Source: Camelus ferus (Eukaryota). Taken from it: DNA of 64,000 nucleotides. This document shows positions 1-64,000 of the stretch, piece after piece. The position numbers and the translations under genes are program-made. Each line of letters starts with the position of its first letter. Within the stretch, counting starts at the first letter, position 1. The notes below the pieces were generated by a model. That model ran no database searches. It was not told the DNA's origin and was given only the letters and a program-made list of their open reading frames with translations. The stretch spans positions 70,682,001-70,746,000 of the forward strand of contig NC_045696.1 in assembly GCF_009834535.1 (NCBI RefSeq), read 5' to 3'.

Positions 1-1202
1 GGGGGTAAAAAAAAAAAAACACCACTATTTTTTCCCTTCCAAGGAAGGCTGTCCACTCATTTTTGTTTTGTCTGATTCAAAACTGACTGATGTAATTCCC
101 TTCTGCTCTGACAAATAGGGACCCTCAGCAAAGAAGGAAACAGAGCCAAAGTGAAAAGAGAAAGGGTCAGAGGCTTTCTGGAGATTTATGAAGTCTTCAC
201 TAGAGCATAGGCAGCTGGACAGTTCTCTCCTACGTTTGGGCTTTGAGTTTCAGGAAAACACAAGGACTCTGAGACGTGCCTTCACTTGAGTCATTTGGGT
301 GGAGTTGGTGTTTTTATCTGTGATATCTTCCTACTTTCCCTCTCCTTTGAGCTGAGAGCTGTGTGCGGGGAGTGAGAGTGCTTGCTTTCTTCTGCCTTTG
401 GGTCTAGGACCCTGGGGCAAAATACAAAGAGATGATCCTTCATTCTTCTCCAAGCCCATTCTCACTCCTTCCCCGCACCCCCTCCTCCTCCTGGGTTTGG
501 GGTTTTACTTCATTTTGAATTAGTGATCATCTTGAGGGAGAAACGTGTAGGAAATTGATAGACTAGATCGAAATACAACATAAATACTTCAACTCTACAA
601 ATTAACACAGGCCCACAAGCCTAGACCTGAATCAGACCACAAGCAAATAAGAATTTGCCTAATAATAGAAAATAATAATAGTAATAAGTAAGGCCTATGG
701 CCTTTAACATGCAGCTGTGGTCTGCCAGAAACTGGATTGGTGTGACTGAAAGGTAAATTTTAAAGTGAAGTACTCCATCCAGACAAACTGCAGGGGTTGG
801 TTTGTTTATGTATTCCCTTAATGTATATGACTAAAAACAGATTCCATTTACTTTACCTTCTTTTTTGTGACTTAACTGAACAAGGGTCTCAATCTCCTAA
901 ATTAATGGAAATGTTGGCTCCATACAGATAAGTGGTTTCCATCCTTTTGAGGGTGGCCAGCCCCTGTTTGGGCTCAGACCTTACTGGGTACAGTGCCTGA
1001 TGCTGGGAGTGTCCAGCACCCCCCAGCCAGGCCAAGCAGGGAGGCCAGCTGGGGTGGTCCACCTAGTGGGGCTCCAGTGAGCTGAGGCAAGCAGCAGGAG
1101 TGCCTCTTACACTGACTGCAGGCCCTTCGAGTGGAAGGGATGAAACTACTGAGCTGAGAGTGGGCCATGTGTGTCCAGTCCAGTAGACTGATGAAGCAGA
1201 TC

Positions 1203-1470
1203 TGTTATAGACTGAAGGTCAATGTCTCTCCCCCACCATTCATATGTTGAAATCAAATCCCCAGTGTGATGGTATCTGGAGGTGGGGGCTTTGGGAGGTG
1301 ACTGGGTCAGAGGATGGAGCCCTCATAAGTGGGATTTCTGCCCTTCTAAAAGAGACCCCAACCACAGAGAAAAAGAATGCGACAATGAATTTATGTATGT
1401 TCATATATAACCGAAAAATTGTGCTCGACACTGGAAATGGACACAACATCGTAAACTGAATATAACTCAA

Positions 1471-1526
<56 letters not shown>

Positions 1527-1743
1527 ATGAGACCCAGCGATCTCTCACCCCTTCTGCCACGTGGGGACACAGCAAGATGACAACAGTCTCTGAACTAGGA
1601 AACAGGATCTCACCAGAGGCCAGATCAGTGGGCACTTTGATCTTGGACTTCCCAACCTCCAGAAGTATAAGAAATAAATGTTTGCTATAGAAGCTACCCA
1701 GTCTCTGGTGTTTTTGTTATAGCAGCCTCAGTGGGCTAAGCCA
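1203..1743 (+). mobile_element. MLT1A-type (ERVL-MaLR) solo LTR, interrupted by an L1 tail
   Basis: Starts TGTTATAGACTGAA; contains CATATGTTGAAATC, GGTGGGGGCTTTGGGAGGTG, TTGATCTTGGACTTCCCAACCTCCAGAA and AGAAATAAATG; ends TTGTTATAGCAGCC...CTAAGCCA. Confidence 0.85.
1361..1527 (+). mobile_element. Young, heavily 5'-truncated L1 3' end with (AAAT)n tail
   Basis: L1 terminus ACACAACATCGTAAACTGAATATAACTCAAT followed by (AAAT)n at 1473-1528; flanked by approximate TSD AGAGACCCCA / TGAGACCCA. Confidence 0.8.
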
Positions 1744-2589
1744 GAATCCCCGTGCACTGTGGGAGCAAGGGTCTGAGGTGAGCATCAGAGATGGGGCGTG
1801 AAGCAGGGAGGCAGAGGGCTGTGGATGTTCTCCCATAACGAGGCCCTTAGCCTCAAGCAGCATGCCTCTGCCTGGGCCACAGCAGCCACATTAAAAACCC
1901 TGTCTGCCCATCAGTTCAGCGTCTATTTCTCTGTCTGCCCCAGACATCGGCTCCCACTTGGTCCCAGGCTCTCTCCCAGTTCAGTTTTCCTGGCTTGTCC
2001 TATCTGAACCTGGCAACCTGGTTCCAGTTCTACTTCATGACTGTCTTGGAAATCCCACAAGTCTCAGCCACCAATAATTACCCACTAGGCACCAAAATCT
2101 ACCTCAGTGCCTGCAGCTGCATCCAACTCAGGTGCCGGGGACCCCACAGCGTGCCAGACTGCCAGAGGGGGGGAGGTGCAGGCAGAGCAGAGCACGTGGA
2201 CAAGAAGAGGTGGGAACTAGAGAATAAAAAGCCTGTGTCAAAATGGGCAAGGAGAAGAACAGTTTGGGAGAATATTAGAAAGAGAGTTAAAAATACACTC
2301 CTGTGGTGCGTGATATGAGTGGGCTGGTGAACAAGATTGCAACGTTAAATTGATTTCCAACACTCTTTGGCATAAACAGAGACCCCCCTGCAGTGAACCT
2401 CAATGATGTAGCCTCAGTTTGATTCTTTTGGCTTTTAGGTGTGACCTCTAAGGAATGACAGAAGAGAATGGCTGTTTTGGCTGAGAAAAATTTATTCAAA
2501 CTCCACACAGTGTACTAAAGCTCCTCTTTTTTTTTGTTGTTAGCTCTGTCTTTGCTCCAAGAATGTCCTCTTTTTTTATTTCTGGAGAT

Positions 2590-2786
2590 TTTTTTTTTAA
2601 ATGCAAAGAATTTATTTAAAAATGAAAAGGAGAAGAATGAGTAAACTTTATTTTTTTTATTGATTTATAATCATTTTACAATGTTGTGTCAAATTCCAGT
2701 GTAGAGCACAATTTTTCAGTTATACATGAACATACATATATTCATTGTCAAATTGTTTTCTCTGTGAGCTACCATAAGATCTTGTA
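2590..2786 (-). mobile_element. Young L1 3' end plus 3'-transduced tag
   Basis: Reverse complement of the same L1 tail family as 1361-1470; perfect 13-bp TSD TATTTCTGGAGAT at 2577-2589 and 2787-2799. Confidence 0.85.
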
Positions 2787-3199
2787 TATTTCTGGAGATA
2801 TTAATGCTTACAGCAATCACCTGGCTTTTTCTGGTCAGGGAGTCCCATTTGTCTCCTCACAGGGGGCCTTGTTTCTATCTCATAACATCCTTCATTTCAA
2901 CTCTCAGTACTTGTCAGCAGAGGGTATATAAGAAACAATTAGATCTATGAACCAAGCTATCAATATTTGCCTTCCTGCCTCGTTATGGCTCACAGGCTCT
3001 GACGCAGAAGTGATGCTGAACGAGTCTTTTACCCAGTTATCCAGACACAGTCCCAAAAAGTACACAACCCTAGTCACTCCTATTGATCCAAAAAGAAAAT
3101 GTCTTTTTGGAATCACTCTAACTTTGCCTCATCTTCCTCCACAAATCTAACCTTGGAAATTTTCCTGTTCAGCTTAAAAAAAAAAAAATTGATGACAGC

Positions 3200-4090
3200 C
3201 TGAATGGGAACACAGGTAGTATATTTATCAAAATTTCAGGTGATACAAAATCAGGTAGGGAATCACTAAATAGGGTAAAAGGGTAAGGTCCCAAGTCAAC
3301 CTTGATAGGTTGGACAAGGAACTGAATTTAACAAGATGAAATGTACTACCCTTGGGCTCAAACAAAAACAAAAAACCAGCACAACAATACAGTTTCAGAA
3401 TTTGGAAGATGGACTTGAAAGAGCTACACATGGATTGCAAGCTCAATATGAGTCAAAGGTATAATGTGACTCTCAAAGCACCTAAGGTGAGCGTAGGCTG
3501 CGATATTGGAAGTGCAGAGCACACAAGAAGGAGGTGAAGGAGATGATCCCATTCTTAGCACTCCTGGACCACATCTGATGTGTCCTTTTTCCTTCTGACA
3601 CCACTCTAGAATGAATGCTGACAAACTATCATGCATCAGAGGGGTGGGAACAGGAAGATGGAAAATCTGGAAAATTGTAACAAATGAGGACCACAAAAGA
3701 ACTCAGGGAGTTTAACCCCAAAGAGGAAAAAGATTGAAGGGGGCATGAAAGCTGTTTGCAAGTACTTCAAGGGCTATTTCCTATATAAAAGAGATACAAC
3801 TTTTTATTTTGTCCCCCAGTTCTAGAGGACAAAAGTAGGTTCATGAGAATAAGTCACAGGGAGCTAAATTTCAGTCCAGACCAAGGAAGAACTTTCTTTT
3901 TTTAACTGAGAACTGTGCAAAGCTAGAATGATCTGCCTGTTGAGGTAATGAGTTCCCCATCACTAGAGGTATTCAGATAAAAGCTGGAGGATCACACATG
4001 AGGGATGCTGCAGAGAGAATTCTTGTATTCATCAGAGGGTTAGATCAGATGACCTTTAAGAATGCCTTCAACTTACAGATATTCTGATCC
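3200..4090 (+). mobile_element. L3/CR1 LINE 3' fragment (ancient)
   Basis: CR1-type motifs AAGCTCAATATGAGTCA, GCTGTTTGCAAGTACTTCAAGGGCT, AGGAAGAACTTTC, TGAGTTCCCCATCACTAGAGGTATTC; terminus TAGATCAGATGACCTTTAAG...ATTCTGAT. Confidence 0.8.
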
Positions 4091-4214
4091 TGGGGATTGC
4101 TATTATAACTTATTATACTATTCGTTATATATCTAAATCCCTTTGGTAAAATAATAAAGCTGCTGAATTTTGGAAATATTTCCCAGTTCTTTTCATACTC
4201 AGTTTTAATTTCAG

Positions 4215-4448
4215 GTAAAGAGCACAGACTCTGAAGACAACTGCCTGGGTTCAAATCTGGCTCTGTTACTTATTAGCTGTGTGACCTTGGGCAAGTCACT
4301 TAACCTCTCTGGGCCTCAATTTCCTCATCTATGAAATAGGGATAATAGTATCTGCCTCATAGGGATGTTATGAGGATAAAATAAATTAGTATTTGAGAAG
4401 CACTCAGAACACTGCCAGCATATAGTAAGTATTATAAATATGTCATTA
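4215..4448 (+). mobile_element. MIR SINE, near full length. Representative copy; other MIR fragments lie near 5290, 5830, 7540, 9030, 12630, 12990, 13730, 17890, 26530, 28740, 30200, 30980-31530, 38190, 42920, 48200, 48870, 50620 and 61140
   Basis: Core GCTGTGTGACCTTGGGCAAGTCACTTAACCTCTCTGGGCCTCAATTTCCTCATCTATGAAATAGGGATAATA. Confidence 0.9.
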
Positions 4449-6029
4449 AATTAAAAATAATGTAAAATGGCTGAAAACAAAGAATGGGAATGGTCTCAAA
4501 TTTAACAAATGGTTCAAGGATGTCCTTCTCCTTTACCAACTCATCACTAGCAGCTCTGGCTCTAAAATAGCCAAGAACCCAGAGGCCAGGTGGTTGCGGG
4601 GGGGTGGGGGGTGGGGGGGTGGAAGGGCAGGAGAAGAATGCTAAAATCACACAGGCTCCCTAAGCTCTCAGGGGGGAAGCAAAAGCTTCCTGCTATTGGT
4701 TTACCATAACCTCTGAAAAGGGCTATGTGTTTAATGACACCAGCTTATCCCTACCTCCCCCACCCCTCCTCTCTCTTCTTGGAGTTGCTAGGAGGCCAGG
4801 GGTGTGCTGCATTGTAATAAAGCAGCTTCGGGGGAGGGTGGGGGGCCGGAGCCTGTTAGATATACAGTGTCTGTCCGCGGGAGCTTAATATCCTCTTACT
4901 GGAATAACTATTGTCCCAGCTTCTCAACAAATACCAACCATCATTAATAAAAGGACTAATAAAAGCATTTATTGCATTCAAGCAATGACCTCGCTTTTTC
5001 TAGCTCCAGGGCCTTGGCAGAGGCAGCTGTTGAGGATAAGGGCTAGAAAAGTAAGACTCCCACTGCAACCAAGAGATCAGACCCTGCCTCCAAGCCCCGA
5101 CCCGACCCAGCACCCTCCCCAAGCGCTGGGCAGCCCACGCAGCGGGAGACTGGGGCAAGGAGATAATGCATCATTGAGGCATCAGACTTCTGGGTCCTTT
5201 TTAACGGTAAATACTTAAAGAAAAAAAAATGATGCTTAATGAAAAAAATGGTCTTATGATGTTCTTTCAAGAGGCTTAAAGCACTTCATTTTGCAAGATT
5301 ATTATCCCCATTTTACTGAGGGGAAAATGGAGGTACAGAGGGATTTAGAGGCTCACTCAGCCATGTGATGTGTGGCATCCCTGCCAGAACTAAGACTAGA
5401 ATCCAATGTTCCTGACTCCCAAATCCAGGAGCATTTTGACATTTTTAAAAGGGCGAGGCTATGTCTATCTCCGTCCAGCCTCCAACGGGGGATCAGTGAG
5501 TGCTGTGATCATCATCATTGCTTCTCTAAATTATTATTGTTGTTATTATAATAACTAGTGGGTAGAGTTGAGTGGGTGGTGGATACCAGATAATTACTAA
5601 GACCCCAAAATTAAAGTGTTGAGTCTTAACTTTTCCACGGCGGCTCAGAGATGAAAATGAAAGCTGGCCTCCAAGGAGCCCTGGGAAGAGCTCTAATCTT
5701 GAGATAGCCTGAGTCCAGGAGGGGAAGGCAGTGGGGAAAGGCCAGGCCCTAAGGCCTAGGAAGCCAGCCTTGGAGATCCTGAGATTCTTGACTGTGGACG
5801 ACATGGATACATAGGAGGCTGAGAAGGCACAGTCAAACCAGTTGGGTTTAAATCTTGGCTCTGCCATTCCTTTGCTATGTGACCATGGGAAGTAACCTAA
5901 CCTCTCTGAACTTCAGGTTCCTCATCTGTAAAATGGGGATAATAATCACCCCTACCCCCTAGGGCTGTTGTAAGTAAGGATTAGAGGAAAGGCTGTGAGA
6001 AGTCGAAAGAGGGAGAGAGAGCGAGCGAG

Positions 6030-6075
6030 AAAGGAAAGAAGGAAGGAAGGAAAGAAGGAAGGAAGGAAGGAAGAC
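6030..6075. repeat. (GGAA)n-rich microsatellite
   Basis: Directly visible. Confidence 0.85.
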
Positions 6076-6868
6076 AGACAGACACAACAGCAAGAAAAAA
6101 TATTGTTTCCAGCTTTGAGCCTAGAGCTCGCCATTGAGGAAGACCAGTAATTGCGGGCCTGCGTGACTCTCCTGACATCAGGATGACATTAGGAAGCAGA
6201 GTCTTTTTCTCAGGACTACCTGGGTTCAGTGAAGAATAACTTTGGCCTCAGTTTCCCCCCTATTTAAGGCAGGGCAACAAAACCTCCTTCCTCAGCTCCT
6301 CTCTGCCCCTGAGGGTTGTCAGATGGATGGAGGAGAGATACCATCCTGGGAGGAAAGGTGGGCGTTAATAACAGCACCCTGGATCTCTATTATTATTGTC
6401 ATTATTCTGGCTCTGTCCAGTAAGCAGCGGGGACCCAGGTGACTCACTGTCTACACGCCACAATCCTGGTTCGCCTGTTGGAACTTGCCTGCCTGCCAGG
6501 ATTCCTCCACCTAAGAGGCTTCTGCCTCTTTCCCAGCTCCTATTTTATTGGTAGCTCAAGGCCCTCCATCACCAGATGGGATGGGGGCGTGAGGGGGACA
6601 TTTGGGAACAGAGTGCCCAGCAGAGGGTCTGGGACTCCTGCACCACTGGCTGCAGCCCTGCCTCACATCAGCAGCCACAGAGTGAGCCCAGGGTATGGGG
6701 GAGGGGACCTGGGACCTCTGGAGGTTGTAAGGTTCAGACTGACCACTCCTGGAGAGATCTCCTGATTCCTTCGGAGGAGCCCTGAGGATGGCAGGGGCCA
6801 GGGAGAGAGGGGTTTGAGAGAGAGAGGGTTCAGACCTGGGACAAAGCTGTCCCTGCGGCAGCCCTTGT

Positions 6869-6896
6869 GGGTGGGGTGGGGTGGGGTGGGGTGGGG
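6869..6896 (+). repeat. (GGGGT)n tract with G-quadruplex-forming potential
   Basis: Six G-runs of 3-4 separated by single T. Confidence 0.8.
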
Positions 6897-7889
6897 CTGA
6901 TGATGTGAAGGGCAAGTCCCTACCCACCTCCTGGGGGCCTGCTCTGGATGGCAGAGGCCTAGCCTAAGGAACTGCCTGGAAGCTGGGTGGCATCAAAGGA
7001 TGGTTCTTAAACTCTGTATCTCAAACACCTGGGTTGGAAAATCTCAACCACTGCTGTGGGTAGGGAAAGGGAACTGGGGTGCTTCTGACAGCCATGAAGC
7101 TCCCCTCGCCACCCCCCACCCCCCGCCTCCCAAGCACTCTATAAATGTGATCTGAACATCTGTGACTCAGCCGCACACACCCCTGCAGTTTCGTGGTGAG
7201 GACACAGCTAATCATAGCTGGTGTTCGGGGAGGAAGAGGGATTTTGCCACAAGCTCCATGACAGACTGACTCCCTCCTTCTCCAGGATGGCAAAGTGGGT
7301 ATGACTGGCCGCCAGTTTGGCAAGTAGGAGTTTCTGCCTCTCTGGGGACTGTTCCTGCCTGGGGGAAGAACACACCTCAAGAAGGGCCACTAAGGTCGAA
7401 GTTAGTTCCCTGGTTTCTGATCACCAGAAAGATCAGAGCTGGAATCCCCTAAGATCTACTGGTGATATTTGCCTTCAGTTTTGATTTGGTTTGTTTTCAT
7501 TGGAGCTGGAAGGGACCCAATTATAGGACATCTAGCTATGTTCATCACTCTAGGTGAGGAAACTGAGGTCTAGAGAGGCTGACGTGGCTTATCCAAGGTA
7601 AGCTGGGGCAGTAGGTGGATGCAGGGCTGCAGCCCTGACTCCAGATTCAGTGTTCCTTCTATGGACTCTTCTAGGTCCATTTTGAGTCCCAGAGAAACAA
7701 CAGCAAAGTCAGCTGCCATTCACTGGGAGTTTAACACATGCCAGTTACTAGATTAGGCAGTACGCACGTTACATCAGGCTGGGAATACAGATGAGGTGTT
7801 CAAACATCAGAGAAGTGGTTCACTTAGATCAACTGTATGTTTTCTTCCAGGTCTGAGGCATGATGATTCTGCGGCACGTATTTTCAAAT

Positions 7890-8320
7890 TCAGCTGCTTT
7901 ATCAGTTGACAGCATTTTCTATATGCCAGCTCTCGACTGGGTACTGGGAATCCAGAGATAAAACAGGACAGGGCTCCTGACAGTGCACTGGAAACAATGA
8001 TTTACTAGAGTTATAGAAAAAGGGTCAGCGACACAATAAAAAGGAGTATCCTGGGGAGACAGAGAAGGCTTCATGATACATTTAGCCAGGGCTTTGAAGG
8101 GTGAGTAAGAGTTTGCTCCGTGGGGCTATGAATGGGAGAGATGAAATGCACACAGGAAAAATAACATGTGGAAGAGCTGTAGAGTAAAAGTGTTATGTGT
8201 GTTTGGAAACATCAAAGTTTGAGACAAAGTGGAGAGATGAAAGGGAGGATGGGAGATGACACTACAGAGATGAGTTGAGGCCAGCCTGAGGAAGGTCTTA
8301 ACGCCAGGCTAAGGAGGGCA
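7890..8320 (-). mobile_element. L2 LINE fragment
   Basis: TATATGCCAG...GGTACTGGGAATCCAGAGATAAAACAGGAC...CCAGGGCTTTGAAGG...GCCAGGCTAAGGAG, typical of antisense L2. Confidence 0.65.
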
Positions 8321-9164
8321 CCATTCAAGAGTTCTGGCCTTGGAGGTCTGCTTGGGAAGGACTCTGAGATTCCCATTCCTAGGTTATGTACATATATTCC
8401 ACCTCTGATTTGGTCTGTCTCCCCCTTCCCCTGCCCACCTTCCTATCGGCCTGGGCACCTGTGAGTGTGTTTGTCCGCCTGGAGTGCTAATTAGGCCCTC
8501 TGGGGAGTCTGACGCCAACTGCCAGCTGTGGTCACAGCCTCTAGCTCTTCGCCTCTGCACAGGAACTTTCTCCGTGCTTCTCTGGTGTTCCCCTCATGAC
8601 TGGGTGTTAGTGGAGTTTTTACCGCATGGCATTCTGCTTGGTCAGGCTTTGTTGGGTGGCCCATTCAGCGGGGCATGTGTGGAATGCCCAGCTGGGCCCA
8701 TGGAACCACAACAGCTCCTTCCCTGTCCCTCTTCTGGTCCCAGCTCCTGGCCCACCTCAAACGAAGCTCTGCCCCCATCAGAACTACCCCCCCACCGCCA
8801 CCAACTCTCAACCCAGGTGTTTTCAACACTCCTTTTAGAACAGTTTGCCTCCCCTGCCTCCTCCTGGCTGGCTTTTCAGCCCACCCTGCCTGGAATACAG
8901 TGGCATTCTTACTTAGTTCTTTCAAAGCTGAGAAAAGGAGATCCTCATGCCCATCTGCATTTTCATTTTTGAACTCAGGTAATCATCCCAAAGAAGGCTT
9001 CCTGACAGAGAGGGCAGAAGGTGCATTTTGGAGCCTGACAGGCTTGAACCCTGGCTGTGTGAGCTTTGACAAATCACTTCACTTGTCTGAGCTCCAGTTT
9101 CCTCATCTGTAAAATGGGGACATCAGCCCTTATCACACAGGGATTCAAAGAGATAACATGAAGA

Positions 9165-9308
9165 GGGAGGGTATAGCTCAGTGGTAGAGTGCATGCTTAG
9201 CATGCATGAGGTCCTGGGTTCATACATGAGGTCCCTGGTACCTCCACTTGAAATAATAATAAATAAATAAACTGAATTACCTCCCCCGCAAAAAAATTTT
9301 TAAAAAAA
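9165..9308 (+). mobile_element. Camelid tRNA-Ala-derived SINE (Vic-1-like)
   Basis: GGGAGGGTATAGCTCAGTGGTAGAGTGCATGCTTAGCATGCATGAGGTCCTGGGTTCA, A-rich linker, AATTACCTCCCCC and A tail; inserted in a MIR. Confidence 0.9.
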
Positions 9309-12300
9309 TCTTGAAGACGAGAGATACCACGCAGGACGCCAATCACAGAAGGGCTGAGAGACCCAAGCAGAAAAGGACACATTCTTTTGCTTCCTCTTAG
9401 AACGAGTACCTTTAGCTTCTAGAACCTAAAAGAACATAAACCAAACGGAATGCATTCAGTCAGGGCTTCGAGTTGTTGCAACTGACTCAGTAGTGAAATG
9501 GAATAGAGCCCATCCTCCAAAAGGCTCCCCAGGCTTCTGCCAACCAGAAGAAGATGTATCCTTCCTGCTCCAGAGGAATGAAGGACTCAAGCCAAAGCCG
9601 TGCTCCGAGGCCTGCAGAAGGTGACTCCCATGCTGACCTCGGCCGGGCCAGTAAGCCCCACAGTTTCATGGTTCTGCCTGGGCTGCGGGCTACGGGGCTG
9701 GTTGGTGGAGTTGGCTTAGAGAAGGCTATTTTGTATTTGGCTTTTGGAATGACTAATGAATGAGCTGTCTCCAGGCAGGAGAATTATGCCACTTAAGCAA
9801 AACCCAGCCGGGCTGGTCGGCTCAGAGATAGCTAATAGGAAATGCCTGTCAGAACACTGACGCTTCAAAGCCAAATATATTCTCACTGTGTTCTCTGTTT
9901 GCTAAGTTTACTTTATGCAAAATATAACTCAGCTGAAAATATGTAGACGGCAGAGAGCTCGCTCCTTCTCTCGGAAGGAATGGTGACGACAGGGAGGAGG
10001 AGGGCAGCTTCCAGTTAACCCTCCTGGTCCTCCCAGGCTGAGGACGACCAGGCCCTCACTTGACCAAAGAGCATCTTCTACTTGGTAGAAAGTCTGTGCC
10101 ACTAATGGGACCACAGTCCTCAAAATAGAGGCAACTGCCCTCCCACTCAGCTTCCGAACAATGGGAGCAGAGGGAGCGTGGGCAATGGTGAACACTAGTG
10201 GGCTAGCCTGTCATTTGAGGAAGCTGCAGGGGCCAACAGGGCCCAGGTGAGCACCTGTGATTTTTGCCCTGTGGTAGTCTTATCCACCAGTCCCCACTCC
10301 CCAGAGGTGAGGCACAATGTCCTCTGACCAAGAAGCAACTGAGAAAAGTCAGCTGACCTCCTGAATCCCAAACTGGGTGGCAGCACCCTGGTAACTGAGT
10401 TGATGCTGAAGCAATGTGACCTGTGGGAAGAGCACTGGACAGGGAGTCAGGGGCTTATGCCTCTTCTGCCCCAAGTGACCCTGTGGGAAACACTCATCTC
10501 TTTGGGCCTTGGCTTCCCCATCTATAAACGGAGAGATTGGACCAGCTTAGCAATTCCTGGGGTCACATTGACCTACAACTGTCTATCACACATGATTGAA
10601 TGGAGGCAGGAGTGTGGAAATAGGAACTGCTTCTCAATTCCCTGACCCTCTCCCTCTCTCCAGGACTGCCCGGGGTTGCCATGAGAGGCTGGATATAAAT
10701 ATGGGATCATTATTCTAGAAATACCTGAGATTTCTCAACACCTGAAGTGGGAAAGGTCCCCTGAAGCCATGACAGGGACATCAATGTGAGCAGGTACCCT
10801 GCTGAGGAGGAGCAAAGAGACAGGGACTCCTACAGCCTCTGACTTGGAAACACCTCACTGCCCTATGGCCACAGTCACCGAGCCGCTGGGCAGCAGCTCA
10901 GCCCCTCTTCCCCAACACCCTTCCCAGAGAAGGGGTCTGGCCTTCCTCAGGGAAGCCATTTGGGCTTATTCCTTTGGGATCGCAGCAATAGCTGGGCCTA
11001 AGAATCCTGGTGCTTCCTAGAAGGACCTGGAGAACAGACAGCACCCCCAGTGTGCCAGGCAGGGTGGGATGCAGACAGGAAGCAGATACAGCTCTGCTCT
11101 CAAAGACCACACCACCCCCCACCGTTTCATTACAAATTGGGCACAGAGGAAACAAGAATGCCGGAGGGTTAGTCACAGGCTGCAGGCTGACAATAGAAGC
11201 TCAGAGAGGCAGAGCCTTGGACAAGCTGCTGAATGCCTCTGAGCCTTGGTCCTCATCTGTAAAATGGGATAATGATTACCTGCCCTAGAGGACCAGACAA
11301 GATGCATCTAAGTACCTAATACACCACCTGGCACGTTTTAATTATTTAATAAAAGGGAGCTATCACTGTTTATTGCTGCAGCTTAGAGAAGAGCTGCTCG
11401 GCAGAATGGGTTCCAGGTGAGCGGAGACTCATCCATCCCTTTAGCCCCTGGGGCCCAGCCTGGGGTGTCTGGACCTCCTGGCAGGCTCTTCCTTGGCTGC
11501 CAGCCATCACTCCACTTACCCCTGTTTTCCCTTTCTCTGTGTGCAAAAGAACATTGGAAAGCCCTGGCTTACGGTCCTCAGAGTTGGAGCTGGCTTCAGA
11601 GCACGCGAAGCCTTTGGTGAGGTGGGAAGAGGGGAGGAGGTCTGCTTGTAGTAGGACTCAAATAGAACAGAAAAACCAGGCACAAAAGGTGCGGGTGTGG
11701 GACCGGGGGTCTGGGGAGCAGGGGAACCTGAGCGGTCTTAGTGCCTCCTGCTATGTCTTACCAGCATTTATGCTTAGTTGAGTGATTGATTCTGCTCTAA
11801 GTGGAGCAGAGTCCAAGTTGGGAGATGTTGGGACAGGCTGGATAATGTCCCATCAAGTGGGGTGAGAGAGGTGGCTGGTCAAGGTTGCAAGACAGGACCT
11901 GGGGCTCGTGGGGACACATTGAGGCTTGGGAACATGCACTCCTCAGGGGTCAGAGACAAGAGGCGGGAGTCAGTGCAGATAGACTCAGGCAGGCATCGAA
12001 TGGCAGGACAGAGCAGAACCATCTGGCAGGTCAGCAAGGAGCTGGGGAGCCAGTAAGAAGCATTAGCCACAGCACCAAGAAGGTCCCGAGCCAGGCTCGG
12101 CCAAGCACAGGGACTGTTCCCAGAATGTGGAGGTCCTAGGGCCACAGAGAAGAGACTGTCACTGGAGGAGAGAAGCAGGGGAGCTTCATGATGCCCGGGG
12201 AGCCAGGCAGAGGAGTTGAGACTCACATGGGCCACCTTAGAAACCCATGAAGACACAAGGGCAGGGTGTCATAGCCCATCAGGCTTGTGGCAGGTTGGCG

Positions 12301-15300
12301 GGTGGTGAGAATAATGCAGGGACTTCCACGCACAGGTGAGGGCAGGAGTTGGGATGCGGAGGGCGCTAGGCCAAGGGAACTGACTTGGCTGTCAGGGTGT
12401 CAAGCACAGCCACTAGAGGGGCAGGAGAACGTGGCTCAGTTCATATCAGCCAGGACAGCTGGTCCATCAGGCTCGTGGGGTAGAGTAGCAGAGGTCCAGA
12501 GGCCAGAAGGCAGTGGCCACCTGGTTCTGGGGGGCTGGACCTCAGCTAGAAGTGGGGTGCAGCGAGGGGAGTAGAGAACTGTCAGGACCTCATTCTTAGT
12601 CAGATGGCTTTGGCAAGAGTAGTAAGAAATATAAGCTTTGGACTCAGACACACCTGGTTTGAAGCCTAGCTTCCTCCCCTGAGTAGCTAACTTTCATCTC
12701 TCAGTTTTCTTATCTATAGAGATAATCCTAGCACCTACTTCAGAGGAGCAGAGATTAAATGAGGTCATTTGTGGAGCTTCTGGCATGTACAGATGCTCAC
12801 ATAACTGTACCTGTTCTTACGAAGGTTATTAGCCCCTGAGATTATCAGGTTCCCAGAAAATGAGGAGGGATTTAGTGGTTTGATGGGTAGAACATGGCAG
12901 AAGCCTGTGCCCTGTGAGAAAGGGCAGTAAAGGAAAAATCACAGACTCCGACCACAGATAAGCCCCTGCTCAAATCCCTCCTCCACCAGTATCCTTTAGC
13001 AAGGACTTAATCTCTTCAAGCCTCAGTTTCCTCATCTGTAAAATGGAGACACTGTATCTGCCTTTAGAGGTTGTTGTGACAATTAAATGGGATCACAGAC
13101 ATGAAGTACTTAATCTAGTAGGTGCTCAGTAAATAGCTACTCTATGGATGGGTGAGGATGGGACCCACTGGGCACTTGGGGGCCCAGGACTCACCCCCTG
13201 ATCTTGGATCTGGGGCAGAAATACTTTCTCCCTGCAGCAGCAGAAGCAGCCAGAGCTCCGGGAGCTCCATGGGCATGTACGCTGTAAACACACGCACATA
13301 CTCTGATCAGTCTACCTTCCTGGACAGGATTGGCTCAGGAGCCAGGGGAGCCATGTTTGATGGTGGAGGGCAGCAGTGGCTCCAGCTTGGAGGGACCCAA
13401 GGAAAGAGAATAAAGGAAGGACTTGTGGAGGAAAGAGATCTTTTTCATTGATTCAGTAAGTAAATAAGTAAACATTTACTGTGCACTTTCTGTGGGCTAA
13501 GTCCCATAGACACCATGGTGACCAAGACAGCGTGGTCTCTGCACCCCCAAAACTGAGCCTACCAGGGGAGCAATGAAAGGGGAGCTTTAGGAATATCATT
13601 CATTCATTCATTCATCACACATTCAGGAAAGGAGGTGAGGAGCCTGTGCAGGCGTGCTGGCTGAGGTCGAGTAAGAGGGGATGAGAGCTGGGTGATGGCA
13701 CCAGGGCATGTCATGGTGGGGAGAGCAGCAGACTGCCCCGGCTCTGCCTCTGACCGGCTTTTTGGCTCTGGACGAGTTAGCTTTTGGGGTCTTCAGTTCC
13801 CTTCTCTGAAAGATGAGAATAATGGTACCTGCCTCATGGGATTTTGGTGACTATTAAATTAGGTGATGCATAGAAATCTTGGCTCTCAGTAATGTTCAAT
13901 AAATGGGGGCTTTTGTTTAAATAATGGGGTGAATCTAGGAGTCACATTGAAGGAATAAATGACAAGCCTTAGTGACTGAGTGTGGAAAATATTTTAGTTG
14001 ACACCTGAGCGATTGTAAGGTGATTGAATATCTTTTATGGGTCTGAATTGGAATTCCCTGCTGGGAAAGACAGTTTGGATGGAGGTGGAGTGGAGAAGCC
14101 AGTCCCAGCTAAAGGAGAATTCTGAAGTCACTTACAACCAGGAGAGATGGTTCAGTTCAGGGAAAAAAATACTTGAGTTCGGCCTCCTGGGTTAAACATT
14201 TCCACCTTTATTTTCTCCTAGATTCTCCCAACAGCAGGTGGAAGATATCCCTAGAGCCAGAGTCAGAGTTGGACTCCCCCGGTCCTTGGCCCAGGGGAAA
14301 CTGGGAGAAAAATCCTGGACCAAAAGTATAGTGTGGAGTAAAATGGCTGCTCAACAAACATCTTTCCCTCCATAGACTGAACAAAACTTCAATAAGCGTG
14401 TTACCTTTTTTTTTTTTTTAGTGGCAGTCCCATTGTAAGTTAAGGGGCTTACCGGACAAGGCCCCAGATAGAACAAAGGAAACACTCCCACCAACCCTTT
14501 TGCCAGGAATGAACTAAAATTTTCAGAGATGTCAGTGAGCCAAAATTCTCAGGGAGAAGTCCCAGAAGACTGTCCATCATGTGAGAAAATGTAGGCAAAA
14601 TATAATGTGTAAAATGATGAACCAGAAAACCATCCAGCAAGCCTGCACGCAGCTATGTCTTAATGAGGCAAACTCCAAAGGAGCTTTTCCTTTAATCTGG
14701 CATTTGAAATGAAATGCTGCTAAGAAGCCCCCACCTTACCCACCCCGCCCTTATGGGTTGCCATGACTACCCAAGTTCTTAGGACTTGAAAGAACTACCT
14801 CAGCGTTTCCCTCTATAACAAAAGAAAATTATTCCAGGTTTCTGGGCAGAGAACTCCGAGGAATGGGACCTGTTACTGGATAGCAGGTTCTTCAGAGTTG
14901 CAAGTGATGAAAAACGAGCCTACAGGGACTGGGGCCTTCAGAAAAGCTGGGGAAGGAAACTGGGGATGACAGCACCCCAGCGATCGCCCCAGCTCTCGGA
15001 GCCCGTGCTCTGCCGTCACTGCTGGCGCTCTCCCCTCAGCTGGGCCTCATTTGCCCCTGCAGTGAAGCACGTAAAAAGAAAACACATCCTCTCTCCATAT
15101 GGAAAGGGCAGGGATTTGGAGGGGAGCAGGTCCTGGTTCGGGAGATCCTGGGGTGGGGGGGTGGGGGCAGCAAAAGGTGCCTTCCTCTGCTCTCTACTTG
15201 GGTTTGCTCTTGGAACAGCCAAGGTGAGACCAACCTGCTGCGTGACCAAGAAGCCCCTCCAAAGTGCCCTTGAAAGATTAAGGGCCTGCTAATGAGGGCC

Positions 15301-15757
15301 AATCTAAGTCTCCTCCTGAATCCAGAAAGCAAAGCCAGGAGGCGACAGTCAGACAACCAACCTGCTCTCTCAAAATTCCCTCCCCTGCCTGAGCTTCAAG
15401 CCAAAATCCAGGGCCTTCCTTGACATCTGTCTATCCAATCCTTTATCATATTTTGAGTCTACTTCCTAAGAAGTCCTCAAATCCACCCACTTCTTTCTCC
15501 ATGGTCATTGTCTTCATTTAGGCCTCACCATCTCTAGTCTGAAACAGTACCACGAAATCATCTGCACACCAGGACTAGGGGGGCCGTTTAAACACACATA
15601 TCTAATCATCTCACCTCCTGCCTAAAAATCCTTCAGTGCTCCCCTGCCTTTAGGATACATTTTCAAATTCCTCAGAAAGACATGTAAGGCCTTTCATGAC
15701 AGACAGCTCTCAGCCCTGTTTTCTCCACATGCCAGTCAGAAAGAATACATTTCCCCA

Positions 15758-16427
15758 GACATTATGGAAAACAGTATGGATATTCCCTAAAAAATTACCA
15801 TATGATCCAGCAATCCCACTCCTGGGCATACATCCAGAGGTGACTGTAACTCGAAAAGATAAATGCACCCCAATGTTAAAAGCAGCACTATTTACGATAG
15901 CCAAGACATGGAAGCAAGCTAAGTGTCCATCAACAGATTAATGGATAAAGAAAATGTGATAAATATACACAATGGAATATTACTCAGCCATAAAAAAGAA
16001 TGGAATCATGCCAATTGCAGCAACATGAATGGACCTGGAGGTTATCATGCTAAGTCAGAAAAAGAAAGAGAAATATCATATGATATCACTTATATGTGGA
16101 ATCCTAAAAAAAGACGCAGATGAATTTAATTACAAAACAGAAACAGACTTGCAGACATAGAAAACTTATGGTGACCAAAGAGGAAAGGTGGGGGAGGAAT
16201 AAATTAGGAATTTGGGATTTGCAGATACTGCTATATATAAAACAGATAAACAATGAGGTCCTACTATATAGCATAGGGAACTATATTCAATACCTTGTAA
16301 TAACCTATAATGAAAAAGAATACATATATATAATTGTGTGTGTGTGTGTGTGTAACTGAATCAGTTTGCTATGCACCAGAGACTAACACAACATTGTAAA
16401 TCAACTATACTTCCAAAAAATAATTAA
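15758..16427 (+). mobile_element. 5'-truncated L1 (ORF2 C-terminal remnant and 3' UTR)
   Basis: ORF 15696-15941 carries the ORF2p C-terminal motif LWKTVW...LPYDPAIPLLGIHP...CTPM..AALFTIAKTWKQAKCPSTD; L1 tail CATTGTAAATCAACTATACTTC; TSD ATTTCCCCA at 15749-15757 and 16428-16436. Confidence 0.92.
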
Positions 16428-16474
16428 ATTTCCCCAATTTACATGCTCTCCCACATCTCCAAGTCTTCCCTAAC

Positions 16475-16940
16475 CCAGAGTGCTAGATGGATCTGCAGGC
16501 CCCTCCAGTCCCACTCTTCATCCTGCTCTGTGCCCTAGATGGATCACATAAACAAACTCCAGGTCCCTATGGCCTCTGGTTGAGTTTAGCCAGTGCGGAG
16601 CGATGGGAGGATGGGAGAAAGAGAAGCCAGGGTATTTACTCAGCTCCTGTGTAGTGGTTTCAGGCTGGCTGCTCACAGATGGAGGGTCACTCCTTCTATC
16701 AAGGTAGCCTGTTCTACAGGACTTTCTCTCCTTCCAGAGTACAGTAGCGCCCTCCGCCCCCTACTTCTTCTGGCCTAGGGGTAGAGATAGCACTGCTGCT
16801 AGCCTGGGTTTCTCTGACAGCTTGTAATGTTCCCCCATCCCCTACCCACACCTTTGCAAATAACCACTTTGTACATAAACCCTCCTCAAATTATCCTAAC
16901 TTAGTATGTCATCATTCCCTATTGGGATCCTGACTAATAG
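16475..16940 (+). mobile_element. LTR33-like ERVL solo LTR
   Basis: 3' end CCCACACCTTTGCAAATAACCACTTTGTACATAAACCCTCCTCAAATTATCC...GGGATCCTGACTAATA resembles the recalled LTR33 terminus. Confidence 0.65.
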
Positions 16941-18065
16941 AATCATCCTTTGTCTTTGCTAAATCATAAGTTTTCCTTGGGACTAAGCTCAGGCAACACC
17001 TCCTCCAGGAAGGCTTCCCTATTCTCCCCAGTATGGGTCAGCTGCTCCACCCCTGGGGCTCCCAGAGCTTCTATATATTCGTATGTCACAGCTCTTTTCA
17101 CACTTTATTGCAAAAGCCAGTCCTCTCTCCTAAATCTGAGTCTCAGGAAGGTGGGGACCATGTGTTGTCTCTCTTCCCTGAACCCCAGTACCTGGCACAA
17201 AGGAAGCCCTCGGGAAACATTTGCTGAATGAAGGAAAGAAGCAGGAGCCCAGAGTGAGACCCTGCCAAAGACATAGGAGACACTGCATCCACAGCATCTC
17301 TTTGTAGTACCCACTGTAGGATCAGTTAGATCACAGGCAAGGGCTTGAAGAAAAGCTATTATTTAAAGAATACCCCACATCCAGGGCCTGAGGCCCATGT
17401 CAGTGAGCATGGGGAAAGAGTGAGAGGGGTGTGCAGGTTCCTGTTTCAACAGCTATGCTTCCTGGGAAAAAAGAGTAGCCAGCCTTTCTCAGCCCCAGGG
17501 AGACAATGGAAGTCTCCGTCCTCGAGCTGGGAGCCCCGTGAACCTAGTGTGAACTGCTGGGAAATTCACATCAACTTACCAAAATAAATTACTAAAATCC
17601 AGGGGCTGTTCCAAAGGACTGAGCACCACTCAACCAAATCATTCATTCATTCATTCAACAAAGTTTATTGAGGCTCTGCTCTATGCAAAGCACTTCCCTT
17701 TGATTTACTCCACTGAAATTTTATCCAAAAGCAAAGAGTCACTTTTTCTTTCAGCCTGAGTCCCAGCTGGGCCCCACAAAAGGTCTAACGGGGCCAGAAG
17801 GTGGGCTTGCAGGTAGAAAGACCCGGGGCACTTGGACAAATCATGAGAGATGGGACCAAACATGATGGGTGGAAGGCAGATTCATGACCTGGCCTCTGGA
17901 ATCCTGGCTCCCTTCTTTTCCAGATATGTGACCTTGGGCAAGTTGCCTCATGTCTCCACGTCTCAGTTTCCTCCTGTGCAAAATGGTGGTCATAATAGGA
18001 CTTAGCTCACAGAGCTGTTGTGAAAATTAGTTAAGACAAAACATCCTCCAGGAGGTTGCCAAGAG

Positions 18066-18886
18066 CAGTGGATCCCGATTCTATCAGACCCAATGCTCCT
18101 TTTCTTATAGGAAGTATTTTGTAAGACCACTTTTACTCTTCTGAAATGAAATTTATAGACAATGTGACCCACCTACACACATAATCTTTTAAAGAATCAA
18201 TATACTGCCCTAATTGTAAGATAAAGAACTAAAAGGAAATAATTTAGAATAAAATAATATGATTTCATCTATAAATGTTTGAGCATAATTACACAAGACA
18301 ACTGTACCTACTTACAATAAGTTTGATTTTAAGAGCAGCAAAACTTCATTGACTGGAACATGAGGGCGCTTCTTTATACCTGATATTCTGAAACGGGACT
18401 AAACAGGTGCTATATATTCACACAGACATGTACGAACGCAGATGAATGGAGGTGTGTTTTAGCAACTCAAATATAGTGAGAAATTTTGCTGTTGGTATTG
18501 TGGTTTTCTGAAATGGTGAGCAATTCCTGGTAAAGATAAAATACAGTATTCTCTCAATTTGTAAGATAGTAGCATTCATGAAAACTTCAATGTACATTAA
18601 AACTATGCAGAAAGTATTTTGTGTTGATATACGAAAGGGAATTCGTTTCTAGGCTCAGACCAAAATAAAGGTATTTTCTACCTGTATGAATGTGGAGGGG
18701 GGCATTCAAAGGTCACATGAAGTGCAGGACAAATCTTTGGACAAAACTGCCACAAGCAAGGCAAGAAATCTGGCCCCCTCTGACTCCTGCAAGTAGTGCC
18801 CCAGCAACCAACAGAACGAACTTAAATATGCCACGAATTTCTAAAATGCCTCTAGGGGGCAGCACTGCCTCCATTGAGAGTCAGTG
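18066..18886. mobile_element. hAT-Charlie-type DNA transposon deletion derivative
   Basis: AT-rich ~820 bp block starting CAGTGGATCCC and ending TTTCTAAAATGCCTCTAGGGGGCAGCACTGCCTCCATTGAGAGTCAGTG (degenerate TTGAGAACCACTG-type end); inserted at the end of a MIR. Confidence 0.65.
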
Positions 18887-20720
18887 GGCCAGAGTTCAAG
18901 AGGTTACTCAACCAAAAAGGAATGCAGGAAGATAGCCACGCGTCCTCCGGGAGCACACACCAGACAGACAGCACTAGGGAAATTATCAGCCTTTTGCACT
19001 CAGCCCCCAGTGTTTTGTTGTGCCCTGCTACACTCTTGTTTGTTTGGGGCCATAGGGTAAGGCCCTTCCTCGAAGCATAGGGAGTGAGGTCTCTCTTAAA
19101 GAGTATGAAGAAGAAATCACCAACATAAGCAGAGCTATGTCACATAGACTTCGAGGTAGAGACAAAGTCTCAGCAAACTGACAGACCCTTGTATTTCTCT
19201 CCCCCTGGACAACTATTGGGACCCTTTTGAAAAGCGCCTCATATAAATATCAGCACTCTATAAATAACCCTCAGTTTGCTCACCTGTAACTCCGTTGTGA
19301 ATCAACACCAGGGGATTTCACAATGTTGTGTGTCTCTCAACGGAACATAACTAAAGAAAAGCCATTGTCTTTTGTGGGTATAAACCATATCTCTGGCAAA
19401 ACCACGCCATTCAGGTGAGCTGGTGTGCGCCAATCACCTTCCCTTCTGTATGCAGCCTTAATGACCACCAAAAACTTACCTGAATCCAAGTTCCTATTTC
19501 CCATAAAAAGGAGCTATCATTTCAGTCATCCCAGGAGAAGGCAGCTCCTCAGACAGGAAACTGGAATTCAGATGGTGGCACCAGACAGAAGGGGAACACT
19601 TGTCTCCTTCTTGACTTCATTATTTTGGTGAATCCATCAGAACTTTCAAGAAGGCAGCTGTTCAGGCTTCTCAGGGCTGCCGAGATGATCCTGACTACAC
19701 AGAGGCAACCGCACACTAGGATAAGGTGGGCCCTGAGCCCTCATGATCAATTTATGTCTTGTAGATGAGATTATGTGAAGTCATGTTACACTTCTGTTTA
19801 TTTCCCTTGTTATTCCCAACCTGCAGTAAGGTCTGCTCTGAAGGATCAAGCCTTGTCTCAGCTGCCCTGTGTAGGTGTGTGTGTTGGAGGGTAAGGACAC
19901 TGACTAGTGTCAGTGATGAGTAAGACATCCCAAGGGAAAACTCCAGTCACCTCTCTCCCCAGGGACTCTCCCCTCATCGGTAAGCTTGGAGGAGTCGGTT
20001 TTAATTCATTGGTAAAAGTAGTAGCTTTTCCCCACAGGGCCTGATAGAACCAGGGAGGCCCTAGTCTTAGATGAACCAGGTGAGACACCTAGAAGGAGGT
20101 GCAAGCTCACGGGCTAAGCCCACAGTCAGGTTATCAAAACTCAAGAACAAGAAGGTTGATCTTGTAGCAAAGAGACTTGATGTTGGGACGCATCCTGCAG
20201 TCTGTATCTATATTGCCAAGTGACAAAGTAGGTCCACCAGTAGTTGGTGGGGGTGAGCCTACCTTTGGGAGATAGTGGTCCCATCCATGGAATAGAACGG
20301 ATTCACCAAAGCTTGACATATGTTTTGGGGGACAGAGAAAGGCACAAGAGAAAAAGAGAACAAATACACAAATAAAACAGAAATAACTAAAGCTATTTTC
20401 TCAAGGTTTGTTTCTTACCACCTCTCATGCTGCTGGAAAGAGCCCCCAGAGGCAGGAGGGGCAGCCTCAGGGAGGAGACTGGGATGGTTCTGTTTTTTTG
20501 AAGAGAAACTGCCAACATCATTTCCAAACGTCCAGAGGTCTGTGACTTCCATGGCAACAGAGGGCTGAGGGTTGGGGCTGCTCTCTTCAGCAAGCCCACA
20601 GCCTCCAAAACATCCCTGACATCTTTGCTATCTGGCCTTCTGTTCCATACAACTTGGGGCATATTTTGGGAGTGAACCAGAGGGGGAGACCACTGAGTGT
20701 GAATACAGATCTCACAAAGC

Positions 20721-20896
20721 CAGCGCACTCAGCCCTGCATGCACATGAGAATCACCTGCCAAGCTTCATCACGTGCCCAGGCCCGGGCCCCACAGCCAGG
20801 GATTCTGATTTCATTGGTCTGGGGTGGACTCAGGTATGGATACTCTTTAAATCTCCCCAGGTGATTCTAATGTGCAGCCAGGGCTGAGAACCACTA
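20721..20896. mobile_element. MER5-family hAT MITE
   Basis: GAATCACCTG...GATTCTGATTTCATTGGTCTGGGGTGG...CCCCAGGTGATTCTAATGTGCAGCCAGGGCTGAGAACCACTA. Confidence 0.85.
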
Positions 20897-22254
20897 CTTT
20901 ATACAACAGGGAGAGGCCCTGAGGCCCTCACTCAGATCCCAGTTACTCTTTATATACACTTGTAACAATCCAGTTGTCTAGTTTCCTAGCTGGTATACAA
21001 TTAAAAGTGGCGTATTTAGAAGGAGAGAGAAAGGCTGCTAATGAAAAGACACTAATAGCAGCAGGACGTAACAAATGAGAGTCTGAGCACAAGGGTAAAG
21101 ATAGAAGGCCTATAAAAAGAAAACACAGCACTCAACCCTTCCCCTCACCAGCATATCCTATTTATGGGAAGGGCCTGAGGCCATCACTAGATGGAGGAGG
21201 GAGGAGGGTGGGCTTCAGTCCCAAGGGAATAACTATTACTGCCCCATTTTACAGATGAAGAAACCAAGACTCAAGGAGGATCACAGATGGGCTCACTTGA
21301 AGTTGCAGAAGCATTGAGCTGCAATGCTGAGATCCGAGTGTCAAATGTCAGTCGGTCCTTAAAAGCCCACATATGTTGGAAGGTGCCACATTTGCCTGTT
21401 TAGTACGACTGATATGTCTAATGATGACCCAAAGTCTAGAGCTCGGTCACACTCAGTATCCAGCCATTCAAGATGTTCATTCTAGGAACAGTTACACAAA
21501 CACAAATACAAATTTATGCTTCTTAACAGTGATGAAAGAATGGGGTATCCATTCGAGAAATAAATAAATAAATAAATCATACACTGTCTTTCCCGGCTCA
21601 CACTGTTCATCAAAATGAATACCAGATGGAGAAAGATGGAACTGAAACCATAAAGGTACTAGAAGAAAATATAAGTGGATATTTTATAATCTTAGGATGG
21701 GGAAGGACTTTCTAAACATGTCAACAAAAGCAGAAACCATAGAGGAAAAGATTGATAGATCTGACTACATTAAAAATTAAAAACTTCTGTACATCAAAAG
21801 CCACCATAAATTGAAAAAATGTTCAACCTCACTAGCATTCAAACAAAGGCAAATTAAAACAGCAATGAAAAACTTTTTTTCCCCCCTGATCAGATTGGTA
21901 ATGATTAAAAAGAATGATAACACTGGGAGCTGGTGTGGGTGGGGGGAAATCAGCACTGGTACACAGTTGGAGGGAGTGTAAATTGGTATAATCTTTCTGG
22001 AAGGTATTTTGGCAATGTGGATGAAAACAGCCTAAGAAGGCACATAGCTTTTGACCTAGTAATTCCACATATAAAATTTTATCCAAAAGAAAAAACTGAT
22101 CTACTCTATACACACATAAAATGCATGTAAGGATTTTATTCACTGAGGCACTCTTTGGAATGTTGAAAAATTGGAAGCAACCTAGATGTTTACCAGGAAT
22201 GAATTCGTCAAATAAATTATGCTATATATAGAAAAAGGAATACTATACAGCTAC

Positions 22255-22435
22255 TGGGGGGAGAGTACAGTTCAGGGGTAGAGCTTAGCATGCACGACGT
22301 CCTGGGTTCAAGCCCCAGTACTTCGATTAAGAAATAAAGAAAAAAGTAAGAAAACCTAATAATGTCCCCCCAAAACAAACCAAAAAAAGTGCAAAACATA
22401 AATCAACTATAAGTCAATGAAGGAAAATTTTAAAA
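22255..22435 (+). mobile_element. Camelid tRNA-derived SINE with L1-like 3' extension
   Basis: SINE head/body GCTTAGCATGCACGACGTCCTGGGTTCAAGCCCCAG; 16-bp TSD AATACTATACAGCTAC at 22239-22254 and 22436-22451. Confidence 0.88.
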
Positions 22436-22573
22436 AATACTATACAGCTACCAAAACTGATGCTGTGTAGACATATAGGCCAATGGAATAGAATAAAGCC
22501 CAGAAAGAGATCCAAATATATATGAGATTTTTGGTACATGATAAATACCAAATCAGTGAGGTAAAGATAGACT

Positions 22574-22814
22574 TAAAAAAATTTTTTTTATTGAAGTGTA
22601 GTTGATTTACAGTGTTAGTTTCAGGTGTACAGCAAAGTGACTCAAATATACATATGCACACATATGTTTTTTCTTTTCAGATTCTTTTCCATTATATATT
22701 ATTACAAGGAATTGAATATAGTTTCCTGTGCTATGTATAGGTCCTTGTTGTTTATCTATTTTATATATAGTAATGTTTGTCTCTTAATCCACAATCCCTA
22801 ATTAATCCTTCCCC
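22574..22814 (-). mobile_element. Younger L1 3' UTR fragment, antisense, inside older L1
   Basis: TTTTTATTGAAGTGTAGTTGATTTACA is the reverse of the L1 terminus; TSD AAGA(T/C)AGACTT on both sides. Confidence 0.8.
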
Positions 22815-25800
22815 AAGACAGACTTTGTAATAAATGGCACCCAACTAACTGGAAAAAGACAGATGCTGGACCAGTATTTCATACAATATACCAGGATAAG
22901 TGTCAATTGGATCAAAGATTTAAATGCACAAAATAAAACCATAAAATTACCAGAAGAATAATAGAACTCCTTTATAATCTTGGAGTAATGAAAACCATTC
23001 TAATTGGTTCAAGATCCAGAAGTCATGAAAGAAAAGACTGATAAATACACCTAAACAAAAATCTTCAAACTCCTGCAGGGACAAAGTACCATAAGCAAAG
23101 TGAAGACAAAAACAAAAGACTAACTGTATAAAAAAACTGCAAATCATTTCACAAAGGGTCAATCACTCAAATGCGTAATTTGTTTCTATAAATCAAGGAG
23201 ATGAATAACTCAATAGAAAAAACACTTTTTTTAAGAAAAGAGAAATACAGGTGACTTTTAAGCATATGAAAGAATATTTGACTTCATTAGTAATAATGAG
23301 TGCAAGTTATACTTGCAATGATAGACCCAGTTTTTACCTATCAGAAGTATAGGTATCCAAAATACACTTGACTAGAAGTTGTAGGGAAATACTCGCCCTC
23401 ATCCACTGCTGATAGGAATATAAAATGCTACACCCTTTTGAAGGGCAATTTGGCATTTTCTATTAACATTACTAATATATTTACCCCTTGGTTCATCAAC
23501 CCTGCTCTCTGAATTTTTCCTGCAAATGTATTTGCACACATAAGGAAATGACGTATGTATTATAACATTGCTTGTAAAAGTTTGAAATAACCCAAATGTC
23601 CAGTTACATGGAATTGGTTAGAAATTACTGTCCATTCACACCATAATATGCCACAAAGATGTGCTGATATAAAAAAGTCTCCACTACATATTATCAAGTT
23701 TTTTTTAAAAAAGCAAGGTGCATAATAATATATATAATGTGCTAACTTCTTTGTAAGAAAGGGTGGGGTGTATATAATTGCATTTGATTGTATTTTCAAA
23801 AAGGGACACTGTAATTATTAAAAGCAGTGACCTGTGGCGGGGGAAATCAGGAAACCATGTGAAGAAGGACTTGGGTGCAAGCAAAAATTCTCAATGTATG
23901 TTTTTTTGTATCATTTTAATTTTTGAACTATGTGAAAGTATTATCTATTTTTAAAGTAAAATTAATACATAATGGTGCAGATTCACTTGTGTTGACAGGA
24001 AAGATTTTCAAAATGGATGTAGTGCATAAAGTAGGTCACAGAAATACATATAGAATAATCTCACTTTTGTTTTTTAAAAAAATCATGTATCTCTATGGTC
24101 ATATTCTTATATATCTTGGGAAATAAGAAAATCTAAAACTTAATAGCAGTTATCTACAGTGGGGGAGATTTAGGGTCATTTAATTTTAATTATTTTTCTT
24201 TTTACCTATACTTTCTAATTTTTGTACAGTGATCATGTTTTATTTCTATAATTACAAAATAAACAGGAAAAAATATACCTTAAACAAGCCTCTAAGAAAA
24301 ATAACCCAGAAAAGATACTTGCAACGTGACAAAGAATTTAATATCCATAATATTTAAAGAACTCTTACAAAATGAGAAAAGAAGAAAGCTCCAGGAGAAA
24401 CTCAAATAACAATAGGATAAATCAATGTTTGTACAATTATACAATGTATTATTAGAAAGCAATACAATTACAGTATTAAACACTGTTTAATGACAAAGAT
24501 AGCCATTATATATTAACAAGGAAAAGCAGGTTGGCAAGTAGTGTTATTTTAATAAAAATTTATTCATACCAGTCTTATAGATTTTATCTGGTACATGTAT
24601 TTGTGTATAGCTATAAATATGTATACAGAAAAAAACTGTAAGGATAGTCCCTGAATGGTAAATATGATTTTTGGATGGTACGATTACAGGTGCTTAATAT
24701 TTTTCTTATCTTAATTTCTGTTTTTCTGCAATGAAATGGTTATTTGTAAAATAAAAAATAAAAGGAATTATTGTAATATTGCCTTGTGAAAGATAGCCAC
24801 AAGCAAGTTAATCACATTGTATTTAATAAGGAAAATCTGAAAACAACCTAAATATATAACAATAGGCATTAAATGTAACATGGGATCTGGGGAATATTTT
24901 CAAGCACAAATGACTACATTATAGAAAAATATTTATTAGTGTAAGAGATTCACAATATATGAAGAAATATATATATTGTGTATATAAAGCAGAGTATACA
25001 AGATAACGCCATTTTTTTTTGAAAAGCAGAAGTTTAGAACAATTGGGGGAGGAGACACACCAGGGTATTTGTCAATTGTGGTTACCCCCGGGTAAAATTA
25101 TAGGTGTTTTGGTTTTTTTTCTCTTGTTGATAGGATTTTCTCATTGTTCTCCAATAAACAATCCCTTCTAAAATGAGAAAAAAAATTAAGCACTAAGGAA
25201 TTGTTTAATGCTTTTTAAAAAATGATGCTTCAAGAGATAAATTCTAAGCTATCTTTAAAAAAGGCTCATCTGAAAGGAGAGTCTGGCCAAGTAAGGTGGG
25301 CTATCTCCATCTACTGATGCTAAGAAGTAGAGTGCAGTCTTGATCCTAAGCAGATGTCTTATCCCTCCTTCCTCCCTGTGTGTCTTTCTTGACCACATGG
25401 TGTTGGCCACCATGCTGGGTCCAAGGACACTGCACCAAGACAGGACCTCCCCCCACTCCCACCCTAGAGAATCATTGGTCCAGTCATTTGCCCTCTGGTA
25501 CCTCCCAGCTGGTAAGCTATTCACATGCTGGGAGCAGGTAGCGTGGTGGCTGAGGTGGCCAGGGCACAAAGGTTTTCTGTGGGGACCAGTTTTTGGCCCA
25601 GGCCCAGGCCCTCCCTTAACTGCTTCTGCTACAGCCTCCCTCTTCTAATCATGGAGCCCTTTAAAAGGAAAGAGCGGGCTCCGGGGCAGCGACCTCTTAG
25701 GCAGTCCTCTTCCAAAAAGGTGAGGGCAGAGAGGTGGGGTCTGAGGCCAAGGCAGCCCTCCTAGGCCCTTCGTGTCTACAGAGACATTATTGCAACCGTC

Positions 25801-28800
25801 TCCTATCCTGTCTCCTGCTCTCAGTCCCTGCCCCACCCAACCTGTCTTCCAAGCCCCCACCACCCTTCTTGAAATATACCTAATTATTTTATTCCTAGGA
25901 TCAAAACATTTTATCCAAAATCAATACTTCTCAAACTTTCCTGCTGAAGTGCATCAACAGCAGACAAAAGAAATGCCTTCAGTCCCCCCAAGGGACCGCA
26001 CAGCCTGAAGCTCCTGCCAGCACACCCAAGCTCTCTTTGAAGTCTTCTGTTTTCTCTTAAAAATTCATGAGGATTTTGCATTCTATTCCATGATATATCT
26101 GAATTTCTTTTAATATGAAGATGTTTAAAATTATTCACCTCAAGGAAAATTGATGCTCCTGAAAGAAATACTGTGTTTATCCCAGGGCTCAAATATCCTC
26201 CTTGGAGAAGTACCTATAGCATAAAATCCAAACTCCTGACAGGCAAGGGTCTATAAAACTTGGCCCCCACAAACCTTCCTGCCTTCCTCCCACTACTCCT
26301 CTGCATGCTCTCCAGACACTGGGCCACCGGGACTCCTGTCATGCCCTGATTTGCCGGGTTCTTCCCAGCCCCTGCATTTTTGCTCAGGCTCTTCCTTCCT
26401 GTGGGTCCCACTCTCTACCTGCTGACAAGCTACCATCCCCAAAGGCCTCAAGGGGAATCAAATACCACCTTCCACGTGAAACCTCCTCTGATGGCCCCTG
26501 ACAGATACAACGTGAGAGGAAGCATGATGCTGTGAAAGCAGCCTGTACTTTGGGATCAGAAGGCCAGCGTTCAAATCCTGGCTCCCAACCCTTGATCCAG
26601 GACAAATGAGCTAAATTCTCTTACAGCTCATTGGTGAAATGGGGAATGCTTCCCTCACAGGGCTGTTTTAGGGATTAAGTAAGATTCAGGCAACAGCATA
26701 GTGCCCAGTATGCACTCCCTTCCTCTCCTCCAAACTCCCATAACCTTCTTTGAACCACTCATGTAAAGAGCATGTGTTCACACAGGCATGCTTTTTTATA
26801 ATGGCTTATTTCCCCCAAATAGATCAGTGGTTCCCAATGTCCCAGAGAAGCTTCTTGTATTATCCCCAAGAGCCCATGGCTTGAAAGACGTGGGTTATTA
26901 AATCAAACGCATTTATGGAAGAACACCCCACTTTTCTAAGTTCTCTAGCCTATGAAGCTTTCTGAGCACTGAGACTGCTCCCAGGCTCTCTCCTGCCTCA
27001 CTTTAGGGGCTCAGAGTCCAGAGCCACCCACAGAGACCATAAACACCTTGAGACTGCAGCTCTGTCTCCACACTTCCCTAGCACCTTACTCAGAGCCTCA
27101 CTCTAAGAACACACCTAGTAACTGCTTGTGGCATAAACAAAACGTTTCACCCAGATGATGAGGGGGGGACCCTGTCTAAACTAGCCAGTCGGTGTGCAGA
27201 AAGGGGGCATTGTTATGGGACGCAGCCCTGGAGGCGAGCCCTTCCCCTCCCACTCACCCAGGGCAGCACCCCCAGTTCCACCAGCTGGCCTCCAACTTCA
27301 GTGTGTGAGCCGATTAAAAAGCGCCCTCTCTTCAGTGTCTGGAAACTCCTGCAAGGAAAGTTTGCTGCCCAAAGTTGGCTTTTGACTAGAGTCTTAATAA
27401 GAGGCCTCAGCAGGCTGTGGCTGGAGAGACAATGTCACTTAGAGGAGCAGCTTGAAGCGGCAGTTAGGAGAAGAATTATTTTAATGAATACATTTCCTTT
27501 CAATTGTATGGGAATATCAAGATCCCATTAGAATAGGGAAGCAATTAGAACTAATAAAGATGAATGCACAGTGCTCGGTGCGTGCGGAATAACAAGCAGC
27601 CAACAAAGGGACTCCGGAGAGCCTGCTCTAATCCAAGTGAACTGGCGGCCAGCGAAGGGGAAACGGCTCTGTTCAGCTGCTCAAAGGCCCTGTGTCCCAC
27701 GCATTCTGGTCACGGCCAGCGAATGGCGTGAGTTGGGCCTCAGAGGTGGGGGTAGAGGGGCCCCCGTCCTGGACTGGCCCGGCCTCTGGGGGATAGAGAT
27801 GGGCTGTTGGCAGCCCCTGGGCGACGGCCATTCAGACCAGGGCCCTGGATGCTCGCCAGCCTCGCGCCTGCCCTTCGCACTGGGCCTCATTGTGTCCAGG
27901 TGGCAAATGCCTTCTCGCCAACTCTCCTTCGAGGTTTAGGGAGCGGGTGGGACAGTGGAGGGGAGGCGGGAGAAGGGGGCCCCGTGCCCCCTGCATGTCT
28001 CCCCTCCCCCGCCGGCCATGGTCTGTTCCTCCTCTGGGCCGGGTGTTATGTTACAGACACTGGTGGGACACAGGCAGCCAAACACAGAAGTACTGTTGCT
28101 TACACAATTGCTCTTCAAACAGTAACAAACAATTTTCATTACCCAAGTCAGATCGAATCATCCGCCTGGCCATCCTGCCTCAATACCAGCCACACATACA
28201 GGACCCACGGCTTCACACTCTGCCCATTCTGCTATGACAAAACTGGGCTCCATTTTGCCCCTGGCCCAGCGATACAGGACAAAGCTCTTCCTCTGATCCC
28301 TTCTTTGAGCCAGCTCAGCTGCATGGCTGTCAAAACTGTCAGGAGAAATAGAGAAGATGCAAGCACCTTCGCAGTTTGGGGCTCATTCAGACCTGGGGTG
28401 AGACATTACTCAGCATCCATGTGAAGAAAGCACTCAGGAGTTTGGAGGACTCTATTGACAAGTTTAGAAGGAATCCAACAAGATAACCCTGGCTCCCCAC
28501 CAAAGCATTCACTAGCCTTAGACGGAATGTCAGGGCTTGACGTTTCTCTATTTAATCTTTTTTGGCCAGACAGTTTTTTCAGCCAGGAATTTGTAAGCTC
28601 ATTCCAAAATGTCTGCTTGAGAGGCCAGTCACACTCATTACTGAGACTTTCTACTGGGTCTGTTAAAAAAAAAAGGCCTGTAACATTTTATATTTGTTTC
28701 TTAATGGTAGAGCATTTTAAATGTATGTTTATATTTATAATCTTACTTGAACCTCAAAATAACTGTGGGGACTGTCAAAGTTAAGGTTGTCAGACAAAAA

Positions 28801-29378
28801 GATGAGGAAACAATGGCCCAGAGAGGTTAAGTATGCTGTGCAAGGTCACAGGATGAGCGAATGGGGAGGGACACCAGAACTCAGGTCTTCTGACCTGGTT
28901 CAGTGCTTTGTTCTAGGACACACCTTTTTTACACCCACAGAGTGCTAGACAGTTCCAGGATAATTCATCCTGCAGTTGTGCTTTTCCAGTGTAACTCCCT
29001 TATCCTTTTCCTCATAGTAAAGTGGGCTAAGCGCTATAGGCTCTCAAAGACTATAGTCTAGGCTACAAGGATCATCCTTCAGGAAGGTTTCAATCTAATA
29101 GTCATCAGAGTTTTGTCGCCCTCCCCTCCTCCCCGCCCACCAAAGAGCTATATCTTTCCTCCCTTTTAACAGCTTCAGTAAGGACTGTTTTAAAAGTCTG
29201 CCTGTTCAGTATGAGGTCAGGACAATCAGGACTGGAAAATGATTGTCTAGGTCCCCTCCAGTATATAACATTGTAGCGTCCAGGGGTTGGCAAGTAGCAA
29301 AGCAAAGTCATTCACCTTTCATACCCCTCATCAACTCCTCTACCTAAAGTCCTATTCATTTAATTTTTTAAAAACTTT

Positions 29379-29965
29379 GTTACATGATTATAGTTCTAAT
29401 ACTGTATTGCATATTTGAAAGTTCCTAAGAGAATAGATCTTAAAAGTCTTCATCACAAGAAAAAAAAAACTTGTAATTATGTATGGTAATGGAAGTTCAC
29501 TAGACTTCTTGTGATCATTTCACAATATGTGTGAATATCAGTTCATTATGTTGTACACATGAACTAACGTTATCTGTCAATTATACTTGTTTAAAATCCT
29601 TTTATTCTTATAATCTTAAAGTAAAATTTATATAGTGTGAGATTCATAGATATTAAATGTACAGTTTGAAAAGTTTTGACAAATGTATACCCACATCCAA
29701 ATTGTGATATAAAACATTTCCATCACCCCCATACAGCTCAGGCATACCCCTTTCTAGTCAACCCTATTCCAGGCCTCCACTGTTTTCATTTTTGTCACCA
29801 TCAATTAGCTGAACCTGCCCTGGACATCAGATTAACTAGAATCATATTATATATAATCTTCTGTATCTTTCTTCTTTCACTCAATATAATGTCAGCTGGA
29901 CTCATCCATCTTATACCAGTAGTTTGTTCCTTTTTTTTTTTTTTTGATGAGTAGCATTACATTCT
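29379..29965. mobile_element. Two tail-to-tail L1 3' UTR fragments (+ 29379-29595; - 29600-29965)
   Basis: AATACTGTATTGCATATTTGAAAGTTCCTAAGAGAATAGATCTTAAAAG on +; AAATGTACAGTTTG...AAACATTTCCATCACCCC...CTTCTTTCACTCAATATAATG on -. Confidence 0.8.
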
Positions 29966-30676
29966 TCATTCAGTTTTCAAAATTCAGTCATATTACTGCT
30001 AATGTGCAGTAATTCTGCACAAAATTCTCTCCATTCAGTGTATCTCCTGCATGCTCCTTTCCAAGCATCTCTCTCCTCCATATCTCCTCGGCAATGCTTA
30101 AAGTGAGAAAGATCTGCAAGTAGACTATTTTATCTCTAGTGATGCCCTTTTAGGTAGGAGTGGTTCTACCTTCGGGAGAAAACAGACAACCAGGCAGTCC
30201 AGCACGGTGGTCATGAGAACAGTCTTCAGAACAGACAGATCTAGGCCCTCATTTCCAGTCTAGTACTTAGATGGGTGGCCGGGGATAAGTGATTTAACCT
30301 CTCAGTGACTGTTTTCCCATTTGTAAAATGAGGATAATAATACCTTCCTAATAGGGATTTGTAAGGACTAAATTATATTGTATATAAAATGTCTGGCATA
30401 ATAGAAACTAATAATAGCCTCAAGCTAGACTATAATAAACATCCTCCTGCTTCATTCACACACTTTCAGTTTTTGTAAGTCATATAGTATAAATGGGTAT
30501 ACATCTTCAGGAGTTTTTGAAAAGAAGAGCTCATGATTACATCTATAAAAGTCTAACTGTCAGATATTTATTTAAAATAAATATTACTTCCTACGGAAAA
30601 AAGTCTTCCATCATTTATTCAGTGACAATTACATACAGAGTGCTGATGCTGAGGGGCTCTTCAAAAGAGTTAAGGA

Positions 30677-30844
30677 AGGTGGGGTAGGGGTACAGCTCAG
30701 TGGTATAGTGCGTGCTTAGCATGTACAAGGTCCTGGGTTCAATCCCCAGCACCTCCATTAAATAAATAAACAAATGGATAAATAAACCTAATAACCTCCA
30801 CAAAGAAACCAAACAAGTCTAAAAAAAAAAAAAGAATAAAAAAA
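30677..30844 (+). mobile_element. Camelid tRNA-derived SINE (Vic-1-like)
   Basis: TACAGCTCAGTGG (A-box region), GGTTCAATCC (B box), A tail; 14-bp TSD AAAAGAGTTAAGGA at 30663-30676 and 30845-30858. Confidence 0.92.
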
Positions 30845-30943
30845 AAAAGAGTTAAGGACATAGCCCCAGCTTTTAGGATGTTTGGTTTTGGAGGGTAATA
30901 AGATAAGCACAAAAATAATTATAAGACAAAGCAGTGTATGGTC

Positions 30944-30970
30944 AATAATAATAATAATAATAATAATAAT
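30944..30970. repeat. (AAT)n microsatellite
   Basis: Directly visible. Confidence 0.9.
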
Positions 30971-31628
30971 TAACACCTATTAATATAGTGGTTAAGAGCA
31001 TGATCTCTAAAGTTATACCATATGATTGAAATAGTGGTTCAGTCATGTGATGTTCAGGAAGTTACTTAACCTCTTTGTGTGTTACTTCCCTTATAAAATA
31101 ATACCACTTATCTAGCAGGGCTGTTAGGAGAAGTAGATGAGTTACTTGATGAGTTAATACATGTAAAAAATTAGCACAGTATCATCACATTTAAAATATG
31201 CAATAAATAACAGCTAACATTTATTGAACACTATGTGCCAAGCGCTGTGTTAAATGGCTTATATGCATTACTTCACATAATCTCCACAATGTTGTTTCTA
31301 CTATTATACTCATTTTACTGATAAGGCAACTGAGGGGCAGGAAGTTTAGGTAACTTGCCCAAGATTACATAGCTAGTAAATAGCAAATTCCATAGGAAAG
31401 ACATATCTATAAAATGGCGATAATGACAATAGTACTTACCTTAATAAGAACTAAACAAATTAATATTTGAAAAATGGTTAGAGCAGAGCCTAGCACACAG
31501 TAAGGTCTATGTAAGTAGATTGTTAAACAAATATTAATTGCTATGATGATTCAGAAATGGCAGCAAATAACTTCCATGCATGGAGACTAAGGATGGCTTT
31601 GGAAAGGTGACATGTAAGCTGAGCCTAC

Positions 31629-31731
31629 AAAAGAGGGAGGGGAGTGGAGGAGAGGCAGAGGAGAAGAGAAGAAGAGGAAGGGGAAGGGGAGGAGAGGGAA
31701 GGAGGAGGAAGAGTTGGGGAGGGGGGGAGGA
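31629..31731 (+). repeat. Polypurine (GA-rich) low-complexity tract
   Basis: About 100 nt almost entirely A/G. Confidence 0.85.
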
Positions 31732-32399
31732 GTGACAGATAGGCAGAGGGATAAAGTTCAGAATAGAGTCAGCAAAAAGAAAAAAAAATAGGAGCGGTTA
31801 AGTTTGAATAGGTTTTAAAAAAGATTCCTTTCCTCCAATCAGTTACTATTTCTGCCAGCTGTACTTCAGTATATCGTTTATCATCTTCCTTTCACGAACC
31901 CTGTGGAATCTGCTATCCTTAACCCCTCATTAGTCATTTTATAACATTTATGTAGCGCCTCTATGTGCCAGGCACTGTTCTAGGCACCTGGGATACACCA
32001 ATGAACAAGACAGGCCAAGTCTCAGTTCCTATTCTGCTCTACAATAGTACTCCAATACTCGAAGCCGGATTCCCAGCTTTTCGTCAGCCCTACTCTGAGC
32101 CATCCTCCACACTGAAACCAGAGAGACTGGAAAGTTACAGATCTGGTCCTGGTACTCCTTGCTTAAATCCCCCTGTAGTATATTCCCATCGTGTACAGAT
32201 AATTTCAGTCGCCCTAGCATCCTATTCACCGCCTTTCACTAATTGTCCCGCACAGCTTTACCGCCCACCTTAACCTCCACGCACTCTGCACTTGACTCAC
32301 AGTAAATCAGTCTTTGATACACACACGTGGAAATAGGCACCTGCTGAAAGGACACGGCTAGAATTCCATCCTTATTTCATCTGTACATTGAAACCTTGA

Positions 32400-33260
32400 G
32401 AAAGCCCTGGTTACCGCCCCCTCTCCAAGCAGCGAGTCTAAACAGCAGCGCTGCCTGCGCGCTCCCCCGCAGCCCCGGCATCCTGAGAAGCCTGTGCGCA
32501 CTCCCAACCCAGCGGGGGCTGGAAGAGGAGGGGCTTCGCGCGGCCTCGGGGCCGCCATTTTGGCTGAGTTGGCCGGAAGTGGTCCAGCTAGTCGGCTCGC
32601 GGGCGCGCACTGAGGCTGCGCGGTGGCCGCGCCGCAGGTCTTCGGCGCCGGCAGCTTCGGGGCAACCGTCCCGAGCCCTATGCGGCGTCGCCCAGCAGCC
32701 ACAAAAGCCCCTTCTGCCATCTCTCCTAGCCCTACTCCAGCCTCCCCAGCCGCTGTCCAACCCCTCCGCCGGGGTTTGTGCAGCGGCTCGCACAACCCTC
32801 GGCCCGTGTACGCGCTTTGCACCTGCCTGCCCGAAAACATGCTGCCGAAACCCGAGACCGAGGGTCTCCCCATCCTTCAGACCGAGGGGGAGGATAGCGG
32901 CCTTGACGGTGAGACCCAGACCCTGACCGCCTCGCAGGAGGAGGCCCCGAGCTCCCTCCTGCAGGGCAGCCCCAGGGGGATCTTGGCGCCGCAAGGGAGG
33001 AGGGGGCTGCAGATCCCGCCCTCACCCCCGAAAGCTGGTAGGGCCTTGGCAGCCAAAACCTTGGCCCGGCGCAGGGTCCGCCGCCGTGTGGATCAGACGG
33101 TGGCCGAGTTGGTGCAGTTTCTGCTGGTGAAGGACTAGAAGAGTCCCATCACTCGCTCCGAGGTGGTGAAACATGTTATAGGAGACTTGAAGGATCTGTT
33201 CCCTGAGATTATCGCAAGGGCCGCAGAGAGTCTGCGGCATGTCTTTGGTTTCGAGCTGAA
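32400..33260. promoter_or_regulatory. CpG island / promoter of the MAGEF1 locus
   Basis: Abrupt rise in GC and CpG density relative to CpG-depleted flanks. YY1 motif GCCGCCATTTTGG at 32551-32563, ETS/GABPA motif CCGGAAGT at 32573-32580, NRF1-like TGCGCA/GCGCGCA near 32495 and 32603. Confidence 0.8.
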
Positions 33261-33761
33261 ACAGCTTGACTGTAAGCACCACACTTACATCCTGAACAAC
33301 AAACTAAAACCTCTTGAGGAGGAGGATTTGGGAGGAGATGGCCCCAGATCTAAATGATGATCTTGGGCCTTATCTACATGAAAGGTAATAGCGCCAGGGA
33401 GGCACAGGTCTGGGAGATGCTGCGTCTGTTGGGGGTGCGTCCCTCAAAGTATCACTTCTTCTCTGGGTATCCGAAGAGGCTTAATAATAAGACTTCGTGC
33501 AGCTGAGATACCTCAGTTACAGGCGTTATGCCTTACACCAATCCACCGGAATGTGAATTCTCCTGAGGTCCCGGAAGCAACCTGGAAACCAGCAAAGTGA
33601 AAGTCTTGGGGTTCCTGCCCAAGCTCCATAAGAAAGAACCCCACCACTGGCCAGTGCAGTACCGTGAGGCCCTGGCAGACGATGCTGACAGAGCCAGAGC
33701 TGAGGCCACAGTGAGGGCGAGGACTAGGTCCAGTGCTAGGGCCGGCACCCACCCCTGGTGA
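32839..33761 (+). pseudogene. MAGEF1: MAGE family member F1 pseudogene (single exon, disabled)
   Basis: Translation across frames gives MLPKPETEGLP...ASQEE..., RALAAKTLARRRVRRRVDQTVAELVQFLLVKD*KSPITRSEVVKHVIGDLKDLFPEIIARAAESLRHVFGFELKQLDCKHHTYILNNKLKPLEEEDLGGDGPR / MMILGLIYMKGNSAREAQVWEMLRLLGVRPSKYHFFSGYPKRL / DFVQLRYLSYRR / [57 protein letters not shown]...ARAGTHPW*. This is collinear end to end with human MAGEF1 as recalled. Lesions: TAG 33136-33138, TGA 33564-33566, indels near 32975, 33027, 33350, 33487 and 33527. Confidence 0.95.
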
Positions 33762-34239
33762 GGGCTGATGGAAGAGTGGCCAGCCAGAGGGGGTCGGGGT
33801 GAGTAGGTATAAAAGCTACTGAGTCGTAAGTAGAATAGGTGCGGGGAGGGTCATTATTTCTGTAGCAGTTGCATTTCTGTAACTAGGATTTAGGGTTTGT
33901 GTCTTGCTACGTTTTGTTACATTTAGTATACTGTTAAATTGATGTTTATAAATGAGATTGGTCTACATTTTCCTGTAGGATTTTTTTTGTAGAGTTTTGC
34001 TGGTTTTGTAAAATGAAATGAAAAACTTTACATTTTATTCTGTGATCTTGGACAAATTATGCAGCATTGAATGCTGCACATTAATCATTTGAAGGAACTC
34101 AGCAATGTGATGATCTGGTACTGGGAAAAAATAGCTGATTAGTATCCAGCTTCCCAACACTTTTTGTCTATTGTATAAAGAAAAAAGATTGAATGTAACT
34201 CTGTTTGCTTAGTTACTATAGTATCTAGGGGGAAAATGC

Positions 34240-34245
34240 AATAAA
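34240..34245 (+). terminator. Polyadenylation signal ending the MAGEF1 3' UTR
   Basis: AATAAA at the end of a ~480 nt T-rich UTR-like stretch after the ancestral stop codon; repeat (L2-like) sequence resumes ~25 nt later. Confidence 0.6.
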
Positions 34246-37200
34246 TTAAAAGAATAACCTGGTATACCTAGTAAACGTTTGTTAAGCATCTTCTTTTGTG
34301 TGATGTACTATTGGGGGTATTTGGGGATAGAATGCTGAACGAGATAAAGGTCCTACTTTTCAGAACTGGACAGTAAGTAAATAAACCAGAAATTAGGGTG
34401 CTGTGAGTTGAAGGCTACAGAGGGACACCCAACCCCACTGCGGTGAATAGGTGAGACTTGTCTGAGGTTACCTTTTGTCAGACTTGGGGGTAGGGAGGGG
34501 GAAATGGCAGGGTGGGTAGAGCAGAGGGGAATGAGAAGAGGAAGAAGTTGGGGGTGGGAGATGGTATTAAAAATGACTTAAGATCATAGATGCTCCTCAG
34601 TAACATGGGAAGACGTGATACGTGGCAGATCTGGAAAACACCCTACCCTTGCCAGTACGTTTGTTCCAGGGCTATTTATCACAGTGCACAAATAGTGATG
34701 GGGTCTGTTAGCATTTTGGTCCTCTCCATCTCCCTTCTCTCAGTCTATGCGGAGACCAAATATTTTACTAATTCTGGAACAGTATGTAGTGTGGGTGGAG
34801 GGTACATGTGATGTTCCCTACCACCAAGAAGCTCTGCTTCAAGATCTCTCCCTTGGCACCAGGAAGCCCAGCATCCTCATTCGTGTTTCTGCTTGTGCTT
34901 TCTACCCACTGTCTCTCATTTGGAGAACTGTAAGGCATCCCACATTCTTAACTACCCATGAAAAGGCATCTACGTATGCAGCTAAAACCTCTGCAGTGCC
35001 TACCACCTCCACACGGGGGATAGATCCTGTAGAATGGGTACACAGAATATTAAGGAACCTATAGGAGTGGTGGTGACCAAACCAAAGAGGAGTATAGAGG
35101 GGACTGTGAAACTGTCTCCCCGTAGCTGCCATACACAGAAGAGCCACTTTCTTCCCTTTATTGGTAGCTTTTTTCCTGCTCTCAGTTGTGTCTGAATAAC
35201 ATTTCTGAGTCTGTTAAGGTTAGTGTGGAATATGAATACTCTAGGACACAGGCCCAGGGATCCAACAAATCAGACTGAGATCAAAAGCTATAAGCTTATA
35301 GGTAAAAAAAAAGTTGACTAATGATTAAAAATACGACTTCTGAGCAGTTTATAATTCATTAAACAAAAATACTGAGTGCCTGCTACATGCCAAGGACTTT
35401 GCTGGGTTCCAAAGATTAAGATGTAAAAACCAGCTTTGCCCTCAAGAAGCAATAGTGATAATTTCTTACATTTGTATTTTCTCACAGCTGCTGAGAAGTC
35501 AGCAGCATGTGCACCTGAGAATCTGATTTCCTGGTGATTTGCCTATGGTCACCTGGCAAAAGACAGTACTAAGGCTAGAACCCGAGTCCTTTGCCTCCCA
35601 ATCCAATGTGTTTCATTCTAGTACATTGTTCCCTGCATCTGGCTTCCAGTATATTATGTGTGATTTTATTTATCACAATTCCAAAAGTCAAGCGAGGCAT
35701 GTGTAATTATCCCCAGTTGCCACTGCAGTCCTTATGGGATTGAGCAGAGTAGAAAAACTCCCCATTTCATTGGCAGCAGAAGTGGCTTTTCTTAAGGTCA
35801 GACATACAGTAACATATAGTTCATGGCAAGTGAGACTAACAACTACCATTTCTTAAACATCTGCTATAGGCCAAAGGCATTTTCCCCCTACTTTTCATAA
35901 CCACATTGCAAAGTGGGTATTATGAAGGCACCTCCATTTTACAGATATTAATACTTGCCATTTATTCAATACCTAAGCTTTTTATGCTTTACATAAGTTT
36001 TAATGATTTTTTACAAGAATCAAGCAGGATAGATATTATCGGTTCCATTTTGAACTATGCAAACTGAAACTCGGAGAAGCTGTAAAGTTCTGGTAGATAG
36101 TGTATGACATAACAAGGATTGGAACTGAAGTCTGACCGAGTCAAAATCCCACATTGTTCACTATTTTACATTTCCTTCTTCTTGGGACTCCTTTCAGACG
36201 TGGGGCCTCATGTTCTTTCTTCCAAACATGGCTCTCTCTCTGGAGATACAGACAAGGGTCGTGTAGCCAAGGTAACTATGACAGACACTGGCCTGCAGGA
36301 GGGTAAAAAGGAGGCTAAAGTCAAGTTGGAGAATTATCTGTGAACATTGGTCCCGGCTCTGCTCACCCCCCCGTGTTCTCAGACTGCTGACTACGTGGGG
36401 AATGTATATTTTCGCTCAAACTCAGCATGTTTTGCCCCTAGAGGCCATGTTTCCTCAGTCTTCTTTAGTCTGCTCTCTCCACTAAGCCTCAAGTCTTTCA
36501 TGCCAGGGAACAATCAAATAACATTTGTGGCCCTGCAAATACGATTCCCAGTGTTGTTTCCAGATGGCACAAAGGGCTGGCAGAACTCGTACCCTTGCCT
36601 CAGGATGAAAGACCTTCTGTGTCACACATGCCACCATCAACTTCTCAGAGTATTAAAAGTGTGGCCTCTGGACCCATGTGTAGAGCAGACATTGGCCACG
36701 GTAAGGGCAAGAGATGGATTCTCCTGTTGCTTAGGGTCATTCAGATGAGGGAGGAAGAAGGCCTGGATCCCTGGTCTCCTTCCCCTCCAGACACAAACAG
36801 AAGTAGATCTTCCCTCTGAACCACTGTGGGTGCGAGAGAAGAGGGATGTTGTTGGGACAGTGGTGGCAGATGATGACTCCAAGTCATACTTCCTCTGCTA
36901 CAACTAGGAAGCAAAGCCAGTGAAGGAAACGCCCTTGGAAACTAGGAATCTGGCCTTAGACAATGGGAAGGTCTCAGTTCAGCTGCAGACTCTGCAGGGA
37001 TCTTGATATTCACCAGAGTCGGCACTTTTGACCCACTGGAACTTGGAGAATGGGTGTTTGGAAACAGGCTCAGGTTGATTACAGCCCCAACATCTAGGAG
37101 ACACATAGTGCTCCAGAGGGGGCAGCTCATTTGCAGCCCCTGTAAATCAGGCCTCAATTCACAAGCTCAATCACAGTTTCCTTTTGAGATAATTATGCTT

Positions 37201-38296
37201 CATGCCTCAGTCATGGTGGCAATTGATGCTTGTGCAAATTATTCCTCAAATTGTGCAGCCCAGCAGAGATGGCAACAATTACCTCCCAGCAGAAATACAG
37301 TGTTCTGACTAAAGAGGTTAGGTAGTCTGAAAAGGGTCCCAATCAAAGCATTTTAAAATCATGACTGTGTGACCTTGAACCAGGAATTCCAAACTCTGAG
37401 GACTGAAGCTCTAGGAAAGCTGAGTGGGTGACTGGAGTTAGCACACAACCCATCCTACCAGCAGATTGCAGACCCTTCCCAGCACCCAGTCTACTCATGA
37501 CTGATAGCAACAGCAGCCAACAATTATTAAGCCTTATGTGTTGGGCATGGTATTAAGTATGAGAACCAAATTGTCTCCTGAAACTACACAACAGCTCCAC
37601 AAGGCAGGTCCTGCGTGTGCCAACATCACAATACTGTAGGCAAACAACAAGGAAAGAATAATTCCTTCCATTCTGTCAACGCACAAGTTAAATGACCTGC
37701 CCAAGGTCCTAGCATCGCTCGTGAGCAGCGGATCCAGAGCTTGAACCTAGATCTCCTGGGTTTTTGCTGTTATTCCACCCTGCCAGTCTGCAGAAGGTTC
37801 TCAGGGAACAACCAAACTCCTTTGGGAAAATGGGGCTGAGGGAGAAGAAGAGAAAACCTGTGGGCCTGCTCAGTTGTATCTAAACTTGAGCACCCAGAGT
37901 AGAGACAGTGAGGGAGGGGAGGAGCAAGTTGGCTTCTCTGATTGCCAGGTCGTGGGTCTTCTGTCACCAGAAGGGACCTGATTTGGGAGAGGAGCCTGTT
38001 TGCAGGAATGATAGCTGTGGGCAGCAGCGCTGTGGTTCCCGCAGTGGGGGAACCAGTGCTCGAGACACAGCGGGCTGTCAGCACAGTGCAGGACAGCTGT
38101 GAGGACGGAGGAGTCTCCTGCAAGGGAGAGCTCCTGCCCCCAGAGCAGACGGATCTGCATTCCAGTCCCACTCTGCCCACACGTGATAGCACGTGCCTTC
38201 AGCTGAGTTACCCAACCTCTCTGAGCTTTGGTTTCCTCATCTTTAAAATAGAGATAATGCTACTCTACCTCAAAACACTGTGAAGGCTGAATGAGG

Positions 38297-38395
38297 CAGG
38301 GAGGGTAGTAGCTCAGTGGTAGACCACATGCTTACCATGCACGAGGTCCTGGGTTCAATCCTCAGTGCCTCCAACAATTAAAAAAAAAAAAAAAA
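38297..38395 (+). mobile_element. Camelid tRNA-derived SINE, short form
   Basis: tRNA-like head followed directly by poly(A); TSD AAG(G/A)CTGAATGAGG at 38283-38296 and 38396-38409; inserted in a MIR. Confidence 0.9.
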
Positions 38396-38447
38396 AAGAC
38401 TGAATGAGGGGATTACTAAGCACCTAGCACAAAATCTGGTAAACTGT

Positions 38448-38830
38448 ATTCACTCATTCAGTAAATACTTATTGAGCATCTTCTATACATAGCAGGCGTA
38501 CATCTTGGTGGTGAGATTACAGCAGAGAAGAATATATGCAAAAATCCTTCTTCTAGAGCTTATTTAAGATAGATAATAAAGGGGCATAATAAGTAGCATG
38601 TAGGGTGGAGATCTATGTTGCAATGCAAAATGAAGCAGGAAGAGGGAAAGAGCTCCCGGAGGGTATGCAAATTTAATACTCTGGTCAGGGAAAGCCTCAC
38701 TGAGAAGTGACATTTGAGTCAAAACTGAAGGTGATAAGCAGGAAGCCCAGAAACTGTCTTGGGGGGGTGGGAGGGTGGGGTAGCAGAGGTGCCAGCAGAT
38801 GGAACAGTGAGGATGAAGGCCCAGGGTGGA
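38448..38830 (-). mobile_element. L2 LINE 3' fragment. Further L2 pieces lie near 13445, 26200, 31930, 34265, 40050-40560, 41610-41750, 55505 and 63380-63990
   Basis: TTCACTCATTCAGTAAATACTTATTGAGCATC...GGTCAGGGAAAGCCTCACTGAGAAGTGACATTTGAG. Confidence 0.8.
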
Positions 38831-41800
38831 AACAAGCCAGGTGGGTTCTGAGAAGTAGCCCCTGCAAGCAGAGTGAGCTGAGAGGGAGGAAGGAGACGTG
38901 TTCCCTCTCCTGAAGGAGCCTGCACAGCTGGCACAAGTACCCAAAACGAGAAATACACACGGATCTGCACCCAAGAGTTACCGTAGTAGTTGAGCGGGGG
39001 GAGAAACCACAACAGCCTTAGGCAGCACAGAGGCTTCTGCTGCGCCCAGAGGGGAAGAAAAGAGAAAATATTCATTATTCATAGCTTTTGTTTTCCAATT
39101 ACAAATGCCTATAGTAGAAAATTTGGAGAGGTCCATGAAAATATAAAGAAGAAAATGAATTCTCTAGAATACTGGCACCCAGAGGCAACCATGGTTAGCA
39201 GTGTAGTATGGTTTTATATCCGTCACTAGTATATTTAGTTTTCACCCATCAAGGGAATAATGATTTGTTGCTACTTTAACAATGAGTTACAATGACACTG
39301 AGCCTCACTCCATGCAATATTTCCCTCTAATACTTCTGGGAGCTCCCAATGGGGCATCTCAAATGATGTCACAAACCCATCTATCCACAGCAGTCACCAG
39401 GCGGGGCTCGAGGAGGCCTGGGAAAGGAGCTTCTACTGCAGATGGTCCTTGTGGGGTCCTCAGCATCCATGAATGCTGCCTCCTCTGATGCCCCCAGTGT
39501 TCTAGACGGGGGCGGTGGTTCTGTGCAGAGATGAACAGAGTGTCCTTCTCCCGAGCTCTGCGTCAAGAAACATCACCTGGGTCCCAAAGCAGCAGTGCCA
39601 GGGCCTCTCCAGCCTCCTCAGGAAGCCTGCTTGACTCTGCTTGTGATTTCTTGCAAGCAACTCTCCAAACTTCAGCTGCAAATAGTCACCTTCACAAGGA
39701 CCAGTCCAGGCTCCCTTCCTCCACAACTCTTTTCCTCATACCTTAGGGGAAAAAGAGACCAAAAGGCAGTCCCTGTCTCCCAAGACATGGCTATTTACAC
39801 CGCTGAACTAGAACGGTGAACATGTGCATTCATGCTGACAGTGATGACACAGTTTTAGATTGGTGCTAATTTTCCCAAAACAAAGCAAAAGTCTGCCCCA
39901 AAGTTGAACTGAATCCTCCTCCTCTAGCAAACCGCTAGCAACTATAGCTCCCTTCCCCCAACCTTTCCTACCATCATGTTTTCAAAAGCTTATGGTGCAT
40001 CTTAGCCAGGGATGTTATATACTGTGAGAGATGGCTAGAATTTAGGTACAAGGTTGGAATGGAGGGAAGGATTCTAGGTAAGGGAAACCACTTCAGCAAA
40101 GGTCAGGTAGCAGGAGTGTGCAGTGTCCCGGGAAACATGAGGGGACTGGTTAGGTTAGAGCAGAGTTTGTGGAGAAGAGGAGAGGGTGCTGAGAATGGAG
40201 AGAGAACAGCTAGGGGTAGTGGCTGAGGGAGAGTGATGAACACATGGACGGTGGACTGGCTGGTTGTGAAAGGGGAGGCTGGAGGCAGGGAGGCCACATG
40301 GGAGACTGTGCCACTCCAAACTGGAGTCAATGACAGCCTGACCAAAGGAGTGGTGCAGCAGGAATGGGGGTGAGAAAGGACTGGTTGGGGGAATAACTTG
40401 AAATGATTTGGTAATTGGTCAGCTATGGGGCATGTGAGGTATGACTCAGCAACTTCAAGCTGGCGTGTCTGGAAGAATGCTGGCGTCACTCATTAGAACA
40501 GCCGGGTGTACAGGGGGAGCCGGTTTGTGGTCAAAGAGATGGATATGTCATCAGTCATACTGAGTCTCAGTTGCTGAGTTGAAAGTCCCATGAACTCTTA
40601 GAACTGGAGGGATGCTGAGGTATCAGAGTCTGAGTCCTTTTCTTCGAGGACATAGCCAAAACCATGGACTTTCTCCTTGGGAGAGAGTCTAGGGGGAAGA
40701 GAGCAGGAACCTGACCCATCTCTCTTCTTGCTACAAGCAATGATCTTGGCAGTCACAAGCAGATTACACGGAAATGCAGTCCTGCCCACATAGTTGCCTT
40801 CTGGGTCCATCTTCTGAACTTACTTCTACAAATGATCTGGGGGTTAAGAAGAAGGTCTAGGGAGCAGCATGGCCAGGGAGTCATGGAACTGGGAAAAGAA
40901 AAGTGGCAAGTTGTTATAGGTGAGTGTAAGCTAAGGGGTGGCCAAGATTCTTTGTGTGCACTAAAAAGAGAACTGCAAACACACAATCACACTGCAGCTG
41001 GAAGGACTCAGGACAGAGCTAAGCCAAGGCTTAAATGGGCCAACCCATGGGATTCCAAACTTAGAGCCTTTCTCTCCCCACTTTATAATAGACCTTCTGT
41101 CTTGGAATGGAACTTTCCAGGCAACACCTCACGTTTGATCAGACCTGAGATATCTGCACTGTGCAGGACACATCCCAAGATGGGGAGGTTCTCACTCAGG
41201 GAGAATCTACACTTTCAACCTCTTGGGCACACAGAACATGTTGCCCAGATGCAAATGCACACTTGGTATACACACACAGAAATATCTCCTCCAACTCCAC
41301 AGGAGACACTAAGAAAAAATGTCATTTGGCAGCTATCATATACCAGGTAATTTGCATGGAGTGTTCCAAATATTTTTACATTTAGGCTCATAACAATTGT
41401 GAGAGAAAGGAATCATTTTCCCATTTTTTAAAAAAAACAAGGCTCAGAAAAGTTAACTATTTTTCCCAGGATCACGCGCCTAGAAAATGGCAGATGATGC
41501 CTGACCCAGATCTGCCTGTGCACTCACGTGTTACTATTCTTCTTTCTTCACATATGTGTGCACCCTAGACTTACACACACAAACATATCCAGCCCCTCTA
41601 CACACACAAAATCCCCGTAGAAAGTAACCTCCTTGAGGGCAAGGATTTCATTTTGTTCATTGATAAATCCCAGGCCTCTAGAACAGTGTCTGGCACATAG
41701 TACACAATCAGTAAATATTTTGTGATTGTCATTAATGAACTGAATGAGTACACATGCATGCAACACTCACCTGTGTACATGTACATCTATACATACATGC

Positions 41801-41850
41801 ACTCGCACACTCACCTTCACATACGCTTAATAGATACATCAAATTCACTG

Positions 41851-41932
41851 CTTGGGACATTATGCTGTACATCAGAAATTAACACATTGTAATTGACTAT
41901 ACTTCAATTAAAAAAAAACTTTCATTAAAAAA
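41851..41932 (+). mobile_element. Very short L1 3' tail insertion (~80 bp)
   Basis: TGCTGTACATCAGAAATTAACACATTGTAATTGACTATACTTCAATT followed by A tracts; TSD AAATTCACTG at 41841-41850 and 41933-41942. Confidence 0.85.
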
Positions 41933-44327
41933 AAATTCACTGTCTGAAAGGAGACCCCAGGTGAGGCCCCGGCTCTCAGCACTGGCCCCATAGGCCTGCT
42001 CCTGATGGGTGAATTCTGCATGATGGGCGGCACTGCTGGACTCCCCAGACTCCTCCCCACAGCCGGCAACCAGCCCTCTCCCCAGCCTCAGCACATCCCA
42101 CCTCCTTCTTTTCTTAGCTCAGTCAAAACAAAGACTTTTTCTAAAAGATCTTTACTAAGAGAAAAAGTAGAGAAAAATAAATCAAGAAACTACAAGCTTT
42201 TGAGGGCGTAAGTTGACAGAGCCAGATTCTTATCCTAAGCCATACCCTTGAGTCTGGCCATGGCCTGGCTCGGCTGGTGAGGCCGCCAGCCTGAGGGAGT
42301 AGGGGGTTGGCACCACTGCTCAATCTGGGCGATTCTCCCATCCTCCAGATACTGCCACGGCTTCTGTCCAGGCACAGACCCTTCTGCCACTCTGGCCTTG
42401 AGCTAACTGCAATTTTCTATCCCCTTTTCCATCTGCTGTGCCCTGGGCTTGTAAACCAGGCTGGTCCAACCCCAGTCACTCAGTAGGACTGTGTCAATCC
42501 CATGTGTAAAAGGCCAACAACCTTAATTACTCCCTAGAGTCTCAAGGATCAGCCTGGGGTTGCTCCTGCCCACCTCTTGCCACATCCCATTCCACCCCTT
42601 CACCTGGTCTCCAGCTACATTTGCAAAGCCATTCTGATTGAGATACCAGAGCCCAGGATCCCAAGGATCTGTTCACCCAGACACCTCAGACAACTCCAGA
42701 TCAGACCCTGGGCCAGGGCATTAGTGTCGCCGGGACCTCTGGATGAAAATGTAAATCCCTGAGCACACCCAAGAGCTGCTGGATCAGAATCTCTGCAGGT
42801 CTGGCCCAGGTGCCAGCACTTTTAACAAGCTTCCCAGGCGATTCTCACACTCCAAAGTCCAAGAAGCACCACCCTAAATCTACTAAATTCCACACATACC
42901 CCCGTGCACATATAATAACAGCTAAAACATTTATTGAGCACTTACTATGTGCCAGGAAGTATTTTCACAAATCGACTCAGTGAACCCTCACAACAACGCT
43001 GTGAGGAAGGCATGTTATCGTGCCCACTTCAGTGGTCACTTGCCCAGGTTCACACAGCCTTTGGTGGGAAAGTCAGGAATCGAACCCGGGCCCTGTGACT
43101 TCTGAGTCTCTAGCACACATAACTGCACCCCCTACACTGACTCCTATACTGACCACACACAGGATCCCCACCCCCTCAGAACTGCTGACAAAAGAGGAGA
43201 CAGAGGGCCAGGGTGTTTTCCAAGGCTCCTGGTTTCCCTCTCACCCCAAGTCTGGCAAATGCAGATCTGAGCCGAGAGAGCCAGCAGCCACAGCCAGCAG
43301 GGCCAGGGAGCTGGTGAGCTGCGGCCCCAGGACTTTGGCAGCTGTCCCGGGCCCTGAGGCTCAGCCCTGCCTGCTGCAGGGAGTGTGCCCACCACCGGCC
43401 TCCACTGAACCCTGAGCCCTGCCCCCAGCTTCTGCTGCCCAGCGTGTCCTGGCTCCCTGAGACCTGAGCCCCTGACTGGGCCCTCCTGGAATGCTGCAGC
43501 CAGAGAGCAGATGTGCCTGCAGCCTCTCTCCAAAAACTGGTCTTCTTAGGAATCCTGCCATGGGGGAAAGGCAGAGGGTGGAGGGACGGAGTGGAAAAAC
43601 AACTGAAATACCATAACACAGAAAAGTGATCCAAATAAAAAGCAGCAACTGCATATCTGGAAGAAATAAACTGAGGAGGAGAGGTGCAGAGTTGTGCAGC
43701 GTGGCCGCGAGGTTGCCAACCTTGGCAGCCCGGGGACGGGGCCCGGTGGCCGCCGCCAACCAGCCACAAGGCTGCTCTGGCCAGGGGCTGGGGGATGGGG
43801 AGAGCAGAGTCTGGGTTGACGCAGGGGTATGAGGTGTCGGTCTCAGCCAGCAGCATCCTCCTTCCCAGGGCTCCAGGCACTGTGTTCTTCAGCCCCCAAG
43901 ACTATCCGGAGAGTCCATCTCACCACTCCCCACTGGAAAGGTCTACTTGGGACCATGGAAAGAGCCAGAATGATGCCTAGACTCAGAGGCATTCTGACCC
44001 TGGGGAGAGAAGGCTTTATCAGAACAGGGCTTGGTGCTCTGACAGTGGAAAGGAAGACGTGGAAAGGATTTATTTTGAGGCCACAAAATGCTGAATCGGG
44101 ATGTTCTCACACAGCTCCCCCCTGACGAACAGCGTGACCTCGAGCAATTCACTTATTCACACTAAGCCCAAACCCCCTCACTGTAAACGGGCGAACTCAG
44201 GCTTTCTCTGTGCATCTCAGGCTCAGACAAGACCCAGAGGATGGACAGCCTATCAAAGCTGGGGCTTGAGCACAGAAAGCAAGATGGGGATGTGTCACAG
44301 GATGTGAAGTTGGAGAATTGGGTTTGA

Positions 44328-44423
44328 TACCAGAAATTGACACAACATTGTAAACTGACTATACTCCAACAACAACAACAAACTTTCTTTTTTAATTCAC
44401 GAACCCCCCCAAAATAAGAAAAA
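44328..44423 (+). mobile_element. Very short L1 3' tail insertion
   Basis: TACCAGAAATTGACACAACATTGTAAACTGACTATACTCCAA followed by (CAA)n; TSD AGAAT(TG/CA)GGTTTGA. Confidence 0.85.
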
Positions 44424-47400
44424 AGAATCAGGTTTGAGACCTACTTACTAGCCATGTGACCTTGGAGTTGACACTTAACCTCTCTGCTCAAGAAAGCCAA
44501 AGCCACGTGAAAAGCTTTTGAAGAACTATCAGCTCCCACTTCCTCAGCCAGGTACTAGGTACAGATTGTGCATATATTTGTGTGAGGTTGGTATTATTAT
44601 TCCCATTTTATACATGGGAAAATAAGGCCCAGGGAAGGTAAGGAACTTCTGAAAACATACAGATGTAGAAGTTGAACCCAGTCTGTCTGACTTCAGAGCA
44701 CATGCCCTCTCTCCTCGTGCAGCCCAGCGCTAGGATGTGCAGTGTCCCAGCTGGTGAGCTGAGATGAAGTCCTAGCAGAGAAGACTGACTGTGGGTGTCT
44801 GGCAGCAGGGGACAGGGACTTGGTTTGGGCTTGGCTTGCGCCAGAGGCTTGGCAGAGTGAAGTGCGCCCAGACCTGGAGGAACTGAGGCCCCTAGTGCCT
44901 CATGACAACCTGGAGGCCAGGTGCCCAAAGGTGCAAAGGCGCTATAATCCACCAAGAGGGCGACTACCAGGCAGAGCCTGGGGAACCAAGCGGAGAGCAT
45001 GAGAGCTGCCAAGTAGGTCAGCAGAGCATCAAACTGCTGCGTGAGATAGGTGCGGAGCTGGGAACAAGCTGGATTGTTAACGGGACAACCACAGATAAAA
45101 GGAGGCCCAGACAGGTGGACAGGATGGCTCAGGAATAAACTCCATAGCCGTGGCTGAGGCCTCCTCTAACATCAGATGCTCTGTGAGGCCGCAGGGGATT
45201 TGGATGGGCAGGTTATAAGGCCTGGGCTGGAGCACAGAGAGAGAGCTGGTAGCGTGTCACAGGATGTGGAGTTGAAGAACCCGGTTTGAGACCTACTTCC
45301 TACTCATGTGACCTTGGAGTAGACACTTAACCTCTCTGTGCTTAAGAGAGCCAAAGCCGAGATAAGAGCAGAGCAAAGACAGTTTCCCTCCACGTCTGCC
45401 TGCCTCTGTGAAGTCTGCTATTCTGGCCATGACTGAGCCACTCCGTTCCTAGAACCCTGGAGCCCCTTCCCATGCTTCATATGTGCCTTTCGCTTTGACG
45501 GTTCTGACCACTCCATTGTAATGACCAGCGTGTGTGTCTGTCACCCAGTCAGGACTGTGGGCTTCTCCAGGGCACCCCATCATGGTGTCTGAGACAGAGA
45601 CTAGTTAAGTATTTGAGAAATGGAGGCACTAAGTGTAAAAAAATTCATCTGGGGGACTTCCTAAAAGCAGACATGTGGTCTATCTGGGTCTTAAAGGAGT
45701 TGGTGTATTTGGGTAGAACTCTCTTCAAAGAAATCAAAGCTCTTCTTGGCTCCTAATACTTGAGTTAGTCATACCAGTTTCCAAATGCTGGAAGAATTCT
45801 CTTGACAATGTTTATTCATTCATTCCACAAACATTTACTGAGTTTAAACTACGTGCCAGTCTGGAAAACAAAAGCTAAGAAGAGAAGGTCCCTGTTCGCA
45901 AAGGTGCAACTATGAAGTGGCTAGGAATAGGGTGCAGATAAGCACATGGATAATCATATTCTTGGACCATCTATGGCACTCTGTGGAAGCCATTAAAGAG
46001 ATAGCAGATCCATTCGAGGGGAGCAAGGAAAGGGTCGCTATGTATGACTGTGCAGGTCGTGCACTGCACAAGGTAAAGTGCTCCTTGGAGTTGTGCAATA
46101 TAACGGACCAATTCTTCCAGGCCAGCAGCATCTGAAGCCCAGTTGCCACCTCATTATAATCCCCAAACCCTCGTCCATCAACCTGGTCCCAGTGGGTCCT
46201 TCTCCTCTGGCTCCTCTCTGCTCTGAGAATTCCTTTGTCCAGACTTCCAGAGAAGGTTTCTTTGGGAAAACTCCACAGGAGCCCCTATTATCCCCTTTCT
46301 CCTGCCAGCTCTATAAAGCAAGTCGGCTCCTCTCAGAGAATTACATTTTGGAGAAGTGTGATTCATGGAGAAAGAACTCTTTCCATGGCTTTCTAACCTT
46401 TGATGTGACCCCAAAAAATCTGTGGATAATACAGAGCACTCTAAATCTCACAAAGCTCATAAACACAAGAGCTGTACTGCATTGGGCCGTGAACAAGGTC
46501 TCTGGCTGGCCAGCTCCTGCCACCAGCTGGAGGAATGTTCTCCTTTCCCACCCTCCATTCACAGCCCTCCCCACAAACCCTCCCCTCTCCTGGCAGCTCC
46601 TGCAGGGGCAGTGTCCCAGGGCCTCCGAGGCTGGGAGGGAGGCTTGCCAAGGAGCATCATGGCCCACCAGTCCATAGCTGGATGCAGAACCTCTGCCCTT
46701 CCAGTTCCGACAGGAAAGGCCTCAGTTGCTGAGCCAGGGTGGGAAAGACCAGAGAACCCGACTCTAAAATACAGCCTCCCTGATGGGAAGAGCAGCTGGG
46801 ACTAGAAAGATGCTTGTGGATTTTAGGTGACATGTCCTCAGAGGGCATGCCCACTGTGGACACTAGCAGCGTCCTAGGTCAGCCTGAGGTTTCTGGAAGT
46901 TTTCCCGCAAAGCAAAACAATATAAATGAAGTCTATTTTCCCTCTGAAAACAATGTGGTTTTTTTTTTTTTTTTTCTAAAGATGAATCTATCAGCAACAA
47001 GTTTAATGAACGAGAAGCAATATACCTGTTCTCTACGTAGCAGGCCTCTTTCTAAAGTAGGGCATAGAGCAGTCAGAACCAAGCGGGAGTGAATGAGAAA
47101 ATGTAAATGTAATGCCGCGCACAGTGCCTGGCCTATGGTAGGTGGGTGATCAGTATTTCGTCACCATTATTATAATGCCTTATTTTATTATCTGAGCAGT
47201 CCCTGGGAGAGGCACTGAGCAGAGCAGGGAGAAAAGTCATAAAGTTTCCAGGAAGTAGTCTGAGGCCCTGCCTCCCCATCCGGCCTGCAGAGGGGCCCCG
47301 GGACCACCGGGTGGGGAAGCTGGCTGACTGCGGGGAGGACATTTGTGCTCTGCCACTCATGCTGAAAATAGCACCACCACACAGCTGGCCACAAAGGCAG

Positions 47401-50400
47401 AGGGACAGGCAGTGGCCAAACTAAATTGACAGCTGGCTTCAGGACGCTTAGTCAGGACTTCCCCATATCATGCCGCAGCAATTTGGGAGTCAAAGGCTCG
47501 TTTCTTCTCCCCGAAAGACTGGGTTTTTTCACTGGGTTTGGGACCTCACAGGTGGGGAGGTGGTAGAATCCTGGACCACCACACCCTCTCCACACATGGG
47601 GAAGTGGAGAGTGGGAGGGCTGCCAGCAGCTGCCTGCTGGTCGTCACAAGCCTGCCCCCATGCCTCCTGTTGTTCTAGCAGGTAGGTGATACAGGCACTT
47701 GACCCAAGCGCAGAGCAAGTGAAAGGATTCCTTTCCTGCCCCTCTGAGCGCTGTGTGTGGTGGAAGGGTCTTGCTCCCGGAAAGCCTTACCAGAAATTTC
47801 TTTTCCTCCAATGGCCAGGGGTGCACCAGAAAAGTGAACTTTGTTCTCTTCTCCAAGGTTGTGGGAAGGACTGGGTTGTGTCCTGGTGGGGGCCACCTAA
47901 CAGGCCCCAGGTGTGAGGCCAGCTAACCCCCCTACACTTGACCCACCACCCATGGCACCGAGGCATCTGCCGTCACAGCTTGTTAATTTCACACCCAGCA
48001 CCTGGGGAAACCTCCTTCCCCCCCACCTCTCTGTTTCCCCCACCTTCATTTTAATCAGATTCTCTCCTTCTCTACTGAAGGGAGAACAGAAATGATCTCC
48101 TTTTGGTGTGTGCAGGGGCTCAAAACAAAGGGAGAAGCCCCCAGGAGTCTTGGCATTGAGCCCATGTTTCCTCTCCAGGATTTGCGGTCAGGAGACATCA
48201 CTTATCACCTGCGTATGTCATCACTTACTCTTTGGGCCTCTATGGCCTCATTTGTGAAATGGAGATAATAACACTATCACCCCACGAGGTTGTTTGTTGA
48301 GAGGAGTAAATAAGATGAAATATGAAGAAGGGCTTTGCAAACTGCAGAGAGCTACACATAATAATTCCGATGATTAATATTATTGTTACAGTGCTGCAAG
48401 GACTCTAAAAACAGCCACTGTCCCTGAGAAATCCCCCCCAAGATTGTGGATGTTTTTCAGGGGAACACCACCAGAGCCTTCTAGATGGAGTCTCTGTCTC
48501 CTGGCCGATCCTGCCCTGGGGTACAGTGGGGCCGGAGGGCCAGGGTGAGGTCAGACCTCTCACCATCGTCATCCAACCTCCAGCCAGAGGACAGTGATTA
48601 CACCCCCTCCCCCAAGGAGAAGCGAGGTTCTTTCCCAGGGATCACCTCACTCCTCCAAAGCCAAGCAGATGTAAAGAAAGGGAAGAGGAGGGATGGCTAA
48701 GTGGGCAGCCTGAAGTCACATGACTGTCCCAAAGCCGGCCTTGAAGGCAGGGCCAGAAGGGCAAAGCACTAAAAGGACTGATCCCTAGAGTCAAATCCAG
48801 GGTCCTCCCCCAGCCCCAAGAGCCTGGCCCAGGATGGGCCAGGGAGACAGAAGCTTGCTGGCTCCAACAATAACTGTTGTTGTCTGCTGAGCCTGTGCTA
48901 GGTGCTGTCCATCCGATTTCTCTCATTTGACCCTAATCACAGCCCTGCCACACGGGGGTTATTGTGCCCTTTTTCAGATGAGGCTCTGACCAGATGTCAT
49001 TTTCCCGAGGTTGCTCATCTAGTTAGTGGCAAAGCTGGATAAGATTTGAACCAGGGTCTGTTTAGGTCCAAAGCTCAGAGTTTACTCTACCCACTGCCTG
49101 CTTCACCTATCGGCCCCAAATGGCAGGGTAGGCTGGGTTAGCTTCTGGGTGGAGTCCCCAGCCACACCAGGGAGAGGAGAGAGCCTAGCAGGAAAGGGGA
49201 AATTGTTTACTCTTAGTAACTGCATGTCTGGACACCTGCCAGGCCTGCACACACCAGACTAAACCACAGGGCTGCCCTGCCCTTGTGCCTGGCTGGGACG
49301 GGTATCAAGACTGACCTGCTCTAAGACTGGGGGATGCACCAGGGAGCCCCAGAAGGAGGTCTCCTCATTTCTCTTCCTGCTCCCTGCAGAGCAACAGGGG
49401 CCTGATTATGGAGGCCAAAGGACCCAGCTCCTGGAGCAGGTCGGGCAGAGGAGATGCAGCCCTCCAGTCTTCCACTCCTAGACTGGCAGTGGGAAAAAAT
49501 GCCTGAGTCCTCACCCCCAGGCCAGGGGCTGGCTGGCTTTCCCACTCTGCTCTTATCATCTCCCAGGAAGGGGTGAGGCAAGGTGGCCTGCACTGAGGCA
49601 GAGAATGAATGAAAATCTTATGGTCTTTGTCGGGATGGATCATCCCAAAGGAGTCTTTCTTTCTATTTATTGCAAAAGTCATATAGACACATTGCAGAAG
49701 AGTTGGCAAATAGAACAAAAAGAATTATCTGTAATTGTACCACCATAGCACAACCACTGGTAACAATCTCCTGTAGCTTCCTTCCCAGCTCTACCACCTC
49801 TTTTTTATTTAAAAAAATTTTAAATAATTGTAATTATGCCATTTCCAGAATGTAGATGGATTTTGCCACCACTTGTCATGATGTCAAACCATCTTCCCCT
49901 GTCACTGTGCAGTTGGCCTGTCCTTTTGGATGGCTGTTGAGGAGTCCACTGTGTGGGCACAGGCAAAGGCTTCCACTCTCTGATTTAAGAACGTTTGTAT
50001 TTAAAGTCTTACAAAAGTAGAAAACTTGAATCACATTTAGTCAACCTTTAATAAACTTATTTTGAAAAGAATAAAATTATATGGACTCAGAGCTGGTCCA
50101 GAAAATCCAGGTGGCCCTTGGTTGCAGCAGATTGAAAAGAGGACCTGCCAGTGGGGGAGGCATAGCTGGGGTGGGGTTGGAGCACCTGCCACCAACCCAG
50201 GAGCCACACAAACCAGGCCCCTTGTTTTCTTGGCTCTGCAGGACCTAGATTCTCAGCATTGCTTCTGGACCAGAGAGCTGCTGGGAGAGACTGACTGTAG
50301 AAGAATGTTAGGTTGGAAACCAAAGAGCCTCTATCAGATACCTGATGTCCTTTCCAGAGCCTTCCTGCTCTTGTTAGCAGCCTGCCTGGGGAGGGCAGCC

Positions 50401-50974
50401 CTGAAATCCCAGCCCACGGCACAGACACTAATCTTTCCTCATCCCCTGGTGGGTCTCCAGCCCATCAGCCTGCTCAGGGATGCTCTCAGACACTCCGAGG
50501 TTTATTAGGTATTTATCAAGGGGCTACTGAATACATTGTTTGAGTCCTCCTGCAAACAAGAAGAAACTGTCCCTGCCCCTGGAAGCCCTTATTAGTTACT
50601 GAAGAATTTTAAACAAAAGCAGTGTAGTCTAATGGTCAATGGCTCGCACTCTGGAGTCAGACTAAGCTGGGTTGAGTGCTTCCCCCCGACTCCCCTCCAC
50701 TTATTGAACCAGTCAGTTACTTTAACCTTTCTAAGCCCCAGCTTCCTCATCTGCAGAATGGGGTTAATTTAATTTACTCGAAGGCTTGTGGGAAGGATTA
50801 GAGACAATATATGTAAAGTGCCAGGCATTTGGTAGGCTTTCAGAAGTGTTGGTTATGATTAAAGTAGCACAAAACACATGTAAAATGCTAAAGGGACCCC
50901 TGCAAAGTTAGGAGGTCAGAGCATTGAGGGAGTAAAGAGCAAACAGAGTGGGGGTGGGGGGGTTCCCAAGGCTG

Positions 50975-51122
50975 GCTAGGCATTAGAGTCACTTGGGAGC
51001 TTTGAAATTATGCTAATACTCAAGCCCCACAGACTAGTTAAACCAGAATGGGACATAGGCCTGGACATATTTTTAAAAGCTGCCCAGGTGAACCTGGGTG
51101 CATCCCAAATTGAGACCCACTG
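50975..51122. mobile_element. MER5-family hAT MITE fragment
   Basis: CATTAGAGTCACTTGGGAGCTTTGAAA...TTTTTAAAAGCTGCCCAGGTGA...TTGAGACCCACTG. Confidence 0.75.
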
Positions 51123-51338
51123 CTCTAGGAGGTGTTTTGAAATGTGATTTGAAAAGGAAACCAACATGAACTGTGTTAACTTGTACATGCTAGTTGCTCT
51201 CACAACTGTTAGCTCATCTAAGTTCTTGCAACAATCATCTGAAGCAGGTACTTTTAATCCTATTGGAAACAAAAGGAAGGTCACTGACATCTGCCCACCC
51301 CCCAGCCCAAGCACTTTTGTGCTGCTTGATGCTCTAGC

Positions 51339-51665
51339 CAGCTCCATCCAATAGAAATGTGATGTTAGCCACCAACGGGAGCCACAGGTGCAATTTCAGA
51401 TTTTCTAGTAGCCACATTAAAAAGTTAAAAAGAAACAGGTGAAATTAATTTTAAAACTAGACTTAGCTTAACCCCATGTATTCATAATATTATTTCAATG
51501 TGAAATCAATGTAAAAATTATTAATGAGATTTACATTACTTTTTTCATACTGAGTCTTCAAAATCTGATGTATATTTTACACACAGAGCACATCTAAACT
51601 TGGAGTTGCCACAAGTGCTCAATTCAGACTAGTCACATGTGGCTGGTGGTTATGAGATTGGACTG
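51339..51665. mobile_element. MER33 hAT-Charlie MITE
   Basis: TCCAATAGAAATGTGATG...TTTTCTAGTAGCCACATTAAAAAGTTAAAAAGAAACAGGTGAAATTAATTTTA...CACATGTGGCTGGTGG...ATTGGAC. Confidence 0.85.
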
Positions 51666-51849
51666 GCTAAAAGGATAGCTGACCTGGAATCACACTGGGC
51701 AGGTAATAAGAGCAGGTGGGAAAGATCCATGGATGAGAGCTGAGGAATTTCAGAATTAGCCAAGAAGCTCTTAAGTGAGAGATTGCCCTGGTGCCCAGAC
51801 AGCACTCCGTTGGTTAGGAAGTCTGGGGGCCACCCACAAGCCAGAACAA

Positions 51850-53300
51850 GAAGTCCAAATGGATAGCCATATGCAAAAGAAGGAAATTGGACCCTTAACC
51901 TGTACCCTAAAATCAACTCAAAATGGATTAAAGACTTGAGCCCTTACAAACTTCTAGAAGAAAATGTAGAGGAAGAGTTCCTTGACATTAGTTCTCAGCA
52001 ATTATTTTTTTGGATTTGACACCAAAAGCACAGGCAGCAAAAGAGAAAATAAACAAGTGGGACTACATCAAACTAAAAAGTTTCTGCACAGCAAAAGAAA
52101 AAATGAACAAAATGAAAAGGCAACACATGGAATAGGAGAGAATATTTCCAAACCATATATCCAAAAATGAGCGAATACCCAAAATACATAGGAATTCTTC
52201 CAACTCAATAGCTAAATAAATAGATAGATAAATAAAATAACTCTATAAAAAAACTGGGCTAAGTGGGGAAGGTTCAGCTCAGTGGTGGAGGGCATGCTTA
52301 GTATGCAGAAGGTCCTGGGTTCAATCCCCAGTGCCTCCACTTAAATAAACAAGCAAATAAACATACAAACCTAATTACCTCCCCCCACCAAAACAAACAA
52401 ACAAACAACAAAAAGGGCTAAGGAACCTGAATAGACATTTTCCCAAAGACGTACAAATGGCCAACAAGTATATGTAATGGTACTCAACATCACTAATCAT
52501 CAGGGAAATGCAAATCAAAACCACAGTGAGCTATCATTCCACACCTGTTAGGACAGACATTATTAAAAATACAAGAGATAACAGGTCTTGGCGAGGATGT
52601 GGCAAAAAGGGAGCCCTTGTACACTGTTAGTGAGAATGTAAATTGGAAACAGTATGGATGCTCCTCAAAAAATTAAAAATAGAACATTTGATCCAGCAAG
52701 CCCACTTCTGAGTACATATTCAAAGGAAATGAAATCATTATGTCGAAGAGACATTTGCACTCCCATTATTTACAAAGCCAAGATATGGAAACAACCTGTA
52801 TCTGTCAAAGAATGAATGGATAAAGATGCGATATATTTATACACTGGCCATAAAAAAGAAGGAAATCCTACCATTTGCAACAACATGAATGAAATTGGAG
52901 GACATTATACTAAGAGAAATAGGCAGAGAAAGACAGATATTTTCTGGTAAAACTTACAGGCAGACTCTTTAAAAAAAAAAAGTTGAACTCATAAAAACAG
53001 TAGAATGGTAGTTGCCAAAGGTTGGGAGATGTGGGGAATGGGGAAATGTTGGTCAAAGTGTAGAAACTTTCAGTCATAAGATGACTATGTTCTGAGGACC
53101 TACTGTATGGCATGGTGAGTATAGTAAATAATACTGTATCGTATGTATATATACTTGAAATCTGCTAAGAGACCGTAAGTATTCTATGTGAGGTGATGGA
53201 TGTATTAATTAGCTTGTGGTAATCATTTCACAATGTATATGTATATCAAATCATCACATTGTACACTTTAAGAATATATAATGTTGTCAATTATACCTGA
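51850..53300 (+). mobile_element. 5'-truncated L1 (ORF2 3' part and 3' UTR), degraded
   Basis: AAAATCAACTCAAAATGGATTAAAGAC, AAACAAGTGGGACTACATCAAACTAAAAAG, GGAAATGCAAATCAAAACCACA; terminus TGTCAATTATACCT. Confidence 0.92.
52264..52414 (+). mobile_element. Camelid tRNA-derived SINE inserted in L1
   Basis: CAGCTCAGTGG...GGTCCTGGGTTCAATCCCCAG...AAACCTAATTACCTCCCCC; TSD core GGGCTAAG at 52256-52263 and 52415-52422. Confidence 0.9.
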
Positions 53301-56300
53301 AGAATGCTGTGGAGGGAAAAGTCCAAAGACAATGAGGGGTGAATGAAAGGTTGAAGAATGAAACCCCAGCAGGCAACCAGCCCCACAAGTAGGTCCGGGA
53401 GACTTGGCACCTGCCCTCATCCCGGCTGGAAGAGACCCCAGCCCAGGGGCTGAAAGTGTGAAATTGCCCGGTTGAGAGAAGGCTGTTTTACGGTTCCTTT
53501 GGCTCCCCACTCACGGAAGCAGGCCTGCACCAGGTCCCTCCCCTCCCATCACCCCCACCACCCCTGTAGCCCATAAAGGGTAATGGAGCTGAAGTTAAAA
53601 TAGTCACATGAAACCCACCTCATTTGAAAGGGCACCTGCTTTAAAGGCCAAATTTCCTGAGCCCAGGTTTATGCATTAAGCTACAGAAAGACCTAATTAA
53701 TTCAGACCAACTCTACTAACTCTGAATTTGGGATACATTCTGCCTCGGGCAGGTCTGAAGTCTTTCCTTTTGCACTATCTATGAAGAAACGGTTTGCTAA
53801 GCAAATAAATAGTGCAGGCCAAATTACAGAGACAGGTCTGGCTTACTTAAAACTGTTTTTAAGAACTTTAAAAATCACTTTAACAGCTCCATTTGCAGGA
53901 AGTTAATGAGATCATTACAGCTGGTCCTTATCTATTTATTTCAGCATTTCAGCTTTCCAAGCTCCTTCATACACACTGTTGGATGTGACACTTCCGGTGG
54001 AGATGCTGTTATTTTTTAGTCTCCAGCAACTAACTTAATGCCAACACATAGTAGGTGCTTAATGGTTGCTAAATGAATGGAGGTGGGCATGGCAAATAAT
54101 AGTCCCATATTACAGGTGAGAAAAATAAGGCTGGGAGCTGTTTATAACTTATCTCAGGATCCCTCCAGCTGGACAGCCAGTAAGTGGAGAAACTGAATGG
54201 CTAGTAAGTGGAGAAATTGAGGTTTGAACCATTCCTGGATCTTTCCATCCTATTATGCTGTTATTAGGACTTCTGCTTGACAACAGTTTATTAGCTGAAT
54301 TTGAGGAACAGTCTGTTCTTAGGAACAAAGGACCTTTTTTTTTTCTTTTTTTGTAAATAGACTTTTTCCCCAGGTAAAGGAGTTAGTTCTGGAACCTGAG
54401 CCTCCCCACTACCCAGCCGCAGTCCCCACCTCTGCCGGGCATGGGAGGCCCTTCTGAGCAGGCCTGACTCTGTCACAAGTCACTTACCACGCATGGCCTG
54501 GGATGTCAGGGCCAGCACAGGTGAGCTTCCTCCCTGGGGGAGAAAGCTGGAAGAAATGGGACTGACTGCTCCAAACTGATCTGGACCTGGGTCCTCCAGG
54601 GATTGCTTCCCAAGGCATGGGCCTCCCCAGGACGGATGGTCTCTGTCCTCTGGGTCTCCCCTCCCCCGGGTTGGTGAGAGTTCAGTGCAGAGGGGTAGAT
54701 GGTCGCTGTCTCTCCCCATCCTTTGTTCTGAAGGCTCTGCCGACTTGGAACACTGCGCAGGGAAAATTCCCTGACCGTGAGATCTGCAGGCTGCAGGGTC
54801 CCCGGGGAAGGCCGGGCCTGGGGCTCTTTCATGTTACAGCTGGAAAGAGGGGTTGGGTTTCAGCGAGCTGGGCTGGGGGAAGGCAGCCTGCCTTCCCGGT
54901 GGTGAGGGAGCTGGCCCTGCAAGCCAGCGGTGCCGACAGCTTCCTGTCGAGAGCTGGGGGCCCACGTGACCGCTCCCCACGTGGTGGATTAGTGGGTGAA
55001 AAGCCCAAGGGGGAAGGAGAGCAGGAGGGGCACCCAGGCACTATCTGACCTGGCTGGGGGAGTGGGAGGCAGAGCATGCAATCCTTTTTTGCTAAATGAA
55101 TTCTGCTGGCTCCTTGTCACACGGTCCAGCGAGCCACCTCTGTCTGGGGGTGGGGGGCGGTTGAGGGGTGCAGTGAGCCTTGGCACTGACTAGGGCCAGG
55201 GCTGTTTGTTTAAAGTCCCCTCCCCCCAACCTGGCCACACACACATCCCCACAGTGCTTGACAGGGAGGGAAAGCAGTAGCCACAGACCTGCCTGGTGCA
55301 GAGGAGACAGACTCCGGCTGTGACAGGGAACAGACTGGTGGCTGGACTGAGGGCAGTGCATATGGCTCTGACTCCCAGGCCTCTCCCTCAACTGGTCCCT
55401 CCAGGCCAAGTGCAGTTGCGGCCAGGGGACCTGACCTCACACTAAAGCTGTCAGCCTTGAAAAGGCCCAAAATATCAGGCCTTGTCTAGAGATGGCCTGT
55501 TCTGTTCAACAAGCATGTATTGAGCACCTACTGTATATGGAAGCGGGCACAGAGGCAGGTAGGAGGTAGACTTCACATGATAAGGTTTGAGAGTGACAGG
55601 GCACAGATACCACAGGGGAGGTTACCCAGGTCAGCCTTGGGGCTAAGAGAGAGCTTCCTGGAGTAGATGGTACCTCAGAGGTGGGAGAGGCCAGCAAGGA
55701 GGGTGGGTCAGCTCAGAGGAGCTCCCTGAGCATGCAGTTTAGGGATGGATCTCTGGGAGCAGTTTCAGATCCCTCATGGTGTGTGGGTCCCCTCTTCCTC
55801 TCACCTCTGCCCTCCCACTACTACCCAAGGGGTGGCCTTGCACCCATAGGTCTTTGGGAGGTGGAGAGGACTAGTGAGCTGGCTTCTCTGTTGGCACAGG
55901 CCTCCTTGGATGGGTTTTCCGGGTCAGCTGGGCTCACCCACTACCCCCTGTGCACACTGCCTGTGTAGGATGCACTGGATGACAGAGAGAGATAAGGGGC
56001 CATCACCCCTCCACCACCCTCCGGTGGAAGACCAATAGCCCCAGGCCAAAAACCCATGCCACCTGACGCCTCCCCAGCACCTGAATGTGCAGACTAATAA
56101 ATACTTGTTACATTAGAGTCTCTGCCGCCGCCTCTTTGGAAGTTTTGGTGCAGCTCTGTCTGCCCTGTAGGTGATTTTTGTTCCAAGCTCCATGTGTATT
56201 GTTTACATAGCTCAGAGTTCCTTGGAGTTAGAACAACAAGCTTTCCTTTCCACTGAAAGTGATATGAAAAACACCCAGTCCGTGGGGGCGGGCAGAGAGG

Positions 56301-59050
56301 CCATGTGTACTGCCAGGCTCCTCAGTCCGATGGGCTCCTTCACCCAGTATGCTTTCCCCAGAGCTGGCTCAACCTGGAGGCTCTGGGAGTTCCTGGAAGT
56401 AGCCTGAGACTCTGAGGGAGCCCAGATTCTGGAATTCTTGCTGGGAATTTCAGCTCTAAGAATGGATCTGTCCCTGCATGGAGTCCCACAGACCTGGAAT
56501 CCCTCCCAAAGAGGGGATAATGGGAACGCACCCCTCTCCAACCCAGTTACCAGCTGCCACCTTAGCTGAAGGCTCCAAGAGGATGAGGGAAGCTGATGCT
56601 TGGATGTCCAGTGGGCAGCATGATGGGAAAGGATGGATGGGGGGTGGAATGGACGGGAGAGTTGGGACTCTCACCTTGAGTTGGGACTGACTTCTCCTCC
56701 CTGCTTTTAACCAGCACGTTCTGCCTCTGGGGATTCTCTTCAGCCCCCTTTCCCCCCATCTCCACTGGAAAGATCTCCCTTCTTCTCTCTTGCTTATTTT
56801 AAGAACTGTCTAGATGCAGCGGGCAGTGGTCTGGACGCTTGAGGACTCTGATGATTATTCCTCAGGGCCTCCTCCTGGATGTCCCCTGAGAGCCTGCTTC
56901 AAAACTCCCCACCCTCCAGCAAATCTCACTCCTGCCCCTTTGCCTGTTTCCCCTTCCCTCTGTCCTCCCCACTACTCCTTTCCCTGTCCTGCAGCCCTGT
57001 CCCTGTAGTACATCCTGCTGGTGAGTCTCTGCATCTTCTCCACTCACACTCCGCCTATTTCTTGTCCCTGTCCATCAGCCAACAAGCACCAGGGCAAGGA
57101 ACCTCACTTCCCTGAGCCTTGGTTTCCATGTCTGAAAAATGATGGGAGCAGCGAGTAGGCATGGAGTGCTGGGTGGTCTTGAGAGTCCCTGCAAGCTCCA
57201 CTATTCTAAGATCCAAAGCACTTAGCTTGTGCCTGGGCAGGTGTTATGGAAAAAAAAAAAGACTGTGCAGTATGTGCACTGGGCCCCAGACTCCTTCACC
57301 CCAACCCGGCCCGGGGCTGGGGAGCAATCCCTTTACAGATTCAAGAGACCACACGTCAGATGACAGGACAAGACACAGCCGAACGGGGACACACCAATGG
57401 GAAGCAGACAGCAGGAGAACGAGATGAGCCTTCCTCTCTACCCTCTCCCTTGACTAGTTCAAATACTCTTGAACTCTGAAAAATTCCCAAATAGTTCTGA
57501 GCCAAGAATCCCCCAAAGGAATGGCTTAGTGTCTGGGGTTACAGAGACTTTGTTACTGCAGCAAAGCATACTACAAGCTATTTGCCGGTTTAATTTAATT
57601 ATTTATGATAACACTTCAGAGTAAAAACTACACTTGTCAAAATAAAGGGGACTTTGCACTGCAATGACCCAAATTTTATTGTTGCATTACTTAATGCACC
57701 GAAACCTGGTAATCGGCACCAGATCTCCCCACAACTCAGGCAAATCAGTACCGCGTGCAGAGGACTGAAATGGATTATTGCTTCCTGGGGGAATTATTTT
57801 AAATGATCCTAACAAAAAGCCATTTCGAGTCCATCCTCCCACCCTAGTCATATCTCCTTCTTTTCCCCCAAAGAAGCATTTCCAGACACATTTGACTGTT
57901 GGCCATATCCTGTGTGCCCTCCGCCCACCTGCCTCCCTTCCTCTGCCTGTGGCTGGCTTCTCCACTGTCACGGGCGAGAAGCCCAAGCTCCCCAGCTCCT
58001 CTGCCCAAGGTGCCTTCCTCCTCAACTGTAGGTTTCTAGAGAGCAGGGTCTTTACCTCTATACTTTCAGCCAAGCAGAGTGTCTACCCCAGGGGGAGATC
58101 AGGAAACAGTGGCTGGTTGAGTGCTGGGCAGTACTTTGAGGAACTGAGCTGGTGAGAGTCACACAGACCCAGTCCAGGGCACTAGCTCCCACCCTCGCCC
58201 AGCGTGGGGCCCCTCTCCTTCCTGCCCTCCCCCATGCCTGCAGGCCCACATCCACCTTTTGGCAAAAATGGCCTTTTGAGGACAGGACCTTCGAGGACAT
58301 AAACTTCCTGGTTCCACTGTGTGACAGACTTTGGGAGATGTGAGTCCTCAGCAGAGGACTCTGGCCTTGCCTGCCATTCACAGCAAATCTATTAAGACCA
58401 GCTTTGGGCACTTACTCCTATTAATGGCCCTCCCTCTAGTCCCAAGGCTACCAGTTTCTCTCAGTGCCTCCCTTAGCCTCTTCCCCTCCATTATTCACAG
58501 CAGTGACAATGGTAATGGCAACCCAGGTGACCTGCAGCCAAATCCAGAGATAGGTGCCCATCCATTCATCCCATTCATCCACCCACACAGTCATTTATTG
58601 CTAAGTCTGGAAAAGGATAAAAAAAAATGGAGACCTGGTCCTTGCTCTTAAGGAGCTTACAATCTAGTTGGGAAGACAAAGAGTAGTTATAATCCAGGGC
58701 TCCAAGCTCCAGTCCTGCTCCCCATCCTCAGTTATTCCACCTGTAATAGCAGTAGCTTCCCACATTGTTGATGCTTACATCATCACAGCTCTTTCCACGT
58801 GCGCTGGGGTTCCTGTGTGGAGAAGATTCCTCAGCTTACCATCCCTAAAACTGATTTGGACCAGATGAGTTCTGAGGTCCCTTCCTGCTCCAGGCCAGGT
58901 GGGTTTTGTTTAGGAGGAACTCCTAGTAGAGGAACTTCTGGGCCCACATTCTGCAAATTAATGGCTCCCTGGGGGTGTTGGCTAAGGAACCAGGAATTGT
59001 CAAGGAAGACTTAATAAGCCATAGAGTCCGACCTTGGAAACCACCCAAAT

Positions 59051-59222
59051 CAATGGTTCTCAACCTTGGCTGCACATTAGAACCACTTGAGGGCTTTAGG
59101 GGGGAAAATGGCAGTTTCTGAAATCCAACTGAATCCGATCTCTGGGAATGAGGTCTGGGCTTTAGGATTTCTTAAGAGCTCCTCAGGTGACCCCAGAGTA
59201 CAGCCAGGATTGAGAACCATTG
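59051..59222. mobile_element. MER5B-like hAT MITE with intact TIRs
   Basis: Perfect 13-bp inverted termini CAATGGTTCTCAA / TTGAGAACCATTG; degenerate 8-bp TSD ACCCAAAT / ACCTAAAA. Confidence 0.9.
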
Positions 59223-61071
59223 ACCTAAAAAACTGGTCTAGACTATGCTGAGGGACCTGAGGCCAAGAGACACAGGAAGGGAGGGCAGAGAACAGGTGCT
59301 GGGCCTCCGAAGACCCTGCTTCCCCACAATGCCCCTGCTTCCCCACTTCCCTGCGGAGGCTTAGTCTCTCTCAAGTCACCCCCAAAGACATCCAGGCCCT
59401 GCTGTCCTTGGGGAGCCCACTCTGCCCGCACTCTGAGGACAGTGCCCAAGGCTGCCCGGCCCCCAGATGTGTCTTTTCCCAATGCCCACAGGCAGAGGGG
59501 CAGGCGGTGGCAGGTGAGGCAGGGGCCTTCTTCAAGGGGCTTTCACCAGAGTAATTGGGAGGGTTTGTCTTAAACAAACAGGGCTTGTTCCAGGAAGGCG
59601 TTGTCTGCATGGGGCAGCAGCGCCATTCATCATGGTGGCTCCGGCGCTGGGGGTAAGAAGTCAGCCATCCAGGGCCCCGGCCCACAGGGAGGGGCTTGGG
59701 GGCCGCTCCCCCAGGACCAGCCCGGAGAAGATGTCAGGAAAGCTAATGAGCGACCAGACAGCTGCAGCTTGTTAAAGAGCGCCTGGGGCCTGTTGTAACT
59801 GAGACCTTTAAATATACAGCACAGTCAAATAAACAGCATCCTCCCGCCCCACAGCCAGTCCCTCCAGTGCCAGGCCAGTCCAGTCCACCCCACCCAGTTC
59901 CTCCCTCTCCATGCTTCCCTCCTTCCTTGACTGGAAATGAGTAGATTATGACTGGGAGAACTGGTGGGCCAGGTGCTCTGCCCACCCCCTCCCACCTCCC
60001 TCTACATAGAAACATCTATAGCCCCATCAAAGATCCTATCACCCTGTTGAGGTCCCTGTGGGTTTTAGACAATCAGGATGGAACTGTAGATCCCTGGAGA
60101 ACCTCTACAGAACACATCTTCCTCCAGTCAGAACTTTCTGGAGCCTCTGGTCCCTGGATCTCCACTCCTATTCCTCCTTCAAAACCCACCTCAGAGGTCA
60201 CCACCTATGGGAAACCTTACCAGACTTACTTAGGTAGAGCTAGTTGCATGCTTTCTGGTCTGAATGAGTGTGTGGTTCATGCCTTGGGCATGGTCTAAGC
60301 CCAGGAGAATCTAGGGGTCTATGTCCTCAGCCACTCTGCGTTCCTTGAGAGCAGGGACCAGTTTTCATTCAGGTCTGAATCTCCAGAGACTAGCACAGAG
60401 CATGATACCTGGAAGACTTTAGTAAGTATGTGCAGAATTGACTCCAGTGCACCACATCCATCCATTGGGTCATGTTAGGTACCCAGAGCGATACGTGGTA
60501 AGTGGTCTCTGCATGAAGTAACTATTGCCCTGCAGTGAGGGGCGCTGGCAGGAAGGAGGCCAGATAGGAGGTCACTGGGCTGCTCTAGGATGGTGCCGTG
60601 GGAGAGGGGCATGTTTAGGTCCATTAGGGAAGGGACCTTGTCCAGGAAAAGTCTAACTTAAGAGTGAAGTGGGAAGGCAAGAAAGGGCTATGAAGTGGAG
60701 GATAACGCTGTTCCTTACCAGTGCGTCTCCCCTCATCACGGTGGGCCTCAGTCTACCCGTCTGCTCCCCCTTATCACAGGGTACCACGCAGCATACTACA
60801 TCATACTTCTCCACAAATATCATAGAGATGCAGTGTCTGGCACTGAAGCTCTATAAGGCCCTGCCATGGTCAGCAGAGGCCACCCTCTCTCTAATCCACT
60901 AGATGTGAGGGAGGAGCCTGCGGGAAGAAGAGAGACCTGGGACAAAGCAAACAGAATGGGTCTCTGTACATCCACAGGTAGAAGCTTGAACTTGCCCAAC
61001 CTCCTTGCACCAACCTCATTGACATGGGCCAGGTGGCAAACCTTACTGATGAAGACATTCTAAACAAGTAG

Positions 61072-61073
<2 letters not shown>

Positions 61074-61110
<37 letters not shown>
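61074..61110. repeat. (TG)n microsatellite
   Basis: Directly visible pure TG run. Confidence 0.95.
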
Positions 61111-61111
<1 letters not shown>

Positions 61112-62437
61112 AGTGACATCTACTGAAAATCCATTGATTTTTACAGACATTGCACTAGGTGCTTTATACATATTAGCACACTCAATCTTAATAAACTCCT
61201 GGTGGGGGGTAATGGTGTAATTGGATTTATTTTATAGACAAAGAAACTTGAGATTTATCCAGGGTCACATAGCTTATACATCATAGAGTTAAGGATTTGA
61301 ACTCTGGTCTCCCCAATGCCAAAACGTTACCTTAAGTCACATGTAGGCCAAAGATAATGATCTTGTGCTGACAGTGGAGAAGGCAGCACATACCAGATGC
61401 AGTGGGCAGGTCAGATAACCTCTAGATAAAATTAGTTGTAGGCATCCTGCCCTAGGGATAATCAAGAAGTAGTCAATGCTGACCATAGAGCTCTGTATAC
61501 CGGGGTTAGTGCAGAGAGGCATCACTGCCTAACGGTACCCGGTATTACCAGCCAATTCCTCCAGGCAGTAAGCTGACTAGCACCTTATGCATATTTGCTT
61601 TCCTCAGGCTCCTTCTTCCGCAGGCAAGCCAGGCTCCCTCTCCAGCCTGGACCCTAGACCAGCCACTTCAGTATGGTCCTCCCTGTGCCCCTGACCCCTT
61701 GACCTGCTTATGTCTGCAATGCCAGTGCCCACACAATCACTCCCACCATCTTTTCATCCCTGCTTCCTGGCTCAGGGGCCCTGTAGAAGCAAAGTGCACA
61801 GGGTTCAGTCTCATGCTGTCCAACCGATTGCCTCTTCTCTCTTCCCTCTGCTCCCTCAATCCTGGCAACATTGGGTACTTTGGGTCTTCTACAGCTCAGG
61901 AAATGCTACAGGGTCTAGCACAGAACCTGGTACAAAGAACCAATGGGCACATTTGGGTATGTTGTTTACAACACAGAGGCACTCAATCCAGTGGCTGGGT
62001 GGGGAGGAAATCTCCACTCCCACAGAGGTCCTGTCCATGTACTCAGCCTGCACCCTCAAGGTTGGGAAGAGGGGGAGAGGCTTTTTCTCTGCTTCACATG
62101 AGGTGCTGTGTATATGCTGATGGTCCTGCTGGTGCTGAAGTCCTATCTCGTGGAACAAATGAATGAATGAATAATTCCAACCTGCTCTCTAAATCTTAGC
62201 CATAGCAGATGGGGGCAAACTCTCCTTCTGGGTGCCTGATCTGACCCCACCCGCTGCTCCATCATACTTCTGTCTCTCTGTCTATCCATCCAATCACTCT
62301 GTACTCTGAGTAGGAAGTGTTCTTTCCATTTTTCCAAAACCATCCCCATTGGGACACCCAGGCCTTCGCAGTTCTGCCTCCCAGGAATCCTTGCTCTCCC
62401 ACTTCTCCCCGACTCCCTCTTCCTTCCTTTCCTGATG

Positions 62438-62950
62438 TCTTTTATTTATTTATTTCTAATTTTAAAAAATTGTGGTAAAATATACACAATATTTACCATT
62501 TTAATGTGTCCAGTTCAGTAGCATGAAGTACATTCGCATCGTTTGGCAACCATCACCACCATCCATCTCCAGAACTTCTTTCATCTTCCCAAAGTGAGAC
62601 TCTAACTCTATAGCCATTAAACAATAATACCTCCTCCCTCCCTCCCCTCAGCCCCTGGCAACCATCACCCTCCTTCCTGTCTCTATGGGTTTGTCTACTC
62701 CAGGTGCCTCATATAAGTGGAATCATACAGGATGAGCTCTTTTGTGACTGGCTTCGTTCACTCAGCATGATGTCTTCAAGGTTCATCCATGTTGTAACAT
62801 GTATCAGAATTTCCTTCCTTTTTAAGGCTGAATAATATTCCATTGTGTGTATATACAACATTTGGTTTGTCCATTCATCTCTCAATGGACCCTTGGGTGG
62901 CTTCTAGCTTTTGTCTATTGTGAATGATGCTGCTGTGAACATGGGTGTTC
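62438..62950 (-). mobile_element. L1 (L1MB-like) 3' UTR, antisense
   Basis: TTGTGGTAAAATATACA...CAACCATCACCACCATCCATCTCCAGAAC...CATATAAGTGGAATCATACAG...TTTTAAGGCTGAATAATATTCCATTGT. Confidence 0.9.
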
Positions 62951-64000
62951 CCTACTTCTCAGCATCCTCTTTATATTCCCCTTTATTTGTTCATCCTCTC
63001 TGATTGGCAGCCCACACAGTATTCCACAGCCATAAAGCCTGGATTTTCCAGGACAGTCCCAGTTTTGTATCATTTTTTTTGACTTGTCCCCCAGAGCCAC
63101 AGAAAAGTCCCCAAAATTCCAATAAATTTCCTCCTTCTGTGTCTTACAACCCAGAAGAGACACAAAAGTCCTTCTAAGATCTTGATTTTTTTAATTCAGG
63201 AAATTTCATCACTTTTAAAAGTCCCTCCCCCCTTCAATAAAACACAAACATCCTTGCTTGGCCTTGCTGCCTCCAGGTATCATCTCTGTCCTTCCATTTA
63301 CTGCCAAACCTCTCCGAGTGTTGCACACACACTTCCGCCTCCTCACCCCCTGCCACGTTCTTAATGCCCTGCAATCTGGCTTGGCCGAACAACTCTACCG
63401 GAGCCGTTCTTGCCAAGGTCACCAGTGACTTCTTTTCTAAACAAGTTCCAATTGTTCTGCTTCTTGATTATCAAATAAATGCTTCATTGTAGAAACACTG
63501 GCAAGTACAGAGTAATGCGTGGGAGCAGATGAAAGAATTAGCCGTACGTAATCACACTGCCGTGAGGCGAGCACAGTGAGCATTTGGGCATACTTCCTTC
63601 CAGTCTTTTTTCCTAATTCCAATCATTTTCTTCCTTTTCACCATTCTCATCTCTCCTGATCCCTGTAGCACTTAATGCTATTGGATATTTATTTACCTCT
63701 CAAATCTCCCTCCTCTGGCTGGTTTCTGCTCCAATCCTTCCACCCATTTCCTCGGCGAGCCACTCTTTCAGAGTCTTGCCAGGATGTAAATGGTGGCTGA
63801 GTTGAGGTTTCACTAGGGTTGCCAGGACTCTCTCTGAAAGCCAAGACATATCATTATCAGAAGTCAGGAACAGGGGTCAGGTAAACACCAAGGTGGGGTG
63901 CCCCACCCACTTCTCTGCCTGACAAACTCCCATTATCCTTCAAATCCTTATTCAGATGTCACCTCTTCTGTGAGGACCCCTAATTCCCCCTGACAGGGTG

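Follow-up and report, generated by a model that had tools for sequence, protein, structure and literature searches.

The 64,000-nucleotide stretch of DNA analysed here (the window) very probably carries the ancestral MAGEF1 locus of an Old World Camelus in the form of a unitary pseudogene, one that was inactivated long ago and has been decaying neutrally since, with a CpG-island promoter and a poly(A) signal still in place. A preliminary description made from the sequence alone had proposed a unitary loss of MAGEF1, and for Camelus this proposal is supported by the flanks, by a long branch within the cetartiodactyl clade, by a dromedary protein with the same stop, and by the retrieval of no closer intact protein. 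Orthologue alignments, sequencing runs, the dromedary record and the flanks all place fixed disabling lesions at the ancestral locus.

The MAGEF1 frame and its lesions

Frameshift-aware alignment with the intact MAGEF1 proteins of pig, cattle, hippo, peccary and human (n = 5) gave 79–82% identity over 292–301 aligned codons, and pig MAGEF1 is ~81% identical to the camel read-through; judged from these alignments, identity at this level over ~300 aligned codons is far beyond chance. The camel frame is collinear with its orthologues over 923 nt and holds no intron, so that it is single-exon, and all five alignments put its natural stop at 33759–33761. Pfam MAGE matches fall on two camel pieces, at 33139–33354 (E 5e-9) and, below the cut-off, at 33357–33503 (E 0.008). 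The frame, its lesions and the residual reading frame are as follows.

32839..33761, + strand: disabled MAGEF1 frame in a single exon, from the ATG to the natural stop (five orthologue alignments; tree)
32974..32978, + strand: −1 frameshift, placed at 32977 against four of five orthologues and at 32965 against cattle
33024..33036, + strand: +1 frameshift, probably inside the C run 33025–33029
33136..33138, + strand: premature TAG replacing Lys in a KKK run (human K92/K93); five of five alignments
33349..33353, + strand: net −7 nt indel removing LGLL, with 5 nt where L-G-L-L needs 12; five of five orthologues
33483..33530, + strand: −1 (~33489) and +1 (33527–33530) pair with a TGA at 33504 between them; five of five alignments, ORF frames
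33564..33566, + strand: TGA replacing an invariant Trp (human W241); five of five alignments
32839..33138, + strand: residual 99-codon ORF

Together these amount to seven frame-breaking lesions, two nonsense changes and five frameshifts; one of the three Lys codons at the TAG has also been lost, and one codon near residue 19 is deleted. Five of the lesions had been named beforehand, as a TAG for Lys at 33136, a net loss of 7 nt that takes out LGLL (~33349–33353), a −1/+1 pair with a TGA between its members, and a TGG to TGA change at 33564. Each is present in all five orthologue alignments, but the list was incomplete, having missed the first −1/+1 pair, the loss of the Lys codon and the deletion near residue 19.

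The residual frame ends as had been described, after 99 codons and three residues beyond VQFLL: VKD follows the LL, and then the TAG. The first −1/+1 pair puts ~17 of the 99 residues in the wrong frame. The claim that nearly the whole MAGE domain is lost also holds, since the Pfam domain spans pig residues 92–259 and the camel peptide ends at pig 100, keeping about 9 of 168 domain residues; a Pfam scan of the 99-residue peptide found no domain. The peptide retains the dileucine at human 87–88, which we take to be the ligase-binding one. It lacks a complete WH-A/WH-B domain with its substrate cleft, the stop (at the equivalent of human K93) preceding the equivalents of F129, L196 and W269, all of which lie 3′ of the TAG and are still readable in the DNA. 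As read from its sequence, the locus can yield no working adaptor, and the 99-residue camel 'MAGEF1' protein in GenBank is a pseudogene remnant.

That protein, dromedary KAB1283631.1 (99 aa), comes from a separate assembly and has the same end and the same shifted stretch, with 97 of 99 residues identical. The match identifies the window as a Camelus and makes three of the lesions older than the split of these two alleles. The same end as in the camel peptide is seen in a Logan protein, which occurs on 5 contigs, the longest of them 1741 nt. Among the 24 runs listed for 32560–34280, 14 contain all 169 sampled words; seven of the 14 are flagged as a possible source of the DNA and seven, from three studies, are unflagged. 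Sampling of this kind would miss a point lesion with p about 0.04, and it records word sharing rather than read pile-ups. Four runs recorded as RNA (two studies), and a fifth presumed to be RNA, hold 97–99% of the words, in contigs that may contain the stretch as DNA and that give neither strand nor level, and we regard camel MAGEF1 as probably a transcribed pseudogene. Four listed runs have almost none of the words, and in an RNA run, X20, the share is 0.34; it could be a relative or a partial contig, and it is no evidence either way.

These data bear on two readings in which the gene is not simply dead. Errors of assembly or sequencing in a GC-rich gene could mimic decay; one +1 shift does sit in a C run, and the lesions are supported by word sharing plus a second assembly. 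Against this, two lesions are base substitutions, the separate dromedary assembly has the TAG and the first pair yet differs at two residues, the full set of sampled words recurs in 14 runs, and changes at conserved sites are also in excess, so that we put the chance of an artefact at next to nil. A repurposed locus, in which a peptide with a basic stretch and a dileucine, or the RNA, is functional and the first frameshift pair is frame-preserving, we consider highly unlikely. It would fit the retained promoter and poly(A) signal, the presence of the sequence in RNA runs, an upstream in-frame ATG that might extend the peptide, and the occurrence of two close compensating pairs, which has a p of about 0.045 under a simple post-hoc model. 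However, we saw no sign of constraint 5′ of the TAG, where 5 of 26 invariant positions are changed versus 10 of 110 after it (p 0.16); the two differences from dromedary fall within only 99 codons; the peptide carries no Pfam domain; and either member of the first pair alone leads, in the ORF frames, to an early stop, so that the pair is no smooth rescue. We therefore return to simple loss of the gene as the preferred reading.

Compensating pairs as frame rescue were considered separately and rejected, since a stop lies within the second pair and the first meets one whichever of its members arose earlier; we read both pairs, on their sequence, as probably due to chance. The upstream ATG, at 32680, is in frame with the 99-codon ORF and could yield a 152-residue product, and its context is weak.

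Ancestral locus, tree and search for an intact copy

The features that surround the frame are listed below.

27564..28092, + strand: upstream non-coding flank, matched at the tamandua MAGEF1 locus by the head of gene model P0110
32400..33140, no strand: CpG island spanning the promoter, the 5′ leader and the initial third of the frame (GC 0.69, CpG o/e 0.73)
32551..32581, + strand: YY1-like (32551) and ETS-like (32573) motifs, a probable housekeeping promoter (motif scan)
33762..34245, + strand: AT-rich 3′ UTR (GC 0.36) ending at an AATAAA (34240), from which the transcript end is deduced
34861..35070, + strand: downstream non-coding flank, matched at the grey whale MAGEF1 locus by the tail of gene model KAJ8793908.1 (E 6e-17)

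A CpG island and a 3′ UTR with neither poly(A) tract nor target-site duplication had been noted before, and our measurements agree. AATAAA signals stand at 34240 and 34380, no run of eight or more A occurs before 35304, and no target-site duplication was found, the longest word common to 32001–32620 and 34241–34700 being 9 nt. The promoter motifs presumably deserve their YY1-like and ETS-like names. DNA from about 32464 onward aligns, as translated non-coding sequence, with upstream extensions of the unnamed MAGEF1 proteins P0112 and P0146. More importantly, two automatic gene models from other mammals extend the similarity into both flanks. The grey whale match lies beyond the poly(A) signals, 1.1 kb downstream of the frame; the head of the tamandua model matches 27564–27668 (E 4e-10) and, weakly but in order, 28015–28092 (E 0.002). 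Since these flanks match tamandua and grey whale MAGEF1, the locus is the ancestral one rather than a retrocopy. The tamandua-matching segment, 5 kb upstream, lies in a locally GC-rich zone and is a candidate regulatory element in its own right.

EPHB3 and VPS8, which we take to be neighbours of MAGEF1 about 100 kb away in human, were not detected in the window by a Pfam scan of 266 frames, each read from stop to stop and 70 aa or longer, in which short exons could be missed. The scan, which left out the frames over the 5′ end of MAGEF1, returned the MAGE pieces and a single sub-threshold TMEM71 match (40756–40986, − strand, E 0.005), probably a chance result among 266 frames.

In a tree of 39 rows, into which the camel read-through was entered with X at its breaks, the MAGEF1 clade received support of 100/100 and a cetartiodactyl subclade that includes the camel 100/95, with NSMCE3 paralogues apart. 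The exact position of the camel among artiodactyls is weakly supported (90/75). Its terminal branch is 0.16 long, versus root-to-tip distances of about 0.05–0.08 in suids and ruminants. The best 100 of 103 matches to a lemur MAGEF1 query include no full-length camelid MAGEF1. No camelid is among the MAGEF1 cluster members listed, which come from pig, warthog, peccary, hippo, many ruminants, carnivores, primates and squirrels; at most 15 are listed of the 75, 54, 25 and 20 members of the four largest clusters. There were no alpaca or llama MAGEF1 fragments among 15 and 4 matches, and none of 572 pattern matches to metagenome contigs was confirmed as orthologous DNA.

Two kinds of copy must be set against loss of the gene itself. 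A processed retrocopy inserted at a new site would likewise be intronless, MAGEF1 being without introns in any case, so that intron absence cannot discriminate. Poly(A) tail, target-site duplication and foreign flanks are all missing, and the promoter-side DNA together with the flanks, from 5 kb upstream to ~0.6 kb past the poly(A) signal, matches the MAGEF1 loci of other mammals; the flanks have already largely refuted this reading, which we hold to be very improbable. A dead segmental duplicate, with a working MAGEF1 elsewhere in the camel genome, would carry flanks, CpG island and UTR just as the locus does, and our search covered protein collections, the large clusters through the members listed, and the 64-kb window rather than a whole genome. 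Within that scope, the absence of a full-length camelid protein is joined by two further results: the closest stored protein of more than 200 aa among those retrieved is merely 82.6% identical to the read-through, as any ruminant or pig would be, and a single named camel 'MAGEF1' protein was retrieved, the truncated one of 99 residues. The window itself holds no second copy, and we regard a duplicate as unlikely. The preferred reading thus remains a unitary pseudogene at the ancestral locus.

Decay, age and possible consequences

Of 122 core positions (human 76–277) that are invariant in 26 intact orthologues, 12 are changed in the camel. In whole-clade-out comparisons (Fisher tests of camel versus the most changed member of each clade), there is 1 change in the pig group, 2–3 in ruminants, 3 in hippo and 4 in colugo (p 0.001, 0.015, 0.015 and 0.013, respectively), versus 3–7 in carnivores, 3–8 in primates and 8 in squirrel (p 0.16, 0.26 and 0.36; not significant). 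The excess of conserved-site change therefore holds against artiodactyls and not against every mammal. Counting at least 14 changes over 286 non-synonymous sites, we arrive at 0.049 per site (95% 0.027–0.082), and neutral decay at that distance predicts 1.65 stops, versus 2 seen. From the translated flank (39 of 55 residues) we obtained a rough camel-plus-whale neutral distance near 0.15. A date built from these protein-level changes depends on the 55-codon flank calibration, with the camel assumed to carry half of the distance, and on a camel branch that we take to be about 60 million years long; the figures suggest that the death of MAGEF1 goes back over about half of that branch or more, some 20–40 million years.

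Old World and New World camelids split 16–17 million years ago. The accessible part of one source (PMC13751797) puts their separation at more than 11 million years, and with an age of 20–40 million years the loss would probably precede the alpaca split, so that alpaca and llama are predicted to share some of the lesions. The route to loss would most likely have been dispensability under relaxed selection.

According to the available portions of several reports, human MAGE-F1 recruits MMS19 to the NSE1 ligase (PMC8750328, PMC7529893, PMC8465902, bioRxiv 2020.06.08.139816), which agrees with the joint action of MAGEF1 and NSE1 on MMS19 stated in the preliminary description, and it binds EID1, EID2 and EID2b (PMC3045436). 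The sections at hand of PMC7529893 assign MMS19 binding to the cleft between WH-A and WH-B, with F129, L196 and W269 required, and state a role of the dileucine in MAGE ligase binding in general terms. In the camel, a single-exon transcript would largely escape junction-dependent decay, and ribosomes would make at most a partly scrambled peptide of 99 residues that ends in the first helix of the MAGE domain. Such a peptide could not form the MMS19-binding WH-A/WH-B cleft; it could not guide NSE1 to MMS19 as an adaptor, and MMS19 would not be turned over in this way. Camels may conceivably have a more stable MMS19 or a higher Fe-S flux, and the earlier suggestion that the species lacks a brake on the CIA pathway is an extrapolation from human cell work.

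NSMCE3 (MAGE-G1), the closest paralogue, also has a MAGE homology domain and, in the available text of PMC7529893, also binds NSE1. It is only about 47% identical to the camel pieces, falls in a separate clade and has distinct substrates, which makes it an unlikely stand-in for MAGEF1.

MAGEF1 loss in other mammals

Recurrent pseudogenisation of MAGE-F1 in mammals was reportedly described by Weon, Yang and Potts in 2018, and the cases reported there resemble the camel in involving the same gene and loss by stops and indels. Camel MAGEF1 is, by sequence, tree and flanks, the orthologue of functional MAGE-F1, a type II MAGE adaptor of the NSE1 ligase for MMS19, from which it differs in its seven frame-breaking lesions and in a product that stops at the start of the MAGE domain. 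In mouse, Magef1 is an expressed pseudogene according to the accessible part of PMC9290590; like the camel gene, it is a broken orthologue that is seemingly still transcribed, but it belongs to a separate lineage and event, and squirrels, pigs, hippo and ruminants, which lie between the two, are intact. This case and damaged database models bear out the earlier statement that MAGEF1 has been pseudogenised in some mammals. Models labelled 'LOW QUALITY' or truncated occur in several whales, bats, manatee, porcupine and tamandua, with break points other than those of the camel, several whales being shifted in a Glu run.

The camel loss is a further independent case of a known, recurrent loss, and it has possibly been tabulated already, in Weon 2018 or in large automated loss tables. 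Our search, which covered the open literature, found no report of it, and MAGEF1 is absent from the supplements (three files each) of the gene-loss papers PMC5865188 and PMC6760925. Alone it changes no concept; with it, the repeated losses of this regulator of cytosolic iron-sulfur assembly gain another independent example, one that carries a date. The nearest relatives, pig, peccary, hippo and ruminants, keep MAGEF1 intact, and camel versus pig or cattle offers a clean comparison for MMS19 level, DNA repair and iron handling. A bolder proposal, which we consider unlikely, is that the loss is unreported, old, camelid-wide and favoured by selection, making, with relaxation on the whale stem, two independent losses in Cetartiodactyla. 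If this were true, MMS19 in camel cells would stay higher or more stable and DNA-repair enzymes would be loaded with more Fe-S; whether loss of MAGEF1 is adaptive could then be tested directly in the camel/pig and whale/hippo pairs.

Comparison of seven whale proteins (P0032, P0209, P0194, P0200, P0199, P0009, P0211) yielded observations of their own. All four full-length models share R99L, V106I, G197E, K211R, P230S and E236A and a long stem (0.081). The Glu run is where the frame shifts in the narwhal and fin whale models; the Mesoplodon frame is open over 311 aa, with changes at 12 of 129 invariant sites. This pattern suggests relaxation on the stem followed by separate breaks. Since whale MAGEF1 has its own conserved-site changes and groups in the tree with intact hippo, its decay is separate from that of the camel.

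Elsewhere, the bat models P0035 and P0038 join MAGEF1 to a TACC-domain piece (PF05010) that has no match in the window. Black rhino is represented only by a 175-aa model (P0007), and no named horse MAGEF1 appears among the matches listed; judging from these sequences, perissodactyls may be another loss or may simply be unlisted. Among P0049, P0036 and P0037, which are from shrews and unnamed relatives, shrew MAGEF1 is full length and about 55–60% identical to lemur, a fast-evolving protein with an open frame.
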